From the IMG/VR virus record IMGVR_UViG_3300037067_012588: a stretch of DNA of 64,000 nucleotides; one strand, given 5' to 3'. This stretch comes from a virus. Its lineage: Duplodnaviria; Caudoviricetes. The position numbers were made by a program, and so were the translations under genes. Positions 1 through 64,000 of this stretch are shown here, one piece after another. Position 1 is the first letter of the stretch; each line of letters opens with the position of its first letter. The notes beneath the pieces were generated by a model. It did no database searches, was not told where the DNA came from, and saw nothing but the letters and a program-made list of their open reading frames with translations.

Positions 1-190
1 TAAACACGTCAGCAACAGCCTTACCCTTTGAAATTTCAACAGCCTTGATGCACTCGCTCCACCGCTCAGGATGAAGCGCAGCTTCATTCGTCTCGGGGCT
101 TTCCTGAACGATGTTTGCTTCGGTGAAGGTACGCTCTTCAACACACCACTTCGCAAAAAGTCCGTTCGGCTGCACTACGGTCACAATCAT
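1..190 (-). CDS. hypothetical protein, runs off the window edge
   Basis: ATG at 190 overlaps the upstream stop; frame MIVTVVQPNG... stays open to position 1. Confidence 0.6.
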   Translation of the reverse strand, partial: MIVTVVQPNGLFAKWCVEERTFTEANIVQESPETNEAALHPERWSECIKAVEISKGKAVADVF

Positions 191-459
191 TATTTATCCA
201 TCCCTTCAGCATGTTCGACGACAAAATCAAAAGCGAGTTTTTTCACCAGCGACTCTGCAACCGAAAGAGCGGAAGAACCATCAATGCCGTCGTCGTGATA
301 CATTTGCGCAAGCTGACGAACAAAGCCACCACTCAGAAGGATGGACGTTGAACCAAAATCGATAAGCTCTGCACACATCTCGTTCAGGTGAGCCTTGCAG
401 AAATCAACCTTTTCGGAATGCTTTTTTGACATTTCTGACATTTTCTTTCTCCCTGCCAT
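190..459 (-). CDS. hypothetical protein
   Basis: ORF in the minus-strand gene train, preceded by the GGACGATG motif. Confidence 0.7.
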   Translation of the reverse strand: MAGRKKMSEMSKKHSEKVDFCKAHLNEMCAELIDFGSTSILLSGGFVRQLAQMYHDDGIDGSSALSVAESLVKKLAFDFVVEHAEGMDK

Positions 460-485
460 TATGGGTTCGTCTTTTCACAGAAGAG

Positions 486-493
486 CATCGTCC
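486..493 (-). promoter_or_regulatory. GGACGATG upstream motif (putative phage promoter element)
   Basis: Intergenic, about 27 nt upstream of the start at 459; one of about 10 copies. Confidence 0.55.
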
Positions 494-522
494 AAGGGAG
501 AAATTTCTGGAAAGAAATATGC

Positions 523-783
523 CTAAAATTCGTCTTCTTCTTCAAGAAGCTGCTCAAGACGATAAACACAGTCCTTCGGCACAGGACAGAATTTGTGGAA
601 AGACAAAGAAAGCACTGCAGCTTGACACGGACACCACCGTATTTCGTTCTTGTCCCAAAACTCTTTCCCGCTTGGGAAGTTGCCAAGACGATTATCCCAG
701 AGTTTTTCAGGCTCTGGGATTTCGGGCTTATCCTTCGCTTGGTCTGCAATGTAACACAGACGGCACAACCTCTCCGAAAGCAC
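523..783 (-). CDS. CxxC...CP(F/Y)xxEH-family small Cys-rich protein
   Basis: LCRLC ... FWDKNEIRWCP ... PKDCVYRLEQLL; GTG start after GGAG. Confidence 0.65.
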   Translation of the reverse strand: MLSERLCRLCYIADQAKDKPEIPEPEKLWDNRLGNFPSGKEFWDKNEIRWCPCQAAVLSLSFHKFCPVPKDCVYRLEQLLEEEDEF

Positions 784-784
784 G

Positions 785-1030
785 TCACTCTCCTTCGTAG
801 AGCAACCCACAAGACTGACAGGTTTTCTCTTGACGCTCCTTGAAATCCTGCATTATCATATTATACAGCTCACAGTGAGACAGGACGAACTTGTCCGCAT
901 CCACTCTCAGCCTCGCCATTGCACTGTCAAACCTTCCATCAGCAAGGTCTTTCGCACCCAACACAACAACCGTGAAAATCTGTAGGCTTGGGTCTGCGAG
1001 AATTTGCGACAGCCTTTCCTTGTCAATCAT
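785..1030 (-). CDS. hypothetical protein
   Basis: ORF MIDKERLSQIL... Confidence 0.6.
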   Translation of the reverse strand: MIDKERLSQILADPSLQIFTVVVLGAKDLADGRFDSAMARLRVDADKFVLSHCELYNMIMQDFKERQEKTCQSCGLLYEGE

Positions 1031-1046
1031 TTCACTTTCCCCTGCT

Positions 1047-1445
1047 TCACGACTGAGAGCCGCCGCTGACGTCCGAGACAATATTTCCACACCCAGTTTT
1101 CCCACAGCTCACCGAGCCGCCAGCAACAACATTTCCACCGACATTGTTGCCACGCACAGAGCCGCCAGCATTGACGTTGCCGCCAACGTGGCAGCAATTC
1201 ACCGAGCCACCAGCCTTGACGCTGCCCTGAACGTTGTCGCAATACACAGAACCATCAGTCAACAGAACCTGCTCTAGAAAAAATGGGCAATTTAGAGGAG
1301 GAGTCATATCCCATGTGACCTTTCCCGCCCCTTCGCAAGTCCAACTGAAATCGGAGTAGACGCCCTTGGTAAAAATCCCATACGGCTCACCAATTTGAGC
1401 GCAATATCTTTTGCAAGACTTTTTGCAAAAAGCCCTGTCTATCAT
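1047..1445 (-). CDS. Cys-rich family domain fused to 15-aa GNVxAGGSVxC repeats (beta-solenoid-like)
   Basis: PPLNCPFFLEQVL followed by 3-4 repeats with a 45-nt period (about 1110-1256). Confidence 0.7.
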   Translation of the reverse strand: MIDRAFCKKSCKRYCAQIGEPYGIFTKGVYSDFSWTCEGAGKVTWDMTPPLNCPFFLEQVLLTDGSVYCDNVQGSVKAGGSVNCCHVGGNVNAGGSVRGNNVGGNVVAGGSVSCGKTGCGNIVSDVSGGSQS

Positions 1446-1606
1446 GTCTCTTTCGATTCGTTGGTAGCCTTTGTGAGGTTGAACGCAGCTTCCTTGAAAA
1501 CATTCGTCATGAAGGTCGAATACACCAACCCACGCTCCTTCGCAATCTCTTTCATGGCATCACGAAGATACTTCGGAAGCTTGATTGTTACGGAAATATC
1601 ATTCAT
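1442..1606 (-). CDS. ribbon-helix-helix (CopG/Arc-like) DNA-binding protein
   Basis: MNDISVTIKLPKYLRDAMKEIAKERGLVYSTFM: alternating beta strand, helix, G turn, helix. Confidence 0.65.
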   Translation of the reverse strand: MNDISVTIKLPKYLRDAMKEIAKERGLVYSTFMTNVFKEAAFNLTKATNESKET

Positions 1607-1850
1607 CTTTTTTCTCCTGCGAAATAACATGCTCTGTTGCGAACGGACACATTGCAAAAAGCTCTTCAAACCCATCAATGGAGACCCTAGCGCAGAAAGA
1701 ACCGTAACACACCGTTCTGCACATGATATATCCAGAAGCAAAAGCCCTGTCAAAATCTTCCATCGACAGCCCAAAAGCACTATCGTATTTGTTCAGCAAA
1801 TGAAATCGTTGCTGAAAACACGCCCTACAGACATCTTTGTCTGGACTCAT
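1599..1850 (-). CDS. CxxC...CPFxxEH-family small Cys-rich protein
   Basis: KDVCRAC ... GYIMC ... CPFATEHVISQE. Confidence 0.75.
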   Translation of the reverse strand: MSPDKDVCRACFQQRFHLLNKYDSAFGLSMEDFDRAFASGYIMCRTVCYGSFCARVSIDGFEELFAMCPFATEHVISQEKKDE

Positions 1851-1852
1851 GA

Positions 1853-2050
1853 CTACCCGCATTCGTTTCCAAACTTATCGTAACGAACCTTCCCGCCGCT
1901 TGGACCGCCAAACACAACAATAGACGAACCATCGGAAAACTCCAACCGACACTCAGCGCAGTTTGAGTGGTCACGCTTGCCTTTACGATAGTCAGACCCC
2001 TCTTGGAGCGAGTCAAAATCTTCCATGCACAAGGGCTTTTCGTCAATCAT
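1853..2050 (-). CDS. hypothetical protein
   Basis: ORF with GGAGG RBS, fills the gap in the gene train. Confidence 0.55.
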   Translation of the reverse strand: MIDEKPLCMEDFDSLQEGSDYRKGKRDHSNCAECRLEFSDGSSIVVFGGPSGGKVRYDKFGNECG

Positions 2051-2403
2051 TATACCTCCAAGAGCGAAAGAAGTTTCAGACATTGTGCCTCATCGAACAT
2101 TGCGATGTGGGCTTTCGAACCATCCAACTCCATCTTCTCTTGTAACCACTGATAGGCTTCCTTGCGACTCATCTTGCCGCCGTTCTTCCACAGCCTATCA
2201 AACCCATCGTGGCAGCGCACACGCAAGGCACGGACGTTCTTTGGCGCAGGGATGCCTAACGGGTTCCTCGTGCCGGGATGAACGCCTACAGCCCCGCCAC
2301 AGCCCGTCTCAGACCACATCTCGCAACCATAGAAGCCGCCAAACTTCGATTTCTTCCAAATAAGCTCTGCCCCACAATCAGGGCAGAGCAGTTTTGCCTT
2401 CAT
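2050..2403 (-). CDS. DUF3268-like zinc-finger protein
   Basis: CPDCG...YGC...C..AVGVHPGT.NPLG.PA...CH..FD.LW...SR..AY.WL...HI..FD...C. Confidence 0.75.
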   Translation of the reverse strand: MKAKLLCPDCGAELIWKKSKFGGFYGCEMWSETGCGGAVGVHPGTRNPLGIPAPKNVRALRVRCHDGFDRLWKNGGKMSRKEAYQWLQEKMELDGSKAHIAMFDEAQCLKLLSLLEV

Positions 2404-2413
2404 GGTGTTCCCT

Positions 2414-2752
2414 TCAGTAGTTGAACGACTTCTCAGCTTCAGCGGACAACTCAACCTCCATCCGCTCAAGTGAAGCCTCAACTCCGTCAACACGAACGAC
2501 ATAGACAACAGCGCACTTCTTTTCATCGAACCGTGTTTCCAGTACCATCGCCTTCTTGTTGTTCATCCGCAGATAGACGATGTCACCAGAAGAGAAAACT
2601 GGTTTGTTCTTTTTCTCCTTGGCTAACGCCTCAGCATGGTTTCTTTCTGCCAAAGCCTTGGCTCGTGCCAATGCTGGAACCAGAATAGCAGCCAGAATAC
2701 CAAGAATTGCAAGGATAATAGCAAACTCGATGAATGTAAAACCCTTCTTCAT
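2414..2752 (-). CDS. prepilin/pseudopilin-like protein with N-terminal methylation motif
   Basis: MKKG-FTFIE-FAIILAILGILAAILVPALARAK class III signal peptide. Confidence 0.8.
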   Translation of the reverse strand: MKKGFTFIEFAIILAILGILAAILVPALARAKALAERNHAEALAKEKKNKPVFSSGDIVYLRMNNKKAMVLETRFDEKKCAVVYVVRVDGVEASLERMEVELSAEAEKSFNY

Positions 2753-3453
2753 ACTGTCAACCCCCTTTCTCCCGCAAGGTGCATTTCGGCAGATTCGCCC
2801 ATCTTCTTGCCATGACTCGCCCAATCCACCCACGAATCCAAGGCGAAATTGGCAAAAATCGGGTTGCCATACTTGGCGTGCCATTCCTTCACGTCAGCCC
2901 GAAGGCGTTCAAGGATGTCAATCTGAACGTTGTAGCTGTTTTCACCACCCCAACCATCATTGAAAACCGAACCGACAACCTTGCCATTCAGGGTGATTTT
3001 TGCAGAGAAGGGTATGGAATCGTCATGCCCATGCTGACGCTTGTACGAAGTGATGTCCCACTTGTCCATTTCGCTCGGTTCATCAGCCTTCGGCGCAGCC
3101 GCTGGGGTGAATGAACTTGCGGGTGCTTTGACCCACGACGAACCACCTTCAAAGAACACCTTCATGAACGGACGGTTGATTTTGTATGTGACCTTGTCGA
3201 CAATACCAAGATGAGTCTCGCCCTTCACGGTGTAGTTAACCCAGTCGCCCTTCTTGAACTGGCAGGGAACCAATTCGGGGAGCGGAGCGGCACTCAGACG
3301 GAAATTCTTTTCCATCGACCTGATAGCACCGCCACCATTGTCGATGTTCATTCTGACCATACGATACACACCCTTGTCTTGGATGTTGCTGATGATACCG
3401 TACAGGGTCTTACCATTGTGGTCGATTTCGGCTCGCATTCCCTTACCAAGCAT
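2749..3453 (-). CDS. hypothetical protein with possible tandem SH3/KOW-like domains
   Basis: Two similar KG...G+I/V beta-rich segments. Confidence 0.6.
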   Translation of the reverse strand: MLGKGMRAEIDHNGKTLYGIISNIQDKGVYRMVRMNIDNGGGAIRSMEKNFRLSAAPLPELVPCQFKKGDWVNYTVKGETHLGIVDKVTYKINRPFMKVFFEGGSSWVKAPASSFTPAAAPKADEPSEMDKWDITSYKRQHGHDDSIPFSAKITLNGKVVGSVFNDGWGGENSYNVQIDILERLRADVKEWHAKYGNPIFANFALDSWVDWASHGKKMGESAEMHLAGERGLTV

Positions 3454-3492
3454 GGCGTTTCTCCTTTGAAGGCGTCATTGCCTATAGAAGAA

Positions 3493-3500
3493 CATCGTCC
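3493..3500 (-). promoter_or_regulatory. GGACGATG upstream motif
   Basis: Intergenic, about 40 nt upstream of the start at 3453. Confidence 0.55.
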
Positions 3501-3543
3501 ATAGGAAGATATTCTGTGAAAGAAAATGAGACTTATTTGCGAA

Positions 3544-4239
3544 TTACAGCAAAGGGACTGTCCTTCCCCTTTTGGAGTTTACCAATACGTCAAGGAATTT
3601 TTCATGACGGCGTTTTTTTGCCTTCGCCTTACGGGCTTCCTTTTCGGCAAGCCGTTGTTCGGGAGTGATTTTGGCAACCTGAATCATTTCCTTCGTGGTT
3701 CTGTTGTAAATCCATACGCCAGACTCTGTCGGACTGATGCCAGCTTCTCTTGCGTCATTCCCCCAGCAGCCCTTGTGCCAGTATGTCCGAACCTCGTTAC
3801 CCATATTGCCCCAGCAAGCATATTCACCCTGAATGGAATTCAGCATCCGTTCGAGTTCTGCCAGAGTTTTTGCAGCGGCATAGACATGCAACTCTGCGCT
3901 ATAACAAAGCCAGCAGCGACCGTTCCAAACATTGAGTCCGTGTTCGGCAGCAACCTTGGCTTCAGACACAGAGCTTGACAAAACAGCCGTTACAGGCTTC
4001 ACAACCTCAGCCGTTGCAACAACCTCTTGTGACTTGCTCGGATGGTTTTGCTTGGCATCGAGAATGTATCCACGAACCTTGCTCTCGGCGTTCCGCATGG
4101 ATATAATCCAACGCTGAGAATCAGGAGCACTCGGGTCCAAGACAACGCCAGAATCAATGGACTCAATCTCGGCAATAAACCCTCGACAAGCACGAAGAAA
4201 AGCATCGCAGTTCTCACTGTCTGTTGGCATCTTCGACAT
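3544..4239 (-). CDS. hypothetical protein
   Basis: 231-aa ORF with AAGGAG RBS. Confidence 0.7.
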   Translation of the reverse strand: MSKMPTDSENCDAFLRACRGFIAEIESIDSGVVLDPSAPDSQRWIISMRNAESKVRGYILDAKQNHPSKSQEVVATAEVVKPVTAVLSSSVSEAKVAAEHGLNVWNGRCWLCYSAELHVYAAAKTLAELERMLNSIQGEYACWGNMGNEVRTYWHKGCWGNDAREAGISPTESGVWIYNRTTKEMIQVAKITPEQRLAEKEARKAKAKKRRHEKFLDVLVNSKRGRTVPLL

Positions 4240-4288
4240 CAGATTTTCTCCTTAAAAGCCTTCATTGAACGACAAGCTTACACATTGT

Positions 4289-4296
4289 CATCGTCC
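4289..4296 (-). promoter_or_regulatory. GGACGATG upstream motif
   Basis: Intergenic, about 50 nt upstream of the start at 4239. Confidence 0.55.
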
Positions 4297-4330
4297 AATG
4301 GAAGAGGTTTTTGGAATAAATTCGGATTTT

Positions 4331-4519
4331 TTACAAAATATCTTCGGGGTGTTCATATACAACAAGAACGCCTTCAAGTTTTAGGAATGGGCGCAAGCTT
4401 GAAAAACTCATAGGGAAATATGGCGAAGCTCCAACATCGACGAGCTTCTTTGCGGTTTTGGATGGATTCTTGAACCCAGCATCATCAGCAAAGGTATCGA
4501 TAACATCAAACCAGTTCAC
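4331..4519 (-). CDS. small hypothetical protein with LEGVLVV motif
   Basis: KLEGVLVVYEHP, shared with neighbours. Confidence 0.55.
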   Translation of the reverse strand: MNWFDVIDTFADDAGFKNPSKTAKKLVDVGASPYFPMSFSSLRPFLKLEGVLVVYEHPEDIL

Positions 4520-4715
4520 CGCTCACCACCTTGTTTCGATATGGACATTCCTTGAACACCACAAGAACGCCCTCCAACTTCCTACTCACGGGAAAAGAAT
4601 ATCTTTTCATCTTTATAGGGTTCATCATCTGGTCAAACAACGAAGAGCTGTTTTTCATCTCCGAGATAAACAAAAGCTGCTTCTCTTTATGAGTCATGGC
4701 TTGATGTTTCTCCAC
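4506..4715 (-). CDS. small hypothetical protein with LEGVLVV motif
   Basis: KLEGVLVVFKECP. Confidence 0.55.
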   Translation of the reverse strand: MEKHQAMTHKEKQLLFISEMKNSSSLFDQMMNPIKMKRYSFPVSRKLEGVLVVFKECPYRNKVVSGELV

Positions 4716-5013
4716 TCTTCAACCCATCATCCAAGTTGCTCAGAGCGATAGCCCGAATCAACTCTCCGTCCTTCCACTTGGCAATCAACTCACACGTTGA
4801 TATAACCGAAAGCAAGTCGTCCTCATGATATTTCATCAAAAGGTCAAGGCAATCAACAACACTGCTCATTTTGTAGTACGTAAAAGTTTTCGCATCAACC
4901 GCCCTCTCAGTGTCGTCAGACACCAAAGCATCACGCAAGCCGTCATACCTATCCAGAATCAGCTCACGCAAATCATCGCAGGCAACCTTGCCATAATCCC
5001 CATCTGCCGACAT
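4687..5013 (-). CDS. hypothetical protein
   Basis: ORF in the gene train. Confidence 0.6.
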   Translation of the reverse strand: MSADGDYGKVACDDLRELILDRYDGLRDALVSDDTERAVDAKTFTYYKMSSVVDCLDLLMKYHEDDLLSVISTCELIAKWKDGELIRAIALSNLDDGLKSGETSSHDS

Positions 5014-5025
5014 CTCTGCCCTCTG

Positions 5026-5253
5026 TCAATGGTCAACCAAACGGACAACATTTCCCGGCCGCTTGAATTTCGCCTGAAACCCACAACCAAGACATGCAAA
5101 CTGCGATTCCTTTTCGAGGTGAATCCATTGCGAGCCAGAACAAAAAGGACACCGCCCCGACAAAGTCAGAACAGTGTCATCGTCCTCAGACTCGACAATA
5201 ACCTCACGCTGTTTTGGAAATAGACATTCTGTTTTGAGAATCATATTGTCCAC
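5026..5253 (-). CDS. zinc-ribbon protein
   Basis: CPFC ... CLGC. Confidence 0.6.
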   Translation of the reverse strand: MDNMILKTECLFPKQREVIVESEDDDTVLTLSGRCPFCSGSQWIHLEKESQFACLGCGFQAKFKRPGNVVRLVDH

Positions 5254-5282
5254 CTTGCCTTCTTATACACTCGACAGGCGAA

Positions 5283-5468
5283 TTATTTTCCATCATCCAT
5301 AAGCAGAAGATCAAAAAAAACGGCTCCGCTTTCAGCAAGAGCCCCTTGGCAAACCAACCCATCAACAGATGCAGAGAGAGAAGACACCTCTCGTCGCTCG
5401 TCCTCGTTTTCTGGAACAACAACCAATGACGCCAAGGATGAACTTGTCTGAATGACACGAACCTTCAT
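5283..5468 (-). CDS. hypothetical protein
   Basis: ORF with GGAGG RBS. Confidence 0.55.
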   Translation of the reverse strand: MKVRVIQTSSSLASLVVVPENEDERREVSSLSASVDGLVCQGALAESGAVFFDLLLMDDGK

Positions 5469-5486
5469 GTGTTGTCCTCCTGTGAG

Positions 5487-5690
5487 TCAGTCCTCGTCAA
5501 AACCGAAAGTGAAGTCTTCCACCCTACCTTGACAGTCTATGGGTTTTTTATCAGGCTTCTCATCATACACCACAAGAACACCATCCAATGGCTCTGGGTC
5601 ATAATGCCAGAACCATTCTGGCATAGAGGCTGCCGTTATACTGGCAGTTGTGGCTATGTCCTCACCAACCATATCTTCATCCATTTTCAA
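5487..5690 (-). CDS. small acidic protein with LDGVLVV motif
   Basis: PLDGVLVVYDEKP; AAGGAGG upstream. Confidence 0.55.
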   Translation of the reverse strand: MKMDEDMVGEDIATTASITAASMPEWFWHYDPEPLDGVLVVYDEKPDKKPIDCQGRVEDFTFGFDED

Positions 5691-5769
5691 GAACCTCCTT
5701 CTTCATTCTACCGATAACTCGTTACTTTTTTTATTATCAACCTACTATAACGATAGAGGAGAAACAAAA

Positions 5770-7020
5770 ATGATATCACAACGCTTTCCGAAGCAGTATT
5801 TTCTGGACGAGATTTACCTTTGCACCCAAAATGACATTGACGCAATATCTGGCACACCATCAGCTTTTTATCAGTTTATCACGCAATGTCGTGCCTCTTC
5901 GTCACGCCTTGTCATGATAAAGTGCTACGCAAACAAATTCATCCCGTCATATACCTATTACGCTCAATGTATTTATTGCACCGATGTTAATGCCACACTC
6001 GGAACCGCAGCAACCCTGACAATGACCTCCATCAACGGTAGCTCATACGATGCCCCGATTCAATTGGTTCGCTCCAGTGATACCAAAACTGTTGCCTTTT
6101 GGGCGACAACGGCAAACACCATCGCTGGGAGCTGCATCAACCTCTCTGGAAACACCTGTGCGCAGTCGACAATATACCCATCGCTTATCTCTGACATTAC
6201 GCCAGAATATACTGTCATCAATATCTCAAACACGCAATTTCTTGCTGTTTGGAAAAACACAAGTGGCGTTTATTACGCCGCCACGCTCTCCGTTTCTTGA
6301 AACGTCATTACGGCCGGAGCATCTTATGCTCTTACTGTAACCAGTGCGACAAACTACAGCAGCATCTCTGCAGCCATGCTGTCTGGAACAAGAGCTCTTG
6401 TCACGGCTGTCAACCAGACAACATCGTATCGGAGAATGGCTTTCACCATCGACATCGCAGGAGCTGTTCTCACTCAAAACACACCGACCTATTCTACCCT
6501 TGCAGGAGCTGCACCGTATTACTCCGGCTACAACATAACAGGATGGATTCTCGGCATGGGTTCTCACAACAAGACCATCATCGTCGAAAGCGACACCAAG
6601 GCTTATGTTGTTGGCGTCAGTGGCTCGATTGGAGATAGTGGCAGCTACAACCGATATGTACCAATAACCATCTCTGGAACGACAACCTCCATTGCGGCTG
6701 TTGTCACGGCATTCGGCGGGGTTGGACAAAGATACGGATTTACGGCAGATGGGTTTGGCGATGGAACATGGTTCTATATCACTGGAGACAGAGACCCATC
6801 TTATCCTGGATGTATAGGCCTTTATGCGAAAACATCTCGAAACACAATGGCCAACCAGAAATCTCAAACGTTCTCTTTCTACCACGACTCCGCAAGTTCA
6901 CTGACTATCAACGCAACTACGTTTGGCGTCACCTGTCTGAACACCAGATTGGCTTATATCACAACATCTGGGTTTTATCAGAATGGTGGAATCTTCGGAA
7001 GGCTCGCTCGCCGTCAGTGA
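5770..7020 (+). pseudogene. beta-propeller-like Ser/Thr/Tyr-rich protein (paralog of 26886-29263) interrupted by one in-frame TGA at 6298-6300
   Basis: ORFs 5650-6300 and 6376-7020 are in the same frame; LSVS*NVITAG matches paralog repeats FNVSGNVITLA and LNVSTNTITAG; N-terminus MISQRFPKQY. Confidence 0.65.
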
Positions 7021-7023
7021 GAT

Positions 7024-7305
7024 TCAATACTCCCACGGAGTGTTTTCTTCACTCAACGCATCGGAAAGTCTTGCAAAGGCTTCTTCGAATTTTTCATTCT
7101 CTACGTAGCGATGGATAACAGTATCCGACCCCAAGATGAAAAAATTGAACGACTCAAGCCCATTAGTCGATTTTGTAACATTCACCCGAACATCCGACAA
7201 AGGGACAATCAGATTTCTTTCAACAAAATTACAGGACTTATAAAACCCTTCGAAAAACACAAACGAGCCACGACGGTATATCTTCATCTTCGGATTCATG
7301 TTCAT
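7024..7305 (-). CDS. hypothetical protein
   Basis: ORF convergent with 5770-7020. Confidence 0.55.
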   Translation of the reverse strand: MNMNPKMKIYRRGSFVFFEGFYKSCNFVERNLIVPLSDVRVNVTKSTNGLESFNFFILGSDTVIHRYVENEKFEEAFARLSDALSEENTPWEY

Positions 7306-7309
7306 CTTT

Positions 7310-7705
7310 TCAAGCCCTCAATATTTCAATGGCACGTTTGTATTCGTTGATGCAAGCACGGACCCTTTTCAGTTCTTTTCTCCAAAGGCGTCGCAAGGAA
7401 CACATCATCAAAGTAAACCATGTGACCAAAGCGAGGGCTACCGTTGCCGACAACAGTAAGACCGCTGGCCAGAAGTATGCGGCAACCAATAGAAGCAACA
7501 CGAACGAGTATCCACCATACGAAAACAGCTTGCTGATACCAAGACTCTTTCTCAGCTCGGATTCCATCACAACAAGCTCTTCTTTGGGCTTTTCTGGAAG
7601 GCACGGGAAAACAATCAAGACGCCCAATTGATCAAGCGAACGCCATGAATGCGAAGGACTTGAAGACGACGATGAAGATAAATTCACTGGATACATTTTA
7701 CCCAT
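7310..7705 (-). CDS. membrane protein with two TM helices
   Basis: Hydrophobic stretch SFVLLLLVAAYFWPAVLLLSATVALALVTWF. Confidence 0.6.
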   Translation of the reverse strand: MGKMYPVNLSSSSSSSPSHSWRSLDQLGVLIVFPCLPEKPKEELVVMESELRKSLGISKLFSYGGYSFVLLLLVAAYFWPAVLLLSATVALALVTWFTLMMCSLRRLWRKELKRVRACINEYKRAIEILRA

Positions 7706-7707
7706 TT

Positions 7708-7926
7708 TTACTCAGTCTCTTCTTCATCATCCATGTTAACGAAAACTTCCTCATCGCCCTCATCTTCATCAGTATCCAGCTTCATGTTGTCATCGCAATC
7801 AGGGCAAACAGGGCTACCAGACTCTGCCAGCTCAGCGTAAGAAATGTCAGCCTGATACCCACATGAACAGACCCACGGGAACGAAACTGTCCACGGACTC
7901 TTCTTCGATTTTTTCTTCTTACTCAT
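7708..7926 (-). CDS. zinc-ribbon protein with acidic tail
   Basis: CSCG ... CPDC, D/E-rich C-terminus. Confidence 0.6.
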   Translation of the reverse strand: MSKKKKSKKSPWTVSFPWVCSCGYQADISYAELAESGSPVCPDCDDNMKLDTDEDEGDEEVFVNMDDEEETE

Positions 7927-8269
7927 CTTTCTTTCCCCCGTACTCAACAACCTTTAACCAAGCGGAGAGCCATTCCCTCGCTTCAAAAACAATCTGCTGC
8001 TTCTCTGCCTCAGAGAGCAATCCGAAATCGTGCCGATAGTTCATGCACGCATTATAGACCTCATCATCTGTCGGCTGACGAATCATTTTGCCCTAGCCTC
8101 AAGAAGCTTCCTCATTGTTCCTGCAACGTCACCCATTGTCTCGCCAGACTCTGTACGTCTCAACGTGTTATCTTGTTGGCACGTTTTGGGAGACGTAACC
8201 TCTGGCATCAAAATGCCAAGAAGCTTGGATAGCTCTTTTCCTCCGATTGACTCGACCATGTCGTTCTCC

Positions 8270-8782
8270 TTAGTCTTCCTGCGAAACAATCTGCTCAGTC
8301 ATCAACGGACAATTCAGACAAACACGCCTACATCCAAATATCTCGACCACCTTGCCATCTATCAGAACGTCCTTGTTGCCATCTTTGAAATACTCCCACG
8401 CCGAAGCAACATCACTACGCCTCTTGCAACCCTGACAAACACTATCGTTCGCAAGGATATCTGTGAATGGAAACTCTTTCACAGAAGGGTCGAAAGTTGT
8501 TGCCTCAAATAACACAAAGTCCGAGGCTTTTGCAAGATGCTCTGACTGTGCCATCGGAGCTGGAACATCTATCATATTCGCCAACGCCATCTCATCAAGC
8601 GGAGCCATCTTCCATTTCTTGCACGTTCGGCATGATTCGAAGACGTCATCGACACTCATAGACCTCGGGTCGAAATCACACTTCTTTCCCTTCCAACCTT
8701 CTTTCGTTAGACAATAATCACATGAACGGCAACAAGTCTCCCCATTCCAGCCCCGCCTTGTTATCTCTCGCCGCTTAGCCAT
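8270..8782 (-). CDS. Cys-rich protein with a divergent C-terminal family domain
   Basis: Several CxxC; ends NCPLMTEQIVSQED. Confidence 0.65.
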   Translation of the reverse strand: MAKRREITRRGWNGETCCRSCDYCLTKEGWKGKKCDFDPRSMSVDDVFESCRTCKKWKMAPLDEMALANMIDVPAPMAQSEHLAKASDFVLFEATTFDPSVKEFPFTDILANDSVCQGCKRRSDVASAWEYFKDGNKDVLIDGKVVEIFGCRRVCLNCPLMTEQIVSQED

Positions 8783-8792
8783 ATTATCCTCC

Positions 8793-9353
8793 TCAGACTA
8801 TTCCACGAGCCCTCCCAAGTTCAACCAAGGACTCTATACCTTTGCGCATCAAATCCAAATCATCGTTGTTCCAAAGCGTCAAGTCAACAGGAATCGTCAA
8901 CCCAGACTCGGATGAATGCTTCTGCGGTAACTTCTCACCCTTGGCTTCAGCACGCCGCTGGCGAATCTCCTCATCCGCATTCACACACACCACAAGCCCA
9001 CCATTGCTTATGGCAGCCATTGCCTCGTTGTCATACCGGGTGTCATCCGAAACAACGTCACAAAGCCCTCCGTTGACTTCTTTGACGGCTCGCAACCACT
9101 GGTCTACCCAGAAGTTCTCATTATAGCACCTTCCGATTTCCGTGCCAAGAATTTGAAGAAACTTACGCCCCTTCTCATCCTTTTTACCATCCCAGCCAAA
9201 ACTCCGAGCCATATCCTTCAATGGCTTCGCAAACGGCAGGACGAAATGCTTTCCTCCAAGGCGCTCAACAATGAGCCTACCAACCTCAGACTTCCCAGCA
9301 TATGCTGGACCACACAACGCAATAATCATAGTATCCTCCTTGTCCTCAGACAA
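8793..9353 (-). CDS. deoxynucleoside monophosphate kinase
   Basis: P-loop GPAYAGKS, FAKPLK, RKFLQILGTE, DDTRYDNE. Confidence 0.85.
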   Translation of the reverse strand: MSEDKEDTMIIALCGPAYAGKSEVGRLIVERLGGKHFVLPFAKPLKDMARSFGWDGKKDEKGRKFLQILGTEIGRCYNENFWVDQWLRAVKEVNGGLCDVVSDDTRYDNEAMAAISNGGLVVCVNADEEIRQRRAEAKGEKLPQKHSSESGLTIPVDLTLWNNDDLDLMRKGIESLVELGRARGIV

Positions 9354-9416
9354 AACGTTTTGGGATTATACACACCAAACGCTTATCAAAGAATTTTGGA
9401 GGATACTTTTTCAGCC

Positions 9417-9815
9417 TTAAATCAAACCCTTCTCAATCAGCATCTTCCGAACGGCAACCCAGTCTACATGGTCGCCATTCATCGGAACGCCAAAAGACTT
9501 GTCATCGATATAGATATCAGCCCCAATCTTGCGGCAATCGTTCGACCAACGCTCAATCAGAAACGGGTCGTTCTCGTTGAACGCATGAAACAAATTTTCG
9601 ATACCAAGAAAAGCCAAATGCGATTTTGCAGCATCAAGGTTTTCATCTGTGCGACATGTCCACAACAAGAGAGTATGCCCGTTTGCATGAAGCTCCTTGA
9701 TTGTCTCAATTGCAAAATCAACTTCGCCAAGAATGTCGTAAGGAACGGCCGTCTTGACAATCGTATTGTCGAAGTCAATGGCAATATGAAGTTTTCCTGC
9801 CTGATTCATGGTCAC
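9417..9815 (-). CDS. HAD-superfamily phosphatase (BT0820-like)
   Basis: IAIDFDNTI, LWTCR, KIGADIYIDD. Confidence 0.85.
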   Translation of the reverse strand: MTMNQAGKLHIAIDFDNTIVKTAVPYDILGEVDFAIETIKELHANGHTLLLWTCRTDENLDAAKSHLAFLGIENLFHAFNENDPFLIERWSNDCRKIGADIYIDDKSFGVPMNGDHVDWVAVRKMLIEKGLI

Positions 9816-10207
9816 TTATTCCCGTCTTCAAGGAACGAAACTGCCCGACGAAGCATGGCGAGCAAAATACCGCCATTAACCTTGGACTCCGAAACCGTTG
9901 TCTCGACAATCATATCACCAACATTCCCACCAACCTCAACAGGAACAGTGACAGACTGAATACTTCCAACAAGACCATTCGTAAGCTCTTCATTGGCAGA
10001 GATGGTCACTTTCAATGGTTCGAAAAAATCAGCAGGCAGCGGGATGTTAATACGGACAACACGGGAATCCACGTCAATTTCGTCTTCATCGTCTTCCGCA
10101 ATGAAACAATACCCAGTTTCCCTTGAACCTTTCTTAAGAACAAGGTCAACACAAGCATAATTTGGGTTGCCACCGTCGCCTGTAATCTGGTTGACAAAAT
10201 CACTCAT
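9812..10207 (-). CDS. hypothetical protein
   Basis: ORF with ATGA overlaps. Confidence 0.65.
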   Translation of the reverse strand: MSDFVNQITGDGGNPNYACVDLVLKKGSRETGYCFIAEDDEDEIDVDSRVVRINIPLPADFFEPLKVTISANEELTNGLVGSIQSVTVPVEVGGNVGDMIVETTVSESKVNGGILLAMLRRAVSFLEDGNK

Positions 10208-10407
10208 ATCTTTTTCCCTTCGTTTTCAAAAATCTCGGCAAGCTCTTTGAGAACACGAGCGTTCTCAGCTTCTTCGAGAGAACTCACAAGCGGAACAACA
10301 AACGAATGATATTTCGCATCATCGCACGATTCTACGTCCTTGATAAATTGTTCACGGACTCGCTTTCGTTCCTTCTTCAGCCGCTTTCTCAAGTGATTAC
10401 TCATCAC
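10204..10407 (-). CDS. hypothetical protein
   Basis: ORF with ATGA overlaps. Confidence 0.55.
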   Translation of the reverse strand: MMSNHLRKRLKKERKRVREQFIKDVESCDDAKYHSFVVPLVSSLEEAENARVLKELAEIFENEGKKI

Positions 10408-12314
10408 GCCTCCGACCTCGTTCCGACATCAAGCTTTCCTGCGTGAAAATCTTCAGCAGCCAATAACAACGGAGCCCATTGGAGATATTCGCAGCGTGTC
10501 CGAGGGTCATCGAAAAACTGATGATAGTCACCCAGCGTATACGCCTCGACATTCAACAATACCCCAACAGGAACGCTCACAGACTCCTTGATGGGTTCCT
10601 GATGGTATCTCGAATACCGCTTGTTTTCACGCTCCCATTTGAAGCAGCACTTCTTTCCGACCATCTTCGTCACGTTGGCAATCACGCCCGGACCAGAATC
10701 ATTATACGGACGAAAACGAATATATCTGAACTTTTGTTTGATGCGCCAGTCTCTTTTCTGTCGCTCATTCTCTTCGCTCGCCTTCAAGCGAAGCCAATAG
10801 TCCTCCTGCCCAACAACCAAGGTTCCCGTCTTGATAGAAGCGTTCAACCTTGCACGATACGCCTCAAAATCAGGCTTCTCGCCACTCGTCAGGACAAGAG
10901 CAGCATCACGAACAAGCTCCACCGATTCTTCAAAGCTCGCCCTGTCCCACACCTTGACAGGCAAGTGCGGATGAAACACGGGGCTTCTGTCGAACAAACC
11001 CTGCAGGACAAGAGCGATACGATTATACTCCTTTGCCTGTCTTTCGATTTGAGCAACGCCCTCATCGTAATTGAGAGACTTGCTATCGAAAGACTCCCAC
11101 TCACGATAGTCAAACGAACCTGAAACATTCCAATAAAATGGACTGCCTTCTCGACAATACATCATCATTCGTTTTTCAGGGTGCGCTTTATCCCAAGCCT
11201 TCGAAAGACGTTTGAACTTTACAACCTCTGCCTTCTTGTCAAGGTATTCACGCTCAGTCATGAACTTGATATCGTTCAACCACCTTGAGCAAAACCAAAG
11301 CTTCTCGCCAGCCATCAATTCCTTTTCGTCAGGAAAAAGCTTTTCACCGAAATCCATACCCGTGTCCATACGATACAGATTTTCGCCATTGCGCAGATAC
11401 ATGAACGTTCTTTTGTTCGACTCCTCAATCCTGATACGAATCATGCACTCAGTCTCTTCTTGGCTGAAGAGGGAAGAATCTTTCCTGCGAACCCGAAACG
11501 CAACAAGACACTTCTGGAACGGAAGAATCCGCTCCATGTTCGACTTCTTCGCAATCCATGAATCGAACTCGTGGATATCGCTGAAATCCATGCCGCCATG
11601 AAGATAGTCAGCAAGGCACTCCTCATCCATATAGCAGCGTCTCTGCATAACATGCAGCTTCTCATCGATAGCAGCAGGAACTCCCTCACGAATCTGCTCG
11701 ACTTGTTCCGTCAAGCCAGCGTACAGCTCAATGTGGAAAATCCGCTCCTTGATAACCTCGACGCTTCCCTCCATCTGCTTGGCAAACGCCTGAAGGGGAA
11801 GAAGCTCTGCATTCATCCATGTTGAGAGTTTTTCATTGAGCTTTTTGACCTCGCTGAAAAGCTCAGGAAGCTTTTTGTCCTTGGCTTCGTTGAGGGCAAC
11901 TTCGTATTGCTTGAGGTCAGCACCATGCGCCCTCATAGGCAAAAGCGAATCGCCAACGCTGGACAACTCGGTTTGCTTTTGCAAGCCAAGCTGCCTAGTG
12001 AGATTTGTAATCTCTTGAAGTTTTTCACGGACGAGGATTTGGGTTTTCGCTATTTGCTCTTCGATGTACGGCTTCGGGTCTTCGACCTTCGTGCAATACG
12101 AATCGAACTCGTCAAGGTGAATACGATATTTGTATTCCTCAACCGTATCCACCTCAACAAAATTGGTTCCAACATGGACGATACACCCAAGCATCCTTTT
12201 CGGCTCAGGTGTATCATCTTCTTTATTTGTATACCAATACCATTGCCCGACTTCGATGAACTCTTCGGGAACATATTCGGTTTCGGTCTTGGCGATGTCA
12301 GGTAGACGATTCAT
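10404..12314 (-). CDS. large hypothetical protein with N-terminal coiled coil
   Basis: 636-aa ORF; no recognised motif. Confidence 0.8.
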   Translation of the reverse strand: MNRLPDIAKTETEYVPEEFIEVGQWYWYTNKEDDTPEPKRMLGCIVHVGTNFVEVDTVEEYKYRIHLDEFDSYCTKVEDPKPYIEEQIAKTQILVREKLQEITNLTRQLGLQKQTELSSVGDSLLPMRAHGADLKQYEVALNEAKDKKLPELFSEVKKLNEKLSTWMNAELLPLQAFAKQMEGSVEVIKERIFHIELYAGLTEQVEQIREGVPAAIDEKLHVMQRRCYMDEECLADYLHGGMDFSDIHEFDSWIAKKSNMERILPFQKCLVAFRVRRKDSSLFSQEETECMIRIRIEESNKRTFMYLRNGENLYRMDTGMDFGEKLFPDEKELMAGEKLWFCSRWLNDIKFMTEREYLDKKAEVVKFKRLSKAWDKAHPEKRMMMYCREGSPFYWNVSGSFDYREWESFDSKSLNYDEGVAQIERQAKEYNRIALVLQGLFDRSPVFHPHLPVKVWDRASFEESVELVRDAALVLTSGEKPDFEAYRARLNASIKTGTLVVGQEDYWLRLKASEENERQKRDWRIKQKFRYIRFRPYNDSGPGVIANVTKMVGKKCCFKWERENKRYSRYHQEPIKESVSVPVGVLLNVEAYTLGDYHQFFDDPRTRCEYLQWAPLLLAAEDFHAGKLDVGTRSEA

Positions 12315-12352
12315 GGTCTTTCCTATCTAATGATGTGATTGACAGCGGCGTC

Positions 12353-12685
12353 TCACCTCGTCAATTGTTCATGAATGGCGTTGCTCTCTTGAATGCTCTT
12401 GTCTATTGCCCTGATCGCCGCCTTGACCGTATTGAACCTCCGCTCGCCGTAGAACCAGTCGAACACACCCATCGACCCCTTGGTCGTCACGCAATATTGC
12501 TTGGTGAAGACATTCGCCGTGTAGTGCGTCCGTTCAATGGGGTCCCACAGCTCCCTTTCCTTTTCAGCCGTCTCAATGATAAACACTTGTGTACTTCCGT
12601 CTGGGTAGGTATAGACGTATTTTTCAGACTTGTATGCCAACCCGTGCTTCTTGTGGAAATCGAAAATCATTTCGGTCAGGGTCAT
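12353..12685 (-). CDS. hypothetical protein
   Basis: ORF downstream of a GGACGATG motif. Confidence 0.65.
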   Translation of the reverse strand: MTLTEMIFDFHKKHGLAYKSEKYVYTYPDGSTQVFIIETAEKERELWDPIERTHYTANVFTKQYCVTTKGSMGVFDWFYGERRFNTVKAAIRAIDKSIQESNAIHEQLTR

Positions 12686-12740
12686 GTTAGGTCCTTTTCT
12701 CTTGTCGGTGTCAGGTAGACTTCCTTTTACTCTACCTATT

Positions 12741-12748
12741 CATCGTCC
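12741..12748 (-). promoter_or_regulatory. GGACGATG upstream motif
   Basis: Intergenic, about 56 nt upstream of the start at 12685. Confidence 0.55.
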
Positions 12749-12768
12749 GAGGTTGAGATTTTTGACAA

Positions 12769-12987
12769 TTATTCTGAATTTGACTCAATCATCGTAATCT
12801 CAACAGCGTAAGGACACTCTGGATACCGATACCCTTTTTGTTCACCTGTTGGACTCCTAAAGATGCAGTTGCCATCCTCTATCCGCTTCTGTTGAGCTTC
12901 ACGGATAATCGCACAAAGTGAACCATGAACTGGTTTTTCACTCATTGTCGAATCAGCACACCTCGAACAAAGAGACACCCTATCCAT
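12769..12987 (-). CDS. Cys-rich family small protein
   Basis: LCSRC ... PECPYAVEIT. Confidence 0.65.
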   Translation of the reverse strand: MDRVSLCSRCADSTMSEKPVHGSLCAIIREAQQKRIEDGNCIFRSPTGEQKGYRYPECPYAVEITMIESNSE

Positions 12988-13800
12988 TCTTCCTCATCTT
13001 CGGCTTGATGTATTCCTTGTGAAAACGCAAAGCCACATCCGCAATATCCTTCGTCAAGAACGTCATCGCCTTATCCTTGAGCTCTTGAGGAACACCACCA
13101 TAATACGCCTCGGCAATCGAACCCGCAATCGCCGCTTGCGTGTCCGTATCCCCGCCAAGAGAAATGGCAGTACGAACCGTGTCCTCATACGAAACAGACT
13201 CAAGAAAAGCAATAATGGCTTCAGGAACGGAACCTGCACAGGACGAGTCAAATTGATACCCCGGACGGATATCTTTGATCTCTCGATTGAGATTGTATTC
13301 GAACGTCTTCTCGACAAAGCTCTTGATTTCGAGCTTGTCGGCTCCTTGCCGTGCCAACAGAATCGCAGCCGCCGTCGCTTGCGCACCCTTTACGCCTTCA
13401 GGGTGATTGTGGGTCACAGACGCCGTTTCCCTTGCAGCCTTGAGAACGCCCTCCATGTCGTCATGAAACCACGCCACGGGGCTTACACGCATCGCTGAGC
13501 CATTCCCAAACGAACCATACGGCTGCGGGTCTTTCTCAGCCATCCAATCCCTGAACCGACCACCAAACCCACGATTCGGATAACGCTTGGCATATTTCAG
13601 GATTTGTCCCTTGAAGTCGCCATCCGACATAAGAGCATCAGCGACGGCAACGGTCAGCACCGTGTCATCGGTAAAGCCGACCTCTTTCCCTTGCGGGTGT
13701 TTGCAAAGAAATCGAACTCCTTGCTCTTCATGTGAAACGGCGATTTACGCCCACGCTCAAACGTCGAGCCGACAATGTCACCAATGATAACGCCAAACAT
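12980..13800 (-). CDS. ADP-ribosylglycohydrolase (ARH/DraG family), split by a -1 frameshift near 13684-13690
   Basis: N-terminal MFGVIIGDIVGSTFE (start 13800) is in a different frame from FTDDTVLTVA...GNGSAMRVSP...THNHPEG...GGDTDT. Confidence 0.85.
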
Positions 13801-13813
13801 CAAACCTCTCCTC

Positions 13814-14674
13814 TCAACTCACAATTCGAGCCCTTGAACCCAATGCTTGCTTGAAAACACCAAGACTATTCAAAAACCCAAGCGTCCTCCAATATGAATC
13901 AAGGACAGACGGGAACGTATACGAAACCGCATTCCGAAGAGCCTCATAAAACAGAATATCACGAACCATCTTCGACTCACGCATGTTTTTTGCGCAAGCC
14001 TTTTCAATCAGAGGACGACCAACATCCAAAAACAACATCTCGAACTCATAACTCCGAACGCAATGCTCAGGGTTTATTTCTTCGTAATCCTCCCACCATC
14101 CATTGCTCGGATTTCCAATGAACGAACAATAAATGCCGCCGAACATGTCGATGAAGTCAGATGTCGTCTTGATTTTGTCAAACACGGAGTAAGCCAGTTT
14201 GAAGTCCAAATCACCACGGTGTTTGGCAACATCCTCTTCCGTCATACAGACAACACGGAGAATCGTGTCCAGCTCCAAATCTTTGAATTGAGCCGTGAAC
14301 GGAACAACTTCTTCTTTCAACTCGTCAAAACATGAACGCTCAAGGTCTGTCTTCACGTTCTTCTTTTTCCACTTCTCCTTAAGGTCAGAGTAGAGGTCAG
14401 AATAGTCATTGATAGCCTCTTTTGACTTTGACAAGATCAAAGAAATTCTCTTTGAATCCTCGCCACGGGGATACACGATTTTCTTCCTCGAATTCAGAAG
14501 CCTGACATCAATCGAAGAACTCAGAGGCTCTTTCGAAGTATCCAAAATATGCTCTTCAGAAGAAGCAAGCTGCTTGGAAACCAAATTTGGAAGAGTGTTC
14601 TTTGACTTTGCCTTCGCACGGAACGTCTTCCTCACAACCTTCGTTGCCATTTTCAATCCTCTCATTTCATCCAT
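13814..14674 (-). CDS. hypothetical protein
   Basis: 286-aa ORF. Confidence 0.7.
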   Translation of the reverse strand: MDEMRGLKMATKVVRKTFRAKAKSKNTLPNLVSKQLASSEEHILDTSKEPLSSSIDVRLLNSRKKIVYPRGEDSKRISLILSKSKEAINDYSDLYSDLKEKWKKKNVKTDLERSCFDELKEEVVPFTAQFKDLELDTILRVVCMTEEDVAKHRGDLDFKLAYSVFDKIKTTSDFIDMFGGIYCSFIGNPSNGWWEDYEEINPEHCVRSYEFEMLFLDVGRPLIEKACAKNMRESKMVRDILFYEALRNAVSYTFPSVLDSYWRTLGFLNSLGVFKQALGSRARIVS

Positions 14675-15132
14675 TTCAAAATAGGAATACCAGCCTCACC
14701 CAACATCGAAATCGAAATATCCATGTCCTCTTTCCACCTCTGCATACGTTCTGGATCAAACCATGGATTATCAGGGCTGTAATCTATCACAACCTTTGAT
14801 ATGCCTGCACCAATGATTCCACGAGCACAATCTGTACAAGGATACCACGGCACATATAACGTACAACCCTTCAACGAAACTCCCATACGAGCTGCATTAT
14901 AAATAGCATTGCGCTCTGCATGTTCGACAAACTTATATTTCAGCGGACGAACCAAACGCTCAGAAACATCATCATTGATACCACGAGGGAAACTATTGTA
15001 TCCAGTCGAACGAATCTCATTGTCTGGACCAACAATAACACACCCGACCTTAGTATCAGGGTCTTTCGATTTCGATGCGATAATTGGAAGCATCGACATG
15101 AAATAGCTTGCCCAAGATATTTTCTCAGTCAC
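14662..15132 (-). CDS. dCMP deaminase
   Basis: SKDPDTKVG, GYNSFPRG, HAERNA, PCTDC. Confidence 0.92.
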   Translation of the reverse strand: MTEKISWASYFMSMLPIIASKSKDPDTKVGCVIVGPDNEIRSTGYNSFPRGINDDVSERLVRPLKYKFVEHAERNAIYNAARMGVSLKGCTLYVPWYPCTDCARGIIGAGISKVVIDYSPDNPWFDPERMQRWKEDMDISISMLGEAGIPILKWMK

Positions 15133-15464
15133 TTGTTTTTCCTCGCTTTGTATTCTGCCATAATACGATCATATTCAGCACGCAGTTTTTCATCAAATCC
15201 ATCCGTCTTTGCTTCTTCGGGAGGAATATTCGAATTGAGAAGTGTCCATTGAATACTTGCAATATACTTCGTGTGCATATCAAAACCATGACAAGTAGTT
15301 GCTGGCAGAGCCGCACACTCTTCCTGAGTATTCCTGCATTCAATGGTGCAATAATCAATTCCCTCTTTGTTGTTGTTGTGGTATATCACCCAAGGCAAAG
15401 CCCCGCACCATTTGCATGGCACGAGGTCGCCTGTCGATTGCTTCTCTTCTTTTTCTCCAAACAT
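15129..15464 (-). CDS. hypothetical protein with CxxC
   Basis: PCKWCG; GAGGAG RBS. Confidence 0.6.
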   Translation of the reverse strand: MFGEKEEKQSTGDLVPCKWCGALPWVIYHNNNKEGIDYCTIECRNTQEECAALPATTCHGFDMHTKYIASIQWTLLNSNIPPEEAKTDGFDEKLRAEYDRIMAEYKARKNK

Positions 15465-15479
15465 GCGGACTCCTCACTT

Positions 15480-15512
15480 TTTGTTTCAATATACCAGTGG
15501 ACTTTCATCCAC
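15480..15512 (-). promoter_or_regulatory. conserved palindrome plus extended -10-like element (copy 1)
   Basis: GTGGAT-GAAA-GTCCAC-TGGTATATTGAAACAAA; near-identical copy at 48731-48762. Confidence 0.5.
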
Positions 15513-15528
15513 TGGAACAGTACAGCCC

Positions 15529-16110
15529 TCACTTCTTGAATGTTTTTGCCAATCCTGACTTCAACAACTCCTCTCCAAGATTATACGCCTTATCCCCATC
15601 AATCCATAAAACATATCCAAGAGAACGACCAAAAGAATCGTTCTTTCCACTTGAAGCAAAATAGAGGACGTTCTTCTGAGTGGCAGCCAAAGTGAATTCC
15701 TTCGCCTTTTTTGCGTTTGTGATCTCAATAGACTTCTCGGCATCCGTACCTTCATGGGGATGCAGCTCAGGGGTATCTACCCCAAGCAAGCGAATACGCT
15801 TTGTGATGGTAATGTCATTCCAAACCTCAATCTCTATGTCCATCGTATCACCATCAACAACACCTATCAGGTTTACAGGATAGACAGAGACCCCAGACGC
15901 CTTGAACAGCTTCAGGCGACTCGTGGCGTTCTCGATTTGATCTTTGGCGATGTTGCCATTGAGCTCGGCAATATATTCCCTATCCTTGGAGATTTTCTCG
16001 AAGGCATCGTTCGACCGAGAATCATAATACATGCCAGAAACAAAACCAAAAACAGCAACAGCAAAAAGAGCCACAACGTTACGCATCATATTTCTCCTTG
16101 TATGGTACAA
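15529..16110 (-). CDS. thermonuclease (SNase-like) with N-terminal membrane anchor
   Basis: VVDGDT, RIRLLGVDTPE, DSFGRSLG, LLKSGLA. Confidence 0.9.
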   Translation of the reverse strand: MYHTRRNMMRNVVALFAVAVFGFVSGMYYDSRSNDAFEKISKDREYIAELNGNIAKDQIENATSRLKLFKASGVSVYPVNLIGVVDGDTMDIEIEVWNDITITKRIRLLGVDTPELHPHEGTDAEKSIEITNAKKAKEFTLAATQKNVLYFASSGKNDSFGRSLGYVLWIDGDKAYNLGEELLKSGLAKTFKK

Positions 16111-16175
16111 TAAAAAAATCCACTTCTAGAAATTGGCTTTAACCAATCGAACCCAGTAGAAGTGGCAAGAACTGG
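16111..16175 (-). terminator. stem-loop followed by a U-tract
   Basis: CCACTTCTA...TAGAAGTGG then TTTTTTT on the minus strand. Confidence 0.5.
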
Positions 16176-16290
16176 AACCCATTTACAGAACTTATTTAAC
16201 GTCGGATACCAAGGAAGGCTCGGGCGAACTCTTGGCCCCTGACCGACAAACACGTTTTACACAGAAACACTCCTTCGTCAAGGGAATATC

Positions 16291-16647
16291 TTAGCGCAAA
16301 CAGGCATCGTATTCCAACGAAATCATAGCCTCAACCTCTTCACAGATTTCTTTTGTGGCAACGTAATTCTTGGCTCCATCAAGCTTCAATGTCACTGATT
16401 CGTAACTGGAAAACTTCCACCTTCCGCTACGAACAACAATCGTCCCAGCGCCCTGCACAAGCGGAATCTCTTCTTTCGTCACCATGTCCGAATGGTCAAG
16501 ACGAAAGTTTTCTGACATACTTGCGATCCGATAACCGCCACCTATCTTGACAAACTTGATGTCGTCAATGAGGTTGCCACTGTTAATCTCTTCCATCGTA
16601 ATCGGCTTGAACATCGTATTCTCCAAAATCAGATAATGCTCTCGCAT
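16291..16647 (-). CDS. hypothetical protein
   Basis: ORF in the gene train. Confidence 0.6.
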   Translation of the reverse strand: MREHYLILENTMFKPITMEEINSGNLIDDIKFVKIGGGYRIASMSENFRLDHSDMVTKEEIPLVQGAGTIVVRSGRWKFSSYESVTLKLDGAKNYVATKEICEEVEAMISLEYDACLR

Positions 16648-17081
16648 TGCTTGAAAGAAACACCCTCGTATTCGTAACTAGCCCGACTCATGATAATGCA
16701 AACAGCGTAATCGCTCTCCGCCGCCAACGCCTCTTCAACCTCGCTGATAAACTCATTTTGTCGCTGAGTATAACGAACCAAGTTTTCGTATTCCTCCCAC
16801 TCCCCCAACGCTGCCTTCAGAAGAGCTCCACTGAGAAGCTTTTCGGCATCTTCTTTCGACATCTGCGGCTTTCGAATATCTTCTATCTTCTGTGGCTCCT
16901 TTTCCCACCACACGCCATGCCGCTCACGGAGAAGCTTCCGACAAGCGCAGCCAGCCTCGGCAATTGTATTTGCGAGGAAATACCTGTCGCCGTGTTTTTC
17001 ATGGACAACCATAATCGTTCCCGGAGAGAAAGTCCTCTCGGCACGCTTGATCGATTGGGCAATCCACTCTTCCCTTGACAT
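16629..17081 (-). CDS. hypothetical protein
   Basis: ORF in the gene train. Confidence 0.65.
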   Translation of the reverse strand: MSREEWIAQSIKRAERTFSPGTIMVVHEKHGDRYFLANTIAEAGCACRKLLRERHGVWWEKEPQKIEDIRKPQMSKEDAEKLLSGALLKAALGEWEEYENLVRYTQRQNEFISEVEEALAAESDYAVCIIMSRASYEYEGVSFKQCESII

Positions 17082-17083
17082 GG

Positions 17084-17404
17084 TTAATCCCTTCCAAGAT
17101 ACAGATTGAGATTCGAAACCAACTTCTCGACAACATCTGGGTCAAGGAAAATCTTGTTGGTCTCCTTAATCCCATTGTCGGTATAGACAACCACAACTCC
17201 GTCTTCAATCTTCACATAGACACTGTCACCAAGGTAGACTTTTTCAAACTCGACCTCCTGACAGTTCTTCGTGTGCCACCACATATCCAATGTCTTTACA
17301 CCACCATCCTCGAAAGGAAAGTCACCACGAACCATGACCTCAAGTCCTTTCGACTGAACGACATCGTACCACTTGTCGCCCCGCCTGACACGCTTTATCG
17401 CCAT
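17084..17404 (-). CDS. hypothetical protein
   Basis: MAIKRVRRG after GAGGAG RBS. Confidence 0.6.
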   Translation of the reverse strand: MAIKRVRRGDKWYDVVQSKGLEVMVRGDFPFEDGGVKTLDMWWHTKNCQEVEFEKVYLGDSVYVKIEDGVVVVYTDNGIKETNKIFLDPDVVEKLVSNLNLYLGRD

Positions 17405-17598
17405 GATTTTACTCCTCAGCATCAACCCTGAACACAGAAAGATTGTCTTTGTCTGGGCTGCCATCGACATACGCATTTGCCTTGCAATATGCCTCAAACC
17501 CCTCTCCAGTACCAACAAACACCTTTACCGGAACAGAGTCTCCATTGTTTTTCCTTTTCCTGACCACAACATATACAACACTTGGAACAGCCATGACC

Positions 17599-17898
17599 CT
17601 AACCCTTTCCGATAAACTTCCCGAGGTCAATGCTTGTTTGTTCACTTTCACACTCACCGTCCTTATAAACGGGAGCAATCTCCACCGTCATCCGAATGTC
17701 GCTTCCGCATTCGGCATAGCCCGTCCAGTGGTCTTCGGTAGTGATTTCTGCGTTGTACTTTTCAAGAAGAGCATGAAGGTCAGCAAGGAACGCTTGCTTG
17801 ATTTCATCCTTCGTAACCATTCTTGGCGTTATGCCAAGAACAGCCTTGTCTGTATCATTGAGGATTTTTTGACGAAGAATATCCAAAACAGACATCAC
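17599..17898 (-). CDS. hypothetical protein
   Basis: ORF in the gene train. Confidence 0.6.
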   Translation of the reverse strand: MMSVLDILRQKILNDTDKAVLGITPRMVTKDEIKQAFLADLHALLEKYNAEITTEDHWTGYAECGSDIRMTVEIAPVYKDGECESEQTSIDLGKFIGKG

Positions 17899-18089
17899 TC
17901 ACCTCCTCTTGACGAAAATGTCGTCGTCACACACATCGACACGATATAGGTTTTCCCGCAGCTATGGCATTCACACTCCCACTCATCGCTGTCGTTCTTC
18001 GGCTCCAAGCCGTCCCACCAGTCATGGTCCTCTTCGCCGCAGTGCGGACAAACAGGAACATCTGTATTGTCTGTTTCATGTTCGGTCAT
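17895..18089 (-). CDS. zinc-ribbon protein
   Basis: CPHCG ... CHSCG. Confidence 0.65.
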   Translation of the reverse strand: MTEHETDNTDVPVCPHCGEEDHDWWDGLEPKNDSDEWECECHSCGKTYIVSMCVTTTFSSRGGE

Positions 18090-18364
18090 TTTTCAGCTCC
18101 GCTTCTGGACAACTTCCGCCCACACATGGGACAATACGATATCTCAATCTTGTCGCCATGATCCAAGCAATCAGAATCACTCGCCTCAACAAACCGCAAG
18201 AACCCACGGTCAATGAAAACCTCAAACCTGTCCATGTTGTCCTCTGCCTCTTTGAGGTTTATCTTTGTGTCATTACAACCCCATCCCCAAGAGGACGGAG
18301 ATATTCTCTCCATGCCAAAGATGGTCTTGTTGTTCTGGCAGTATTCACAAGGCTTTTCACTCAT
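18086..18364 (-). CDS. small Cys-rich protein
   Basis: CEYC ... YCPMCGRKL. Confidence 0.6.
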   Translation of the reverse strand: MSEKPCEYCQNNKTIFGMERISPSSWGWGCNDTKINLKEAEDNMDRFEVFIDRGFLRFVEASDSDCLDHGDKIEISYCPMCGRKLSRSGAEK

Positions 18365-18368
18365 CACC

Positions 18369-18821
18369 TCAGTGGTTGTCGTTGTCGAGATGGATAACAG
18401 AGTCTGGCGAGAACAGGAACGCATCCAGCATTGTACGGCTATCGAAAATCTCCATATTGTTGGGACACGAAGACTGATGGTCGATATACCCATGACGCTT
18501 TTCAGAATGTTCATTCCAACCAAGTGTCAAAACGTTTGTGAACTCCTTGATGTTTGTGTGTTCCGAAATGCTGTCACGAAACATCTCCATCGCAAACGAT
18601 ATTCCCTGTTTCTCAGACAACATCGCCTGAAGTAGGGCGAAATTGAGACGGCTGTAAACATCATGAATATCGGATGGTCCCCATCCGAACTCACATTCAC
18701 CTTCGCTTCCAAGCTGATAATCGTGTGGATCATCAACCTCAAGACGAACGATAGGCGTCATCCCGATAACGACAAACGACGAGCTACTGCTATTACTTAC
18801 AAAACCATGACGATTCTTCAT
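18369..18821 (-). CDS. phage protein with N-terminal MKxRxGFVSNSSSSSF motif
   Basis: MKNRHGFVSNSSSSSFVV; motif recurs in uncharacterised large-phage proteins. Confidence 0.7.
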   Translation of the reverse strand: MKNRHGFVSNSSSSSFVVIGMTPIVRLEVDDPHDYQLGSEGECEFGWGPSDIHDVYSRLNFALLQAMLSEKQGISFAMEMFRDSISEHTNIKEFTNVLTLGWNEHSEKRHGYIDHQSSCPNNMEIFDSRTMLDAFLFSPDSVIHLDNDNH

Positions 18822-18986
18822 CCTAAGTTCCTTCGAAAAAACGGTTCTTTACCATTTCGGTAATCATTTTACCAAGCTCTTCAGCAATGTCGTTCAGTTC
18901 TTCTTTTGAATATTTCCGACTCCATGTTCCAAACAAAAGAAAGCACCAATTATTTATCAGGAATATTGGAGACTTTTCATCATCTC

Positions 18987-19190
18987 TCATTTGCTGCCCT
19001 TTACCTTGTTCCTGTAATGTGCCCTCAAAGAAAGGTCAGGACAAACGTTGTCAACTTCACGCATGAACTGGATGAAGTCGTTTTTCGGATCAATGCCGTT
19101 CTCTTTGACATACGCCCGATATGCGGCGATAGTCTCTTCCTTGTTTTTGCCAGTACAGGCGAAATTCTTAATCACCGAAAAGACGTCCAT
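18987..19190 (-). CDS. hypothetical protein
   Basis: ORF with AAGGAG RBS. Confidence 0.6.
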   Translation of the reverse strand: MDVFSVIKNFACTGKNKEETIAAYRAYVKENGIDPKNDFIQFMREVDNVCPDLSLRAHYRNKVKGSK

Positions 19191-19229
19191 TGGTCTTACT
19201 CCTTCTCTACCACAGAAAAAAATACCAAC

Positions 19230-19436
19230 TCAGGCAAGAACGCCTTCATTGGTGAGAGCCACAACAAGAGCAATACCCTTGGTGCGAGCACGGGTCTTGG
19301 TGGGGATGCGTTCGCCAAGGGCGAGGCAGCGGGAGAGCTGGAAGCGGTACTTGCTTCCATCGACACACATGCGCCAGCCTCCGTCGATAGCAACAGTGCG
19401 GGGACCTTTGGTGCGTTTGCTGTTGTAGGCCTTCAT
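19230..19436 (-). CDS. small basic hypothetical protein
   Basis: MKAYNSKRTKG after AAGGAG. Confidence 0.6.
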   Translation of the reverse strand: MKAYNSKRTKGPRTVAIDGGWRMCVDGSKYRFQLSRCLALGERIPTKTRARTKGIALVVALTNEGVLA

Positions 19437-19478
19437 CTCTATTCTCCTTTTGGTTGTTCTTCGTTTTTCACAAAAGAA

Positions 19479-19486
19479 CATCGTCC
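19479..19486 (-). promoter_or_regulatory. GGACGATG upstream motif
   Basis: Intergenic, about 43 nt upstream of the start at 19436. Confidence 0.55.
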
Positions 19487-19521
19487 AGAAGGAGGAATTT
19501 TGGGAACAATTATCAAAAACC

Positions 19522-19659
19522 TTACAGAATCCCCATGCCCTTCAGTATGGACTCAAGACCAACAGCAATCGCACCAAGGATAAACAAAATGGGAATTATC
19601 GCACTACACCCAACCTTGTCACTAGCATCGCCATAATCACCATGAAATTTCCAGCTCAT
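19522..19659 (-). CDS. 45-aa membrane peptide (not in the ORF track)
   Basis: MSWKFHGDYG...IIPILFILGAIAVGL; AAGGAG RBS. Confidence 0.55.
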   Translation of the reverse strand: MSWKFHGDYGDASDKVGCSAIIPILFILGAIAVGLESILKGMGIL

Positions 19660-19707
19660 CGAAATCTCTCCTTAGTCAGCTCGTACACCTCACAAATAAC
19701 CGTATTG

Positions 19708-19738
19708 GCCCTTGTCTGTTTTTCAGGCAGACAAGGGC
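19708..19738. repeat. 11-bp perfect inverted repeat after NAMPT
   Basis: GCCCTTGTCTG-9 nt-CAGACAAGGGC; no U-tract on the minus strand. Confidence 0.6.
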
Positions 19739-19747
19739 TAAACCCAA

Positions 19748-21142
19748 TCAAAGACGAGCGTTATGACGAACCTGATCGAAGTTATAACATGTGACGATTT
19801 TTCCGTCTTCAAACACGGTAACAAGATCATCCTTACGACCGTTCAACTCGCTTGCCAATATGGTCTTATAAACACCATCCTCTTTTACAAGAGCCATACG
19901 ACCCTTCTTGCTTGTCTTCGTCTTGTCAACAGGGTCCTTGAAAATGTCATACCACTTCCCATCACGGCACTGTGCGCAGCTTTTGAACGCAAACCGTTGA
20001 GTGTCACGGTTCACCTTCTGGAGGAGTCCGCCGCCCATGCCGAAGCAAGCAATATTTTCAATACTCCATCCAGCGTTTTTCATCGCAAACATGATATCAT
20101 AAATCATGTCGAAATTCAAACCATCGCCCCACAAGAGACGAATCTTCGGATTCAAAGTTTTGAATCCCTTACTGTTAACGATGAATCCGAACTTTGCCCC
20201 AAGAATATCAAGACACCTCAATACCGTGCTGACGGGGTCTCCGCTATCAGGGCGAACCACAAACACGCCATCACGAGCAAGAATTTCTTCACGCAACACG
20301 CCGCCAATAATATTCTCGCAATAATTGAAGATGTCATAGCTATCTCCAACATCGCTCAAGATACCCCTCGGGAACTTCTTGAGAAGCTGACGGACAATAT
20401 CAACCTCACCATCCTTGCCAAGAGCCGTTTTTACGCTGTGTTCGCTCGCAGGTACACTGAACCCGCAAACGTCTGCCCCGTAATAATACTCAGCATACTC
20501 AATTCCACGAATGGTATCTGTTCCGTTGAAGTTAATCAGGTGAGCCATGCCGCCCAATCCCGCACTCTCAACACTGCTGACGCCACGATACCCGAAATCA
20601 TGAAGCATCCACGGCAAACCAGCGTCACTGTCAGCCGTCTCATGAAGGAATCGCTGGATTTGTTCCTTGACCTTGCGACTCAACGTTGCGACCGTGCTTG
20701 TATACCAAACGTGTGTGAGAATGGTTTCGAGATAATTCGTCAACGGAGCACACTTCGGATCGGTATTCACAACTGTCATCAGGATGTTGCTGTTTGGAAC
20801 GACTGTCCCTTCAGGAACCGCACGAATACGAACTGGCAAACAACCATCGTGATTCTTCAGAATGTGCTCCCACATGTCCCGATTGAACATCGTATCATCG
20901 CCGTTGAAATACTTCTTATAGAACTCGGCAGCATGCTCAATCTTTCCACGGGTAACAACCTGACCCACGAAGTATTGCGTGAGAATCGGCTGCAATCCAG
21001 CAAAGACAGTATAGCTGTATTTCGCACCATTCCTTGCCTCGAAATAGCTTTCAAGGTATTCTGTGCCCTCTGGAAGCATCTTCCAGTGGCCGGGCTTGTA
21101 ACCATCGGTTCCCAAAATCACATTGAACGGTGGAATAATCAT
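19748..21142 (-). CDS. nadV: nicotinamide phosphoribosyltransferase
   Basis: TDGYK.GH, LHDFGYRG, SVPASEHS, DSYD, VRPDSGDP, GMGGGLLQKVNRDT. Confidence 0.93.
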   Translation of the reverse strand: MIIPPFNVILGTDGYKPGHWKMLPEGTEYLESYFEARNGAKYSYTVFAGLQPILTQYFVGQVVTRGKIEHAAEFYKKYFNGDDTMFNRDMWEHILKNHDGCLPVRIRAVPEGTVVPNSNILMTVVNTDPKCAPLTNYLETILTHVWYTSTVATLSRKVKEQIQRFLHETADSDAGLPWMLHDFGYRGVSSVESAGLGGMAHLINFNGTDTIRGIEYAEYYYGADVCGFSVPASEHSVKTALGKDGEVDIVRQLLKKFPRGILSDVGDSYDIFNYCENIIGGVLREEILARDGVFVVRPDSGDPVSTVLRCLDILGAKFGFIVNSKGFKTLNPKIRLLWGDGLNFDMIYDIMFAMKNAGWSIENIACFGMGGGLLQKVNRDTQRFAFKSCAQCRDGKWYDIFKDPVDKTKTSKKGRMALVKEDGVYKTILASELNGRKDDLVTVFEDGKIVTCYNFDQVRHNARL

Positions 21143-21179
21143 TGTGTTCTCCTTTGGGGGTAACTTTTAACCCCCTTTG

Positions 21180-22001
21180 TCACTTCCATCCAAGCTTCGA
21201 ACGAACGAGTCCATACTCGTCTTCGTCTCCACGATACATCATCACACATTTTCCAGAAAGCGAAATTGTCAAAACATCTGGATCAAGAACCTCTTCATAT
21301 CCATCGTAACATAACTGAAACGATTGCCTGCTTTCGGCATCCAAACTCACATTTATCTCGTCGTCCTTCGACAACACAATCGGTCTGTTCGACAACTGAT
21401 GCGGACAAATAGGAACCAAAACCATGCCTTGAACATTTGGCGACATAATCGGTCCACCTGCCGACAAGGCATATGCTGTTGAACCTGTTGGCGTACTGAT
21501 TATAACGCCATCACCAGCAATCGTGGAAAGATGTTTTCCGTTTATCCCGACGACAACCTTCACGATGTTTCCTACTCGCTTCGGGGCACAAATGAACTCG
21601 TTCAGAGCGTAAAACTCACGAGTCTTGAAGCCAATGACAGTTTCAACGCACTTCAATAGCCAACGTTTTTGGAACTTTGCCTTACCTGACAGTATCGAAT
21701 GAAAGGCTTCGTAAAACCCTTCCTTGCTTGTCCCAGTCATATAACCAAGGTGTCCAACGTTGACATTCAACATCTTGTGCTGACGTCGATACCCAAGCCT
21801 ATGAACCGTATTGATTACCGTCCCGTCACCGCCAAGAACTATGACAAAGTCTTCATCATAGTTTCCATCTTTGGCAAGAACATCTTGCTTCGAAACAGAA
21901 ACTCTGCATTCGCACTTGCAAGTATCACAGAACGATTTAACAACCTCTGCGAACTGCAAAGCCTCTGGTTTGTTTTCGTTGGCGACGACAAGTATCTTCA
22001 C
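21180..22001 (-). CDS. nadK: NAD kinase
   Basis: VLGGDGT, NVGHLGY, ALNE, DGVIISTPTGSTAYALSAGGP. Confidence 0.93.
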   Translation of the reverse strand: MKILVVANENKPEALQFAEVVKSFCDTCKCECRVSVSKQDVLAKDGNYDEDFVIVLGGDGTVINTVHRLGYRRQHKMLNVNVGHLGYMTGTSKEGFYEAFHSILSGKAKFQKRWLLKCVETVIGFKTREFYALNEFICAPKRVGNIVKVVVGINGKHLSTIAGDGVIISTPTGSTAYALSAGGPIMSPNVQGMVLVPICPHQLSNRPIVLSKDDEINVSLDAESRQSFQLCYDGYEEVLDPDVLTISLSGKCVMMYRGDEDEYGLVRSKLGWK

Positions 22002-22445
22002 TCAGATTCTCCCGAACTTGCGCTTCAAGATTTCCAATGCACGGTCAAGACTCGGGAAATGAGGATTCGGAATCTCTCCCCAAATGTCCACCCATTGCCA
22101 TCCTTCGCACTTATCAGGCTCAGTATTGACAGGCTCAACCTCTTCTGCACAACGAAAAACGACAAACGACGTAATGTAATGCTTCCCTGACTCTGGAAAC
22201 AACTCCGTCTCTGTCGTCAAAATTTCAGTGTCGTCAATGCTTGTATTACAAACATATTCAACATCAATACCTGTTTCCTCTTTCACCTCTCTTGCAGCCG
22301 CAACGCCAATCGTTTCCCACTTGTCAATGTGACCGCCTGGCATACCATACCATCCATCACCAACGCCAGTCCCAATCCTCTTGCCAAGGAGAAACTTGTT
22401 GCCATTCATGACGAACGCAGCAACACCAACACTGATGTCGCTCAT
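22002..22445 (-). CDS. Nudix hydrolase (NUDT15-like)
   Basis: PGGH...ET...AAAREVKEETG; EPDKCEGWQW. Confidence 0.9.
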   Translation of the reverse strand: MSDISVGVAAFVMNGNKFLLGKRIGTGVGDGWYGMPGGHIDKWETIGVAAAREVKEETGIDVEYVCNTSIDDTEILTTETELFPESGKHYITSFVVFRCAEEVEPVNTEPDKCEGWQWVDIWGEIPNPHFPSLDRALEILKRKFGRI

Positions 22446-22579
22446 GTGTTCACCAATTCACTTTCGACAATGATGCTGAGCTGACCACACGCCGCACCAG
22501 CAGCAATCTCAGCCTGTGTTGCAACCGCAACAGCAAAATCATACCCAGCCGCTTCCAATTGCTTTTTAATGTCTTCCAT
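22442..22579 (-). CDS. 45-aa peptide matching the C-terminal catalytic-Cys segment (AACGQL) of RlmN/Cfr (not in the ORF track)
   Basis: MEDIKKQLEAAGYDFAVAVATQAEIAAGAACGQLSIIVESELVNT; own AAGGAG RBS; stop overlaps the next ATG. Confidence 0.8.
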   Translation of the reverse strand: MEDIKKQLEAAGYDFAVAVATQAEIAAGAACGQLSIIVESELVNT

Positions 22580-22593
22580 GATACGTCTCCTTC

Positions 22594-23379
22594 TCAGACC
22601 AAATTGACTGCTTCAATAACACCCAAACCAAGACCATTTGCTTCCGACACATCGTTCGGATTGATGGGCGATAATTTGATGAAAAAATACTTTGGGTCGA
22701 AATACTTCTTCAACCTCTCGATATCAAAATCCTTTTCATCGACAAGGGTCAGATTCACCGTTGTCTTTAGATTGCTTTGCGTCCGAATCTGACCAAGCTC
22801 CTCAATACTCATTTTACCATCCATCGGAATCAATTCGTCACGCCTTTTTTCGTCCAAACTGTGCAACGAAACTTGAAGTGTGATATTGTCTTTGACCCAC
22901 GAGAAATCGGAACCCTTAATGCCGATTGTCGAAACATAATGATGCACACAACCAGGAAACAACTTGTCGATACGAGTGATTGCAAGACGGACATCCTCTA
23001 GGTTCAGAAAAGGCTCACCCATTCGGGTATAGTTTATCTTAAACTCCTTGGCGTCTTGAACTCGATACTCCGAGTTTTGCTTAATCACGAAAGCAACCTG
23101 CGAAATAATTTCGTTCGCAGTAAGATTGCGACACTTTGAAAGCGATCCAGTTGCGCAAAACTTGCATCCGACAGGACATCCGCTCATAGTCGACACGCCA
23201 ACCATAAACCTTTCCGACCTGCTTCCAAGATCAACATCTTTCATTTTGTTAGCTCTACCTACGCAGAACTTGGTATAATACGGCAAAAAAGTATCCGTCA
23301 CCTCAATCGGAAAGCCATCATTTGTCTTGATAGCGTATACCGTTCCGTTTTTGAATGTTTTGCTTCGAACGACTTGCAT
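22594..23379 (-). CDS. RlmN/Cfr-like radical SAM enzyme, C-terminally truncated
   Basis: VSTMSGCPVGCKFCATG, RNLTANEI, RMGEPFLN, STIG, LQVSLHS...RDELIP. Confidence 0.85.
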   Translation of the reverse strand: MQVVRSKTFKNGTVYAIKTNDGFPIEVTDTFLPYYTKFCVGRANKMKDVDLGSRSERFMVGVSTMSGCPVGCKFCATGSLSKCRNLTANEIISQVAFVIKQNSEYRVQDAKEFKINYTRMGEPFLNLEDVRLAITRIDKLFPGCVHHYVSTIGIKGSDFSWVKDNITLQVSLHSLDEKRRDELIPMDGKMSIEELGQIRTQSNLKTTVNLTLVDEKDFDIERLKKYFDPKYFFIKLSPINPNDVSEANGLGLGVIEAVNLV

Positions 23380-23381
23380 CT

Positions 23382-23858
23382 TTACGCTCCATGATTCCTG
23401 TTTGTAACGAAGTCGATATATTTCCGACTTATGACAAAGTCGATGACAGTGCGAACAAGGACATCGTAAACGGGAGGATTGACATCTTCCATATCAAACC
23501 CAACCATGTCATACCAGCCCCACCCCTCACACTTGTTCGGCTCCATGTTCTTTGGCTCATCATCTCCCTGATAGTGAGCGAAAAGATAGATGGTTGCATA
23601 TTGAAGATTCTCAACAGGAAAAAACTCATCCCGTGCCGTCAGAATGACAGCGGACTCAACATCAAGCCCTGTCTCTTCCTTGACCTCACGGATAGCACAA
23701 TCAACCAGCGTCTCACCCTTCTCAAGGTGTCCACCCGGAAGCGAATACAAACCAGCCCCATGCGAACCCTTGCGCTTGCCGAGCAAGAAACGACGGCGAT
23801 TCTTGTTAAACACAAATACGTCGACCCCAACCATCGGCATGTCGGTTCTCTTTTTCAT
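23382..23858 (-). CDS. Nudix hydrolase (paralog of 22002-22445)
   Basis: LPGGHLEKGET...REVKEETG; EPNKCEGWGW. Confidence 0.9.
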   Translation of the reverse strand: MKKRTDMPMVGVDVFVFNKNRRRFLLGKRKGSHGAGLYSLPGGHLEKGETLVDCAIREVKEETGLDVESAVILTARDEFFPVENLQYATIYLFAHYQGDDEPKNMEPNKCEGWGWYDMVGFDMEDVNPPVYDVLVRTVIDFVISRKYIDFVTNRNHGA

Positions 23859-23864
23859 TGGAGC

Positions 23865-24098
23865 TTATCCTCCCGCTTTCATCCAATCGCCAATTCCGAG
23901 GTACTCCATTGCACAAGCACCGTGAAGGAGAACCAAAACAAAAATGACAACAGACGCTATTGCAAAAAGAAGCTGATCTCGTTGCCGAAGAAGATGTTCT
24001 CGTTTCTGTTCCTCTGTCGGAGCGGGGTAAAGACGACCACAAAACTCCGTCTCGTCGTCGTACTCTGCCAACCTTTGCCGTATCTCTTTTGCCTTCAC
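23865..24098 (-). CDS. small membrane protein
   Basis: One TM segment; GTG start after AAGGAG. Confidence 0.6.
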   Translation of the reverse strand: MKAKEIRQRLAEYDDETEFCGRLYPAPTEEQKREHLLRQRDQLLFAIASVVIFVLVLLHGACAMEYLGIGDWMKAGG

Positions 24099-24153
24099 GG
24101 GTGTTCTCCTTTGTTCAACTATTCAACTACTCAACTGAAATTCACTACCAATA

Positions 24154-24161
24154 CATCGTCC
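24154..24161 (-). promoter_or_regulatory. GGACGATG upstream motif
   Basis: Intergenic, about 56 nt upstream of the start at 24098. Confidence 0.55.
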
Positions 24162-24187
24162 GAGAAAGGAAAAACTCAGCGTGAAAA

Positions 24188-25159
24188 TCACTTTTCCTTT
24201 GGAGGATACGGAATAACCTGCCCGTCTGTCCAACCAGTCGCCTTCTCTTCCCGCTTGGCAAAGCGAAGTTTGGACTTGGCGCACAATATCTTCAACAGCG
24301 GACGGTGTTCGGCAACCAAATCACTCTCGTGAATATCAGCCGCCTCAAACCAGCGCAGCTCGAAAATGTCATCATCGGGTGTCGGGATACCAAACGTGTG
24401 CTCAGCCTCGAACAAACACGTCATAATCTTGTCCATCTCCCGACGATACCGCCAATCATCAACAATATGGCTGCCAAGAAATTGCGGCTCGCTGATTTCG
24501 ATATGAGCTTCTTCCTGAACCTCACGACGTGCCGAGACCTCCAGCGTCTCGCACTGGACGAACCCACCAATGAATCGGAAAAGGGTTTCCTCTTTCTTCC
24601 GAGCCATCAGAAGCCTCTTGTGGTCTGTATCCCAGATTGCGACATCAATCGTCGGGATACTGCGAGGGTATTGATTGTATGCCGCCCAGATTACACCCGC
24701 ACGAAACAACGGGTCAGCCTTGACTTCGGTGCTGATTTTGGTACGAATCTCAGCACCACTGATATAGGATTCCTGTTCAAGTTCGCATGTCGAATACCGC
24801 CCCGTATACCCATCAATGCACGATTCCCGACCGCCATAAATGACGACCGTTTTGCCGGGTCCAACAAGGTCACTGATTTGGCTGTCGAGACTCTTGCTCC
24901 AAACTTCATCACGGGCAACATCCTTGATATAGAGGACATTGGCCGTGGGAAACTGGTCAAGAATCATTTGCTTGCGACTCTCGAAGTCGAGAGGGTTGTT
25001 TCGGGTAACACGGCACGGGGAAAGCCCAAGAAAAATGAGAACCTTGCTATGGGCTTTGACAACAGAACCGATGAGGTTGAGGTGAGCTTCGTGAAGGTCG
25101 TCGACTTGGAACCTGCCGACTAAAACACCAACATCTGCCTTGGGCAGTTTTGGTTGCAT
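24188..25159 (-). CDS. nadM: bifunctional NMN adenylyltransferase / ADP-ribose Nudix hydrolase (NadM-Nudix)
   Basis: VGRFQ...HEAH, NPL, SGAEIR; C-terminal GGF...REVQEE. Confidence 0.9.
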   Translation of the reverse strand: MQPKLPKADVGVLVGRFQVDDLHEAHLNLIGSVVKAHSKVLIFLGLSPCRVTRNNPLDFESRKQMILDQFPTANVLYIKDVARDEVWSKSLDSQISDLVGPGKTVVIYGGRESCIDGYTGRYSTCELEQESYISGAEIRTKISTEVKADPLFRAGVIWAAYNQYPRSIPTIDVAIWDTDHKRLLMARKKEETLFRFIGGFVQCETLEVSARREVQEEAHIEISEPQFLGSHIVDDWRYRREMDKIMTCLFEAEHTFGIPTPDDDIFELRWFEAADIHESDLVAEHRPLLKILCAKSKLRFAKREEKATGWTDGQVIPYPPKEK

Positions 25160-25359
25160 CTTTCTTCTCCTTGCGCCATTGCATCATTGCATCAGACGGA
25201 AACGGATTGGATAACGCCACAAAAATGTCTGTACCTTTTGGTCTTACATTCTGTCTCTCCTTGCAAAAACCCACTACCTATCGCAGTCTTTGGGTACTGA
25301 ATACACCATTGTTATACGGTTCAACGAACAAAAGCAAACGAAAAATCGAATTTTTTATT

Positions 25360-25545
25360 TCAGATTCGAAAAAGTTTTCTGGCGACAGCCATTAGTCGCC
25401 CAAGCCAACCAGAGTCACAACCAATTGCCCTTTCCACCTCATAAGGACAGCCTTCATCCGACAAAAAGCAGAACTTTTCGTTGGGAGTTTTCGGCGCAGA
25501 AGACGTAAGCGCCAGATATTTCTCACAGGTTTTCGGGCAGCCCAT
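25360..25545 (-). CDS. small Cys-rich protein, divergent family member
   Basis: CPKTC ... GCPYEVER. Confidence 0.5.
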   Translation of the reverse strand: MGCPKTCEKYLALTSSAPKTPNEKFCFLSDEGCPYEVERAIGCDSGWLGRLMAVARKLFRI

Positions 25546-26017
25546 CCTGAATCTTTCCGTGCTGTTCGCACTTGTCAAACACTACGCCAAATTGCCCATA
25601 GTGTCCATTCTCATCCTTGATGTTGTACTCTTCATTTCCCTTCATGGAACGGAACCTCAAGCCTGACTCGACAACCATGACCCCAGACCTCTTGCACTCT
25701 GAGCAGCGATAGAAAGCCCCGCCTTCGGCAACAACATCCTCTTCCTGTTTGGTTAGCAACTCACATGCCGTACAAAGCTCTGGATTCGGAATTCTTTCTC
25801 CTTCGAGGATATGCCTTCCAAGAACCTCGATGAGTGTCGCACCGCATCCGCATTTTGACGTAACCTCAGCCCCGTAGACGAACGCCTGACAGTTTGGACA
25901 CTGAACGACCAAGCTACGCCTCGACAACGCAACCACACGCCTCACAACCTTCCCGCAGCGGCGACAAAACGTTGGATGCTTACTTGAGCCATCCGATTCG
26001 TTAATAATGACCTTCAT
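25523..26017 (-). CDS. multi zinc-ribbon protein
   Basis: CRRC, CPNC, CGC, CTAC, CSEC. Confidence 0.7.
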   Translation of the reverse strand: MKVIINESDGSSKHPTFCRRCGKVVRRVVALSRRSLVVQCPNCQAFVYGAEVTSKCGCGATLIEVLGRHILEGERIPNPELCTACELLTKQEEDVVAEGGAFYRCSECKRSGVMVVESGLRFRSMKGNEEYNIKDENGHYGQFGVVFDKCEQHGKIQDGLPENL

Positions 26018-26247
26018 TTGTTCTCCTGCGAAACAACATGCTCTGTTTCAAACAAACACCATTTTGGAGGAGCCTCATTGATCTTTACTCCATCTTGAGA
26101 CGAAAGAGAACGGCAATACACAACACCATTCTTCCACGCCACCTCATCAAGCTTTTCCCATTTCCGAAACCTACAAACATCATTGCCAAACACTTGCTTG
26201 CCTGATTTTTGGAGAATGCACAGCTTACAGATCCCTTTGTTCAGCAC
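26014..26247 (-). CDS. CxxC...EH-family small Cys-rich protein
   Basis: KGICKLC...WKNGVVYC...PPKWCLFETEHVVSQE. Confidence 0.75.
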   Translation of the reverse strand: MLNKGICKLCILQKSGKQVFGNDVCRFRKWEKLDEVAWKNGVVYCRSLSSQDGVKINEAPPKWCLFETEHVVSQENK

Positions 26248-26530
26248 TCTGATTCTCCTGCGCAATAACGTGCTCAGTCTCAAAAGGACACCAATCTGGC
26301 GTGCCAAAGAAAATCCTTGTTGCCCTTGACTCTTCGGCGGCGTCTGTAAGAAGAAATCCTTTTATCCTATCGTCAAATCGACACCGAACAATCCCATGAC
26401 TCCACGCAACATCATCGTCTACACCCCAACCCTTGAATCTGCATACCTTGTCCATCAAAGCAATATCACCGCAAGCGAGTTTGCCTGCCGACATTTCGAT
26501 ACATTTTTTACAAACCTCTTTGCTCAGCAT
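26225..26530 (-). CDS. CxxC...CPFxxEH-family small Cys-rich protein
   Basis: KEVCKKC...WSHGIVRC...PDWCPFETEHVIAQE. Confidence 0.78.
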   Translation of the reverse strand: MLSKEVCKKCIEMSAGKLACGDIALMDKVCRFKGWGVDDDVAWSHGIVRCRFDDRIKGFLLTDAAEESRATRIFFGTPDWCPFETEHVIAQENQSAEQRDL

Positions 26531-26832
26531 TTTTTGCCTTCAGATACAATGTGCTCAGTGGCATATGGACAATGACTCGGTGGCTCGTCCCAAGATTTTG
26601 CCCTCTGAACGCAGCCACTGTCTGGACAAACAATCCGACAACGCACCTCGCCAAATCTCCACGTTCTTTCGTCATCGTTGTTCCATTTGGTCAGAAAGGC
26701 ATTTCTCAACCCAGAAAGGTTAACGAATCCTTGGTCGCCAGTCCACTTCGAAAGGTCTTTCAAAGTGTTGTCATCCAGTCCTTTTTCACAGTATAGGTTT
26801 ACACAGGCAATACAAATGTCCTTGTTCAGCAT
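26524..26832 (-). CDS. CxxC...CPYxxEH-family small Cys-rich protein
   Basis: KDICIAC...WRFGEVRC...PPSHCPYATEHIVSE. Confidence 0.78.
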   Translation of the reverse strand: MLNKDICIACVNLYCEKGLDDNTLKDLSKWTGDQGFVNLSGLRNAFLTKWNNDDERTWRFGEVRCRIVCPDSGCVQRAKSWDEPPSHCPYATEHIVSEGKKC

Positions 26833-26855
26833 GTTGTCCTCCGTCCTATTCTATC

Positions 26856-26863
26856 ATTATACG
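26856..26863 (-). promoter_or_regulatory. CGTATAAT -10-like promoter element
   Basis: 24 nt upstream of the start at 26832; similar elements at 25311, 34312, 36274, 43812, 45184. Confidence 0.5.
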
Positions 26864-26885
26864 ACGGAAAGACTGATTCACAATA

Positions 26886-28016
26886 TCAATTCCTCATCAC
26901 TGCCTGAACAAGAAGAGCATAAGAATAATTGTCCGAACTCTGGCAAAATACCAAACCAAGATTTGAAGATAAGGCAACTGTTGCAGGATATGCATTAGTC
27001 AATGAGTCCGTGAAGTTTGTCGAATAGAACCTCGTCTCCGATTTTGGGTTTTTGAAGTTTGAAAGGTAAACTGGAAGATTTGACACCCCTTGAGAAGCTA
27101 CAAAAAAGTATGAATTATCAAATGAAGACACCGATGAATAATTCGCTATTGGATAATCAAACGAACCGTAATGCGTCTCATCTTGAACTATTGTTTTATC
27201 TCCAGCGATGTCTACGAAATTAAACGACAGAGAATTAGTATTTGAATGAATATACATATAACGGGTGAGAGACACTTGCGCAACTTTACGCATATATGTA
27301 TATCCAACTCCATTTTGTGAAAAATAATTCAACGTATATGGATTGAATGTTGTTCCCGACAAACCCACAACTTGGAAACCACGATAGTAGTTGCTCCCAG
27401 ACGTGAAAACAATTCCCAACAAATACTCATTCGTTCCACAGTTGTATATCTCACCACTGTTGCAGTTTGTCATCAATGATGTGATATTTGTATTTGTTTC
27501 TGCCGCCAGAGTTATGACATTCCCAGAAACATTGAAAAGCTGAAGATATTGACCAGTATAATTCTGATTTCCAGAATATAACATAAACTGGGTTGACGAT
27601 GTAGCAACGGAATCATGAATAGTGCTGGGAACAAGAGTTGCCAAACCTGAATATGTTGTCCCCGCTGTAATTGTGTTTGTTGATACATTGAGAACACAAT
27701 AGTATGACGTATATGACACCATCCAAGAAATAACAGCTTTCGTATCTGTTATACGAACAAGAGATATTTCTGAGATATTCGAACCTCCTGCTACTGTAAA
27801 TTGTGCCCCAAGAGTAATCGTTGCCCCATTTGTATAAACGATTCGAGCATATATACCATATGGACTCGAACCATATGAATACGCAATAATGGCTCGACTT
27901 GCAGATAATCGGCAAGGTTTCGAAAATGTGATATAACTATTTGAAGTGACAATAGTCTTTGCCGCCATCACCATACCGTTTCCAGCGACATATTTTGGTA
28001 TTCGATTTTGAATCAT
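26886..28016 (-). CDS. beta-propeller-like protein, possibly virion or receptor-binding
   Basis: S/T/Y/G-rich with roughly 50-aa repeating blades; N-terminus MIQNRIPKYV. Confidence 0.65.
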   Translation of the reverse strand: MIQNRIPKYVAGNGMVMAAKTIVTSNSYITFSKPCRLSASRAIIAYSYGSSPYGIYARIVYTNGATITLGAQFTVAGGSNISEISLVRITDTKAVISWMVSYTSYYCVLNVSTNTITAGTTYSGLATLVPSTIHDSVATSSTQFMLYSGNQNYTGQYLQLFNVSGNVITLAAETNTNITSLMTNCNSGEIYNCGTNEYLLGIVFTSGSNYYRGFQVVGLSGTTFNPYTLNYFSQNGVGYTYMRKVAQVSLTRYMYIHSNTNSLSFNFVDIAGDKTIVQDETHYGSFDYPIANYSSVSSFDNSYFFVASQGVSNLPVYLSNFKNPKSETRFYSTNFTDSLTNAYPATVALSSNLGLVFCQSSDNYSYALLVQAVMRN

Positions 28017-28027
28017 CTTTCACTCCC

Positions 28028-29263
28028 CTACAAAGCACGCAAAATTTTGAGAGTATACTCGGAAGTGCCACTATAGCTTGCCGAGTTCTCTATCACCGCA
28101 AGACCCAATGACAGCGTGTGTATTCTTCTCATATAGGGATAAGTCGAATAGGCATTCTGATAAAGATAGTCATAATTAGAAGGCCCATAACATTTGTTCG
28201 GGCTAGTCGCTCCAAAACCATAGGCCTGAAGTGTACTCGAAGCACCATTGTTCAAACCACCGACAAGAAAACACTGCTCTTGGCTCCAACTTCCCATAAG
28301 AATTGGAAATGATGTGTTAACATAAAGAGAATTTGCCCAATTACTCATTGAAAGCCATGTTGCTGGATTTGACCATGTTCCCGTCCAATACATCTTCACC
28401 ACGTCACCAACAATTCGGAACATCGTATATTGGTTCGCATAGAAACCGAAAAACTTATCATCTGCCACCTGATATATTTCGAAGTTCGGAGCAACATAGG
28501 TTGATGAATAAAAATACCCATTCGGGTCTGGAGAATTTGTCGCAGAAGCAGATACAGTATCACCAGACACCGTTACAAAAGCCTGATATGGTGCCGCAAA
28601 AACAGAAATCCTCCCATCCCACATTCTGATAACACGCATAGCCTCAGACATGGCGTAAGAATAATGAGAGATAATTGCAACCTCAGAACCTATTCTCGTA
28701 ATGACATTCGTTGCTATATTGAAGAGCTGACAACGAATAATCATAGATGAGTCGAGCCAAACAACAAGAACCCTGGTCGCAGAAAGAGGAATTGCATGCA
28801 GATAAGAGTTTGTTCCCGTCGTCATAGACCATGGATAATTCGTCGCAACAGGAGTCGTCGTGTTGCCGCTTGAGTTGATGATGTTTGTATTGAGGGTCGT
28901 CCCAACAAACCAACAGGAAAAAACCTTGTTATTTGTCACAGCACAAGACCCACAATAGCTTCCTGGTAAAGTCGAACTTGCTGAAAGTGTTACTGGAGTA
29001 CCATATGTTATTGTTGTCGGTGTAATTGTATACATTTGACCATACGGTATATACGTCGAAGAACCATTTTGTCTTCCATATATCGCCATGAGTTGTGAGT
29101 TACTCATCCTCAGAGTATAAGCTGTTCCTCCTTGCCCCATATGTCCTGGTCCGGCAGCCGGAGTTGCATAATAATTGTTACCACTGGAGCTAGTTATAAC
29201 TGACTTAACTCCCCATGACAACTGAGGACGAAAAACATATTTTGGTGTTCTGCTTATCTGCAT
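28028..29263 (-). CDS. beta-propeller-like protein, possibly virion or receptor-binding
   Basis: Same composition and repeats; N-terminus MQISRTPKYV. Confidence 0.65.
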   Translation of the reverse strand: MQISRTPKYVFRPQLSWGVKSVITSSSGNNYYATPAAGPGHMGQGGTAYTLRMSNSQLMAIYGRQNGSSTYIPYGQMYTITPTTITYGTPVTLSASSTLPGSYCGSCAVTNNKVFSCWFVGTTLNTNIINSSGNTTTPVATNYPWSMTTGTNSYLHAIPLSATRVLVVWLDSSMIIRCQLFNIATNVITRIGSEVAIISHYSYAMSEAMRVIRMWDGRISVFAAPYQAFVTVSGDTVSASATNSPDPNGYFYSSTYVAPNFEIYQVADDKFFGFYANQYTMFRIVGDVVKMYWTGTWSNPATWLSMSNWANSLYVNTSFPILMGSWSQEQCFLVGGLNNGASSTLQAYGFGATSPNKCYGPSNYDYLYQNAYSTYPYMRRIHTLSLGLAVIENSASYSGTSEYTLKILRAL

Positions 29264-29276
29264 TATGACCTCCTGA

Positions 29277-29308
29277 CAAAAAAGGATGACGGAAACCCGT
29301 CATCCCTT
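29277..29308 (-). terminator. intrinsic terminator
   Basis: GGATGACGG-GTTT-CCGTCATCC followed by TTTTT. Confidence 0.7.
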
Positions 29309-29337
29309 GTCAATTATCAGAAAAAAGTTTACCCGTG

Positions 29338-29574
29338 TCACTCTTGTGGCTTTTTCACAATCTTCCCGCACCGCACACAGACATCGTATTCATATGTCTT
29401 GGTAATATCATGGGCGTTCAACAACTTCTGAATGTCGTTCAAGCTCCCAGTTACTCGTTGAATCTTGATATTACCAATGGGACTCTGAACATCTTTCTCT
29501 GAATACCGTGCCTCAAATTTGTGCCCAAGCAACGCACCAATGATACCACGGCAACCTTCATCTTCAATCGTCAT
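29338..29574 (-). CDS. hypothetical protein
   Basis: C...GHKF ... CVRCG. Confidence 0.55.
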   Translation of the reverse strand: MTIEDEGCRGIIGALLGHKFEARYSEKDVQSPIGNIKIQRVTGSLNDIQKLLNAHDITKTYEYDVCVRCGKIVKKPQE

Positions 29575-29797
29575 CTTCAATCTCCTGATAATCTTCACAT
29601 ACTCCGCCACCCTCTGGATGAATCGGGCTACGTCTCTGCTTCCCGTTCAGCATCCCGCCAATAACCCATTCTCCATCCTTGCAGAAGGTACACTCAAATA
29701 TGTGCCCAGATGCCGAACTACCCATACAAACAAAGCCATCAAAACCATCACACCTTGTTTGCCAAAAGCACCACGGGACTGCGTTTTCCTTCGTCAT
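29564..29797 (-). CDS. small Cys-rich hypothetical protein
   Basis: ATGA overlap with thyX. Confidence 0.55.
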   Translation of the reverse strand: MTKENAVPWCFWQTRCDGFDGFVCMGSSASGHIFECTFCKDGEWVIGGMLNGKQRRSPIHPEGGGVCEDYQEIEDDD

Positions 29798-31269
29798 TGA
29801 TATACCTCGATATCGTCAAACAATGGCTTCGCCCATACAAGAAGCTGCTTGTGAATCATCTCACAAACCTCCCGAATCTGAGGATGCGCTGCCTTGGATG
29901 TGCGAAGCTTCATGATGTGCCGCCACTCACGAGCATTCGTCGTAACAACGAGCTCAGTCTTCAAACACGTCGGTAACACAGAACGTGCAATTTGTGGCGT
30001 ACAACCACGATCAAGCATATCACCATATAAAACCTCTGCTTGAGACATAGCTTCGCCCCAAACCCAAGAAGCCTCCTCGCAATTTACTGGAAACGGAGGA
30101 ACAATACACTGAACACGACCAACACCACAATCACGAAGCTCTATTGGACGCCCAATTGCTCTTAAAGCCCTTGATGTTTTTTCTGGATGACCGTATGGCC
30201 AATTGAAGTTCGAATACATCTTTTCACAAAGATGTTTTGCCCTAGAAGGAGTGCAAACACTAATCCTCCACAAATCGTCACAGCCGTGAACCTTGACAAC
30301 AGAGCAAGTGTTTCCAAACTCTTTCTCTAAGAAACCGGCAATATGGCCAATCAAGAACTTGTTCCCATTCCAACAAATATTTACAGACTCTGTTTTTCCT
30401 TGGTTTTTCTGCTCAAAAAACCGAAGACTACCATCACCATCCAAAAGACCACGCATAAAATCAAGCCTGAAGTCTCTGACACTTTCCCACAAACTACCAA
30501 CCTCTTCCTCTGACCACTCAAAAGACTTCCTTGGCCGAATGCCGTGACGATACAAATCTTCCCATAACTCTTTGGATGTTATAGTATATTGTTTACAAGA
30601 TCCATCTTTGTACCCAGACACTTGTGGGTGTATAAAGTCAGAAACAAATTGTTTTATAAACCATCCATCTTTTTGTGTTATGGATAATGATTGCCCATTA
30701 TCTCTCATTGACCCATCTGCTGCAAACATCCCAAGAAACCAAGCCTTTTCTGGACTATCTATAACACTCATGAAATCGTGAATAACTTTTCCATGATTGT
30801 TCTTTGACCTGATACTTACTCCTCCCTCAATCAATGCATTCCGAACATCCCACTCTGTCATGATTCCATTACTTATCTCTGAAATCTTTCTCATTGAAAG
30901 ACCATCTTCATAGAGCTTGCAAACAGTCTCCTCGTTGAATGCAATAACCTTGTCTTTGTAACGAACATACCTTGTCGACTCCTGCGCAAAACTCGGAATA
31001 CGGTGGCGAACGAACTCGTGCGTCACGCCCCTGTCTGTGATGATATGAAAGCTCGCCGAAACATGCTCGATCATCGCAGTATGGTCACGTTCGACAAGAC
31101 CACGAACAAACTTCTCAGCACGCTCACGACAAGCTGGACACTTCCCATCTTTGCATTCGCACGTCATTTTTTCTTCGGACTTGTAACAAACACGACCGAT
31201 ACGCTCAATCGTGAAGATTGGCTCTTCTGTGGCCCAAATCAAACTGACTGACGGCTCAACAATCTTCAT
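29794..31269 (-). CDS. thyX: flavin-dependent thymidylate synthase with an in-frame LAGLIDADG insertion
   Basis: HEFVRHR..SFAQESTRY, ARSVLP, NAREWRH, AHPQIR. Confidence 0.9.
   Translation of the reverse strand: MKIVEPSVSLIWATEEPIFTIERIGRVCYKSEEKMTCECKDGKCPACRERAEKFVRGLVERDHTAMIEHVSASFHIITDRGVTHEFVRHRIPSFAQESTRYVRYKDKVIAFNEETVCKLYEDGLSMRKISEISNGIMTEWDVRNALIEGGVSIRSKNNHGKVIHDFMSVIDSPEKAWFLGMFAADGSMRDNGQSLSITQKDGWFIKQFVSDFIHPQVSGYKDGSCKQYTITSKELWEDLYRHGIRPRKSFEWSEEEVGSLWESVRDFRLDFMRGLLDGDGSLRFFEQKNQGKTESVNICWNGNKFLIGHIAGFLEKEFGNTCSVVKVHGCDDLWRISVCTPSRAKHLCEKMYSNFNWPYGHPEKTSRALRAIGRPIELRDCGVGRVQCIVPPFPVNCEEASWVWGEAMSQAEVLYGDMLDRGCTPQIARSVLPTCLKTELVVTTNAREWRHIMKLRTSKAAHPQIREVCEMIHKQLLVWAKPLFDDIEVYQ
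30130..30950 (-). mobile_element. HTH plus double-motif LAGLIDADG homing endonuclease inserted in thyX (boundaries approximate)
   Basis: AWFLGMFAADGS and DFMRGLLDGDGS; appears more AT-rich than the flanks. Confidence 0.8.
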
Positions 31270-31494
31270 TCACTCGCCTCCTAACAAGACATGTTCTGTA
31301 ACGTAAGGACAATAACTCGGAACCTCACTCGTTCTGGTAATTTTACCATTCGGGCAACGAACAATACCTTTCGCCCAAGTTTCCTCATCCCTTGGACATT
31401 TCAGAGAACCCCAAGGAACTGGAGTTTTTTCTCTTCCAGTATTCGTAATAGCCATACAAGCCTTGCAAATCCTCTTCGATAAAACGCAACTCAT
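31270..31494 (-). CDS. CxxC...CPYxxEH-family small Cys-rich protein
   Basis: KRICKAC...WAKGIVRCP...PSYCPYVTEHVL. Confidence 0.78.
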   Translation of the reverse strand: MSCVLSKRICKACMAITNTGREKTPVPWGSLKCPRDEETWAKGIVRCPNGKITRTSEVPSYCPYVTEHVLLGGE

Positions 31495-31694
31495 TCTGAA
31501 ACGACATGTTCAAGTAAAAATGGACACCAGTCTTTTAGTTTCTTGTCCACGTGATATCCCTCATCACCAACATGAGGCTTATGCGGACAACTCACAAGGC
31601 CTCTTCTCCATAAATCATCAAACACAATCTGCGAGAACTCTGGGTTCACCTTCTTCTGACAAAGCATACACAATGAACGGTTAGCGATTGTCAT
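31491..31694 (-). CDS. CxxC...CPFxxEH-family small Cys-rich protein
   Basis: SLCMLC...WRRGLVSCP...WCPFLLEHVVSE. Confidence 0.78.
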   Translation of the reverse strand: MTIANRSLCMLCQKKVNPEFSQIVFDDLWRRGLVSCPHKPHVGDEGYHVDKKLKDWCPFLLEHVVSE

Positions 31695-31707
31695 TTTATT
31701 TGTCTTG

Positions 31708-32049
31708 TTAAGAAACAGGAACTATCATTTTTCCAGTTCCACTACAGGATGAACAACACACGTTTCCATACCCAACCGACATACCGTAAACCAGCCCATA
31801 TCCAGAACAAGCAACACAAGGAACCTCTCTCAAGGGAACAATTTTCCCATCAACTTTTGATATCCTCTTTTTTTCTTCTTCGAACATCGGAGTGAAAGTA
31901 TCTTTCTCAAAAGAAATATCTGTTCCGCAAACTTCTGAGTCTTTGTTCTGAGTGGAAAAATCTTCGGCATCTCTGAGAAAACGCCATACAAAAGAACCAG
32001 CAGGTAAAATACCCGAATCATTATCTATACGTTTTACTGAAAATAACAT
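31708..32049 (-). CDS. protein with DnaJ-like CxxCxGxG repeats
   Basis: CVACSGYG, CSSCSGTG. Confidence 0.6.
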   Translation of the reverse strand: MLFSVKRIDNDSGILPAGSFVWRFLRDAEDFSTQNKDSEVCGTDISFEKDTFTPMFEEEKKRISKVDGKIVPLREVPCVACSGYGLVYGMSVGYGNVCCSSCSGTGKMIVPVS

Positions 32050-32062
32050 TTCTTCCCTCTCG

Positions 32063-32353
32063 TCATTTAGAACTGATATTCGGAAGACTGATGTGTCGCA
32101 AAACACGATATATCTTTGCCTCTTTTGTCAGAGACCTTATCGAATCGTCAGAACCCTTGACCTCTTCAGTATCTTTGAACCAATCAGCATCAACAGCATA
32201 GACAGTATATTCACCCAACTGATTCGTCGCTTCGAGGTAACAGTAGGCACCCTTGTAAAAACGCCACACTGAGCCTCCTATTCCTTTCTTGGCACCTCCT
32301 GGATTATCGATATACTGCTCATATCCTGCCGTCCTCCCGACCGTGAATATCAT
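32063..32353 (-). CDS. hypothetical protein
   Basis: AAGGAG RBS. Confidence 0.6.
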   Translation of the reverse strand: MIFTVGRTAGYEQYIDNPGGAKKGIGGSVWRFYKGAYCYLEATNQLGEYTVYAVDADWFKDTEEVKGSDDSIRSLTKEAKIYRVLRHISLPNISSK

Positions 32354-33662
32354 GTTTTCTCCTTAACCATCGATGCTCTATGGCAGCGGACATACACAAC
32401 TCTTGAGCCTGTGCTGCAGTGACAGGAAAAAGATGCCCAAGATTATCGACAAACGTCTTTCTCTCACACTCATCCCAATCGTAAAGAATATTTTTCGCCA
32501 AAAACTCAACACCTTCACGACCAATACGTTCACACTTGATAACATGATCAATACGACCTGGACGAAGGATTATACTGTCTTCACCCCTGTAATCCACCAA
32601 GGCCTTATCAAGCTTCTCTGGATAATTTGTTGTGATAACCATGAAGATTCCGTTACGATGGTCAACACCATCAATGGTGTTCAAAAAAGAGTCGAAAGTC
32701 ATTCCGATATTTGTTTGAGTTTTGCATCGAAACTCACGACCATCAAAAACAGCATCGAAGTCTTCTATTAGACAAATAATACCATCAGAGTCTCCATGCC
32801 AAGTCTCTAAAAACAACTTATTGTCAAAGTTCTCAAGATGGAAAACTCTCACGGGTATATCGAGACGTCTCGATATATTGTAAACCATAGAGGTCTTGCC
32901 TGTTCCTGGTTCTCCATATAACAACGCACCACGCTTCCATTGGATACAAGTTTTTTCATACCAATTCTTTGATTCAAGCCAAAATTCAATGTCCTTATAA
33001 AGACTTTCCTCTGCTTTCGTTTCATAATGACTCGGAGAAGAAAATCCGTTTTTCTCAACAAAACCCAAACTGTTTCGATTTTCACAGTGAATAATATTAT
33101 TTATTCCGTAATAATTTGACCGAAATCCATTTGACCAATAACTAGAACCAGTAGAAGAGCAAATAGGCTCATCTTCGTTTTTAGATTTTACTGGGCCTTC
33201 TTTGCTATAATCGTTTCCCCATCGATGACTAATATACCATCGATTTTCTTCGTTGTTTTTTTCTTCTACAGCCATACATTCTTTGAAAAAAGAATGTGGA
33301 TTAAATAACCAACGAACATATGTAAATGAAACTTTCGAATCTTGAATCGAAAGAACAACTGGACAAAGCCATCTATAAAGCCAAAATATATTCCCGTAAA
33401 TATTCTGCTCACAAACGACATTTTGTGAGGAAGACCCGTCCTTGTTTGTCCAACGACAGAGACAAAGATATTTACCTCCAAGACGAAAATATCTTTTTCC
33501 TTCCATTATTTTTTTGCACAACTTGAATACGAAATCTCCGTAATCACATTCAACAGAAGCCGTGATAACAACAAGATTTCTCAAATATGAAACCATCGAC
33601 CGCAGGTGTTCCCAACCTGCGGCGATGATTCCTCCACCAATCCCAACAGCCGCCAAATTCAT
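32319..33662 (-). CDS. AAA+ ATPase (BCS1-like arrangement)
   Basis: RGALLYGEPGTGKTS, LIEDFD, FLNTIDG, TTNYPEKLDKAL, RPGRID. Confidence 0.88.
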   Translation of the reverse strand: MNLAAVGIGGGIIAAGWEHLRSMVSYLRNLVVITASVECDYGDFVFKLCKKIMEGKRYFRLGGKYLCLCRWTNKDGSSSQNVVCEQNIYGNIFWLYRWLCPVVLSIQDSKVSFTYVRWLFNPHSFFKECMAVEEKNNEENRWYISHRWGNDYSKEGPVKSKNEDEPICSSTGSSYWSNGFRSNYYGINNIIHCENRNSLGFVEKNGFSSPSHYETKAEESLYKDIEFWLESKNWYEKTCIQWKRGALLYGEPGTGKTSMVYNISRRLDIPVRVFHLENFDNKLFLETWHGDSDGIICLIEDFDAVFDGREFRCKTQTNIGMTFDSFLNTIDGVDHRNGIFMVITTNYPEKLDKALVDYRGEDSIILRPGRIDHVIKCERIGREGVEFLAKNILYDWDECERKTFVDNLGHLFPVTAAQAQELCMSAAIEHRWLRRKHDIHGREDGRI

Positions 33663-33701
33663 AACACGTTCCTTTCGACGAATTCACGCCAGAATAATAA
33701 A

Positions 33702-33923
33702 TCAAAACGGCGGAAGCTCAGGGTTTTCTTGGCAAACCAAACGGTCAAGCTCACAACGCAATTTCGAAAGCGACGCAACAACACAATTCACATATCTTGA
33801 CGCCTTCGAACATGAACCGTAAGCCTTTCCAGCCTTCAATTTAAGAAGCTCATCGTGAATGTCGGCAAGTTTCTTTGAAACAACATTGTGCTCTTCAATG
33901 GAAAATCCTTTCTTTTTCTTCAT
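33702..33923 (-). CDS. hypothetical protein
   Basis: ATGA overlap with the MazG-like gene. Confidence 0.55.
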   Translation of the reverse strand: MKKKKGFSIEEHNVVSKKLADIHDELLKLKAGKAYGSCSKASRYVNCVVASLSKLRCELDRLVCQENPELPPF

Positions 33924-34264
33924 CGATTGTCTCCGTTCCCCTGCAATACCCCACGCTGCTGACGAGACAACAGCTTCTGGATATTCGTATCAGCAATGTC
34001 ACTCATCGACAAACCAACCTCGGCAGCAACATTCGCTACATACCAAAGAACGTCCCCGAGCTCCTTCTTGATCTCTTCCTGAAACTCAGGCGTAACAACG
34101 CCATCCTTGTCCCGAATGAGTTTTTTGAACTTCTCGGCAACCTCACCAGCCTCACCAGACAATCCAAGAACTGGGTAAACGTAATTCGACCCAATCGATG
34201 GATAAATCGCCGTGCTGCGTGCAGCAGCTTGATATTCATCCATTCCAACAATCTTCTTTTCCAT
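33920..34264 (-). CDS. MazG-like nucleotide pyrophosphohydrolase
   Basis: GLSGEAGEVAEKFKK, ELGDVLWY, NIQKL. Confidence 0.9.
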   Translation of the reverse strand: MEKKIVGMDEYQAAARSTAIYPSIGSNYVYPVLGLSGEAGEVAEKFKKLIRDKDGVVTPEFQEEIKKELGDVLWYVANVAAEVGLSMSDIADTNIQKLLSRQQRGVLQGNGDNR

Positions 34265-34373
34265 AACAATCCCTTTCAAAAAACAATCGAAAACCAAATC
34301 TACCTGACTATATTATACGATAACCTCCATACTCATCAGTATAATATCATCGGATATTTTACGGAGAAAAAGA

Positions 34374-35018
34374 ATGTTTGAAGTCATTTCATGTGACAAA
34401 TCAACCTGTGATAAATGGGTAAGCACAAAACACTACAGCAGAAGACCTTCCATTTTCTGGAATGGATTCTGTTTGGTCATCGATGGGAAAATTGAAGGCG
34501 TCATTGTCTATGGCCAGCCAAGCGCACCAATACAAAAACATGCCTTCGCTGACAGAGACTTCAGGCTTTATGAACTTACAAGACTTGTTGTCCAGACCAA
34601 AGAAAAGAACGCTGCAAGCTATCTGATAAGCCACAGCCTTAAGATGCTCGAACGACCATGTGCCGTTGTGAGCTACGCCGATACAGCCCACGGACATTGT
34701 GGTATTGTTTACCAAGCAACGAACTGGATATACACTGGCGCAACAATATCACACGATAAACTGTACATGGTTGACGGAAAGCTTCTTCACCCCATGACAC
34801 TGCGAGACCGTGGAATTACATCTCCAATGAAATGGGCTAAAGAAAACAACATCGAGGTTGTGAAGCCAAAAGAAAAACACAGATATTTCTATCTCTGTGG
34901 AAGCAAGGTCCAATGCAAGTCCATGACACGAAAGCTGAAATACGGAGTTGTCGAGAAATACCCCAAGCTGGAAAAGACACTCTACGATGATGGAGAAAAC
35001 ATCTGCGATTATGTCTGA
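34374..35018 (+). CDS. Mom-like GNAT DNA-modification protein
   Basis: HYS, GVIVYG.P, YELTRL, VVSYAD..GH.G.VYQATNWIYTG. Confidence 0.8.
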   Translation: MFEVISCDKSTCDKWVSTKHYSRRPSIFWNGFCLVIDGKIEGVIVYGQPSAPIQKHAFADRDFRLYELTRLVVQTKEKNAASYLISHSLKMLERPCAVVSYADTAHGHCGIVYQATNWIYTGATISHDKLYMVDGKLLHPMTLRDRGITSPMKWAKENNIEVVKPKEKHRYFYLCGSKVQCKSMTRKLKYGVVEKYPKLEKTLYDDGENICDYV

Positions 35019-35026
35019 TACCTATG

Positions 35027-35060
35027 AAAAAAAGAGCCGCTCAATTGAGCGGCTCTTCTC
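35027..35060. terminator. bidirectional intrinsic terminator
   Basis: AAGAGCCGCTCA-AT-TGAGCGGCTCTT between convergent genes, with an A-tract flank. Confidence 0.8.
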
Positions 35061-35084
35061 ATTTGGTCGTTTGCGAGACAAACA

Positions 35085-36188
35085 TCAAGCAGGAACTTCC
35101 CAATCCTCAACCTCGTACAGAAGCCGAGTATTCGCAACAAGCTTCCTGTTTGAGGACGTCGACTGGACAAACACATAGAAATTTTCCAAATCGACAGGAC
35201 GAAGCTTCACATCTTCACGTTCCTCGTCCTTCTTGCCTGCTTGTGGCGGCAACCCAAGCAGCGCACGAACTTCACCACCGTTGAAGATATCACCAGACAA
35301 CTTGTCAACCAAGACAATCTCTTTGTATCCCTGAATCTTCTCAGGTTTTGTGAGCTCGTAGAACCCACGACCCTTCTTGAATGACGCACCCTGCGAACGC
35401 ACGAAGTCCGCAATACCTTCTTCGTGGTCAACCATCAGCGTCTGGAAGCGCCCAGCAGGAACCGCATTCAACCCACCCGCAGCAGAAGCGATATGAACAG
35501 GCTTGCGACCAAGGAGGGTGGACATCACCGTTGACATGTGCCTCGTCATACGCCCAGAGGAAGCCAACTCTTTTTCAAACGTCTCAAGCTTCTCGGAGCT
35601 TTCCTGCTTGAAGCAACAGGCGAGAATCAAATCGGTAACAGCACCGAACTGATCAAGAGTCAGGTAGAAACCGCCCGTCTTTTTGGCAATCTCCTCATAA
35701 AACATCTTCGAGTGCCTACGGCAACCAGGCATGGCATGGACACCGTACACGTTCACACCCATCTCGCAAAGCAACTCCATCTCGTTTCGCCAATCGATTT
35801 TTTCACGATTCATCTTGTAATCAATCCCGTGCGGAACATCATCACCGATAACGATGAGAACCTTGCTACGCCCTGATTGCCAATTCAAAGCACGGGCTTT
35901 CTTGAGAACAAGCTCGTAACATTCTGGAGCATCCCCGCCGTATGTCGGCAGGACACCCTCAACGAAACTGCAGATTTTCTTCTCATCGGAACTGAAATCG
36001 AGAATTTTTGTGACATAGGGGTTGTTTTCATCGCAGTAGTCACCGTGAGCGATGATTGACATCCTCAATCCAGAAACTTCTGAAAAAAGCCTCTTTGTCA
36101 TCGATGCTACCACACGCCGCACTTGTGTCAAACACGGATACATCGAGCCAGTTGTGTCGAACGACACACATACATCCACACTTTCCAT
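35085..36188 (-). CDS. von Willebrand factor A domain protein
   Basis: MIDAS DTTGSM, GDYCD, GGDAPECYE, IGDDVPH. Confidence 0.85.
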   Translation of the reverse strand: MESVDVCVSFDTTGSMYPCLTQVRRVVASMTKRLFSEVSGLRMSIIAHGDYCDENNPYVTKILDFSSDEKKICSFVEGVLPTYGGDAPECYELVLKKARALNWQSGRSKVLIVIGDDVPHGIDYKMNREKIDWRNEMELLCEMGVNVYGVHAMPGCRRHSKMFYEEIAKKTGGFYLTLDQFGAVTDLILACCFKQESSEKLETFEKELASSGRMTRHMSTVMSTLLGRKPVHIASAAGGLNAVPAGRFQTLMVDHEEGIADFVRSQGASFKKGRGFYELTKPEKIQGYKEIVLVDKLSGDIFNGGEVRALLGLPPQAGKKDEEREDVKLRPVDLENFYVFVQSTSSNRKLVANTRLLYEVEDWEVPA

Positions 36189-36209
36189 TTTGTTCTCCTT
36201 CGTTTTCCT

Positions 36210-36557
36210 TCATTTTTCCTTCAATGGTTTTCTTGCAGACCACAAGTCTTCATAGAATTTGAGATTCTTTTTTATTATACGCTTGTTGATACTGATTTTG
36301 AAAAAGCTTTCACGGAGCAAATGCTTCGCAACCTTGTTCGAAACCATTGTCGTTTCACTCCGGTTCGGATCATCAATATACAAAGCGCACTTGACAGGCG
36401 AACTGGTGTATTGACTCGGCTCATCTCCGAACCGCACAACAACAGACCCATCATCGCAATTCGGACACAAATAAATGTCATATTTCAGATAGCGACCGAG
36501 AAACATACACCTGTCACAATCATGAACGAATTGAGGAGTACCTTTCATCGAAAACAT
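36210..36557 (-). CDS. hypothetical protein
   Basis: HDCDRC.FLG...DIY.C. Confidence 0.6.
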   Translation of the reverse strand: MFSMKGTPQFVHDCDRCMFLGRYLKYDIYLCPNCDDGSVVVRFGDEPSQYTSSPVKCALYIDDPNRSETTMVSNKVAKHLLRESFFKISINKRIIKKNLKFYEDLWSARKPLKEK

Positions 36558-36652
36558 TCACTCACCTCCAGAAATCATACGCTTCAGGTTCGACCAAAAA
36601 CCTTTCAACTCGCTCTTCGGCTCAGTAAGTGCCTCGAATGATGATTTCTTGT

Positions 36653-37780
36653 TCAGACATTCTCAACACCACCCTTGTCGAATTCGTTTTGTGTTGCCCA
36701 ATACATGAACGCTACCTGACTAAGCGCCATCACAAGCATAACCACAATCACTCCCCACCAAGGTGCTTCAACAGCGATATAGTCGAATTTCGACCAGTCC
36801 TTGATTTGATAGTTGGCTCGAATCTCTGCCTCCACCTTCGGGATAATCGTGTCATCGATTTTGTTTTCAAGAAGAATCGTCTCAAGATTCCGCTTGACCA
36901 ACATGGATTCTGTCCATCCAAACACATACGCCCAAGTTGTATTGGAGCGTGAACCTCCATAACACAGCACAAGGTCGTTCTTTTTTCCACCAATCCACTT
37001 AGCTTCCTGCAAATGAGCGATTGAGGAATCCTTTTCGCCAAAACCAATTAGGAACACATTCACCTTCTTGCTGGCTCCAAGGCGAGTATTCATCTGACCC
37101 CATCGAAAACCGTTCACAGACGCCGTAGCAGCCCCAAGGCAGCGTTTGGTAGCCATATTGCCATCATCCCCCACCCAATCGAACACAGGCGTTCCTACAG
37201 GCACATCTGCGAAGGAAAACACAGTCGGGGAACACTTCACTCGGTTCTCGAAGGAATGAACACTTGTTATTGGATAAATCTCGCCTTTTGTATTGTGGCA
37301 ATAGTAATCGTTTCGATCACCGCCGTCAAATCCATGACGACTTCCACGTTTTGGAACAATTACACCGCCTAAAAACTTGGCAATTCCATTGTATTGGTCT
37401 TCTGTAATGTCCCGTTCGACTTCATCAGTCCCACCATAACTCTCGAACGAAGACCAATGAGGATGGTGAGTTTTGTGTTCGGTTGTGTAATAGGTTTCCG
37501 TGTGAGCATTTTTTCCCGAACCAATTATCCTTGTGTGGCTCTCCTGATATTCCTCAATCCACTTTGGGTAGTGAACAACGTATTCCACCTTACCAGACCA
37601 AATCTCGTGGTCAGTTGTCATACCAGACACAATCAGGACATGAACAATGGCAGTGGTCATAAAGCCAAGCGCAGACGAGGCAAGCCACTCCCACCAAACA
37701 ACATTCTTGTTATTTATCCACATCGCCGCACCAACAGCAACAGGGATACAGGCAAGCAAATAATACATCCACATGGGCAC
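36653..37780 (-). CDS. membrane protein
   Basis: Two N-terminal and one C-terminal TM segments. Confidence 0.75.
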   Translation of the reverse strand: MPMWMYYLLACIPVAVGAAMWINNKNVVWWEWLASSALGFMTTAIVHVLIVSGMTTDHEIWSGKVEYVVHYPKWIEEYQESHTRIIGSGKNAHTETYYTTEHKTHHPHWSSFESYGGTDEVERDITEDQYNGIAKFLGGVIVPKRGSRHGFDGGDRNDYYCHNTKGEIYPITSVHSFENRVKCSPTVFSFADVPVGTPVFDWVGDDGNMATKRCLGAATASVNGFRWGQMNTRLGASKKVNVFLIGFGEKDSSIAHLQEAKWIGGKKNDLVLCYGGSRSNTTWAYVFGWTESMLVKRNLETILLENKIDDTIIPKVEAEIRANYQIKDWSKFDYIAVEAPWWGVIVVMLVMALSQVAFMYWATQNEFDKGGVENV

Positions 37781-37807
37781 TTCACTCCTCTTCTAGAGAC
37801 ACAAGAA

Positions 37808-37815
37808 CATCGTCC
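37808..37815 (-). promoter_or_regulatory. GGACGATG upstream motif
   Basis: Intergenic, about 28 nt upstream of the start at 37780. Confidence 0.55.
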
Positions 37816-37816
37816 G

Positions 37817-38371
37817 CTAGGCGAAAAAATGGTTGCTAATCTTTTTATCTTGAGAAACAACATGTTCGATGATGAACTTACAATCATGAGGAGGCGGGTC
37901 GAATATGTCGATTTTTGTATACCAGTTTCTGGTATCTTCTCCAAGCAAACAGCAATCGACCTTTCCAATCTCCCAGTCCGACTCGAACTCTTCCTTGTCC
38001 GATTCAATTGTTATATAATCGTTTTTGTGATGGACGTTGTTTTTGATTACGAGAAACCGCCACTTGCAATTCAGACAAACATCGTGACTCAGCTTAGGGG
38101 TCTCAAGATCAATCCGAATCTTTGTCAATCGTTTTGCCAACGCCAGACCAGCCTCCGACTTGTTAACCTGAACAAGCGCACACTGAAGAATCTTCAGCTC
38201 TTGTCGGCTCTTGATTTTGAAATCAACATCGACCTCGCCTTCTGAGTTGCGAAGCACAAAACACTTTTCAGAAGACATGCGTCTGGCTATGGCGTCTGGA
38301 TTTATCTTTTCATCCCACGAACCAATACGCTTCCACTCTTCAAGCATAGCCTTGGCTTCTTCAGGTGTCAT
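37817..38371 (-). CDS. protein with C-terminal Cys-rich family domain
   Basis: DVCLNC...WEIGKVDC...PPHDCKFIIEHVVSQD. Confidence 0.7.
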   Translation of the reverse strand: MTPEEAKAMLEEWKRIGSWDEKINPDAIARRMSSEKCFVLRNSEGEVDVDFKIKSRQELKILQCALVQVNKSEAGLALAKRLTKIRIDLETPKLSHDVCLNCKWRFLVIKNNVHHKNDYITIESDKEEFESDWEIGKVDCCLLGEDTRNWYTKIDIFDPPPHDCKFIIEHVVSQDKKISNHFFA

Positions 38372-38374
38372 CGT

Positions 38375-38620
38375 TCACTCCGGACGCATAAACGAGTCAC
38401 CAAGTCCGATACAATTGGTGGCGTTGGCAGCGTCTTCCTTTTTCATTTCTTCCGCTTCATCCGTCTTGGAAAACTCAGCAGCAAGACGAGCAATCGATTC
38501 ACCACGAGGCTCATCCATACCAAACCGCTTGGAGTATTCCATCAGAGCGTTGAAGATAATGGATTTGTCATCAGCCGTCAATCCATACACGTTATAGACG
38601 GCTGTCCTTGTAATCTTCAT
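38375..38620 (-). CDS. hypothetical protein
   Basis: MKITRTAVY... Confidence 0.55.
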   Translation of the reverse strand: MKITRTAVYNVYGLTADDKSIIFNALMEYSKRFGMDEPRGESIARLAAEFSKTDEAEEMKKEDAANATNCIGLGDSFMRPE

Positions 38621-38625
38621 AAGAG

Positions 38626-39183
38626 TCAATCCTTGTTGAACAGGCTTGTATCGTTGTCCTGACCCGTCTCGAAACTGCGTGCCGTCTTGGACGAGGTCAC
38701 AATGGTGATATCGATTTGCTGACGCCCGAGAATGCTGCAAATCAGGCTGGATGGGAAAACGGAAAGAAGGTTGTCGTGTTCACGCTTCAAGTCGACCAGT
38801 TCCTTCTGGCGCTGTGTCCACGAATCACGGGACGCAACGATGATGTTTTGAAGGTTCTCATACGTCTTGACATCGACATTCGGGATGGATTCCTGAACCA
38901 TCTTCATCAGACCGCCACCACCGCCATTACCCGTTCGTGCCTCAGCATGAGCTGTGTATATTTCCTTCAGCTTCGTCATCTGGGCATCCGTACATTGGGC
39001 GACTTGCTGAACCTTCTTCCACATATTGTCGAATTCGCTCGTGTTGTCCTTCTGCTTGGCGGTAATCGTGTTGCGCAGTCGGGCTTCCGTATTCATCGTG
39101 CCGACAAACATGATGCCGAGAACGATAACGAACACCACACCGACACCAAACAAACCCAGAACAATCATCAACGTCTTGCTCAT
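38626..39183 (-). CDS. membrane-anchored helical protein (LemA-like)
   Basis: N-terminal TM, long helices, ESIPN, HDNLLSVFPS. Confidence 0.55.
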   Translation of the reverse strand: MSKTLMIVLGLFGVGVVFVIVLGIMFVGTMNTEARLRNTITAKQKDNTSEFDNMWKKVQQVAQCTDAQMTKLKEIYTAHAEARTGNGGGGGLMKMVQESIPNVDVKTYENLQNIIVASRDSWTQRQKELVDLKREHDNLLSVFPSSLICSILGRQQIDITIVTSSKTARSFETGQDNDTSLFNKD

Positions 39184-39220
39184 GTAAAAATCCTCTCTTT
39201 CTGAAGTGTTACGACGAAAA

Positions 39221-39421
39221 CTACTCGATAATCAAGTCAAGGGAGACAGACCCTGTCTTATGACGTTCTGCGTGGGTACTGGAACCAGTAAACACAAACC
39301 AAGAATGAACAAGAACTCCACCGTCCGGAGATAAAATCTTTCCTGTCGCCAAACAACCTTCAATCTTCTCGACAATGGCAGTCCTACCGCACATAACCTT
39401 GTATTCTCCGACAGTAACCAT
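39221..39421 (-). CDS. hypothetical protein
   Basis: ORF downstream of a GGACGATG motif. Confidence 0.55.
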   Translation of the reverse strand: MVTVGEYKVMCGRTAIVEKIEGCLATGKILSPDGGVLVHSWFVFTGSSTHAERHKTGSVSLDLIIE

Positions 39422-39452
39422 TCCATTCCCCTTTCTTAAGCCTTCAATAGTA

Positions 39453-39460
39453 CATCGTCC
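39453..39460 (-). promoter_or_regulatory. GGACGATG upstream motif
   Basis: Intergenic, about 32 nt upstream of the start at 39421. Confidence 0.55.
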
Positions 39461-39495
39461 AAGTCTGAATTTTCTAGTAGAAAATCAGACTTGTT

Positions 39496-39843
39496 TTATA
39501 CATCCTCCATCACAAGCTCCAACAGATACGGGCAGTTTATCTCACGATTCGTGTACCGAGTCAAATCAACATCGGCTGGATACTCAGAGAGAAAAACCTC
39601 ACCCTTTTGACACGGCGAAAAGGAATGATGGCTTCCTGAAATAATTTCGTCTTCTCTCTTAACATAATACGCATGGTTTTCAATCCGAACATCTTTTGCC
39701 AAACACATGCGGCAAATACGGCTCTTATGCCGAACGTTGATAAAGAAGTCCCCAAAAGGAATAACAACCGCAATAGGTATTTCCTCAATAGGCTCCCTTG
39801 GTTTGCGCTTGAAAATCCCACAAAAAGATTCGAAAAGACTCAT
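39496..39843 (-). CDS. Cys-rich family protein
   Basis: RICRMC ... NCPYLLELVME. Confidence 0.65.
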   Translation of the reverse strand: MSLFESFCGIFKRKPREPIEEIPIAVVIPFGDFFINVRHKSRICRMCLAKDVRIENHAYYVKREDEIISGSHHSFSPCQKGEVFLSEYPADVDLTRYTNREINCPYLLELVMEDV

Positions 39844-40058
39844 ATCTCAAGTCCTCTTTTCAAAGCAGTATAACACATCGCCCAATATTCTTCGCAAACG
39901 AGATTCTCCCAGCTTTCCGAATCAGAACACACCACTTTCTTCAGGGCATTGCGACGAATCATGGCGATAGCAGCAATAAGGTGATGGTCATCCATGTCAC
40001 CGACAAGAATAACATCACCGTTTCTCATTTTCCACTCAACAAGCTCAAACCATTCCAT
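39840..40058 (-). CDS. hypothetical protein
   Basis: W...G....V.DMDDHHL. Confidence 0.6.
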   Translation of the reverse strand: MEWFELVEWKMRNGDVILVGDMDDHHLIAAIAMIRRNALKKVVCSDSESWENLVCEEYWAMCYTALKRGLEI

Positions 40059-40083
40059 TCTTTGCTCCCTTCGGATATTATAC

Positions 40084-40091
40084 CATCGTCC
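40084..40091 (-). promoter_or_regulatory. GGACGATG upstream motif
   Basis: About 26 nt upstream of the start at 40058. Confidence 0.5.
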
Positions 40092-40106
40092 GACAAGCAA
40101 AAAATT

Positions 40107-40391
40107 TTACTTTTTGAGCATTTTCTCAAGCGTCTCGGCCGACATTGGCCCGACATAGCCTTCAGTAGCCTCCACATACGGACAATCAGACGGCAATGCC
40201 CGTTGACGAATAGCATCTTCTGTCGACAAGCATCCTACGCCCTTTTCAAATCGCCTTGAGTATGCCTTACAGAGATTCGTACTTACGTCCAAAAACTGAC
40301 ACGGACGCCTTGTGAAGGCTGGTCCTATATCCGTAAGCACTTTGTAATAACAACAACGACCACAACGGCGGCAAACATCTTCATTGTCCAT
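40107..40391 (-). CDS. YkgJ/YcgN-like CxxCxxCC cysteine-cluster protein
   Basis: CRRCGRCC, PCQFLD...C..Y..R, LPSDCPY. Confidence 0.8.
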   Translation of the reverse strand: MDNEDVCRRCGRCCYYKVLTDIGPAFTRRPCQFLDVSTNLCKAYSRRFEKGVGCLSTEDAIRQRALPSDCPYVEATEGYVGPMSAETLEKMLKK

Positions 40392-40402
40392 TCATTTACC
40401 CT

Positions 40403-41020
40403 TCAATAGAACGTAATATTTTCGCCATCTTTCGATGCGATTTTTCTCATCTTTGGAGAATCAACGATGCTACTCGGATAAATATTGATTGGCTCCACGC
40501 CCCAAAATGACCCAGAACGACTCGTCATCGTGTTTGCATATTCACATCCAGCAGCATACAGCTCTGAACAAACCCACTCAGAAGGTGATCCGTCCTTTGT
40601 TGGAACGGTTATTGAGAGTCCAAATTTCTTATTCAACCACTGTAGCGCAATCCGATACGCAATCGGAATGTATTCCAGATATCCATACTCTTCTTCAAGA
40701 TGTTGAACCATGAATGCTGCAATCAATTCTTGGTCCTCAACAACCCAACTATATGGTCGCATCACAACAAAATCTGCTTGAACTGAAGAAAGAGGAATCA
40801 AACGAACCTTTGAGAAAACACCAGCAAAAACTGGACCTGCTCCAACAAGAATAGATTTCCCAAACAACTCTCCTGCATAACATTCGACATGGGTATACGG
40901 CGAACCCGTAAAAAAGCGAATAGCAGCAGTTGGAAATCCTGCACTCTTCGTTACCAAGGCATCGCCTGGACGAAGGGTATCCATGAGCTTGTTAATATCA
41001 TCTGCTTTCACTTCTTTCAT
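40403..41020 (-). CDS. permuted papain-like amidase (YaeF/YiiX, C92)
   Basis: LRPGD, SPYTH, CSEL (His before Cys). Confidence 0.75.
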   Translation of the reverse strand: MKEVKADDINKLMDTLRPGDALVTKSAGFPTAAIRFFTGSPYTHVECYAGELFGKSILVGAGPVFAGVFSKVRLIPLSSVQADFVVMRPYSWVVEDQELIAAFMVQHLEEEYGYLEYIPIAYRIALQWLNKKFGLSITVPTKDGSPSEWVCSELYAAGCEYANTMTSRSGSFWGVEPINIYPSSIVDSPKMRKIASKDGENITFY

Positions 41021-41205
41021 TCGTCATCTTCCTCATCGTCATCAATCTCAAATGCTGGACTATCAACCAGCGCCTCAAGTTCATCTGCAGATTCTCGCAA
41101 CTCAAAAATCACCTCTTCAACCTCATCCGCCGAGACAGGACCATACTGTGGAAAGCTCTCCAGAATATTCATGATTCTTCTACGAAGCGTTTGGTATGTC
41201 ATCAC
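41017..41205 (-). CDS. small acidic protein
   Basis: GGGGGA RBS; ATGA overlap. Confidence 0.55.
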   Translation of the reverse strand: MMTYQTLRRRIMNILESFPQYGPVSADEVEEVIFELRESADELEALVDSPAFEIDDDEEDDE

Positions 41206-41261
41206 AAATCCCCCCTAAAAGTTCTTATACCATTAGAGGATTATCAAAAAAATGTTTCTTG

Positions 41262-41801
41262 TTATAACTCCTTGTCCGACATGAACTTTCCAACTTCTGA
41301 CAAAAGAAGGCTTGCAGATTCGTTGTCCTTGTTGAGAAGAGGAACAGACCTCTGCAAGAGAATACATGAACGCCGAAGAAGACTTGACAGAATGGTTATT
41401 CTTTTTTGAAGATTCTTGACAGCATTTTCAGCCTCTATGCTGACTTGCCGAATCTGTTGGGACTCTAACTGAAGAATCTCCAGTTGCTGAAAAGCTTTTT
41501 GAATGCTTGGAAATAAAGAAGCAAAAGGACTCTCGATTTCTTCTACAGCTTTTGGCATTGAACACTTACATGTCTTCCAAACAGGAGAAACTATTTCATC
41601 CTTTGCCATTCCTTCTGGATATGCAATAATCTTTCCACGACCACCACATATCTGACAATCACTGGCTCGAAACTGTCGCCCAATAATGACCTCACCAACA
41701 ATCTGGTCAACTTCATCATTCGACAAACTACTATTCGTTTTCCAAATCAGGTCCGCAAGAACTTTCGCTTGTTCTTTCATCACCATCTCTATCTTTCCCA
41801 T
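41262..41801 (-). CDS. hypothetical protein with zinc finger and coiled coil
   Basis: CQICGGRG...CKC. Confidence 0.6.
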   Translation of the reverse strand: MGKIEMVMKEQAKVLADLIWKTNSSLSNDEVDQIVGEVIIGRQFRASDCQICGGRGKIIAYPEGMAKDEIVSPVWKTCKCSMPKAVEEIESPFASLFPSIQKAFQQLEILQLESQQIRQVSIEAENAVKNLQKRITILSSLLRRSCILLQRSVPLLNKDNESASLLLSEVGKFMSDKEL

Positions 41802-42168
41802 CTTGAACAACCTCCTGCATAAGATATCGCTTTTTGTTTGTCTGGCGTTCAGCAATGCGTTCTGCACATCGAACAATTTGAATCAGAACTTGCGAATATG
41901 GAATATGAAATCTTAATGAAATTTTTCGTGCAACAGAGACAACATCCATTCCGTCTCTCAACATCTCTCTGGCAATTTTTATCGGCAAAAAACATTGGCT
42001 ATCAAAACCAACCTCATTCCAATCGTCTGGCGGAATAGCTTTCGCCTTAGAATGCGCACGCAATTGAGACTCATCAGATATCCCACGCCCACCCTCACCC
42101 AAAGCCTTCTTTCTTCCACGAGGACATCTAGTTTGTGTTCTTGGAAGCTTTTTATACGTCCGTCCCAT
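41731..42168 (-). CDS. basic hypothetical protein
   Basis: AGGAG RBS. Confidence 0.55.
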   Translation of the reverse strand: MGRTYKKLPRTQTRCPRGRKKALGEGGRGISDESQLRAHSKAKAIPPDDWNEVGFDSQCFLPIKIAREMLRDGMDVVSVARKISLRFHIPYSQVLIQIVRCAERIAERQTNKKRYLMQEVVQDGKDRDGDERTSESSCGPDLENE

Positions 42169-42200
42169 TTTTATCTCCTATACATAATCCGTATTATCTA

Positions 42201-42233
42201 AAAAAACATAACACCGTGAAAATCACGGTGTTT
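42201..42233 (-). terminator. probable intrinsic terminator
   Basis: ACACCGTGA-TTT-TCACGGTGT followed by TATGTTTTTTT on the minus strand. Confidence 0.6.
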
Positions 42234-42262
42234 CTTTATATTTCAATCTTGGTAATATTGCT

Positions 42263-42481
42263 TTACGTCTTTTGAGTTTTATGTTCTTCTTTGTGTTCAC
42301 AATGCTCAGGAGGACCATCTTTGAATCGAAAAGCCCTTGAACGACTTTCAGCAAATGGGCAATAAACTATTTTGTCTTCCCAAAAAGATGCATCAAAGAC
42401 AGTATGGTTCCATCGCCATTCTGGACGATTATTCACTACAGCCCAAGCATCGATACATTTCTGACAGACAATCAACTTCAT
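42263..42481 (-). CDS. Cys-rich family small protein
   Basis: IVCQKC...FWEDKIVYCP...PPEHCEHKEEH. Confidence 0.65.
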   Translation of the reverse strand: MKLIVCQKCIDAWAVVNNRPEWRWNHTVFDASFWEDKIVYCPFAESRSRAFRFKDGPPEHCEHKEEHKTQKT

Positions 42482-42486
42482 CTTCT

Positions 42487-42798
42487 TCACCGGGAAATCC
42501 CAGACGGAGAATGTGTTGCAATCCATTCCGCCTCATTCACAGCAAGAAGAAACTTCTGAGCAGTGACCCTTACAACATCTGGACATTGTTCATATTGAAT
42601 CTGAGTTCCATATTCACAAACAACATCAACGCCATCCTCTCGGATGCTTTCTGGCTCATATTCGAACTGTCCTTCATCAGAATCTTCACCATTTGTTGAA
42701 AACCCACTGTTGTTTGGAAATACCAAAACAAAATGCGAGTTTGCTTGTGTTGCTATGCCCTTGTCCCAACAACGTATATTTGAGATTGCGAAAGCCAT
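42487..42798 (-). CDS. hypothetical protein
   Basis: GGAGG RBS. Confidence 0.6.
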   Translation of the reverse strand: MAFAISNIRCWDKGIATQANSHFVLVFPNNSGFSTNGEDSDEGQFEYEPESIREDGVDVVCEYGTQIQYEQCPDVVRVTAQKFLLAVNEAEWIATHSPSGISR

Positions 42799-42906
42799 GA
42801 TTGAATCCTCCCGAAAAGAAGATACCTACCTCATGGCTAATTATCAGTTTTTTGTGACTATGCCCAAAGATTTATTCTTGTACTTCTAAGGAAAGACGGT
42901 TGTTTG

Positions 42907-43335
42907 TCAAATGTTTTTTTGTAAAACCTGCTCCACAACAAAGGGACAATCATTGGGAACCTTACCGCCAGACAAATAAAACAGAAGACCACCACTTGTC
43001 TGTCCACTCATGATACCATCTCCAAGAATAACACGATTGGCTTCACAACGCTTTTTGCATAAACGACATATAGCTTCGGAAGCATGAATCAGAGAATCTT
43101 GGCGAGGACTCATTTTCATCTCTACGACAAATTGACAAATCTCTGCCCATATGGAAAGTTTGGTGATTGGAATCTTTTCTGAATTATTCTCCCATCTCGA
43201 TATTGTGCTTGCAGATACAAGCATCCGCTCAGCTAAAGACTTTTGAGAGAATCCAGCATTTTTTCGTCCATGTTTCAGTTTGAAAGATAGGTCTTTGAAA
43301 AAATCATTTTCCATACCATCATCCCAAAGTGACAA
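42907..43335 (-). CDS. XRE-family HTH fused to the Cys-rich family domain
   Basis: RKNAGFSQKSLAERM.VS.STISRWEN; ICRLC...PNDCPFVVEQVL. Confidence 0.8.
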   Translation of the reverse strand: MSLWDDGMENDFFKDLSFKLKHGRKNAGFSQKSLAERMLVSASTISRWENNSEKIPITKLSIWAEICQFVVEMKMSPRQDSLIHASEAICRLCKKRCEANRVILGDGIMSGQTSGGLLFYLSGGKVPNDCPFVVEQVLQKNI

Positions 43336-43792
43336 GAATAACCGAATCAGGGAAATCAGCTTCTTCTGTCATTTCTATACACTCTCGAACTGGTAATCCA
43401 CCACAACCAGCTCCAAATAACGGAAGCTTGACGACATCATCTGTATGCGAACCAACCCAATTCTTCAGTTGAACAAACGAATTACGAATCGTTGCCCGAT
43501 CTGATTTACCCTTCCATGATGCCCAGGGTTGACTCCTTACCAAAGCCTTCGATGGTGCGCAGATAATTTTGTTGTCACTGTCGACGTAAATTTCATCCTC
43601 ATATGTCTGACACCATCGACCATAATCCAACGGAAGCGACCGATACCGTGCTGATGCTAACTTTGCAAGTCCAGCACCCATTACGTTCCGACCATCTTCA
43701 CGCCATCCAACATTTGTTGGAATTACAATCCATCCATCTTTTGGCTCAACAACAAAAATATCACCAATCGCTCGTAACATATCAATCTCCAT
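43319..43792 (-). CDS. macro-domain (ADP-ribose) protein
   Basis: GDIF, IVIPTN, VMGAGLAK, LPLFGAGCGGL. Confidence 0.8.
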   Translation of the reverse strand: MEIDMLRAIGDIFVVEPKDGWIVIPTNVGWREDGRNVMGAGLAKLASARYRSLPLDYGRWCQTYEDEIYVDSDNKIICAPSKALVRSQPWASWKGKSDRATIRNSFVQLKNWVGSHTDDVVKLPLFGAGCGGLPVRECIEMTEEADFPDSVILVTLG

Positions 43793-43827
43793 GTCTTTAC
43801 CACCCATGAAGATTATACGTTTGGCGA

Positions 43828-44823
43828 CTAAATAAACGACTGGAAATTCTCCAATACTTCCTTAATAACATCACCATGACACATCTTTGGCGCACACCAA
43901 CACTGTAAACGAAGCTCGCCTGTTGCTTCGGCAATTCCCTTAAGTCTTTCCAACTCAACCAACACAGGCTCGTCCTTTTCCTTTATCTTCTCAATGAGCC
44001 ATGCTCGATACTTCGCAATCACAGCAGGACGATCCGATTCACACTCCAATTGAAATGGACTCCCAAGAGGAGATGGGCGTCCTATGTATTCCCCCTTGCC
44101 GCCAAGCTTTTTGTTTACAACCTTGACCTCAAACAAGGGCAAAGGTTCTAACCCAACAAGATATCGATAGGGCATACCAGCCTTACCAAAAACAATTCTG
44201 AATAATCCTTCACGTCCTTCTCGTAAGACCTTTGATATCCACCGTTGGTCTCGCAAATATACGCCTTGCTTGCTCAATAACTGTGCTCCAAACTCAGACT
44301 TTCTTTTGTAGAAATTCAACCAAAGTGTTTTTACTTTCTCATCTGCAAAACAACGATTCTTCGATTCGTTTCTGCTAATCTTCAAATCAGAATATAAATC
44401 CCAGTTGAACGAGCGAAGAAACTCATCAACAAGATCAAAAAAATGGATCTTGTGCCCAAAAAAACAATTTTCAATCGTAATCGGTTCGCCTGTTTCACGA
44501 CAACGAATAGCGTGAACCTCTCCAAGATCATCATCACAAAACGAATGCTGAATGAAGAATGTTCTACGAAATTCTATAGCTTCCCATGCAGCCACACGAA
44601 TGTTGTTGATATGTTGAACCCATCTCTTTGCCTCTAATTTTTCGACTGGCATTTTCTTGTGTTTATCTGCGTGCAAGCAATCTTGTGGAATCGCTTTTGT
44701 GGAAATCTTTCTTCGAATGTTTGGACAATTCAATTCTCCCATTGTCCACATTGTCTCTCGTGAACAGGACCATGTCGATGCAAAATCACCGACACATTCT
44801 CGGCAAACATCCTTAGATAGCAC
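43828..44823 (-). CDS. multidomain protein: N-terminal Cys-rich family domain, C-terminal DUF4326-like domain
   Basis: KDVCREC...W..GELNCP; YIGRPSPLGSPF...CWCAPK.CHGDVI. Confidence 0.75.
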   Translation of the reverse strand: MLSKDVCRECVGDFASTWSCSRETMWTMGELNCPNIRRKISTKAIPQDCLHADKHKKMPVEKLEAKRWVQHINNIRVAAWEAIEFRRTFFIQHSFCDDDLGEVHAIRCRETGEPITIENCFFGHKIHFFDLVDEFLRSFNWDLYSDLKISRNESKNRCFADEKVKTLWLNFYKRKSEFGAQLLSKQGVYLRDQRWISKVLREGREGLFRIVFGKAGMPYRYLVGLEPLPLFEVKVVNKKLGGKGEYIGRPSPLGSPFQLECESDRPAVIAKYRAWLIEKIKEKDEPVLVELERLKGIAEATGELRLQCWCAPKMCHGDVIKEVLENFQSFI

Positions 44824-44835
44824 AAGAACCCTCCA

Positions 44836-45156
44836 TTACTCTTCTAGAAGAACAATATGCTCGACTGAATATGGACACCAAGATGGTATGTTTTTCGTAA
44901 TCTTTTCCATCTGATCAATACTTGCTTGTCCATTTCCTGTTGACAGTGAACAACGCTTGGCAATAAGACAACGTTTACAAGCAACATCCATAGGGTCATG
45001 TGCGCCAAAACAAACACCAGCAGGTTCGGCATCTCTCAGTTTTTCTGGACAAATCTTTGTGATGTCGCCTTTATTCCAAAGCTTATCAAGCGCCGACGTC
45101 CAACGCTCAACGCAATGCTGACAAATTATCTTCTGAAGACCATCACAAGCCACCAT
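44836..45156 (-). CDS. Cys-rich family protein
   Basis: IICQHC...WNKG...CP...PSWCPYSVEHIV. Confidence 0.72.
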   Translation of the reverse strand: MVACDGLQKIICQHCVERWTSALDKLWNKGDITKICPEKLRDAEPAGVCFGAHDPMDVACKRCLIAKRCSLSTGNGQASIDQMEKITKNIPSWCPYSVEHIVLLEE

Positions 45157-45235
45157 CGTCCCCTTTTATAACAACCATTCCATACTATACGATTAAGACA
45201 TGATTTCAAAACCATTTTATTGGAGAACGTAAACG

Positions 45236-45271
45236 GAACAAAACGGGCTTACGCTTATTGGCGAAGCCCGT
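45236..45271 (-). terminator. intrinsic terminator-like hairpin
   Basis: ACGGGCTT...AAGCCCGT followed by TTTGTT. Confidence 0.6.
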
Positions 45272-45334
45272 GAAATTGACACATTGTTCCGACAACCCAT
45301 CTGGAAGTCTCAAGCCGTTTGCGCTTTTCTTTCC

Positions 45335-46051
45335 TCACTCGTTCTTTCCAGATTCTGCAACGGCATTATCAAAATTCAACCCAAGACGGAACGCCGTAAA
45401 CCGAACATCAACCAAGAGACCCTGAAGAGCTTCCTGATCCGTGCATTTCTCACGAGCAGCAATGCCGTGAATCAACAAGTCAATCGCATCAGAAAGCCTC
45501 GGTTTGGATGTCCGAACAACATCAGCCTTCATCTTCTTTTCAGGAACCTTCGAAACAGGCTTGTCGGTGGCGAACGTGATATTTGCCTCGACTTCCTTCC
45601 GCATCTTTGTGAAGTCATACTCAAACGAATCCAAGACGTCTTCCGACAACGGAGGCTTTTCGTTACCATATGCCTTGAATGTATCATGATTGAAGAGATT
45701 GCCACATTCAGGAATATATCCACAGAGACGCTTGCCGTTCCAATAGACAATGAAATACACAGGAACCTCGTGGTCACCTCCAGCATGAAGAACCAACACA
45801 GGAAGCATACCACCCAACAAGAGCCTTGGTCCACACCAGTCATCAGCAGTAGACGGTGTTGCTGAAACGTTCTTCCACTTGAAATCGACCCCTTTCAGGT
45901 CGGCAACAACTTCAGGGAAGATTTTGTCGAAATACTCAATCGCCTTGACAACGCCATCCTTGTATTGGCTAGAACGAATCCACTCAACAATCCTCTTGTT
46001 GAAGTAAGCCATCAAATCTGCCTCGCCAATGATCTGTGAAAACGTACCCAT
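45335..46051 (-). CDS. hypothetical protein
   Basis: AGGDHE.PVYFIVYWNGK.L.GYIP..GN. Confidence 0.7.
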   Translation of the reverse strand: MGTFSQIIGEADLMAYFNKRIVEWIRSSQYKDGVVKAIEYFDKIFPEVVADLKGVDFKWKNVSATPSTADDWCGPRLLLGGMLPVLVLHAGGDHEVPVYFIVYWNGKRLCGYIPECGNLFNHDTFKAYGNEKPPLSEDVLDSFEYDFTKMRKEVEANITFATDKPVSKVPEKKMKADVVRTSKPRLSDAIDLLIHGIAAREKCTDQEALQGLLVDVRFTAFRLGLNFDNAVAESGKNE

Positions 46052-46055
46052 GTTC

Positions 46056-46334
46056 TTATCCTTTCTTTCTGATAATCTTGCCATAACCCCATTCGATAAG
46101 AGAAACAACTGTCACAGTACCCCACTTGATCATGCTATCAAGCGATGATTTGTCCATCATATGCTGAACTCCGAAACCAGAAATCTCCTGCCTTCCACAA
46201 AGAGGACACTCAAACAAATCCGCATTTCTGACTGTATAGTTGCCGCCACCATAATGGTCGACAACAATAACGCCAGTCTCTTTTGTTTTCATTTCCCTCA
46301 CAGTGTTCTCGCCACAAATACAAACAGGACTCAT
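46056..46334 (-). CDS. zinc-ribbon protein
   Basis: CICG ... CPLCG. Confidence 0.6.
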   Translation of the reverse strand: MSPVCICGENTVREMKTKETGVIVVDHYGGGNYTVRNADLFECPLCGRQEISGFGVQHMMDKSSLDSMIKWGTVTVVSLIEWGYGKIIRKKG

Positions 46335-46355
46335 GATTTTCCTCCCACGACGAAT

Positions 46356-46868
46356 TCAATCATCGTTCTCGCTTGCATTACGAAAGCGAATCACTTCCTT
46401 GACGATTTCAAAAACACGATGATTCTTGATCTCGTCAACGTCTTCCCAAAGATTGTCAATCTGCTCGGCAGTCAACGAATAAAACCAATCATGTTCATTG
46501 ACCATCGAAGGAGCCAACTCAAGAATCAACCCACGAAGCTCATGGGTCTTGTTCTCAATTTCCTCCTTGAGGTGCTTGAACCGACGCTTCTTGACACCAA
46601 TCTCAATGCCCTTGTCGATTGCAGCCTTGGCTGGGTCAACAGCACGAGCAACAACGAAGAAGCCATTCAGTGATTCTTGAAGAAACTTGTCGATGTTCCA
46701 GAAGCCGTTCTTCGTTCTGTATTCCTTCCCGCCCTTCGAACAAGCAACGACATCATAGTGCGGCTTTTCGCACGAGATATACGCCTTCGTGATTTTCCAA
46801 TAGGAAATCCGAACTCCGTTTCGCACACCAAAAACAGTGCCTACTTGGAACTTGCAAACATTACTCAT
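46356..46868 (-). CDS. hypothetical protein
   Basis: MSNVCKFQVG after GAGG. Confidence 0.65.
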   Translation of the reverse strand: MSNVCKFQVGTVFGVRNGVRISYWKITKAYISCEKPHYDVVACSKGGKEYRTKNGFWNIDKFLQESLNGFFVVARAVDPAKAAIDKGIEIGVKKRRFKHLKEEIENKTHELRGLILELAPSMVNEHDWFYSLTAEQIDNLWEDVDEIKNHRVFEIVKEVIRFRNASENDD

Positions 46869-47223
46869 TTTTTGACCTCTTTTCAATAAGAAGTTGTTCA
46901 AAACGCAACGCCGCAGTCCACGCACCATCAAAATGGGCATCACAGTCTTGAGTTGATCCACGAATAAGAGAGCCAATGTAAATCTCACGAGCCATTTTCT
47001 CTACCGAAACAATCGAAGGATTTTCTCCCCTCAAAGACAAGCCATTTTCTGCAAGCCTTTCTTGAATGTTTCGCAATGTGCCAACCCCAAGATTACGTAT
47101 TGAGCAAAGCGACGCAACAGACATAGAAACAAGTTCTTCAATCGTCTTTACTTTTGCATGATACAGTGCAGTCTTGGCTCTTGTTGAAATGTTCAAAAAA
47201 TCAACAGATAAAGACATATCCAT
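46861..47223 (-). CDS. RNA polymerase alpha C-terminal-domain-like protein
   Basis: SVDFLNISTRAKTAL...TIEELV...SIRNLGVGTLRNI.ERL...GLSL. Confidence 0.8.
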   Translation of the reverse strand: MDMSLSVDFLNISTRAKTALYHAKVKTIEELVSMSVASLCSIRNLGVGTLRNIQERLAENGLSLRGENPSIVSVEKMAREIYIGSLIRGSTQDCDAHFDGAWTAALRFEQLLIEKRSKNE

Positions 47224-47236
47224 ACGAGCTACCTCC

Positions 47237-48127
47237 TCAATGGATTCCGTTACGAGACAAAACATCCCTGATTTCCATCAGTGTCTTCCTGTCCACATCG
47301 ACAGACGAAACCATGCTGCTCAGCGAGCCATAATGCTGCTCAAGAACATTCAACAGCAGACCTTTGATTTTCTCCTCATCAGGTCCATACGGCAACTTGC
47401 TTTCGTTGTACAGAACATCAAGCGACTTCTCCTTCTCCGAGAAATACTCCTTGATGCGTTCCTCCGTCCACTCGCCACGACGGATTGACTTCAAAATCTC
47501 ACTATTCCTGTCAAGCTCAAGGTCGCCCTCGGAAAGAATCTGCTCGCACTCAAGCATCAAACGAACAACGTGGTAGGCAAACTTCACGTCAAATCCGAAC
47601 TCCTGAACGTTGGCATGACGCTTGGAGCCTTCCTTCGGCTGCTTGATACTCATTTTGTGAATTTGTTGGTATGCGTACCCTCGGAATTTATGGAAACATC
47701 CCTTGTGGAGAAACAGTTTCCGATTCTCACGGAAAATCTCCGACAGACTCGTCGAATGAATAACGCAACGAGTCGGCACAAACAGAGAATCCAGCATGTT
47801 CGGGTTATTCTGCATCACAAGGTCAACAAACCGTGCGACACCGTAGACGGCGAAATCATACTGCTTGTCATGCTGCTTGTCGTCAACATGATGCTGCTGC
47901 CAGCAAGTGAAGTCTTGCGGCTCACGCCCGAACCCACGGATATGCCCAGCGAGATGCGGGAACAGATATTCCTTCGGCGGGATGCACCATCCGTACAGGT
48001 CCATATCCGAGCTTCCACCCGAACAGCCATAGGCAACACTACCCATTTGCACAAGGTAGTGCGTATTGGTCGGTAGGAACGATGGAGGGGAAATCAATCC
48101 CCGCTCTTTCAGATCAACAATCAGCAT
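47237..48127 (-). CDS. predicted nucleotidyltransferase (Pol-beta superfamily, YcgL-like)
   Basis: GSVAYG....SDMD, NNPNMLD, FRGYA, KFAYHVVRL. Confidence 0.82.
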   Translation of the reverse strand: MLIVDLKERGLISPPSFLPTNTHYLVQMGSVAYGCSGGSSDMDLYGWCIPPKEYLFPHLAGHIRGFGREPQDFTCWQQHHVDDKQHDKQYDFAVYGVARFVDLVMQNNPNMLDSLFVPTRCVIHSTSLSEIFRENRKLFLHKGCFHKFRGYAYQQIHKMSIKQPKEGSKRHANVQEFGFDVKFAYHVVRLMLECEQILSEGDLELDRNSEILKSIRRGEWTEERIKEYFSEKEKSLDVLYNESKLPYGPDEEKIKGLLLNVLEQHYGSLSSMVSSVDVDRKTLMEIRDVLSRNGIH

Positions 48128-48158
48128 TTACTACTCCTTCAATAAGCCTTCGGTAGAA

Positions 48159-48166
48159 CATCGTCT
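48159..48166 (-). promoter_or_regulatory. AGACGATG variant of the upstream motif
   Basis: About 32 nt upstream of the start at 48127, with the AAAATCTC flank. Confidence 0.5.
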
Positions 48167-48194
48167 ATTATGGAGATTTTTGGAATAATTTCCA

Positions 48195-48377
48195 CTATTC
48201 TTCTGAAATAGTTATCTCCACCTCGTATGGGCAGCGTGAAAGGTCGATATCCTTGAACTCCGAATACGAAGTCCCAATTGGACACATAACCTTTCCATCC
48301 TCCCACATGATGTTGTCTAGAGCATACCACTTGAACCCACGGTCAAAACAACACCTTTGGCATATTTCTTTTCGCAA
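48195..48377 (-). CDS. Cys-rich family small protein
   Basis: KEICQRC...WEDGKVMCP...RCPYEVEITISE. Confidence 0.72.
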   Translation of the reverse strand: MRKEICQRCCFDRGFKWYALDNIMWEDGKVMCPIGTSYSEFKDIDLSRCPYEVEITISEE

Positions 48378-48440
48378 ACTTATCTCCTTGGAATCACCTT
48401 GAAACTTATACAGCTCAAGTGAACATCCAAGGAATACAAA

Positions 48441-48740
48441 TTACGCCTTTAGTGAAATAAAGTGTTCAATCGAAAAAGGACAGTGTTCTGGTGGTTGTTT
48501 ATATGTCAACGCCAACATCGTCAGAGCATCTGACTCGCTCTGAGGAAGGCACCAAACACTGCCGTGCCTCCACTGATAGTCTTCTTCGATACCCCACTTC
48601 GGACGGCAGTAGTAAGCCCGCCATTTTTCATGACACCTTTTACAAATGAGCTTGACGAGAATCGGCTTACGCTTCTCGGTTGCGAACATACCCTTCTTAC
48701 GAAGTCCCTTGATTTTCCTTTTCTTCATTGTTTGTTTCAT
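48441..48740 (-). CDS. Cys-rich family small protein (start uncertain)
   Basis: LICKRC...WRHGSVWC...PPEHCPFSIEHFIS. Confidence 0.72.
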   Translation of the reverse strand: MKQTMKKRKIKGLRKKGMFATEKRKPILVKLICKRCHEKWRAYYCRPKWGIEEDYQWRHGSVWCLPQSESDALTMLALTYKQPPEHCPFSIEHFISLKA

Positions 48741-48762
48741 ATACCAGTGGACTTTCGTCCAC
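48731..48762 (-). promoter_or_regulatory. conserved palindrome plus extended -10-like element (copy 2)
   Basis: GTGGAC-GAAA-GTCCAC-TGGTATATGAAACAAA. Confidence 0.5.
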
Positions 48763-48780
48763 AGAAACCTTTACAAAAAG

Positions 48781-49002
48781 TCACTTGATGTTCTCCTGAT
48801 TGACCTCAGAACTCTCCGATAAAACATGCTCAACCAAGAAAGGGCAATCACTCGGAACTGTATCAGCGATGTCGGGAAACTCACTCTCCATCAACATAGA
48901 GGTGCATATCAGCCGTTCGTTTCCACAAGCTATAGATTCGGTCGCCAGAAAACAACAATCAGCATCCTCACAAATCCATCGGCTTATCTTTATCGCACTC
49001 AT
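48781..49002 (-). CDS. Cys-rich family small protein
   Basis: WICEDADC ... VPSDCPFLVEHVLSE. Confidence 0.72.
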   Translation of the reverse strand: MSAIKISRWICEDADCCFLATESIACGNERLICTSMLMESEFPDIADTVPSDCPFLVEHVLSESSEVNQENIK

Positions 49003-49189
49003 TCTCGCCCCCCGAGATAATGTGCTCCATCAGAAACGGACAACCTTGTGGAACACCGCCATCGTATTCCCCAAGAAATCTTAAATCTTCCACAAGAGTG
49101 CAAATGGTCGGACTACAAAACTCATTCGCCTCAAAGAGGCTATGGCATTTTCCTCTCTTGCAAATACCATAGTTGATTTCAGAAGTCAA
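48968..49189 (-). CDS. Cys-rich family small protein
   Basis: GICKRGKC ... VPQGCPFLMEHIIS. Confidence 0.72.
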   Translation of the reverse strand: MTSEINYGICKRGKCHSLFEANEFCSPTICTLVEDLRFLGEYDGGVPQGCPFLMEHIISGGENECDKDKPMDL

Positions 49190-49958
49190 AACTTTGCCCT
49201 GCCTCTACAAATCCACAAAAACCATTGTCCTTGGCTGCCTGACGTACTGTCCCTGGCTGATAGTGATACAACCACATCTTCGAGCGGATATCATCACTGA
49301 GGGTTGTAAGGTCTGCAAAATTGGCATGAACACCACTCTTGAAAGGCGATGTTTCGCAGTCTTGGAAAATCACGTCACAGCTTCGATAAAAATCCATGAT
49401 TTGATTCGGAGCAAACTGCGTATCGCTCGTGAAAAACACTTTCGGCTTTTCAGATGAAACACCAATCTCCTGAATAATCAATCCATAGCTATACTTGATG
49501 TGATAGCCAGCCATAACGTGAACCGTCTGAACAGGAATAAACGTAATTCCCTCCCACACGAAGAACGAACTGTTCTCGACAGGGTGACAATCAAAATACT
49601 CAGTTAACGTCACAACCTTCCCCTGAATTGATTCCAGTCCTCCACGGAGAGCCTGCTCCCAAAGCTCGTGCATGAGTTGGGTATTGCAAAACAACCTCGG
49701 GCGTTCAGCGTTCGGATTGAAGTAAGTGCAAAACGCAAGCTCCTCAAGACCACCAACATGGTCAGCATGGAGGTGCGAGACATACACGGCATCAATGTCA
49801 GTGTATTTCAGCCCAAGACCAAGCTTGTCCGCTGTAGTCCAGCAAGTGCTTCCACAGTCAATCAATAACTTCTTGCCAGATGCCGCCGTGATAACAGCAT
49901 TGCTTTGACCATCAAGCTTGTTGAATGCCGACCCAGCTCCGATAAATTGAATCTTCAC
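49179..49958 (-). CDS. metallo-beta-lactamase-fold hydrolase, Apyc1-like
   Basis: GAGSAF, LIDCG, SHLHADHVGGLEE, TSDT, FQDCE, VHA, LYHY. Confidence 0.8.
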   Translation of the reverse strand: MKIQFIGAGSAFNKLDGQSNAVITAASGKKLLIDCGSTCWTTADKLGLGLKYTDIDAVYVSHLHADHVGGLEELAFCTYFNPNAERPRLFCNTQLMHELWEQALRGGLESIQGKVVTLTEYFDCHPVENSSFFVWEGITFIPVQTVHVMAGYHIKYSYGLIIQEIGVSSEKPKVFFTSDTQFAPNQIMDFYRSCDVIFQDCETSPFKSGVHANFADLTTLSDDIRSKMWLYHYQPGTVRQAAKDNGFCGFVEAGQSFDF

Positions 49959-50236
49959 TTGTTTTCTCCCGGCTTGACATTGGAAAGAATCTTCGAAATC
50001 TCTTCGTATGTCCGACAGGTGATGATGATAGCGTGCTCACGAGAAAAACCACGAGCCTCAAGGGAAAGAATAGCATCCGCACGCATGTTGACGCTCGAAA
50101 CGAAAATAGCATTAAGCATCTCTTTCAGGTCGGGTCCAAACTCTTTGGCGACAGTCTTGATTCCGTCAACAACAGGACGGAACTCGGAAGCCATACTCAT
50201 TATTTCAGCAATAGCCTTCAGTGAAGAAGTATCCAT
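49955..50236 (-). CDS. hypothetical protein
   Basis: Overlaps the next start. Confidence 0.6.
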   Translation of the reverse strand: MDTSSLKAIAEIMSMASEFRPVVDGIKTVAKEFGPDLKEMLNAIFVSSVNMRADAILSLEARGFSREHAIIITCRTYEEISKILSNVKPGENK

Positions 50237-50260
50237 TCAAAACCCCTTTCTTGAAATTCT

Positions 50261-50944
50261 TTATTTCCTCAACCTCACAAACGGATGGAGCGGACGAACC
50301 GACTCCATAATCTCTTCAAGGTCTTCATCAGAATACTGAAACGTTCCAGCCTTTTCAGCGGAAAGCAAAGGAATATCAGCGATATACTGCTGCAATATCC
50401 AAGACCCATCTCCATCCAACTGTTTGGCCATCTCAACAATGTTTTCCTTCGAGATAGTTGCTGGACAAAGCGTTGTTCTGTATTCTCGCTCAATACCGCT
50501 TCGCTTGACAATATCAAACGTCCTCGGAATAGACTTAGCATCCAAGCCAAACGCACCAACTGAATCAAGTTGCGAGTGAAGCGTCTTGTAGTCTACACAG
50601 ATGCAATCGAGAAGGCTATTGTTAAGCAATGAAAGAACAACATCTGGTCTTGTCCCATTGGTAGACAGTTTGATGTGATGTCCGAAGTTTCTCAAAACCC
50701 TTATGAAATCTTCCAGCCCATCCTGAAGTGTTGCCTCGCCACCACTCAAAACAACACCATTAACTCCAGACAGTTTTCCAATCGCCGCAACAACACTCAA
50801 GGAATCCAACCGCTCCTCTTTCTCAAGTCCAGAGTTGTGGCAATATGGACACAGCAAATTACACCCGCCAAAAAACACAATGGATGAAATGTGCCCCGGC
50901 CACTCATTCAATGAGTTTGGAATGAACCCACGAATGTCAATCAT
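50261..50944 (-). CDS. nrdG: anaerobic ribonucleotide reductase activating enzyme
   Basis: FFGGCNLLCPYCHN, LSGGEAT, TNG, EYRTT. Confidence 0.88.
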   Translation of the reverse strand: MIDIRGFIPNSLNEWPGHISSIVFFGGCNLLCPYCHNSGLEKEERLDSLSVVAAIGKLSGVNGVVLSGGEATLQDGLEDFIRVLRNFGHHIKLSTNGTRPDVVLSLLNNSLLDCICVDYKTLHSQLDSVGAFGLDAKSIPRTFDIVKRSGIEREYRTTLCPATISKENIVEMAKQLDGDGSWILQQYIADIPLLSAEKAGTFQYSDEDLEEIMESVRPLHPFVRLRK

Positions 50945-51246
50945 GCCGTCTCCACATCACTTTCCCTTCCAGAGTAATCCGTAAACGCCATGAGAACCGA
51001 TTCGTCTTCATCATACACCTCAACCGAAGAATTCTCTTCGTAATAAAAACAGAATTTTGTTCCAATATCTTCGCTGTTTATCTTCTCGACAATGATGCTA
51101 TGGTTTTGACGAGAAGCATCAATCACCCGAACAAAAATAACATCTCTCTCGGAAAGATCATACTTGCTTTTACCATCACAGGCAACAGCAATAGCGATAT
51201 ACTTTCCGACCTCTTTTTCGAGATCATCTGCACTTATGTTTTTCAC
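50941..51246 (-). CDS. hypothetical protein
   Basis: Overlap-coupled ORF. Confidence 0.6.
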   Translation of the reverse strand: MKNISADDLEKEVGKYIAIAVACDGKSKYDLSERDVIFVRVIDASRQNHSIIVEKINSEDIGTKFCFYYEENSSVEVYDEDESVLMAFTDYSGRESDVETA

Positions 51247-52049
51247 TGTTCAATCTCCTTATGTTGGAGTGAAAACCCTCCATCGAAAACATCCTGAAGA
51301 TTCTTCGCTCTTCCTTCAAGCCAAGAATCCAAAACAAAACCCATCGGTCCAATTGGCCAGGCATCCCAGAACCAATTGTTTGTAGGGCGCTCTACGACCC
51401 TCGGCATACAAAATGCTTGGGATAGGGCATATGGCATCGTCGAAGTGCCAACATAAGCCCTACAGCCCCTCAAAAACACCATCAAATCAAGCATTGTTGG
51501 GAAAACACCAAAGTCCAACCTGACAACATCGAATCCTTTCAGAAACTCAGCATAGAACTCGTCAGAATACCGACGCCCAAGATGATTCGTCAGCGCACAA
51601 GCAACCTTGTCGTTTCCAATAATGGGTATATTCTCAACAGGACACTCACAGGCGTCCACCTTCACTCCAAGCATGTAAGCATATCGGTTAATCCAATGAA
51701 ATGCCTCATGAGTTTGGTTTGTCTGGCAGCCCCAAGCCTTACACAGCTCACGTTTTGCTCCCCAATACCAAGCGTTATCCAGAATCAACCAATCTGGATG
51801 CTTTGGGTCTTGACGACAAAACAGCTTCTCACCAACATTGTTGTGGAAAGCCTCGTCAAGATAGACGTTCTCAAAGCCACGAATATATGACTGCCTTTCC
51901 AGAAAAGAACGACAGAACTCTGTATACTCTGGCTTCCACAACGAACCAGGCGAACAATTGAAATAGAGATACGCATCCCCGACTTTGCGAATCGTCCATA
52001 GAGCGAGAATCAAGTCGCCAAGCTTTCCGCCGTGCATGAACTTATTCAT
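51243..52049 (-). CDS. glycosyltransferase, GT9-like GT-B fold
   Basis: GKLGDLI; YVGTSTMPYALSQAFCMP. Confidence 0.6.
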   Translation of the reverse strand: MNKFMHGGKLGDLILALWTIRKVGDAYLYFNCSPGSLWKPEYTEFCRSFLERQSYIRGFENVYLDEAFHNNVGEKLFCRQDPKHPDWLILDNAWYWGAKRELCKAWGCQTNQTHEAFHWINRYAYMLGVKVDACECPVENIPIIGNDKVACALTNHLGRRYSDEFYAEFLKGFDVVRLDFGVFPTMLDLMVFLRGCRAYVGTSTMPYALSQAFCMPRVVERPTNNWFWDAWPIGPMGFVLDSWLEGRAKNLQDVFDGGFSLQHKEIEQ

Positions 52050-52276
52050 TCTGGACTCTCAGAAACAAAATGTTCAAGAACCATCGGGCACTCATCTGGA
52101 ACAGGCATTCGCTTTACTTCTTGAAATGCTCCTGAAATCTCATACTCGTTCGATGTTCCAGCCATCACCTTAAACAAAGACACTTTAATTATTGGTTTAC
52201 CCTCAATCTTGCAGATGTTCCCATTCCTTTGGAAATGATGGCAGCAAAGGCATATTGTCTTACTTACTTCAGTCAT
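52046..52276 (-). CDS. Cys-rich family small protein
   Basis: KTICLCC ... VPDECPMVLEHFVSE. Confidence 0.72.
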   Translation of the reverse strand: MTEVSKTICLCCHHFQRNGNICKIEGKPIIKVSLFKVMAGTSNEYEISGAFQEVKRMPVPDECPMVLEHFVSESPE

Positions 52277-52505
52277 GCTTGCCTCCAAAAGGAATAGACG
52301 GGTCTCGGATAATAGGAACCTCATAAAAAAGATGCTCAACAGCGTAAGGACAACCCTCTGGAACGATTCCCTCAGTGCTAAGATCGCTTTGTATGTGACA
52401 GCGAACAAAAGTATCATAGTAGTCAATAAATGTCGCAAGCCTTGGATTAAATCCACGGTTTTTATAACACAGACGACAAAGGTCAAGATTCAGTTTGTTT
52501 TTCAT
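52269..52505 (-). CDS. Cys-rich family small protein
   Basis: DLCRLC ... VRC ... VPEGCPYAVEHL. Confidence 0.72.
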   Translation of the reverse strand: MKNKLNLDLCRLCYKNRGFNPRLATFIDYYDTFVRCHIQSDLSTEGIVPEGCPYAVEHLFYEVPIIRDPSIPFGGKHD

Positions 52506-52743
52506 CTTCTGGCCCCCAAAAACTTCCATTGGCATTCTGCCCACTAAGAGCAATTGTATGTTCGACAACGAAAGGACACCACTTCGGAGGCTCTTCCCTG
52601 AAAAAACGTACAACAATGTCGCTCAAGCCTTCATTCAAACAGGTCACACTTGGAAACACTACTATATTACTGTCTGAATCGTACTCCGGGTCAGATATTT
52701 CATAAACAAACTGACACTTCCTGCAAATCTGTTGGCAAATCAT
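52483..52743 (-). CDS. Cys-rich family small protein
   Basis: QICRKC ... VTC ... PPKWCPFVVEHTI. Confidence 0.72.
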   Translation of the reverse strand: MICQQICRKCQFVYEISDPEYDSDSNIVVFPSVTCLNEGLSDIVVRFFREEPPKWCPFVVEHTIALSGQNANGSFWGPEDEKQTES

Positions 52744-52781
52744 AGCAATATCCCAAAAAAACCACAAAGTTATCCACAAAC

Positions 52782-53069
52782 TCAAAAATCATCCCTCATA
52801 GTATCATCGTACATGAGGAGATTTTCTGGGAACTTCTTCACATCAATTTTCTCATCGCAACCAGCAATCTCCTGCTCTAGTTGAAAACCACACCATTCAG
52901 GGGCAAAATTTCGTTCTCTTGTGATAGTCACAAAGTTTGAACGCTTCAAGAACTTATGCTTCGGAATGACTCCACTTGGCGTATAATAAACTTCTTTCGC
53001 ACAAAGCCAATGGTCTTCAGAACAAGATTCAGAAAAACGAGAGCAGCCTTCACAAATGCAACGATTCAT
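52782..53069 (-). CDS. Cys-rich family small protein
   Basis: CICEGC ... APEWCGFQLEQEI. Confidence 0.68.
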   Translation of the reverse strand: MNRCICEGCSRFSESCSEDHWLCAKEVYYTPSGVIPKHKFLKRSNFVTITRERNFAPEWCGFQLEQEIAGCDEKIDVKKFPENLLMYDDTMRDDF

Positions 53070-53079
53070 TTCACAATCC

Positions 53080-53241
53080 TTAATCTTCGTCCTTTTGGTC
53101 GCCAATAATATGCTCAATCGCTAAAGGGCATTCCTCTGGTGGGTGTCCTCCGTACAAAACACGACCACAAATGGTTGCATTCCATTTCTTGCAGTTTCGG
53201 CAAAACTTGGCGTGTAAAGCTAAACGTTCTGTCTCTGTCAT
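53080..53241 (-). CDS. minimal 53-aa Cys-rich family protein (not in the ORF track)
   Basis: MTETERLALHAKFCRNCKKWNATICGRVLYGGHPPEECPLAIEHIIGDQKDED. Confidence 0.72.
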   Translation of the reverse strand: MTETERLALHAKFCRNCKKWNATICGRVLYGGHPPEECPLAIEHIIGDQKDED

Positions 53242-53249
53242 GAATTCGT

Positions 53250-53636
53250 TCACTTCTGTCCCTTCGGTTTAGCCTTGTTCAGTTGCGCTGCAACCATTGA
53301 GCGCAAATACTGCTGAGCCATCTGGTTGATTGATCCATCTGGATAAATCAACCGCAAACCCTTCATCCTCGTCAAGATAGGCTTGATATCTTGTCCCTTC
53401 AATCCAGCAACGATACCAAAAGTAATCGAGTCAAACTCGACCTTGGACCACAGCCATTCCCACTTGGAAACTTCATCCTGTTGTTCAGAGCAATCCCCAA
53501 TGTTCTCCACAAACGTAATCCTGACAGACGGCCATGCCACAAGAGCCTGCCGAAGCAAGACATCCTCCATCAAAGGAACTATCGCCTCTGGATGCTCACT
53601 CTTCTTAAAATACCCAAGAGTCTCGCCAAAAGTCAT
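53250..53636 (-). CDS. hypothetical protein
   Basis: MTFGETLGYF after GAGGA. Confidence 0.65.
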   Translation of the reverse strand: MTFGETLGYFKKSEHPEAIVPLMEDVLLRQALVAWPSVRITFVENIGDCSEQQDEVSKWEWLWSKVEFDSITFGIVAGLKGQDIKPILTRMKGLRLIYPDGSINQMAQQYLRSMVAAQLNKAKPKGQK

Positions 53637-53860
53637 TATTTTTTCCTCAAATTGTTCCAAAACCTCGTAATTTTTTGCAAAATGTTCTCTTTTACAGTGT
53701 AATGCTTCTTGATGTTTGGACAATACGATGGTGCTTCATCTGAGATAAAAATGCGCCTTGGTGAACCGTCCCCAGAACAAACAAATCGACTATCCCATGT
53801 CCAAAGAACATTGTAAACATAAACGCAATGCTTGCACTTACGACAAATCCAGATGTTCAT
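53636..53860 (-). CDS. Cys-rich family small protein
   Basis: WICRKC ... FVC ... APSYCPNIKKH. Confidence 0.65.
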   Translation of the reverse strand: MNIWICRKCKHCVYVYNVLWTWDSRFVCSGDGSPRRIFISDEAPSYCPNIKKHYTVKENILQKITRFWNNLRKK

Positions 53861-53861
53861 T

Positions 53862-55190
53862 TCAGTTTTCTAAAGGCTTGAAAAAAGGACTGGCTATGCC
53901 AGGACTCATCACTGGAACAGTTATCTGAGTCTCTTTGAACACTTCGTCAATCATTTTCGTATCGCCTTTGTAAAACACCAAAATGTTTTGATGCGACTTT
54001 CCAAGACGCCTATATGTTCCAAACTGGCGACGAATACGCATCGGCAACGAACCACCTGCCGTCACAAGCACTGACTCATTATACAGGCGAGCGCCGTATT
54101 CCGAAAAAGCATCTATCGTTTCAGTAACGAGATTCCTATAAAACCCTGAATCATCTCGAACATCTCCAACAACAAAACATGCAAACCTGTTTTCCTTCAA
54201 CCTATCCAAACCCTTCCTGATTACCTCACGATAGGCATTTTTAAAGGAATCCCACCCCATGTTTGTCACATCTTCCTCAAGCGTACTGTAAATCTCCAAG
54301 TCGAAATATGGAGGACATGTGAAGAAGAAATCTGCATCAACATCCTTGGCAATAATATCGAGATCAACACTGTCCCCAATAACCCACTTCGGTTTTGGAT
54401 TACATTCCAATTTATCACCCTGACAAATGTTTGTGGTAATCTGCTCAGGTCGGATATCAATTCCAAAATAACCCCGATTGAGAGCACAGGCAACAATACC
54501 ACGAACAGAGCTCCCACAGAATGGGTCAAGAACAAGACCACCTTCTGGACAATATAGTCTATAAAGCGTCTCACAAAGAACAGGATCAAAAGAACTTCCG
54601 ACCTTTCCTCCACGGATGTTGACATCTTTGTCTTTTGATGTTGAACCCATTCCAAATCCGCCGTCAACGCCGCTCGAAATCCACGCATCCTTTCGACGCT
54701 TCCACTCTGGAAGTCTCGCATCAAACAAAGACGAACCATGATATATTGCTGGCTCCTCAAGAACGCTTTTCTCAGATTTCCCTCGCAAAACTGACTGCTC
54801 AACAACCTGTTGAAGATCATCAAACAAAAGCATATTCGTCAAATCGCTATCAACAGCACGAACATGTTCCATCAAATCGATAACCTCTTCAGTCCAAGCT
54901 CCTTCAATTTTTGGATTATTCAACGCAACATTGAGAGTCTTCTCCATCGAGTCATCAAGGTCAACCTCAATGACATCAAGCTCTTTCTTTCCAGCCGCTT
55001 GCATGACTTTTAGTCGTTGATGTCCTCCAACGACATTCCCAGTTCTCTTATTCCAAATGATAGGTTCAACTAATCCAAATCGAGAAATAGAAGCCTCAAG
55101 ACCAGCAAGGGCTCGCTCAGATATTTTCCTCGGATTATAACCTGCAGGATTCAACGCCTCAATCGGAACCCGAACCATCTTGACAAACAT
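53862..55190 (-). CDS. ParB-N domain plus DNA amino-methyltransferase (motif I before motif IV)
   Basis: YNPR...VGGHQR; VLDPFCGSSVRG; FTCPPY. Confidence 0.85.
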   Translation of the reverse strand: MFVKMVRVPIEALNPAGYNPRKISERALAGLEASISRFGLVEPIIWNKRTGNVVGGHQRLKVMQAAGKKELDVIEVDLDDSMEKTLNVALNNPKIEGAWTEEVIDLMEHVRAVDSDLTNMLLFDDLQQVVEQSVLRGKSEKSVLEEPAIYHGSSLFDARLPEWKRRKDAWISSGVDGGFGMGSTSKDKDVNIRGGKVGSSFDPVLCETLYRLYCPEGGLVLDPFCGSSVRGIVACALNRGYFGIDIRPEQITTNICQGDKLECNPKPKWVIGDSVDLDIIAKDVDADFFFTCPPYFDLEIYSTLEEDVTNMGWDSFKNAYREVIRKGLDRLKENRFACFVVGDVRDDSGFYRNLVTETIDAFSEYGARLYNESVLVTAGGSLPMRIRRQFGTYRRLGKSHQNILVFYKGDTKMIDEVFKETQITVPVMSPGIASPFFKPLEN

Positions 55191-55200
55191 AACGCCCTCA

Positions 55201-57210
55201 CTATTCCAATTCAACCAACTCCAAAGTCTCTGTCGGGTCAGCAACAAGTGTCTGCTCCAAACCAGAAAGGTCCATCGCACCAAACTCTGACTTTATTGTT
55301 TTCGGTTCGCCCTTGAAAAAAACCAAAAGACTCTTGTGAACACAAATTCCTTTTCTTCCAAGTTTTCCCTTTATCCATGGCTTATCTTGCAAGAAAATAG
55401 CCTCATTGTAAAGCCTCATACCTTGACTCTCAAATGCCTTGATTATCTTTCCAGAAAGACAAGACGAGAAGCCATCCTCATTCTCTACATCCTCAAAAAG
55501 AACACAAGCCATTCTCCCATCTTTGAGGTTTTTTACAGCAGCTTCTATCTTTCCGTAAATCTCTTCCGTGAATACGTTTACCTTCGGGACAACCATGACA
55601 ACCATATCTGACGCTTCCTCTGGAATCTCTGTCTTCCATAGAGGGGTCTGCGTTTCTTTTTCATTACGAACAACAACTTCTTCATTTCGGAGCCCAACAA
55701 CCCAAAGCAAATCACCGTAATCAAGATATGGCAAACACTTCGCCTCATACGACGAATCTAAAAGAATGTCCCCAATCATATTGCACTCTGCTTTGTCAGC
55801 AGAACATTTTACCAACGTCACCATCTCACGCCATCCAGCAGGCGCATACTGGTTTAACCTCTCATCAGGGTCAACCCCAACAACAACTCCCAAAACAGGA
55901 ATTTCTCTCCCGCTGTCTTTTAACCCATGAAGAATACCAGCCAAAGACATACCAGAACCAACAGGCACAACAATACGACTAACATCAGGAATATTTATTA
56001 CTTGCTCTGCCATCTGTCGTATAAATACATCACTCTCAAGATTAGCAGGAATTTCTGTCCATCCTCTTGCCGCAGCATCCTCTTTGGCTTTCGCAATAGC
56101 ATCAGTAATGAAATCTGTCTGGTGTTGAATGATTTCTGCCCCATGGTTCTTTGCATCCAAAAGCTCAGACGTCATATCACCCTTGTTGGTGTGAACACGA
56201 CAAGGAACTCCCAGACGACCAGCAATACGTGCGACAATGCCACTCAGGGGCGATGTAAGCCCCACAGCAGCGACGACACCACAAGAACCACTGCAAAGCT
56301 CTACACAGGCTCTAGCCTTCGCTCCACGGGCATTTGCTACGCAATACAAGTCATCTCGCTTCACAATGAACTCATCAACCATCTGAATCGGAGTAATGTC
56401 TTCTGTGTTGTCACTCAAATACCGTTTTGTCTTGACAGAAGCAAACACATCGATATTTCTCTTCGACTGTTTCTCGCTTGTCGTTATTCCAATATATTTT
56501 CCACCAGAAATTCCCGTCGCTATACCCCAAGACGGATCATCACCATACAAGTCAAGAACCGTTCCACCAGAAGGACAAAACCACTCAAGCAACAAAGAAG
56601 GAAGAACTGGATCATTGTCTCCACAAATACCATTCCGAACCATTTCTGCACGACGTTCTCTCCAATATGGCTTCCTCTGGTCAAGAGTTGTAAGTGGAGG
56701 AACTGAAAGTAATTCGTTTTCCGTGTCGGGATGAGTCTCTTCTTCTTCATTTTCTTCTGGCGGCGTATCTCCATCTCCACCTTCTTCACTCGCATCTTTC
56801 TTTTTCTCTTCTCCTCCGAGGGATTTCAAGAGATCATCAATACGAACAGCCTGAAACATCTCCGGCAATTCATCACCAATCTCCTGCAAAAGACTTCGAG
56901 TCGAATCATCCCAATCACCCCTTACGGCAGGACTATTCAACGTTATATTGAGAGCAATCTCATGAGTCTCGTCCATATCAACCTCAACAACATCTGTTTC
57001 AACAACACCCATCTCATTAAGAACTTTACATCTCTGATGCCCACCAACAACATTTCCAGTCCTCTTATTCCATACAATAGGCTCAACGAAACCGAACTTC
57101 GTAATTGACTCACGAAGTCCTGCAAAAGAGTTTGCATCGATTGTTCTTGGATTATAGTCGGAAGGCAAAAGGTCTTTGACAAACTTCCTAACCAAAACAA
57201 TATCTTTCAT
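55201..57210 (-). CDS. ParB-N plus degenerate methyltransferase with an inserted PLP fold-II enzyme domain
   Basis: YNPR..GGHQR; VLDLYGDD; IVKRDD...GAKAR; VPVGSGMSLAG; LDSSYEAK; RLYNEAI...LVFFKG matching the paralog. Confidence 0.8.
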   Translation of the reverse strand: MKDIVLVRKFVKDLLPSDYNPRTIDANSFAGLRESITKFGFVEPIVWNKRTGNVVGGHQRCKVLNEMGVVETDVVEVDMDETHEIALNITLNSPAVRGDWDDSTRSLLQEIGDELPEMFQAVRIDDLLKSLGGEEKKKDASEEGGDGDTPPEENEEEETHPDTENELLSVPPLTTLDQRKPYWRERRAEMVRNGICGDNDPVLPSLLLEWFCPSGGTVLDLYGDDPSWGIATGISGGKYIGITTSEKQSKRNIDVFASVKTKRYLSDNTEDITPIQMVDEFIVKRDDLYCVANARGAKARACVELCSGSCGVVAAVGLTSPLSGIVARIAGRLGVPCRVHTNKGDMTSELLDAKNHGAEIIQHQTDFITDAIAKAKEDAAARGWTEIPANLESDVFIRQMAEQVINIPDVSRIVVPVGSGMSLAGILHGLKDSGREIPVLGVVVGVDPDERLNQYAPAGWREMVTLVKCSADKAECNMIGDILLDSSYEAKCLPYLDYGDLLWVVGLRNEEVVVRNEKETQTPLWKTEIPEEASDMVVMVVPKVNVFTEEIYGKIEAAVKNLKDGRMACVLFEDVENEDGFSSCLSGKIIKAFESQGMRLYNEAIFLQDKPWIKGKLGRKGICVHKSLLVFFKGEPKTIKSEFGAMDLSGLEQTLVADPTETLELVELE

Positions 57211-57302
57211 TCCGTTGCTCCAACAATCGGAGTCAACTGCTGCCAGTCGCACCCCTCACCATGAACATACTCAGCCCAACGTTTTCGAATCACATCACAA
57301 TA
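57197..57302. repeat. direct repeat A, copy 1 (about 106 bp; copy 2 at 58531-58636)
   Basis: Near-identical DNA encoding YCDVIRKRWAEYVHGEGCDWQQLTPI.GATE plus the next start MKDIV. Confidence 0.9.
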
Positions 57303-58544
57303 CTTCGTACTCAACTCCATTCCTCTGCCAAGTCGACCAGTAATCTCTGCGGCCATAATCGTTGTTCCCGACCCACAAAAACTATCAAATACAACATCAC
57401 CCTCATTTGAACTATTCTTCATTTGCTGTGTGAATAATTCTACGGGTTTTGTTGTAGGGTGATCTGCACTTCTTGCTGGTTTTTTGTAATCAAAAACGGT
57501 GGTCATTTTTCGTCCACCATTCCAACAATGTGCAGCCCCTTCTTTCCAACCATAAAGACAAGGATCATATTCAGGTTCATATCCTTTCTTCGACTTGTCT
57601 TGCTCTGGAACTTGTGACTCATCAGCAACCTTGTCTCCGTTCCATGTCACTTCTCCACCAAGCTTATGACCATATAAGCAAGGCTCATGTTTCTGTTGAT
57701 AATTCGACCAACCCAGAACCATAGTGTTTTTATTCCAAATTAATACCTGTCTGTTGTCCCAACCACAAGACTTCATAGCTAAAAAGAAATTCAAAGTCTC
57801 TGAATCACTATACCAAATATAATACACAGCACCAGGCTTCATGACACTGTCCGCAGCTTTATATGCCGAAGTAAGGAACTGCAAAAAATCATCATCGCTC
57901 ATTTTATCATTGGCAATCTTCAGGGCATCCTTTGTTTTTCCGACATAGGCAACATTGTACGGAGGGTCGGTCAACCAAAGACTAACGAGTTCTCCATTCA
58001 TAAGCTTTTTGACATCATCTTCCTTTGTCGATGAACCACACATTAACCTGTGATCCCCTAAACGATAAACTTCGCCCTCTTTGCTCTCTGGAGTCTTTGG
58101 AACTACTGGTATTGCGTCTGGATCAGTATGTCCCTTCTTGTCCTCACCAGGAAACATCTTCCCCAAATCATTCAACATAACCGACTTGTAAAGTTCTGGA
58201 AGCTCTCCTTCTACTCTCTCAAGTAAGTCGCCAATATTATCTGTCCAGTCTCCTTGAATAGCTGGGTTGTTTAACGTGACATTCAAAGCAATCTCTTCAT
58301 TCTCAGGCATGTCAACAACAACAACCGTTGTCTCTTCGACACCCTGCGCTGTTAAGACCTTGAACCTCTGATGCCCACCAACAATGTTTCCTGTCTGTTT
58401 GTTCCAGACAATAGGCTCAACTAAACCGAACCTCGTAATCGAAGAGGTCAAACCTGCAAGAGCTTCCTTTGATATAGACCTCGGGTTATAAGAAGCTGGC
58501 GTGATATCCGCCAGCTTCTTTGTTTCCCATACAATATCTTTCAT
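57207..58544 (-). CDS. ParB-N plus N6/N4 DNA methyltransferase (beta-class order)
   Basis: HRLMCG, TDPPYNV, HPTTKPV, DSFCGSGTT. Confidence 0.92.
   Translation of the reverse strand: MKDIVWETKKLADITPASYNPRSISKEALAGLTSSITRFGLVEPIVWNKQTGNIVGGHQRFKVLTAQGVEETTVVVVDMPENEEIALNVTLNNPAIQGDWTDNIGDLLERVEGELPELYKSVMLNDLGKMFPGEDKKGHTDPDAIPVVPKTPESKEGEVYRLGDHRLMCGSSTKEDDVKKLMNGELVSLWLTDPPYNVAYVGKTKDALKIANDKMSDDDFLQFLTSAYKAADSVMKPGAVYYIWYSDSETLNFFLAMKSCGWDNRQVLIWNKNTMVLGWSNYQQKHEPCLYGHKLGGEVTWNGDKVADESQVPEQDKSKKGYEPEYDPCLYGWKEGAAHCWNGGRKMTTVFDYKKPARSADHPTTKPVELFTQQMKNSSNEGDVVFDSFCGSGTTIMAAEITGRLGRGMELSTKYCDVIRKRWAEYVHGEGCDWQQLTPIVGATE
58399..58529. repeat. direct repeat B, copy 1 (about 131 bp; copy 2 at 59559-59689)
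   Basis: Near-identical DNA encoding WETKKLADITPASYNPR...EPIVWNK. Confidence 0.9.
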
Positions 58545-59719
58545 TCTGTTGCTCCAATAATCGGGGTCAACTGCTGCCAGTCGCACCCCTCACCATGAAC
58601 ATATTCAGCCCAACGTTTTCGAATCACATCGCAATAGGATGTATTTAGCTCTATAGCACAACATTTTCTTTCAAGTTTTTCACAAGCTATCAATGTAGAA
58701 CCAGAACCGCAAAATGGTTCGAATACCAAACCACTTGTCCAGCCAACAACTTCTTCCATTAGCGATACTGGTTTCTCTGTAGGATGGAGATTGTTTCCAC
58801 TCCTATCATGTAGCACCAAGTCCGAAGGACGCTTACCCGTCCAAAAATGATTCTTACCCAAATAGAACAGACATACTTCAGTCTGCCTTCCATGTTCATG
58901 CTCCAAGTCACCCATAGACCAATTATTTTTTGCCCATGTAATGAGACTTTTAGGCATTGGCACATCTACCAAGTTATTCCAACGACACCACAGATATTTG
59001 GAATGTTCAGCTTCCAATCCTGTTGCCCAAACCAAAAGCTTGGCGTCTTCATCCCCTGCAATCTTTTCATGTTTCGCTGTTCCCTTACGATGTCCACTCT
59101 GGAACGCCATCCCATAAGGAGGGTCTGATACAACTGACCCTATAACTTGCCCGTCCAAAACTCTCTTCATATTTTCAGGACTTGAGCAATCACCACACAA
59201 AAGACGATGATCACCCAATTGGTACATTTCACCAACCTGACTTATCACGTCTTTTTGTGGCTCAGGTATGTCATCCTCGTTTTTCTTAGATTTTCTTGCG
59301 CTCGTATGCCCAAGAGCCTTCTCAAGGTCATCCAGTTTTACAGAATTGAAAAGGTCTGGAAGTTCCTCATTAATCATTTTTAGAAGATCACCAGTTCCTT
59401 CTGTCCAATCTCCCTGAATAGCTGGATTGTTTAACGTGATGTTGAGGGCAATTTCTTCGTTCTCAGGCATGTCAATTACGACAACCGTTGTCTCATCAAT
59501 ACCTTGTTCTGACAACACCTTGAATCGTTGATGTCCACCGACGATATTACCAGTTCTCTTGTTCCAGACAATAGGCTCAACTAAGCCAAACCTCGTAATC
59601 GAAGAGGTCAAACCTGCAAGGGCTTCCTTTGATATAGACCTTGGGTTATAAGAAGCTGGCGTGATATCTGCCAGCTTCTTTGTTTCCCACACCAAATCAC
59701 CAATAGTTTTTTTCGACAC
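58541..59719 (-). CDS. ParB-N plus N6/N4 DNA methyltransferase (beta-class order)
   Basis: HRLLCGD, SDPPYG, HPTEKPV, EPFCGSGST. Confidence 0.92.
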   Translation of the reverse strand: MSKKTIGDLVWETKKLADITPASYNPRSISKEALAGLTSSITRFGLVEPIVWNKRTGNIVGGHQRFKVLSEQGIDETTVVVIDMPENEEIALNITLNNPAIQGDWTEGTGDLLKMINEELPDLFNSVKLDDLEKALGHTSARKSKKNEDDIPEPQKDVISQVGEMYQLGDHRLLCGDCSSPENMKRVLDGQVIGSVVSDPPYGMAFQSGHRKGTAKHEKIAGDEDAKLLVWATGLEAEHSKYLWCRWNNLVDVPMPKSLITWAKNNWSMGDLEHEHGRQTEVCLFYLGKNHFWTGKRPSDLVLHDRSGNNLHPTEKPVSLMEEVVGWTSGLVFEPFCGSGSTLIACEKLERKCCAIELNTSYCDVIRKRWAEYVHGEGCDWQQLTPIIGATE

Positions 59720-59732
59720 AAAACATCTCCTC

Positions 59733-59960
59733 TTACTTCAGCGATGAAACATCAAAAGGTCCACCGTCAACAAACACCAACGGCGTAGCGTAATTCTGAG
59801 CAGCAAGATGCTTCAAAGCCGCAGGATTGAACTCATCACCGTTTGTCAATCCTGCCGCAGGACGCTCCTCAATTTCAAAACCATTGGAAATAAGAGTCTT
59901 CTTCACATCTTCACACTTCGGGCATTTATCACCAGCCCACATAATCGCAACCTTACCCAC
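59733..59960 (-). CDS. glutaredoxin/NrdH-like protein
   Basis: CPKC, TPLVFVDG; adjacent to nrdD. Confidence 0.75.
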   Translation of the reverse strand: MGKVAIMWAGDKCPKCEDVKKTLISNGFEIEERPAAGLTNGDEFNPAALKHLAAQNYATPLVFVDGGPFDVSSLK

Positions 59961-59971
59961 GACTCACCTCC

Positions 59972-62182
59972 TCAAATTGTATACTGTCCACTATGACGAT
60001 CCTGACCTTCACGCTTCTTGCTGACGTTCCAATTGTCTACCTTCGAGTAATACCCAACGACACGGGTAATACGGTCAACATCTTTGTTGCCACACTTCGG
60101 ACAAGTCTCTTTCAACCCAGGAAACCGTCCGCACTTTTGGCAAACCGTAAACTCTGGAGATACAACCAATTGAGCGCAATTCGTTTCGTGAAAGACTTTC
60201 TCAAGCAAAGTGAAAAGCGATGAAGGCTCAGGCATATTCTCTCCACAAAACATATGAACGATAGCCCCCGATTCAATCATGTTGTGGAATTCAGACTGCT
60301 TGAAGACACGCTCGACAAAAGGAATGTCGGCATCTGGACGGAAGTGAATCGAATTGGTATAGTAGACATTGTCATCTTCAAGCGAACCGTTGACAAACTT
60401 CTTAGCAATCTCATATTTACCAACATCACAACGAGCGAGACGCCGAGCCGTACTCTCAGCAGGACTCTCTTCCAATGTGAACTTCAACCCAGTTTCCTTC
60501 TTGAACTTACCAAGAACAGCAAGCATATACGCAACAACATCCTTGCCCTTCTCAAACGCACCATCAGAATCGTGCATCTCCTGACCGACCATGAACTTCA
60601 AGGCTTCATTCAGCCCAATCATGCCAATGATATAGGTACAAGACGGAAGATGAACATACGGCTTTCCATCGAAATATGGAGCGCCACAGAGGTCATACAT
60701 CGGGTCGCCAGGATTCTGGCTGATTGACTCGATGAACTTCTTCTTCTGAAGATGAGCCTTCTTCGCCAGCTCCATTGCTGTCATCACTTCCTTCTCAAAC
60801 GCCTTCCAGTCACCATTGCTGCGATAGGCACACTGAGGCAGATTGATGGTCACGTTCATGAACCCACAGAAACGCAAACGCTCTGGCTCTTCGAGAATCT
60901 TCGGGTCCTCAATCTTCGTGCGCAACCTGCAACACGCCGCAACGGTAATACTATCGTGGTCAAAAATGAAATACGGAGAACCATTTTCACCAGCAATCTC
61001 GCAAGCCTGCATCACGATGTCTTTGTTCTCGGTAAAGTCCTTCTCAGAGAGGTGGAAATCCATCTTCGGAAAAGCAAACGGAGCTCCGTTCGAATCTCCA
61101 GCCCGCCAAACCTCCATCATCGACTTCAAGAACTTCTTCGATACCTCTTCATAATCAGCATAAGTCTTCTTGACAACAACCAAGCCATTACGACCTTCCT
61201 TAGCGGCAAGCTCGATATCTTCCCACGTATCCATATCGTCAAAGAACTTGTTGAAGTTTTCTCTGGTAATCTCAACATCGCCTTTGACAATCTTCGTCAG
61301 CATCTTCCCACCAGGACCAACAGCCTGAACCTTCTTAAGCCAATCAGGAATACTGATGTGGACATTGAAATCCGTGAAGAGAACCTGCCCACCACGACTG
61401 AACGCAGATTGGCTGAGCGAGAAAATCAGATACTGGGCAACCTGTTTCATCTCTTGAGCCGACATCTTCTCGACATACGGAGCAAAATAGATGTTCACAA
61501 AATCAAGCCCAAGAGCACCAGCATAATACGTCGCAGCACTGCAAAGGAATGTATTGATATGCCCGACAAGAACCTGAGCGTGTTTGGCCGGAGAAGAACG
61601 AACATCAAATTTCAGGAACTGCCCCAACCCGTGCATTGCAATAGCACGAACAGAATGAGCACTGCAATAAACTTTCGTGATACACCCCATGTCATGGAGG
61701 TGGATAAGACCTTCAAGGTGAGCACGCTCAACATCACCAGCAAAGACTTTCTTCAATGCGTACTTCTTAAACGTATTCTCGGCAACAATGAGAGCAATAG
61801 CTTCTGGATTGTTTCTTGAGATATTGCTGTTCTCTGAGGACTTCTCACGAATAAGATTGTCAAGGTCGTACAGTGACATACCGACCGAAACCTGACCAGA
61901 CAGCTTTGCACCATTGAATCCGTTTTTCAGCAAGTGGTAATTGACAATCATCTTGAGCGTCTGAATGTCAATTTCTGTTTTTCCCATCGCAACAAGCTCT
62001 TCGTAAACCGTATTCGCAATCTTTTCAGCATCGCCCTTCGTCAACTTACACTCTTCACGAAGAGCAGCAACAACCTTTGCGGAATCCCACTCATGGATAT
62101 CATAATTGGACAACGACTTTACCTGCAAATGAACGTCAGTCGAATTATCGTGACGCTCTTTCAACACCTTTACCTTTGTCAT
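59972..62182 (-). CDS. nrdD: class III anaerobic ribonucleoside-triphosphate reductase with ATP cone
   Basis: IHLHD, YCSAH, CCRL, ESPAES, YYTNS, zinc ribbon, glycyl-radical RVVGY. Confidence 0.95.
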   Translation of the reverse strand: MTKVKVLKERHDNSTDVHLQVKSLSNYDIHEWDSAKVVAALREECKLTKGDAEKIANTVYEELVAMGKTEIDIQTLKMIVNYHLLKNGFNGAKLSGQVSVGMSLYDLDNLIREKSSENSNISRNNPEAIALIVAENTFKKYALKKVFAGDVERAHLEGLIHLHDMGCITKVYCSAHSVRAIAMHGLGQFLKFDVRSSPAKHAQVLVGHINTFLCSAATYYAGALGLDFVNIYFAPYVEKMSAQEMKQVAQYLIFSLSQSAFSRGGQVLFTDFNVHISIPDWLKKVQAVGPGGKMLTKIVKGDVEITRENFNKFFDDMDTWEDIELAAKEGRNGLVVVKKTYADYEEVSKKFLKSMMEVWRAGDSNGAPFAFPKMDFHLSEKDFTENKDIVMQACEIAGENGSPYFIFDHDSITVAACCRLRTKIEDPKILEEPERLRFCGFMNVTINLPQCAYRSNGDWKAFEKEVMTAMELAKKAHLQKKKFIESISQNPGDPMYDLCGAPYFDGKPYVHLPSCTYIIGMIGLNEALKFMVGQEMHDSDGAFEKGKDVVAYMLAVLGKFKKETGLKFTLEESPAESTARRLARCDVGKYEIAKKFVNGSLEDDNVYYTNSIHFRPDADIPFVERVFKQSEFHNMIESGAIVHMFCGENMPEPSSLFTLLEKVFHETNCAQLVVSPEFTVCQKCGRFPGLKETCPKCGNKDVDRITRVVGYYSKVDNWNVSKKREGQDRHSGQYTI

Positions 62183-62262
62183 TTGAATCTCCTATTTCTC
62201 TGACCGACAAACAGCCCGACGCTACACAGCGGCAGCAAACCACAAGCTATAAGGTTTTTATA

Positions 62263-63750
62263 TTATCTCGCCAATCGCCGATTAGGGTCTGCCCAAGGCG
62301 AAACCGAATTGGGAACAAAAACCTCCCGATTTTTATTCTTAAGCCTTAGATTCCGAACGTCGCAAATCATACAATCATCAATCGTAACAGACCCACCATG
62401 TTTTCCAGCACCACACTCATACGTTGTCACCGTCTTCACTTTCCCACCGCAACAAATTTTTTCTTCAACCGAAATCACATTTCCTCGATATTCACATCCC
62501 TCCAAAACGTAAGGACACATGAAATTTTCTTGCAGTCCCCACCGAGCAGAAACCTGTCCACGAAATGAAACTCCAGCAGAATCTTCCGAACGGCACGAAG
62601 CACAAAATTGCCCCGACCTGCACACCTCCGACTCAAAGAATGGGTTCTCTATAAAAGAAATTGTTGTCGGTGGCGTAACTCCCCTATCAACAACATTTTG
62701 GACAGACCTCTTTCCAACCAGATTGTCGACCTTCACCGCTGCAATCTTATGCGCAGAATTTACAGCATCAATATCACCACGCACTGGAGCAGCAGAATCA
62801 AACCATTTACACGACAAACATGCAGCAGCATCTATCTCTTTTTGGAGCTTTGTACAATACCAACGACTCCGCATTTTCCAATGGCATCTCTGCTCAAGAC
62901 CCGCTGGCTTCTCATGAAAAGTCTGACTATCAACCTTAACTCTATCACCATTATCTGCAACACAAATGGGTGATCGTGTTCCTTCCATCGGGTTAATCAC
63001 AAACTCATCCGACCATTCAAGATATCGATCATCCATATCGCTTCCATTACGAATCGCATATGCTATCAAGCGACTATCGTAAACACATGGCTTATAAACA
63101 CTCTCTCCCTCAACCTCAACAACCCCCAAAAGCTTCCGAACCTTCAGATCATATGCTATCGTAATGATGTCACGTTTGTCATCAGACATCTGTCCGCAAA
63201 TATAAAGCTTGGAATCGTCCATCGGATCAGTTGAAACTCTATAGACCCAGACGAAAGGATTCTGTATTGCAAATACTTGTCCAGTTTCAAAAGCGAGGAC
63301 ATGAACCTCTCCAGAAGACGAAAGATTCGAATCCAATGTTCCACCTACAACTCGATAAGAACTATTCTCGCAAAACGTCCAAGGACGCAACCCAAGAGGA
63401 TTGATTCTCTCAGGTGTCGTCAAGTAACGAACAGAAGGACCAATCGCCTGATAAAGATGATATCTGTCTTCCTCCCGCCCAGAAACAAACGACAAAACGA
63501 GATTACCATCCTCCCGTTTATATATAGATGGATTGCATTTGTTGTGATTGATGGGCAACTCCAACTGAAGAACTTCTGCCTTATCAACATCAACGCCAGA
63601 TTCAAAATCGAACGGCGAAAATACCATCTCCCAAACAGACGGCTCAATAATGTTTTTCCTTGAGAAAAACAAATAGAGTCCCTCTCCAAAATCGAAGAGA
63701 AACGGCATATGTGTTCGCCATGTTGATTGAACTTTATGAACAGCCATCAT
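62263..63750 (-). CDS. hypothetical protein: beta-rich N-terminus, Cys-rich C-terminus
   Basis: 495-aa ORF with several CxxC clusters in the C-terminal half. Confidence 0.7.
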   Translation of the reverse strand: MMAVHKVQSTWRTHMPFLFDFGEGLYLFFSRKNIIEPSVWEMVFSPFDFESGVDVDKAEVLQLELPINHNKCNPSIYKREDGNLVLSFVSGREEDRYHLYQAIGPSVRYLTTPERINPLGLRPWTFCENSSYRVVGGTLDSNLSSSGEVHVLAFETGQVFAIQNPFVWVYRVSTDPMDDSKLYICGQMSDDKRDIITIAYDLKVRKLLGVVEVEGESVYKPCVYDSRLIAYAIRNGSDMDDRYLEWSDEFVINPMEGTRSPICVADNGDRVKVDSQTFHEKPAGLEQRCHWKMRSRWYCTKLQKEIDAAACLSCKWFDSAAPVRGDIDAVNSAHKIAAVKVDNLVGKRSVQNVVDRGVTPPTTISFIENPFFESEVCRSGQFCASCRSEDSAGVSFRGQVSARWGLQENFMCPYVLEGCEYRGNVISVEEKICCGGKVKTVTTYECGAGKHGGSVTIDDCMICDVRNLRLKNKNREVFVPNSVSPWADPNRRLAR

Positions 63751-64000
63751 TTCTTCTTTGACGTGACAGAAATGGAATCTTTCTGATGCTTTTCAGCTTT
63801 CTCTTTTTCTTTCTGCTTCTTAATTTCAGCAATACGTTGCGGACGACGAGCCCACGCATCCTCAAGCCATTTCTTTTGTTTGGCTCTGGACTTCTCTGCG
63901 TTCTTTCCCGCCGTTTCCTGCATCTCATCCTTGATTTGCGAACCACGACGAACGATATCATCATACACCGACTCAAACGTTGTTGGCCCCTGAGAAGTTG
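63747..64000 (-). CDS. basic hypothetical protein, start probably outside the window
   Basis: Frame of the 63747-63968 ORF stays open to the window end. Confidence 0.55.
   Translation of the reverse strand, partial: TSQGPTTFESVYDDIVRRGSQIKDEMQETAGKNAEKSRAKQKKWLEDAWARRPQRIAEIKKQKEKEKAEKHQKDSISVTSKKK

Follow-up and report, generated by a model that had tools for sequence, protein, structure and literature searches.

RlmN and Cfr are the textbook examples of enzymes that methylate by way of a methyl-Cys radical on the protein itself, and each of their two reactive Cys residues is held to be essential. In these enzymes, one molecule of SAM methylates the carrier Cys, and a radical derived from a second SAM activates the resulting methyl-Cys, which adds to C2 or C8 of adenine. 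The second Cys then removes the ring proton, leading to release, and without this residue the crosslink persists. The HhH2 domain of Cfr has been described as crucial for rRNA binding.

We analyzed a 64,000-nt stretch of viral DNA, referred to here as the window (Caudoviricetes; IMG/VR record IMGVR_UViG_3300037067_012588). Its contig, with a length of 344,634 bp and with NrdD and ParB-DNA methyltransferase fusions, resembles the genome of a jumbo phage that infects an anaerobe. The features of the locus are as follows.

22002 to 22445, minus strand: downstream Nudix gene, 147 aa (PF00293, 71 bits); possible functional partner.
22442 to 22579, minus strand: putative carrier peptide, 45 aa, acidic, homologous to the C-terminal strand and Cys355 loop of RlmN.
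22587 to 22593, minus strand: Shine-Dalgarno-like GAAGGAG, 7 nt before the peptide ATG, within the 14-nt gap past the core stop (direct sequence reading).
22594 to 23379, minus strand: core subunit, 261 aa, RlmN/Cfr-type radical SAM domain with a beta' extension and a partial TIM barrel.
23382 to 23858, minus strand: upstream Nudix gene, 158 aa (PF00293, 77.8 bits), with its stop 2 nt before the core ATG; possible functional partner.

The core ends in ...VNLV, followed by TGA at 22596-22594, and the peptide ORF lies in a different frame. The stop codon of the peptide (TGA) and the start codon of the downstream Nudix gene share nucleotides (ATGA, 22445-22442). Because of the tight spacing and overlaps, we regard the order Nudix, core, peptide, Nudix as one tightly packed unit. 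The initial annotation had described an RlmN-type ORF that stops before the C-terminal motif and, in another frame, a mini-ORF carrying AACGQL, with its own ribosome-binding site and coupled to the next gene. The coordinates and motifs of the former were confirmed, and the latter arrangement can be read directly in the sequence. The whole window contains one such peptide gene, and its one other radical SAM gene resembles an RNR activase. The two Nudix proteins are paralogues with 48% identity. Genes for NAMPT, NAD kinase, and a Nudix-containing protein of the NatV/NadM type lie near the Nudix pair; the transferase half of the NatV/NadM-type gene matches just a PHROG "cytidyltransferase".

The core contains the cluster motif GCPVGCKFCATG (Cys68/72/75, at 23178-23155) together with MGEP and SLH motifs. 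It bears the marks of the RlmN/Cfr class, namely the CxxxCxxC [4Fe-4S]/SAM motif, a partial TIM barrel, and an RlmN-type beta' extension. In hhalign comparisons, the core family corresponded to columns 100-317 of canonical RlmN with a probability of 100%. The core scored 83 bits against TIGR00048 (far below the family threshold of 290), 56-59 bits against Cfr models (cut-offs 468-550), and 27.1 against Pfam Radical_SAM (cut-off 29.5). The N-terminal HhH2 RNA-binding domain is absent; the core starts at the beta' extension, and its alignment with RlmN begins at profile column 100 of 374. An insertion of approximately 19 residues (residues ~34-56) is located ahead of the strand that carries Gly61. 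The AF2 model of the core (pLDDT 88.5) ends after the sixth barrel strand, with the last 5 residues disordered. The top Foldseek matches of this model were RlmN structures (6FZ6/4PL1/3RF9/5HR7; TMq 0.64-0.73) and Cfr (9P0P; 0.58), whereas other radical SAM enzymes reached TMq values of at most 0.50. A lower basicity of the core relative to RNA-binding RlmN was also considered. The difference was seen in a small set only and was gone across diverse representatives (median pI 8.35 versus 8.1-8.7), and the idea was dropped.

The 45-aa peptide consists of an N-terminal helix, a beta7-like strand (GYDFAVAVAT), and a loop with the single Cys31 in AACGQL (Cys31 codon at 22489-22487). Profile comparison placed the peptide family at columns 326-369 of 374 in the canonical RlmN profile, which comprise the last helix, the strand, and the AACGQL loop (hhalign, probability 93%, E 2.7e-7). 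The residues L8, G12, A18, A20, T21, E24, A30, C31, G32, and Q33 were invariant in 21 diverse peptides, and the family has one conserved Cys. The region around this Cys is the most conserved part of the peptide. The pI of the peptide is 4.3, versus 9.6 for the equivalent RlmN segment. As a query on its own, the 45-aa sequence gave no match in phage records or the PDB (tblastn, phmmer), and the peptides of relatives were located by motif scans and a profile. The median dN/dS of the peptide was 0.14 over a 30-codon core, with dS near saturation, and this value suggests that the mini-ORF is translated and constrained. A complex prediction of core, peptide, 4Fe-4S cluster, and SAM scored 0.82, but one unrelated 55-aa control scored 0.76, so that the prediction does not weigh on binding in either direction. 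We infer from homology alone that the peptide binds the core.

Gly61 of the core (codon at 23199-23197) aligns with Cys118 of RlmN, as noted in the initial annotation and confirmed by phmmer against 6FZ6 and 4PL1 and by hhalign. Gly is invariant at this position in the core family; N, H, D, or A occurs at the equivalent site in rare relatives. The possibility that another Cys takes over the role of Cys118 was assessed by conservation. Cys39, Cys83, and Cys154 of the window core are not conserved among relatives, and the three cluster residues Cys68/72/75 are the only invariant and the only conserved Cys in the core family. No new conserved Asp, Glu, or His stood out in the core as an acid or base replacing Cys118.

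The two-piece design was found throughout the family. A separate small Cys ORF was present in 85/85 phage loci (5 cultured phages and 80 IMG/VR loci), so that the suspicion of a decayed copy with intact single-ORF homologues does not hold. The same truncated core and Cys-motif ORF occur in Kehishuvirus tikkala (Bacteroides), Moorella phage MTATph1, Vibrio phage D479, Pectobacterium phage Arno162, and Yersinia phage P778. For Arno162 and P778, this ORF is found one or two genes past the core on the downstream side, and in one IMG/VR locus it is 5.6 kb away. Among the 80 IMG/VR loci, the peptide motif reads AACSQL in two and GSACGQL in one. A second, independent sample, consisting of bacterial and archaeal genome bins, contained a trans Cys peptide with 45/46 Gly-type cores, upstream of the core in two cases; the sole Gly-type core without a peptide (1/46) is located at a contig end. 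Distant members with 37-38% identity retain the design, and one of them has a 69-aa variant peptide with ITCGKL. A Gly-type clade with "KIGVS" (P0181, P0190) had no Cys peptide on its short contigs, at least one of which looks bacterial. The family comprises 2,245 clusters at 90% identity (E < 0.001), the best 120 of which are 255-287 aa long, and is spread over gut, marine, and soil phages. Annotations of its members routinely read "hypothetical" or "radical SAM protein", or mistakenly name a 23S rRNA methyltransferase, and the peptide gene is often uncalled.

In the window, the core and peptide ORFs are neighbors that do not share a frame, an arrangement that could also arise from a decayed or frameshifted RlmN, from a sequencing error, or from a programmed frameshift that restores one chain. 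The comparative data rule out these explanations. The core stops at the same position in every relative, always with the same ...N-L-V terminus in phage loci, and the peptide has its own start and ribosome-binding site. Across the 85 loci, core and peptide are separated by as little as 2 nt or as much as 5.6 kb, and the relative frame can be 0, 1, or 2; other genes can intervene, and the order is sometimes reversed in the family. Purifying selection acts on both ORFs. These comparisons argue that the split is real, old, and selected, and its recurrence in every phage locus and in nearly all Gly-type cores of the second sample goes far beyond what chance would produce.

We compared the residue at the Cys118 position with the location of the Cys tail for 88 complete cores, which came from a search of representatives at 50% identity. 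The Cys tail was present in cis in 32/37 cores with Cys at this position, in 0/22 with Gly, and in 21/29 with another residue (I, V, M, N, T, or A). Thus, Gly at 118 specifically goes with the split, although the loss of Cys118 as such does not depend on the split, because single-chain relatives without Cys118 keep their Cys tail in cis. Split, mini-ORF, and Cys118 loss occurred together in Gly-type cores (45/46 in the genome bins) but not in most of the other non-Cys cores, 21 of 29 of which are single-chain. On the tree, the Cys118 state changes just twice, and a topology holding all Cys118 rows together was not rejected (p-AU 0.60). A correlated-evolution test of Cys118 loss against the split gave p 0.5 and, with 2 independent pairs only, had no power. 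As the state changes only twice, the association reflects one clade-level transition and not repeated co-evolution. Neither this result nor the loss of Cys118 in single-chain enzymes supports the proposal in the initial annotation that the split and the missing Cys118 form a single joint adaptation.

The spacing between G[FY], which marks the start of the strand before the Cys loop, and the Cys was also informative. It was 19 residues in 20/20 measured single-chain Cys118-less tails and in 79/79 split peptides, and 17-18 residues in Cys118-bearing enzymes. The tails of the T class (P0173, P0213) resemble the phage peptides. The common 19-residue spacing suggests that the split family is a branch of a broader Cys118-less "long-loop" RlmN-like class.

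From their sequences, the core and the peptide are predicted to be the two subunits of a genuine enzyme of the RlmN/Cfr structural class. The reading that we favor, with a probability of roughly 0.45, is a two-subunit RlmN-like enzyme that resolves its adduct without a second Cys and uses the peptide as a reusable Cys carrier. By analogy with RlmN, the 261-aa core would hold the [4Fe-4S] cluster and SAM, and the 45-aa peptide would provide in trans the C-terminal helix, the barrel strand beta7, and the flexible methyl-carrier Cys loop. The peptide would dock on the core as beta7, and a first SAM would S-methylate Cys31. A 5'-deoxyadenosyl radical from a second SAM would then abstract hydrogen from the S-methyl group, and the Cys-S-CH2 radical would add to an sp2 carbon of an adenine-type acceptor. 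In the last step, resolution of the adduct would involve no second Cys and would yield a methylated product, leaving the peptide free for reuse. Cys-independent resolution is favored because the core sits in the wider Cys118-less long-loop class, which has many single-chain members, and such a finish of the reaction appears plausible. On the other side, the second Cys is experimentally indispensable for crosslink resolution in RlmN and Cfr, which speaks against a reusable carrier.

The reaction might instead halt at the thioether. The 45-aa peptide would then stay S-CH2-linked to an adenine at C2 or C8, whether this base belongs to RNA, to DNA, or to a nucleotide, and, because the Cys is on a free peptide, the core could reload and turn over while peptides are spent. 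We consider this outcome, the radical-SAM peptidylation suggested in the initial annotation, to be unlikely, yet it remains a live minority reading. RlmN C118A/S and Cfr C105A/S build up exactly such a crosslink (PDB 5HR7, 4PL1), and the split family combines an invariant Gly at the 118 site with the lack of any further conserved Cys in core or peptide. Gly and the absent cis tail coincide in 22/22 representatives, and the trans peptide accompanies nearly all Gly-type cores in the genome bins. A re-fused single-chain form of the split family was seen in no locus, among thousands of sequences, although fusion across gaps of 10-20 nt would be easy; this suggests that selection keeps the peptide free. 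Vibrio phage D479 carries two tandem copies of the peptide, and one further locus (L091) has a partial duplication. The peptide gene is sometimes kilobases from the core, so that it can be expressed separately. The invariant Gly, the missing re-fused form, and the duplicated D479 peptide are the reasons for the weight that we give to a persistent peptide-adenine thioether. Cys118 loss, however, is not tied to the split, and single-chain relatives working in this way would be whole-enzyme suicides, which weakens the peptidylation claim. The coupling of Cys118 and split also amounts to one evolutionary transition. In addition, the best-conserved parts of the peptide are the helix and the strand meant to dock in the barrel, which points to a stable subunit and not to a fast-exchanging reagent, and stoichiometric use of the peptide would be costly for any abundant target. 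Separately, a plain two-subunit methylase leaves selection for a free peptide unexplained, and the missing re-fused forms and the D479 tandem copy likewise count against a reusable carrier.

Genes found near the pair in other loci raise the question of whether the peptide is itself the product. A second radical SAM gene and a class I methyltransferase gene of ~148 aa lie between or beside core and peptide in 19/48 genome-sample loci and in 3/20 IMG/VR clusters, and a third type of radical SAM gene is found in other loci. Both accessory enzymes match peptide-maturase and viperin/MoaA models weakly. In one relative (P0142), the core is fused to a second radical SAM domain. Single-sequence scans with the accessory radical SAM genes returned near-identical copies only. 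A radical SAM gene next to a small peptide gene is a classic layout, and in the 19 genome-sample loci the accessory genes form a tight operon with the pair. The core, often together with the two accessory enzymes, could thus modify the peptide to a RiPP-like or cofactor-like product. We regard this as improbable. Homology ties the peptide to the C-terminal structural element and to the catalytic loop of the enzyme itself, and the peptide is highly conserved, without the variable core of a substrate peptide. The Pfam and NCBIfam matches of the core include no SPASM, twitch, or RRE family, and its lone peptide-maturase match, TIGR04148, was marginal (14 bits; cut-off 300). None of the accessory genes occurs in the window. 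The probability left over beyond the reusable carrier, the spent peptide, and the peptide as product falls to an explanation that we have not considered.

The initial annotation placed the pair between two Nudix genes within an NAD block. This is correct for the window, with PF00293 on both sides, but it is not universal in the family. Homologues of the window Nudix genes were found within 4 kb of 8/48 split loci versus 0/31 other RlmN-like loci (Fisher p 0.02, relatedness not controlled). These Nudix-linked loci include lineages at 35-45% identity with varied gene order. A fusion to a MutT-like Nudix domain exists in P0188, a Cys118-bearing relative without the N-terminal domain. In 6/20 IMG/VR core clusters, NAMPT is found no more than 3 kb from the core, with changing order. 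Of the 5 cultured phages with the pair, 3 have NAMPT, and Kehishuvirus and the Moorella phage lack it. The Nudix/NAD association is missing in most crAss-like lineages. Across the analysis, non-independence of lineages was controlled only in part. As no neighbor is universal, the pair is a self-contained module. Hydrolases of the isochorismatase family are fused to (P0185, P0236, P0239) or located beside Cys118-less single-chain relatives. We considered these fusions as a specific link to NAD and rejected them, as the domains match generic cysteine hydrolases better than nicotinamidase.

For the two-subunit enzyme with a reusable carrier, the acceptor may be a free adenine nucleotide or an RNA 5' end, for which we see somewhat less than an even chance. 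A tRNA or rRNA acceptor is a less probable but serious candidate, and DNA is a doubtful one. We lean toward nucleotides and RNA 5' ends, over A2503 or A37, because the HhH2 domain is lost, Nudix genes recur, relatives are fused to Nudix or isochorismatase hydrolases, and the peptide is acidic; these are hints, not proof. Nudix partners suit RNA 5' ends and free nucleotides equally.

Full-text literature searches found no published description of a split or phage RlmN-like system. The nearest PHROGs family is listed as of unknown function, and neither the core nor the peptide was matched by PADLOC. The locus represents a large natural family in which the carrier Cys is on a free peptide and no second conserved Cys exists. 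Either this class ends the reaction by an undescribed route or it deliberately makes peptide-nucleobase adducts, and both would be new enzymology. Peptidylation, if true, would mean that phages make a new covalent peptide-nucleobase conjugate on purpose. Given the recurrent Nudix/NAD-salvage neighborhood, phages may possibly use the pair to modify adenine nucleotides or the 5' ends of RNA, and such a role would matter for counter-defence. Cultured phage-host pairs (Kehishuvirus tikkala on Bacteroides, Arno162, P778, and D479) put the question within experimental reach.

Among known systems, SuiB/SuiA, SkfB, and PqqE/PqqA resemble the split pair in having a radical SAM gene beside a small peptide gene. 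Their peptides, however, are substrates with leader and core regions, bound via RRE or SPASM, whereas the peptide of the split pair belongs to the fold of the enzyme itself, from which it is detached, and the core reached TMq values of only 0.41-0.50 against such maturases. The single-chain Cys118-less clades (P0209 with IGSNCGQ, P0173/P0213 with AACGQAL, and the isochorismatase fusions P0185/P0236/P0239) share with the split family the lack of Cys at 118, the lack of the N-terminal domain, the acidic strand, and the 19-residue spacing. They differ in keeping the Cys tail in cis, in having I, V, M, N, T, or A at 118, and in lying on bacterial-looking contigs.

RlmN (23S rRNA A2503/tRNA A37 C2-methyltransferase; TIGR00048; 3RF9/3RFA, 6FZ6) is the best match of the split enzyme in both sequence and fold. 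The two have in common CxxxCxxC, the beta' extension, the partial TIM barrel, MGEP, SLH, and the AACGQL loop. In the split enzyme, in contrast, the Cys355 segment is separate, Cys118 is replaced by Gly, HhH2 is missing, and an insertion of ~19 residues is present; its Cys loop is also two residues longer, and its strand is acidic where that of RlmN is basic. Cfr (23S rRNA A2503 C8-methyltransferase; TIGR04432; 9P0P) has the same fold, and the split enzyme would belong with it to the same two-SAM methyl-Cys class. It shows the same four differences as RlmN and is a weaker match (56 bits versus a cut-off of 550; TMq 0.58). The RlmN C118A/S and Cfr C105A/S mutants (4PL1, 5HR6/5HR7) lack the resolving Cys, as the split family does naturally. 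They form a stable protein-S-CH2-adenine crosslink and are engineered single-chain dead ends, whereas the split family has its carrier Cys on a free peptide and lives naturally in this state, which is conserved and selected.

In many lineages, the gene for the RlmN-like core is separated from that for the Cys peptide by a second radical SAM gene and a class I methyltransferase gene in a tight operon; of the 48 loci in the genome sample, 19 showed this arrangement. The radical SAM product is approximately 245-260 aa long with a weakly MoaA/viperin-like N-terminus, and the accessory methyltransferase is approximately 148 aa. In several jumbo-phage lineages, the pair was accompanied by a third, distinct radical SAM gene (approximately 290-300 aa, CxxxCxxCEF motif), whose product gave weak matches to peptide-maturase, MoaA and viperin models. 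Examples from the examined loci (L) are as follows:

L044:3789-5004, second radical SAM and methyltransferase genes
L068:3799-4964, second radical SAM and methyltransferase genes
L097:1283-3171, second radical SAM and methyltransferase genes
L055:4234-5100, third radical SAM gene
L097:3796-4695, third radical SAM gene
L074:4487-5335, third radical SAM gene
L022:1769-2614, third radical SAM gene

At L097:5437-6000, in a 216-kb phage (IMG/VR contig 3300031813_000003), 5.6 kb separates the core from the Cys peptide. This interval holds both accessory radical SAM genes and the methyltransferase, together with an NT5C-type nucleotidase, a Tpt1/KptA RNA 2'-phosphotransferase and a DUF1937 gene, and NAMPT lies immediately downstream of it.

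The window lacks the operon of a second radical SAM gene and an approximately 148-aa methyltransferase seen in other split lineages. Its pair is flanked by two Nudix genes (window 22002-22445 and 23382-23858) that are paralogues with 48% identity; the two-gene module appears to lie within a tandem Nudix duplication. Elsewhere, the window carries its own second radical SAM gene with the motif GGCNLLCPYCHN, which probably encodes the activase of NrdD, an anaerobic ribonucleotide reductase whose gene lies 9 kb away:

Window 50261-50944, second radical SAM gene of the window
Window 59972-62182, NrdD

Three successive, partly overlapping ORFs at window 53862-58586 combine ParB-like N-terminal and DNA methyltransferase domains (phrog_498, phrog_620).

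The Cys peptide itself varied. In Vibrio phage D479 (OZ195776.1), it is tandemly duplicated inside a single ORF (L004:3300-3581), giving two complete modules of strand plus AACGQM. For the distant core P0164 (37% identical), the partner is a 69-aa peptide (L091:1196-1405) in which the strand is duplicated in part and AACGQL is replaced by ITCGKL. P0127, a 601-aa protein from the representative search, is a core of this family whose sequence an intein interrupts directly behind the cluster motif; the intein includes a LAGLIDADG endonuclease (domains Hint, Intein_splicing and LAGLIDADG_3).

Among other RlmN-like enzymes, Cys118-less single-chain proteins were fused to a C-terminal isochorismatase-family hydrolase (P0185, P0236 and P0239; L112:8001-9587), Elusimicrobiota being the source of at least two, and the unfused Cys118-less single-chain member P0277 adjoins isochorismatase and FAD oxidoreductase genes. 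The fusion partners of Cys118-bearing RlmN-like proteins were a MutT-like Nudix domain (P0188), a dGTP triphosphohydrolase HD domain (P0193) and a beta-lactamase-like domain (P0222); the N-terminal domain is missing from P0188 and P0193. On a contig binned as Methanobacterium (L178:5704-7197), a NAMPT gene and a short RlmN-like gene of the Cys118-bearing type are approximately 0.9 kb apart.

Follow-up and report, generated by a model that had tools for sequence, protein, structure and literature searches.

A jumbo-phage thyX gene carries a complete homing endonuclease as an extra domain in the same reading frame

The window analyzed here, i.e., the whole stretch of 64,000 nucleotides taken from the IMG/VR virus record IMGVR_UViG_3300037067_012588 (Caudoviricetes), contains a jumbo-phage thyX gene in which a complete homing endonuclease is encoded as an extra domain in the same reading frame (Table 1). 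The preliminary description, made from the letters alone, had reported a frame that is open over the entire gene and that accommodates an HTH together with two LAGLIDADG motifs inside ThyX. All of this was recovered in our analysis: the gene is a single uninterrupted ORF, the HTH is composed of three helices, and both LAGLIDADG motifs retain their acidic residues (D185 and D279). The borders of the insert were determined by alignment of the window with insert-free relatives, a comparison set including Faecalibacterium phage FP_oengus, phage Phass-1 and many IMG/VR contigs. In these relatives ESTRYCNYSKDKF is followed by G/D-x-x-I-x-x-I-x-P, whereas the window reads ESTRYVRYKDK, 278 aa of additional sequence and then VQCIVPP; the limits given for the insert in Table 1 follow from this alignment. 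The insert hence lies in frame within ThyX as initially described, but it begins seven residues after QESTRY, behind RYKDK, and not directly at this motif.

Table 1 Positions of the parts of the chimeric thyX gene within the window.
Feature	Position (nt)	Strand	Details
Chimeric thyX ORF	29794..31269	-	491 aa + stop; GGAGG ribosome-binding site 7 nt upstream of ATG
ThyX N-terminal part	30949..31269	-	residues 1-107; GC3 0.52
ThyX signature RHRIPSFAQESTRY	30967..31008	-	residues 88-101
Four-cysteine insertion, CxC...CxxC	31129..31161	-	residues 37-47
In-frame insert, HTH + double-LAGLIDADG homing endonuclease	30115..30948	-	residues 108-385; 278 aa, 834 nt, GC3 0.35
N-terminal linker of insert	30934..30948	-	residues 108-112; conservation 0.36, low pLDDT, length varies in frame across the family
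Three-helix HTH DNA-binding module	30826..30933	-	residues 113-148
Double LAGLIDADG core	30205..30753	-	residues 173-355; top structural match I-Tsp061I
LAGLIDADG motif 1, AWFLGMFAADGS	30709..30744	-	D185, G186
LAGLIDADG motif 2, FMRGLLDGDGS	30427..30459	-	D279, G280 invariant
Conserved PYGHPxK segment + helix	30154..30204	-	residues 356-372
C-terminal linker of insert	30115..30153	-	residues 373-385; conservation 0.38
ThyX C-terminal part	29794..30114	-	residues 386-491 + stop

Domain searches recognized both components of the chimera. Pfam Thy1 matched the ORF with 146.9 bits in two stretches, the first of which covers residues 10-110, and the NCBIfam model TIGR02170 (thyX) scored 116 bits at a cut-off of 87.9. 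ThyX chains from the PDB align to approximately residues 20-109 and 399-489 and leave a gap in between, in which the Pfam family LAGLIDADG_3 (PF14528) matches residues 174-208. With a Thy1 fold, the RHRxxSxxxxSxR(Y) motif and the C-terminal Arg residues, the two outer parts together have the hallmarks of ThyX. Across the insert-bearing family introduced below, R88, H89, R90, E97, S98, R100 and Y101 of the ThyX signature are invariant, as are R429, R447, R456, H462 and P463 in the C-terminal part. On the side of the nuclease, D185/G186 and D279/G280 are conserved, and K364 is invariant not only in the inserts but also in their free-standing relatives. The GC3 value of the insert is 0.35, as compared to 0.52 and 0.44 for its flanks. 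The N-terminal part of ThyX additionally contains a four-cysteine insertion, possibly a zinc knuckle, which most ThyX relatives do not have.

An AlphaFold2 model of the chimera, calculated with an input alignment of 62 family sequences, reached a pLDDT of 91.2 and a pTM of 0.85, with low confidence at the N-terminal linker. Within the insert, the model places helices at residues 113-148, two alpha-beta-beta-alpha-beta-beta-alpha halves at 173-351 and a further helix at 362-371. The tandem arrangement, with two helices that each end in an acidic residue, corresponds to the LAGLIDADG homing endonuclease fold. As judged from the model, both the ThyX fold and the LAGLIDADG fold are intact in the chimera, since Foldseek ranked I-Tsp061I, an endonuclease encoded by an intron (E 2e-8), and complete ThyX chains highest, the latter with TM-scores of up to 0.78 (3ge9) at an rmsd of 3.3 A.

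The architecture is not a peculiarity of this phage. A search of 5.8 billion proteins yielded about 89 protein clusters (at 90% identity) from metagenomes, 408-616 aa in length and with the domain order of the window protein, 35-47% identical to the window protein and for the most part alignable over nearly the full length. Between fixed ThyX landmarks these clusters have 279-295 aa, compared to 8-13 in insert-free ThyX, and in all 89 a single open frame runs across both junctions. Column conservation amounts to 0.62 for the HTH, 0.56 for the LAGLIDADG core, 0.67 for the PYGHPxK segment and 0.61 for the ThyX halves, and drops to 0.36-0.38 in the two linkers, whose lengths vary in frame. This is the pattern of a folded domain under selection that is placed between two protein linkers, and not that of RNA splice sites; the nuclease is conserved to the same degree as ThyX, and variation is confined to the linkers. 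Of the 60 positions of the insert with high conservation, the window protein retains 52, among them D185 and D279.

Sample names point to gut Bacteroidales-associated as well as environmental sources, and in one subgroup crAss001 gp54 is the nearest relative of the ThyX part. The insert-bearing architecture is absent from all 50,697 deposited phage genomes searched, and no record among the deposited phages covered an insert-bearing query to at least 80%. IMG/VR contains a few insert-bearing examples (L084 and L181) and no close relatives of the window's own gene. An alignment-driven scan built on ThyX motifs returned only insert-free thyX.

Homing endonucleases inside coding sequence are commonly accompanied by a splicing element, and the preliminary description had noted that neither Hint blocks nor an intron core could be seen in this gene. 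Dedicated searches agree with that on both counts. No Hint or intein family of Pfam matched the chimeric ORF at E<=1, and the AlphaFold model contains no Hint fold; the ends of the insert are formed by the three-helix HTH and by a helix, without beta-rich lobes. Alignments of 24 and of 62 members of the family showed no conserved Cys, Ser or Thr at the start of the insert and no conserved terminal Asn or Gln with a following nucleophile at its end; the TxxH of intein block B is not conserved in the family alignments either, and the junction columns are variable. With Pfam, the junction alignments and the fold model all negative, an intein was rejected. For introns, no group I or group II family of Rfam 15 matched the region 29300-31800 of the window at E<=10, and no Rfam intron family matched a second insert-bearing locus (L084) at E<=1. 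Permissive Rfam searches of the window and L084 gave only chance-level matches to unrelated families. Since covariance models of Rfam can miss divergent introns, our rejection of a group I or group II intron also relies on the conservation of the frame across the insert-bearing family. Taken together, the open frame, the absence of a detectable splicing domain or ribozyme and the preservation of the host fold in the model are what is expected of a splicing-free in-frame insertion.

Other explanations for the extra sequence were considered as well. A transposon-like insertion was rejected, as the junctions show no target-site duplication or terminal inverted repeats, and no flanking direct or inverted repeats were found around the insert. 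A hidden nuclease in another frame, of the type known from ShiLan, was also discarded: ORFs in the other frames of the insert are no more than 51-84 aa long, and the nuclease is encoded in frame. Inspection by eye revealed no convincing ribosome-binding site with an in-frame start near the beginning of the insert from which a separate nuclease might be translated; M126 is conserved, but it is located within the HTH core.

The insert on its own matches phrog_4645, annotated as ‘endonuclease’ (E 6e-25). When it was used as a query against 1.84 billion representatives, 17 matches fell below 1e-30, almost all of them of ThyX size, and beneath this tier followed about a hundred free-standing HTH-LAGLIDADG proteins of 250-340 aa that align with the insert from end to end. 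Intron-encoded endonucleases of Staphylococcus Twort-like phages, e.g., that of the Quidividi recA intron, are further relatives. Given this end-to-end homology to free-standing and intron-encoded phage endonucleases, the cassette looks like an ordinary phage homing-endonuclease gene that has lost its own start and stop codons and has become a domain of its target.

Pairwise comparisons within the family, all of them at the protein level only, revealed inserts and host genes with different degrees of divergence. In one pair (P0063/P0067) the inserts are 98% identical and the adjacent flanks 93-98%, with distal ThyX identities of 38% on the N-terminal and 59% on the C-terminal side; in a second pair (P0045/P0055) an insert identity of 96% stands against 59-64% in distal ThyX. 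A third comparison matches an insert-bearing protein (P0019) with an empty allele (L182) at 79% overall identity. By eye, the two are near-identical except for a change from CN to VS at the junction and for about 45 residues just downstream of the insert, and this divergent stretch is similar to the sequence that accompanies other inserts on their downstream side. Such mosaics match the co-conversion tracts expected from gene conversion started by an endonuclease, an assignment made on protein alignments; ordinary recombination not started by a nuclease could be an alternative source.

A tree of the ThyX portion alone, computed from 61 insert-bearing and 91 insert-free sequences after removal of the insert columns, requires 29 changes of the insert label, at least 9 of which are forced by branches with >=95% support. 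The AU test rejected a single insert-bearing clade (delta lnL 526, p 7.6e-5), and this test is conservative, as co-converted flanks would pull carriers together. The distribution of the insert is thus patchy, and its history is discordant with that of the host gene. From these data we infer that the cassette is still jumping between thyX genes in related phages. The window copy itself contributes less to this inference. Its ThyX part has 63% identity to insert-free genes and is less similar to every carrier (56% at best), and groups with insert-free genes on the tree; its insert has no close relative, the best identity being 47%. The copy could therefore be old and no longer homing, and the evidence for mobility comes from its relatives.

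In our view, the homing endonuclease in this gene probably does without splicing and is maintained as a domain that ThyX tolerates in one of its surface loops, with the proviso that the absence of splicing, the ThyX activity and DNA cleavage are inferred. A non-splicing selfish insertion was one of the possibilities raised at the outset, and it is well supported by the missing splicing elements, the folded domain, the discordant histories, the co-conversion tracts and the AU test. The observations underneath it are the single open frame, the architecture, the failure to find a splicing element, the conserved catalytic residues of nuclease and ThyX, and the mosaics and polyphyly among the relatives.

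According to this proposal, the product would be one protein of 491 residues, in which the ThyX fold carries an autonomous HTH and double-LAGLIDADG domain, with a flexible linker on either side, within the variable surface loop after RHR...ESTRY. Upon co-infection with a phage that has an insert-free thyX, the endonuclease would cut the empty site, predicted to be the DNA encoding about ESTRYCNYSKDKF, and recombinational repair would copy the endonuclease coding sequence together with some flanking thyX into the broken allele. Carriers would be immune, as the insert itself disrupts the target. Cleavage specificity is an inference, for which the co-conversion mosaics of the relatives give indirect backing, and the present activity of the window copy is likewise only inferred, from its conserved residues. 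The element would persist because ThyX can fold and function despite the extra domain, the ThyX activity of the chimera again being inferred. Tolerance by the host enzyme is plausible because the loop after the motif is variable, as illustrated by Mycobacterium tuberculosis ThyX, which has ~26 extra residues there in the alignment of PDB chains; the compactness of the nuclease and the flexible linkers would also contribute. If ThyX function is retained in this way, any frameshift or stop codon in the insert would destroy ThyX, and selection on the host gene against frameshifts would protect the nuclease ORF, a role that is usually ascribed to inteins. ThyX is normally a tetramer, and the activity of the enzyme may be altered by an insert close to the active-site loop.

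The proposal has to be weighed against the view that the domain is a domesticated or fossil one, which entered this lineage once in the distant past, no longer homes and is kept because its breakage harms ThyX or by virtue of a host function, e.g., keeping dTMP synthesis attached to DNA or shutting out rival phages. Such a history would be in line with the low best identity of the window insert, which leaves recent movement of this copy undemonstrated, with the confident modeling of the chimera as a single protein, and with the LAGLIDADG domain of actinophage methylases, which is monophyletic and without evidence of transfer (PMC9957025). It is harder to reconcile with the retention of both catalytic Asp residues and of most conserved nuclease positions, with a GC3 of the insert unlike that of its flanks, with the grouping of the window's ThyX part among insert-free genes, and with the polyphyly of the family on the ThyX tree and the recent transfers within it. 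We consider this explanation unlikely. Quite improbable, in our estimate, is a ThyX that has been killed by the insert, so that the phage would use another thymidylate synthase or that of the host and the ORF would be a carrier of the nuclease only. The insert does lie a mere seven residues from the substrate-binding motif, and a second thymidylate synthase elsewhere in the roughly 345-kb genome is not excluded; however, all residues of the ThyX signature are invariant across the insert-bearing family, the two halves were modeled as a normal ThyX fold, and conservation of the ThyX parts equals that in insert-free genes.

A cryptic form of splicing, either by a divergent group I intron that is fully open in frame or by protein-level excision without a Hint domain, seems very improbable to us, even though the evidence against it is only negative, without RNA or protein data, and unusual introns can escape the Rfam models. 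In other ThyX genes true inteins do occur at a distance of one to five codons from this site, implying that selection normally favors removal of an insert at this spot. On the other hand, about 89 diverged members of the family are open through both junctions, their in-frame changes in linker length fit a protein linker and not the RNA helices of a splice site, neither of two loci gave an intron match, the model (pLDDT 91) has no Hint fold, and the junctions show neither conserved nucleophiles nor a terminal Asn. Very improbable as well, finally, is removal or processing of the insert by a route that involves neither Hint domain nor ribozyme, such as autoproteolysis with re-ligation, or linker cleavage into a two-chain ThyX and a free nuclease. 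There is no evidence for it here, and its exclusion needs expression data; if true, a mobile element would here be tied to a novel type of protein maturation. Domestication of the window copy and an unknown excision route had both been named as options in the preliminary description; neither has positive evidence, and neither is excluded.

If the gene indeed harbors a tolerated, splicing-free endonuclease, selfish nucleases can invade the core of an enzyme without any splicing element. The insert is widespread in uncultured phages, and its distribution bears the marks of ongoing homing. To judge from its absence among deposited phage genomes, annotation pipelines label insert-bearing genes simply as ‘thymidylate synthase’. 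A thyX gene of this kind would provide a simple test system, consisting of a single gene with thyA complementation as read-out and a defined empty target site, and could be used to probe how enzyme loops tolerate insertions and whether inteins arose from naked insertions or the reverse. With mobile elements of three kinds packed within about ten codons, ThyX is moreover a natural place for studying competition between them.

According to the standard view, homing endonucleases invade conserved coding sequence only inside a self-splicing intron or an intein (PMC3943268). The preliminary description had taken this as the normal case for essential genes; it holds as the textbook position, but published exceptions in phage methylases (PMC9957025, PMC11855218) show that it is not without breach. 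In ThyX, canonical inteins are known from the TdS genes of mycobacteriophage cluster C1 (Kelley et al. 2016, PMC5050341). We found true ThyX inteins in metagenomic sequences (P0091-P0118) at QE|STRY and ESTRY|CNY; these positions precede that of the insert by one to five codons. These inteins share the host gene and the hot spot with the insert and are mobile by homing; in contrast to the window insert, which has no Hint domain or splice junctions, they contain Intein_splicing (PF14890) and C...HN|S/C junctions and mostly encode HNH nucleases. Our literature search on LAGLIDADG sequences in ThyX retrieved intein papers only and no description of a splicing-free insert.

The free-standing and intron-encoded HTH-LAGLIDADG endonucleases of phages (phrog_4645; the DOD endonuclease of the Quidividi recA group I intron) are homologous over the whole insert, from the HTH to the C-terminal helix, but exist as separate ORFs with their own start and stop, located between genes or inside self-splicing introns. 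Outside phages, in-frame fusions of rps3 and LAGLIDADG have been described for mitochondria of Ophiostomatales (Gibb and Hausner 2005, cited in PMC7902536); the latter source describes the LAGLIDADG only as fused in frame to an rps3 coding sequence that lies in a mitochondrial group I intron. As in the ThyX insert, no intein is involved, and the LAGLIDADG sequence shares the reading frame of a gene for a host protein. The rps3-LAGLIDADG fusions are terminal, however, and are not known as internal insertions beside a catalytic motif.

The closest precedents are found in methylases of actinophages (PMC9957025, PMC11855218). DNA methylases of cluster F actinobacteriophages (Taj_79) contain a ‘second’ LAGLIDADG domain in frame and outside any intein (Gosselin et al. 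2023, Genes 14:288, PMC9957025). Similar to the ThyX insert, this domain sits in frame in a phage enzyme, resembles intron-encoded endonucleases and is predicted to form a domain of its own while the host fold remains intact. It is, however, only 139 aa long and known from nine sequences in one clade without evidence of transfer (PMC9957025), whereas the ThyX insert consists of 278 aa with an HTH and a double motif, lies beside the catalytic motif, and is found in about 89 clusters that are polyphyletic and show co-conversion mosaics. The ShiLan domain, also of actinophage methylases, is actively homing and contains a hidden HNH (Arsenault et al. 2025, Genes 16:178, PMC11855218). Like the ThyX insert, it keeps the reading frame of the host gene open, shows none of the features of an intein or intron and should, by prediction, loop out of the host protein; yet its HNH is read from another frame and what the host frame encodes is a passenger loop, while in ThyX the nuclease itself is the in-frame domain. 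Taken with these methylase cases, the ThyX insert points to a broader class of splicing-free mobile elements that act by domain insertion and have mostly escaped annotation. It is set apart from the precedents by a combination of points: the LAGLIDADG enzyme is complete, in frame and next to a catalytic motif, its family is large, and co-conversion is clearly in evidence.

The insert of the chimeric ThyX is GC-poorer at third codon positions than both of its thyX flanks, as follows from the values in the table. In the metagenome matches P0289 (576 aa) and P0334 (517 aa), DNA-modification proteins of the Mom family (PF25680) carry related helix-turn-helix (HTH)-LAGLIDADG endonucleases fused in frame at their N-terminus, possibly representing a further splicing-free nuclease-host fusion. 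At the position of the window's four-cysteine insertion, the metagenome match P0027 carries a longer Cys-rich insert.

Features in and near thyX of the window, and thyX of recoded or possibly recoded relatives
Feature	Position (nt)	Strand	Remarks
Pair of short Cys-rich ORFs (74 aa and 67 aa)	31270-31694	-	immediately upstream of thyX; seemingly belong to a family of four-cysteine mini-proteins
ThyX part	30949-31269		third-position GC 0.52
CxC...CxxC four-cysteine small insertion	31129-31161		residues 37-47; missing in most relatives
V102	30964-30966		
LAGLIDADG insert	30115-30948		third-position GC 0.35
ThyX part	29797-30114		third-position GC 0.44
Phass-1 thyX	L002:1501-2154		annotation covers second half only
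L183 thyX	L183:3001-3639		one in-frame stop

Under the standard code, an in-frame TAG (code 15) splits the thyX gene of the phage Phass-1, which is why only half of it is annotated. Locus L183 possibly comes from another recoded phage.

In the alignment, canonical, HNH-bearing ThyX inteins occupy two sites, QE/STRY and ESTRY/CNY, in addition to the LAGLIDADG insert site (P0091, P0092, P0096, P0103). Thus, about ten codons of motif and loop are targeted by three different mobile elements. Residue 102 is nearly always Val in the insert-bearing alleles aligned and Cys in many empty ones, changing ESTRYC to ESTRYV. Since the Cys replaced is the +1 nucleophile of the ESTRY/C inteins, the LAGLIDADG insert and such an intein may be mutually exclusive. 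It is also possible that the change from Cys to Val after ESTRY contributes to target-site immunity.

What the first reader, a model, noticed from the sequence alone, without database searches (positions are those of the whole stretch)
55201..57210. PLP-dependent enzyme inserted in a catalytically eroded ParB-methyltransferase: candidate DNA hypermodification enzyme
Seen: this protein aligns with its neighbour 53862-55190 on both sides, but motif I (DPFCGS to DLYGDD) and motif IV (TCPPY to MVVPKV) are eroded. About 240 aa (roughly 55690-56400) of an ACC-deaminase/D-Cys-desulfhydrase-like domain sit between them, with the PLP Lys (KRDD...GAKAR) and phosphate loop (VGSGMSLAG) intact. Established: PLP enzymes act as decarboxylases in phage thymidine hypermodification pathways. 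Inference: the dead MTase scaffold and ParB-N target DNA, and the PLP domain tailors an amino-acid-like adduct, possibly installed by the adjacent CPPY-motif transferase (e.g. aminocarboxypropyl from SAM).
Basis: partly seen in the sequence, partly recalled or inferred. Interest (0 to 1): 0.8.

Follow-up and report, generated by a model that had tools for sequence, protein, structure and literature searches.

The report
Dead phage methylase carrying PLP enzyme
A giant phage encodes a DNA-binding methyltransferase that has lost its methylase active site but carries, nested inside it, a vitamin-B6 (PLP) enzyme related to those that trim amino acids attached to phage DNA; it probably helps the intact methylase-like gene next door make an unstudied DNA mark.

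Summary
The gene at 55201-57210 (-) encodes ParB_N, then a class-I methyltransferase fold split by a 255-aa fold-type II PLP domain.

- **Methylase part is dead.** Motifs I, II and III are substituted, and the CPPY motif IV loop is degenerate and partly deleted.
- **PLP cofactor residues are kept.** These are Lys312, the GSGMS loop and Tyr502-Glu503.
- **It belongs to a large unstudied phage family.** About 316 clusters match at E<1e-30. In that family the PLP domain is nested in, or encoded beside, a 'CPPY' N6/N4 methyltransferase. Cultured examples are Pam4 gp70 and mycobacteriophage Vincenzo gp1+gp2.
- **The dead scaffold is rare.** Of 163 full-length members, only this protein, its ortholog in a related 253-kb phage, and one protein of different architecture lack both motifs.
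- **The PLP domain resembles proven DNA-acting enzymes.** It matches phrog_3650, the family of ViI gp226, a proven decarboxylase of amino-acid adducts on DNA.
- **It may pair with its neighbour.** A heterodimer model with the intact CPPY neighbour (53862-55190) scored ipSAE 0.83, against 0.00 for the best control.

Best reading: a PLP 'tailoring' subunit docked to an active transferase. The chemistry (SAM-derived aminocarboxypropyl, then aminopropyl) is inference only.

Caveat: this copy has lost three family substrate-loop motifs.

The scan found this family before on other DNA.

The parts
55201..57210 (-). Whole gene (P0001/P0006, 669 aa from ATG 57210): ParB_N, then a dead CPPY-type MTase scaffold with a nested PLP domain
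   Evidence: AF2 model mean pLDDT 84
56878..57210 (-). ParB_N domain (aa 15-125, GGHQR motif), 46-60% identical to the ParB_N of the three neighbouring MTases
   Evidence: PHROG 620 E 9e-27, Pfam ParB_N weak; pairwise identities
56428..56706 (-). N-terminal half of the MTase fold. It includes degenerate motif I (DLYGDDPSWG, 56524-56553) and a lost motif II Asp
   Evidence: class-I MTase fold by VIA-align (Trm11 6zxv Z 16.4, rmsd 2.5 A, 162 aligned)
55663..56427 (-). Inserted fold-type II PLP domain (aa 276-530). Key residues: Schiff-base Lys312 (56317-56319), phosphate loop 430-439 (55936-55965), Tyr502-Glu503 (55744-55749)
   Evidence: Pfam PALP 1.6e-13; phrog_3650 1.4e-20; hhalign to DcyD; 1j0a Z 23.8; Foldseek 4d9f E 7e-12
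55204..55662 (-). C-terminal half of the MTase fold. Motif III is lost, motif IV is degenerate (MVVPKV, about 55579-55608), and roughly 17 aa after it are deleted. This half carries most of the predicted dimer interface
53862..55190 (-). Adjacent intact ParB_N + CPPY-type N6/N4 MTase (P0002; DPFCGSS, TCPPY). Candidate catalytic partner
   Evidence: Pfam; 6394+ relatives; sits inside the PLP-less clade; complex model ipSAE 0.83 vs best control 0.00; RBS and ATG 10 nt after the P0001 stop
57207..58544 (-). Upstream ParB_N + beta-class DPPY MTase (P0003), translationally coupled to P0001 (ATGA)
58541..59719 (-). First ParB_N + beta-class DPPY MTase of the four-gene array (P0004)

Best explanation
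P0001 is best read as a pseudo-methyltransferase that serves as the PLP 'tailoring' subunit of a phage DNA-modification module.

Proposed roles of the parts:
- The ParB_N domain and the degenerate MTase fold no longer bind SAM or flip a base. They are kept for DNA targeting and for pairing, through the usual MTase dimer face, with the adjacent intact CPPY-type ParB-MTase (P0002).
- The nested PLP domain belongs to the phage clade that includes ViI gp226 and M6 gp52. Those enzymes decarboxylate amino-acid moieties attached to bases in polymeric DNA.
- Together the two gene products would reproduce, in two chains, what most family members do in one chain (MTase with nested PLP domain), or what Vincenzo-like phages do with separate genes.

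Shown here:
- The architecture, the loss of the MTase motifs, and the retention of the PLP cofactor residues.
- Homology to the DNA-acting PLP enzymes.
- The recurrent fusion or adjacency with CPPY MTases.

Inferred:
- That the pair acts on DNA beyond plain methylation.
- Least certain of all, that the CPPY enzyme transfers the 3-amino-3-carboxypropyl part of SAM to a base and the PLP domain decarboxylates it to aminopropyl. The alternative order is that the PLP domain first makes decarboxy-SAM.
For: Dead scaffold:
- No PF01555 hit.
- Motifs I to IV are lost, while they are near-invariant in 119 relatives.
- The scaffold is only about 31% identical to any CPPY core, whereas normal PLP-family and PLP-less cores are 55-64% identical to each other.
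- It sits on a long branch of 2.1, against a median of 0.42.

Still under selection:
- The ORF is intact.
- An ortholog, P0007, with the same deletions lies in the same gene order (NrdD, MTase, PLP gene, CPPY MTase) in a 253-kb phage contig.
- The PLP domain is 50% identical to the family, against 29-35% for the MTase halves.

PLP clade:
- phrog_3650 E 1.4e-20, with ViI gp226 as its archetype.
- hhalign of the family vs ViI gp226: probability 95.7%. Vs Vincenzo gp2: 99.8%. Vs M6 gp52: 60%.
- Motifs YE[AG]K and LW[IV]VG are shared across the clade, this copy included. SPQ and GYN are clade motifs that this copy has lost (SPL, DFI) but its ortholog P0007 keeps.
- The decarboxylase activities of ViI gp226 and M6 gp52 on DNA are reported in PMC8989533.
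- An Atlas viral cluster that fuses this fold to ADDT/aGPT-Pplase aligns at TM 0.84.

Link to the CPPY MTase:
- 142 of 163 full-length members have both motifs flanking the PLP domain.
- Stand-alone PLP genes lie next to uninterrupted CPPY MTases.

Pairing:
- ipSAE 0.83, best control 0.00. That mark was reached by 58 of 80 solved complexes and 2 of 110 mismatched pairs.
- Runs agree in at least 75% of contacts, and partner pLDDT is at least 73.
- The interface is scaffold to scaffold.
- Interface columns keep the family consensus in 47% of cases, against 31% elsewhere (p 0.046).
Against: - No chemistry is shown.
- About 6400 CPPY MTases have no PLP partner yet have nearly the same core, and PLP-less forms nest among PLP forms in the tree. 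The core may therefore simply methylate.
- This copy's PLP domain has lost 24 of 102 conserved columns. These include the SPQ (now SPL), GYN (now DFI) and FGMEC (now ANLES) loops that its ortholog keeps. It may have a changed specificity or reduced activity.
- The complex pass may reflect memory of solved homodimeric beta-class MTases, and it does not exclude homodimers.
- No PLP-domain residue is among the confident contacts.
- No 5-hmdU kinase or amino-acid:DNA transferase, the partners of ViI gp226 and M6 gp52, was seen among the window genes scanned.
Confidence: 0.5

Rival explanations
1. Plain methylation with a PLP helper. The CPPY enzymes are ordinary N4-C or N6-A methyltransferases. 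The PLP domain acts on a small molecule near the enzyme, for example removing S-adenosylhomocysteine or degrading or remodelling SAM by ACC-deaminase-like chemistry on the aminobutyryl moiety. It does not act on a DNA adduct.
For: - PLP-less and PLP-bearing cores are 55-64% identical and interleaved in the tree.
- The PLP domain carries the ACC-deaminase-type Tyr-Glu pair (PMC3344862, PMC4048297).
- The insertion lies between motifs II and III, on the cofactor side of the fold (consensus).
Against: - The nearest characterised relatives act on DNA-bound amino acids, not free metabolites.
- In P0001 the SAM-binding motifs of its own scaffold are gone, yet the PLP cofactor residues are kept.
- Some members carry further tailoring-type domains in the same insertion site.
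Confidence: 0.22
2. A decaying paralog. P0001 is a relic of a once-bifunctional enzyme. Both catalytic parts are inactive, and at most it keeps a DNA-binding or structural role via ParB_N.
For: - All MTase motifs are lost.
- 24% of conserved PLP-domain columns are lost, including three substrate-loop motifs.
- It has the longest branch in the tree.
Against: - A 669-aa ORF without stops, translationally coupled on both sides.
- The ortholog is kept in synteny at 49% identity, with the PLP domain 93% conserved at family-invariant columns.
- Lys312, the phosphate loop and Tyr-Glu are retained.
- The identical protein was seen in a second sample.
Confidence: 0.15
3. An auxiliary metabolic enzyme. 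The PLP domain is a true ACC deaminase, D-cysteine desulfhydrase or threonine dehydratase acting on host metabolites, fused by chance to a dead methylase.
For: Best PDB matches are DcyD, ACCD and threonine dehydratases. JGI names several relatives 'ACC deaminase/D-cysteine desulfhydrase'.
Against: - NCBIfam scores are far below every equivalog cut-off, e.g. 26 vs 317 bits.
- The domain is about 70 residues shorter than those enzymes.
- It is found almost only in viruses, and always with a CPPY MTase.
Confidence: 0.05

Closest known systems
ViI gp226 (phrog_3650) and M6 gp52 (phrog_7093): PLP-dependent decarboxylases of amino-acid:thymine conjugates in phage DNA (Lee et al. 2021, PMC8989533)
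   Same: - Compact (about 255-420 aa) ACC-deaminase-like fold-type II PLP fold.
- Aligned Schiff-base Lys and phosphate loop.
- Shared Y-E/D-x-K and LW[IV]VG motifs.
- phrog_3650 hit at E 1.4e-20.
- ViI gp226 was modelled by its authors on the same template (1j0a) that is the best structural match here.
   Different: - The partner genes are not a 5-hmdU kinase plus aGPT-Pplase, but a SAM-dependent CPPY N6/N4 MTase.
- Here the domain is nested inside an MTase fold.
- This copy lacks the SPQ and GYN motifs shared by ViI gp226 and the rest of the family.
- Substrate and reaction are unknown.
Pseudanabaena phage Pam4 gp70 and several hundred metagenomic ParB_N-MTase[PLP] proteins (annotated only as 'pyridoxal-phosphate dependent enzyme' or 'DNA modification methylase')
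   Same: Same three-part architecture and the same insertion point between motifs II and III. 31-45% identity over aa 200-683.
   Different: Those proteins keep DPFAGGS and (S/T)CPPY. P0001 and its ortholog P0007 have lost both and have a 17-aa deletion after motif IV.
Mycobacterium phage Vincenzo/AlanGrant gp1 + gp2 (cluster B4), a split version of the module
   Same: gp1 is a ParB_N + CPPY MTase (hhalign probability 100%). gp2 is a stand-alone PLP protein of this clade (probability 99.8%). The genes are adjacent, as P0002 and P0001 are here.
   Different: gp2 has no MTase scaffold or ParB_N. The genes sit next to the terminase of a 72-kb siphovirus, not in a four-MTase array of a jumbo phage. 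Function is untested, and the annotation ('carboxylate deaminase') is by similarity only.
ACC deaminase / D-cysteine desulfhydrase (1j0a, 1rqx, 4d8t)
   Same: Fold (Z 22-24). Lys51, Ser78 and Tyr294 equivalents. A Glu after the Tyr, as in true ACC deaminases (PMC3344862).
   Different: About 70 residues shorter. The Leu322 or Thr315 position is Gly. NCBIfam cut-offs are missed by a wide margin. Viral, and MTase-linked.
Pseudo-enzyme partners of methyltransferases (e.g. METTL14 with METTL3; own knowledge)
   Same: An MTase-fold paralog without a working SAM site, predicted to pair with an active paralog through the MTase fold.
   Different: Here the dead subunit carries a second, different catalytic domain. 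Pairing is predicted only.

Membership tests
Phage PLP-dependent DNA-adduct decarboxylases (ViI gp226 / phrog_3650; M6 gp52 / phrog_7093) | Sequence match to the family profile | tested here: met
   The window PLP domain hits phrog_3650 at E 1.4e-20 (profile positions 18-241 of 392). ViI gp226 hits the same profile at E 2.5e-241. hhalign of family A1 vs ViI gp226: probability 95.7%. Vs M6 gp52: only 60%.
Phage PLP-dependent DNA-adduct decarboxylases (ViI gp226 / phrog_3650; M6 gp52 / phrog_7093) | Schiff-base Lys, phosphate-binding Gly loop, and Tyr followed by an acidic residue | tested here: met
   K312, VGSGMS 431-436 and Y502-E503 align with the corresponding residues of ViI gp226, M6 gp52 and Vincenzo gp2.
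Phage PLP-dependent DNA-adduct decarboxylases (ViI gp226 / phrog_3650; M6 gp52 / phrog_7093) | Clade-specific loop motifs SPQ and GYN (shared by ViI gp226, Vincenzo gp2 and the MTase-nested family) | tested here: not met
   P0001 has SPL and DFI. Its ortholog P0007 keeps SPQ and GYN. Pam4 gp70 also lacks GYN.
Phage PLP-dependent DNA-adduct decarboxylases (ViI gp226 / phrog_3650; M6 gp52 / phrog_7093) | Co-occurrence with a 5-hmdU DNA kinase and an aGPT-Pplase amino-acid:DNA transferase | tested here: inconclusive
   None was found among the 30 window ORFs scanned. A ThyX is present. Only 64 kb of a 344-kb contig could be read.
Phage PLP-dependent DNA-adduct decarboxylases (ViI gp226 / phrog_3650; M6 gp52 / phrog_7093) | Decarboxylation of an amino acid attached to a base in DNA | not testable with these tools
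   Needs enzyme assays and nucleoside LC-MS.
N6/N4 DNA methyltransferase (PF01555), CPPY subgroup | Class-I SAM-MTase fold | tested here: met
   Model residues about 190-650 (insert skipped) align to Trm11, TrmN and Trm14. The best is 6zxv: Z 16.4, rmsd 2.5 A, 162 aligned.
N6/N4 DNA methyltransferase (PF01555), CPPY subgroup | Motif I (DPFxGGS) SAM-binding loop and motif II Asp | tested here: not met
   DLYGDDPSWG, and GITT instead of GIDL.
N6/N4 DNA methyltransferase (PF01555), CPPY subgroup | Motif IV, (S/T)CPPY catalytic loop | tested here: not met
   MVVPKV, with adjacent deletions. No PF01555 hit at E<=0.1.
ACC deaminase / D-cysteine desulfhydrase (TIGR01274/TIGR01275) | Key residues Lys51, Ser78, Tyr294/295, Glu295/296 and Leu322 (PMC4048297) | tested here: inconclusive
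   The Lys, Ser, Tyr and Glu equivalents are present. The Leu322 position aligns by eye to an invariant Gly, outside the hhalign range.
ACC deaminase / D-cysteine desulfhydrase (TIGR01274/TIGR01275) | Curated NCBIfam score cut-off | tested here: not met
   P0001 gives no hit to these models. The relative P0016 scores 29 bits against a 289-bit cut-off.
ParB N-terminal domain (PF02195) | Profile match and the GxxR/GGHQR motif | tested here: met
   The Pfam score is below cut-off (15 vs 26.3 bits). However, phrog_620 gives E 9e-27 and Noc/Spo0J give PDB hits. The domain is 46-60% identical to the ParB_N of the three neighbours, which pass Pfam.

The most novel reading that the evidence does not exclude
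The CPPY 'methyltransferase' and PLP-domain module installs a SAM-derived amino(carboxy)propyl group on a DNA base, rather than a methyl group, and the PLP enzyme then decarboxylates it on the polymer. In this jumbo phage the pathway would run as an obligate heterodimer of an active transferase (P0002) and a pseudo-methylase that carries the PLP enzyme (P0001). That would be a new DNA hypermodification made by a new kind of two-subunit enzyme.
Probability: 0.18. Interest if true: 0.9.

Novelty: new variant of a known kind. Interest (0 to 1): 0.62.

Why it matters
All known PLP steps in DNA hypermodification start from 5-hydroxymethyl-pyrimidines. Here the same PLP clade is wired to SAM-dependent N6/N4 methyltransferase-like enzymes in hundreds of phages, with no paper found on the pairing. 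This points to an undescribed DNA mark, or at least to an undescribed way of assisting DNA methylation.

The dead-scaffold copy is a natural separation-of-function allele. It shows that the PLP part is worth keeping without the methylase activity of its own chain, and it suggests that the two activities work in trans.

Cultured phages (Pam4; mycobacteriophages Vincenzo, AlanGrant and relatives) make the question directly testable.

Tried and rejected
- **Recent tandem duplication with reciprocal loss (P0001 vs P0002): rejected.** P0002 and its ortholog sit inside the PLP-less clade. P0001 is no closer to P0002 (27%) than to any other core.
- **Conserved partner genes around normal family members: none found.** Those genes stand alone upstream of terminase or portal genes, or in replication modules.
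- **Literature: nothing on the fusion.** Nine full-text searches were run. Eight looked for the fusion or module (PLP + ParB + MTase, Pam4, ACC deaminase + methylase, aminocarboxypropyl + phage, the CPPY motif, mycobacteriophage carboxylate deaminase, Iyer 2013, and a 2022+ search). The ninth sought the ACC-deaminase key residues. Iyer et al. 2013 is not held.
- **Nucleotide similarity to cultured phages: none**.
- **Whole genome: not held**. Expression and read-level signs of modification could therefore not be examined.
- **Interface-conservation test restricted to columns at least 80% conserved: not significant** (p 0.33 and 0.14).
- **Geometry between the PLP site and the MTase pocket: not measurable**, because model coordinates are not exposed.
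Full report
**What is there.** All genes in this part of the window lie on the minus strand. Four consecutive, tightly packed genes each begin with a ParB_N domain followed by an N6/N4 methyltransferase:
- P0004 (58541-59719) and P0003 (57207-58544) are beta-class DPPY enzymes.
- P0001 (55201-57210) is the finding.
- P0002 (53862-55190) has motif I (DPFCGSS) before motif IV (TCPPY).

P0001's ATG overlaps P0003's stop as ATGA. P0002 starts 10 nt after P0001's stop and has its own GAGG ribosome-binding site.

The surrounding genes mark a jumbo phage: NrdD, a radical-SAM activase-like gene, an Apyc1 anti-Pycsar homologue, NAMPT, ThyX and NUDIX. The database copy of the protein lies on a 344,634-bp contig.

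**Checking the observation.**
- BLASTP of P0001 against P0002 aligns aa 12-267 (32% identity, E 4e-40) and aa 476-657 (25%, E 3e-13). The middle is left unmatched.
- Pfam finds PALP in that middle part (E 1.6e-13). It finds no PF01555 in P0001, although all three neighbours hit PF01555.
- An AlphaFold2 model built on a 66-sequence alignment has mean pLDDT 84.
- Residues 281-531 of the model superpose on the ACC-deaminase homologue 1j0a (Z 23.8, rmsd 3.2 A, 249 aligned), on D-cysteine desulfhydrase (Z 22.9) and on ACC deaminase (Z 22.3).
- Residues about 190-650, skipping the insert, superpose on class-I amino-methyltransferases such as Trm11 (Z 16.4, rmsd 2.5 A, 162 aligned).
- hhalign against E. 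coli DcyD (probability 96.5%) puts K312 on the Schiff-base Lys51, S334 on Ser78, the VPVGSGMSLAG loop on the phosphate loop, and Y502-E503 on Tyr287-Thr288.

A Glu at that last position is the ACC-deaminase state. There it hydrogen-bonds the pyridine nitrogen (PMC3344862, PMC4048297).

**It is a member of a large family, and an odd one.**
- A search with aa 200-683 found 361 relatives among the scored candidates. Nearly all carry PF00291 + PF01555, often with PF02195, on phage-sized contigs.
- An exhaustive phmmer search with the PLP domain alone found 723 cluster representatives, 316 of them at E<1e-30.
- One cultured phage in INPHARED has the full fusion: Pseudanabaena phage Pam4 gp70, annotated only as a PLP-dependent enzyme.
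- In the family alignment, DPFAGGSVRG (motif I) and (S/T)CPPY (motif IV) are near-invariant.
- Of 163 members with complete flanks, 142 match both motifs by strict patterns. Only three lack both: P0001, P0007, and one protein of different architecture.
- P0001 also lacks the motif II Asp and the motif III GDS, and about 17 residues after motif IV are deleted.

P0007 shares the same losses. It lies in the same gene order (NrdD, small ORF, ParB-MTase, PLP gene, CPPY ParB-MTase) on a 253-kb contig. The inactivation therefore predates the split of the two phages, and the gene has been kept since.

Constraint is uneven across the protein:

| Region | P0001 identity to the family | Family mean |
|---|---|---|
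| PLP domain | 50% | 63% |
| MTase N-half | 35% | 58% |
| MTase C-half | 29% | 55% |

In a core-only tree the P0001/P0007 pair sits on a branch about five times the median length.

**Where the scaffold and the neighbour come from.** Normal PLP-family cores are 55-64% identical to PLP-less CPPY methyltransferases. That PLP-less family has more than 6394 hits. P0002 and its ortholog P0126 sit inside the PLP-less clade, and PLP-less sequences are nested among PLP-bearing ones. Two things follow. The insertion is evolutionarily labile. And P0001 and P0002 are not products of a recent duplication with reciprocal loss.

**What the PLP domain is related to.**
- P0001 hits phrog_3650 (E 1.7e-19 for the whole protein, 1.4e-20 for the domain).
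- I fetched ViI gp226 and M6 gp52. These two PLP enzymes were shown biochemically to decarboxylate O-seryl- and C-alpha-glycinyl-thymidine in polymeric DNA (PMC8989533).
- ViI gp226 is the archetype of phrog_3650 (E 2.5e-241), and M6 gp52 of phrog_7093.
- hhalign of the family gives probability 95.7% to ViI gp226 and 60% to M6 gp52.
- It gives 99.8% to gp2 of mycobacteriophage Vincenzo, which itself scores E 2.7e-106 on phrog_3650.
- A joint alignment shows motifs absent from DcyD: SPQ, GYN, YE[AG]K and LW[IV]VG. The phage enzymes share them. P0001 itself keeps only YE[AG]K and LW[IV]VG.
- The ESM Atlas structure search returns viral clusters with PALP + N6_N4_Mtase + ParB_N. It also returns a viral cluster that fuses this fold to ADDT/aGPT-Pplase domains (TM 0.84).

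**The link to the CPPY methyltransferase survives gene fission.**
- Stand-alone PLP proteins of 256-266 aa lie next to uninterrupted CPPY methyltransferases in metagenomic phages (L007, L011). A third (L009) lies next to a PF01555 gene that showed no BLAST similarity to the CPPY cores.
- In Vincenzo, gp1 is a ParB_N + CPPY MTase (hhalign probability 100%), gp2 is the PLP protein, and both sit just upstream of the terminase.
- Some members carry further enzyme domains in the same insertion site: an Asp/Arg hydroxylase-type oxygenase, DUF3109, and weakly an LPG-synthase-C-like domain.

This combinatorial pattern recalls the thymidine hypermodification clusters.

**Does the dead scaffold have a job?** I modelled aa 183-665 of P0001 with aa 165-473 of P0002, each supplied with its alignment.
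- ipSAE was 0.83, and the best of three controls was 0.00.
- In the tool's calibration, that mark was reached by 58 of 80 solved complexes and by 2 of 110 mismatched pairs.
- The runs agree in at least 75% of contacts, and partner pLDDT is at least 73.
- The interface is pseudo-symmetric and scaffold to scaffold: P0001 residues 185-191, 224-225 and 581-665 against P0002 residues 183-186, 243-244 and 367-449.

Solved beta-class methyltransferases are dimers, so the pass may partly be memory of those structures. It shows likeness, not binding. Interface columns of P0001 keep the family consensus somewhat more often than the rest of the scaffold (24/51 vs 51/162, Fisher p 0.046). The difference disappears when only highly conserved columns are counted.

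**A caveat specific to this copy.** P0001 keeps the cofactor-binding residues but only 78 of 102 highly conserved PLP-domain columns. Its ortholog P0007 keeps 95 of 102. Three family loops are changed: TAGSRxSPQVN to AAVGLTSPLSG, GYNSVI to DFITDA, and FGMEC to ANLES. Pam4 gp70, from a viable phage, also lacks GYN, so these changes need not be inactivating. They do allow a changed specificity or an attenuated enzyme.

**Most likely mechanism.**
- *Shown:* a dead MTase fold, a PLP domain of the DNA-adduct-decarboxylase clade, obligatory association of that clade with CPPY methyltransferases, and operon coupling with an intact CPPY enzyme.
- *Inferred:* P0001 supplies PLP chemistry in trans to the product of P0002. 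The ParB_N domains (46-60% identical among the four proteins) would bring all of them to the same DNA. ParB domains have been proposed to direct modification enzymes to DNA at packaging (PMC8256090).
- *Speculative:* the only amino-acid-bearing group a SAM enzyme can donate is 3-amino-3-carboxypropyl, and decarboxylation of that would give an aminopropyl base. Alternatively, the PLP enzyme could make decarboxy-SAM for an aminopropyl transfer. CmoX, which uses carboxy-SAM made by CmoA, is a precedent for a phage methyltransferase homologue that transfers a non-methyl group from a remodelled SAM (PMC12783734; abstract).

The main rival is plain methylation with a small-molecule helper function. 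It is supported by the near identity of PLP-less and PLP-bearing cores.

**Novelty.** Eight full-text searches found nothing on this fusion or module. The scan itself has reported the family several times on other DNA, including the dead-scaffold ortholog in a giant phage. I tested the lead from those notes, that phrog_3650 is the ViI gp226 family, and it holds.

I rate this a new variant of a known kind (phage DNA hypermodification with a PLP tailoring enzyme). This copy is a rare pseudo-methylase form.

Noticed in passing
window 49179-49958 (-): Homologue of the anti-Pycsar phosphodiesterase Apyc1 (Pfam PF23023, E 1.3e-33). An anti-defence gene a few kb from the methylase array.
   Followed up: no
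window 29794-31269 (-): ThyX (Thy1) gene whose match is split in two, with a LAGLIDADG_3 hit in between. Probably an intein or homing-endonuclease insertion. The relative's NrdD (L002:2061-6488) likewise carries an intein/LAGLIDADG.
   Followed up: no
L013:1-2275 (Mycobacterium phage Vincenzo gp1, gp2): A cultured split version of the module. gp1, annotated 'ParB-like partition protein', is a ParB_N + CPPY methyltransferase. gp2, annotated 'carboxylate deaminase' (or 'nucleoside deaminase' in AlanGrant), is the phrog_3650 PLP enzyme. Both annotations look misleading.
   Followed up: partly
proteins P0042, P0051, P0075, P0079, P0089, P0118 (relatives): Extra domains sit in or next to the same insertion site of the methyltransferase: an Asp/Arg beta-hydroxylase-type oxygenase, DUF3109/Rv0495c, and weakly LPG_synthase_C. 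This suggests multi-step tailoring.
   Followed up: partly
window 57197-57302 vs 58531-58636, and the N-termini of P0003 and P0004: The two beta-class ParB-MTases have 84.5% identical ParB_N domains and near-identical C-terminal tails (…CDVIRKRWAEYVHGEGCDWQQLTPI[VI]GATE), but divergent cores. The overlapping out-of-frame N-terminal extensions of P0001 and P0003 are similar for that reason.
   Followed up: no
window 19748-21142 (-), 24188-25159 (-), 47237-48127 (-): NAMPT, a NUDIX hydrolase and an RlaP-type nucleotidyltransferase. This is an NAD-salvage and RNA-repair type gene set, typical of large phages.
   Followed up: no
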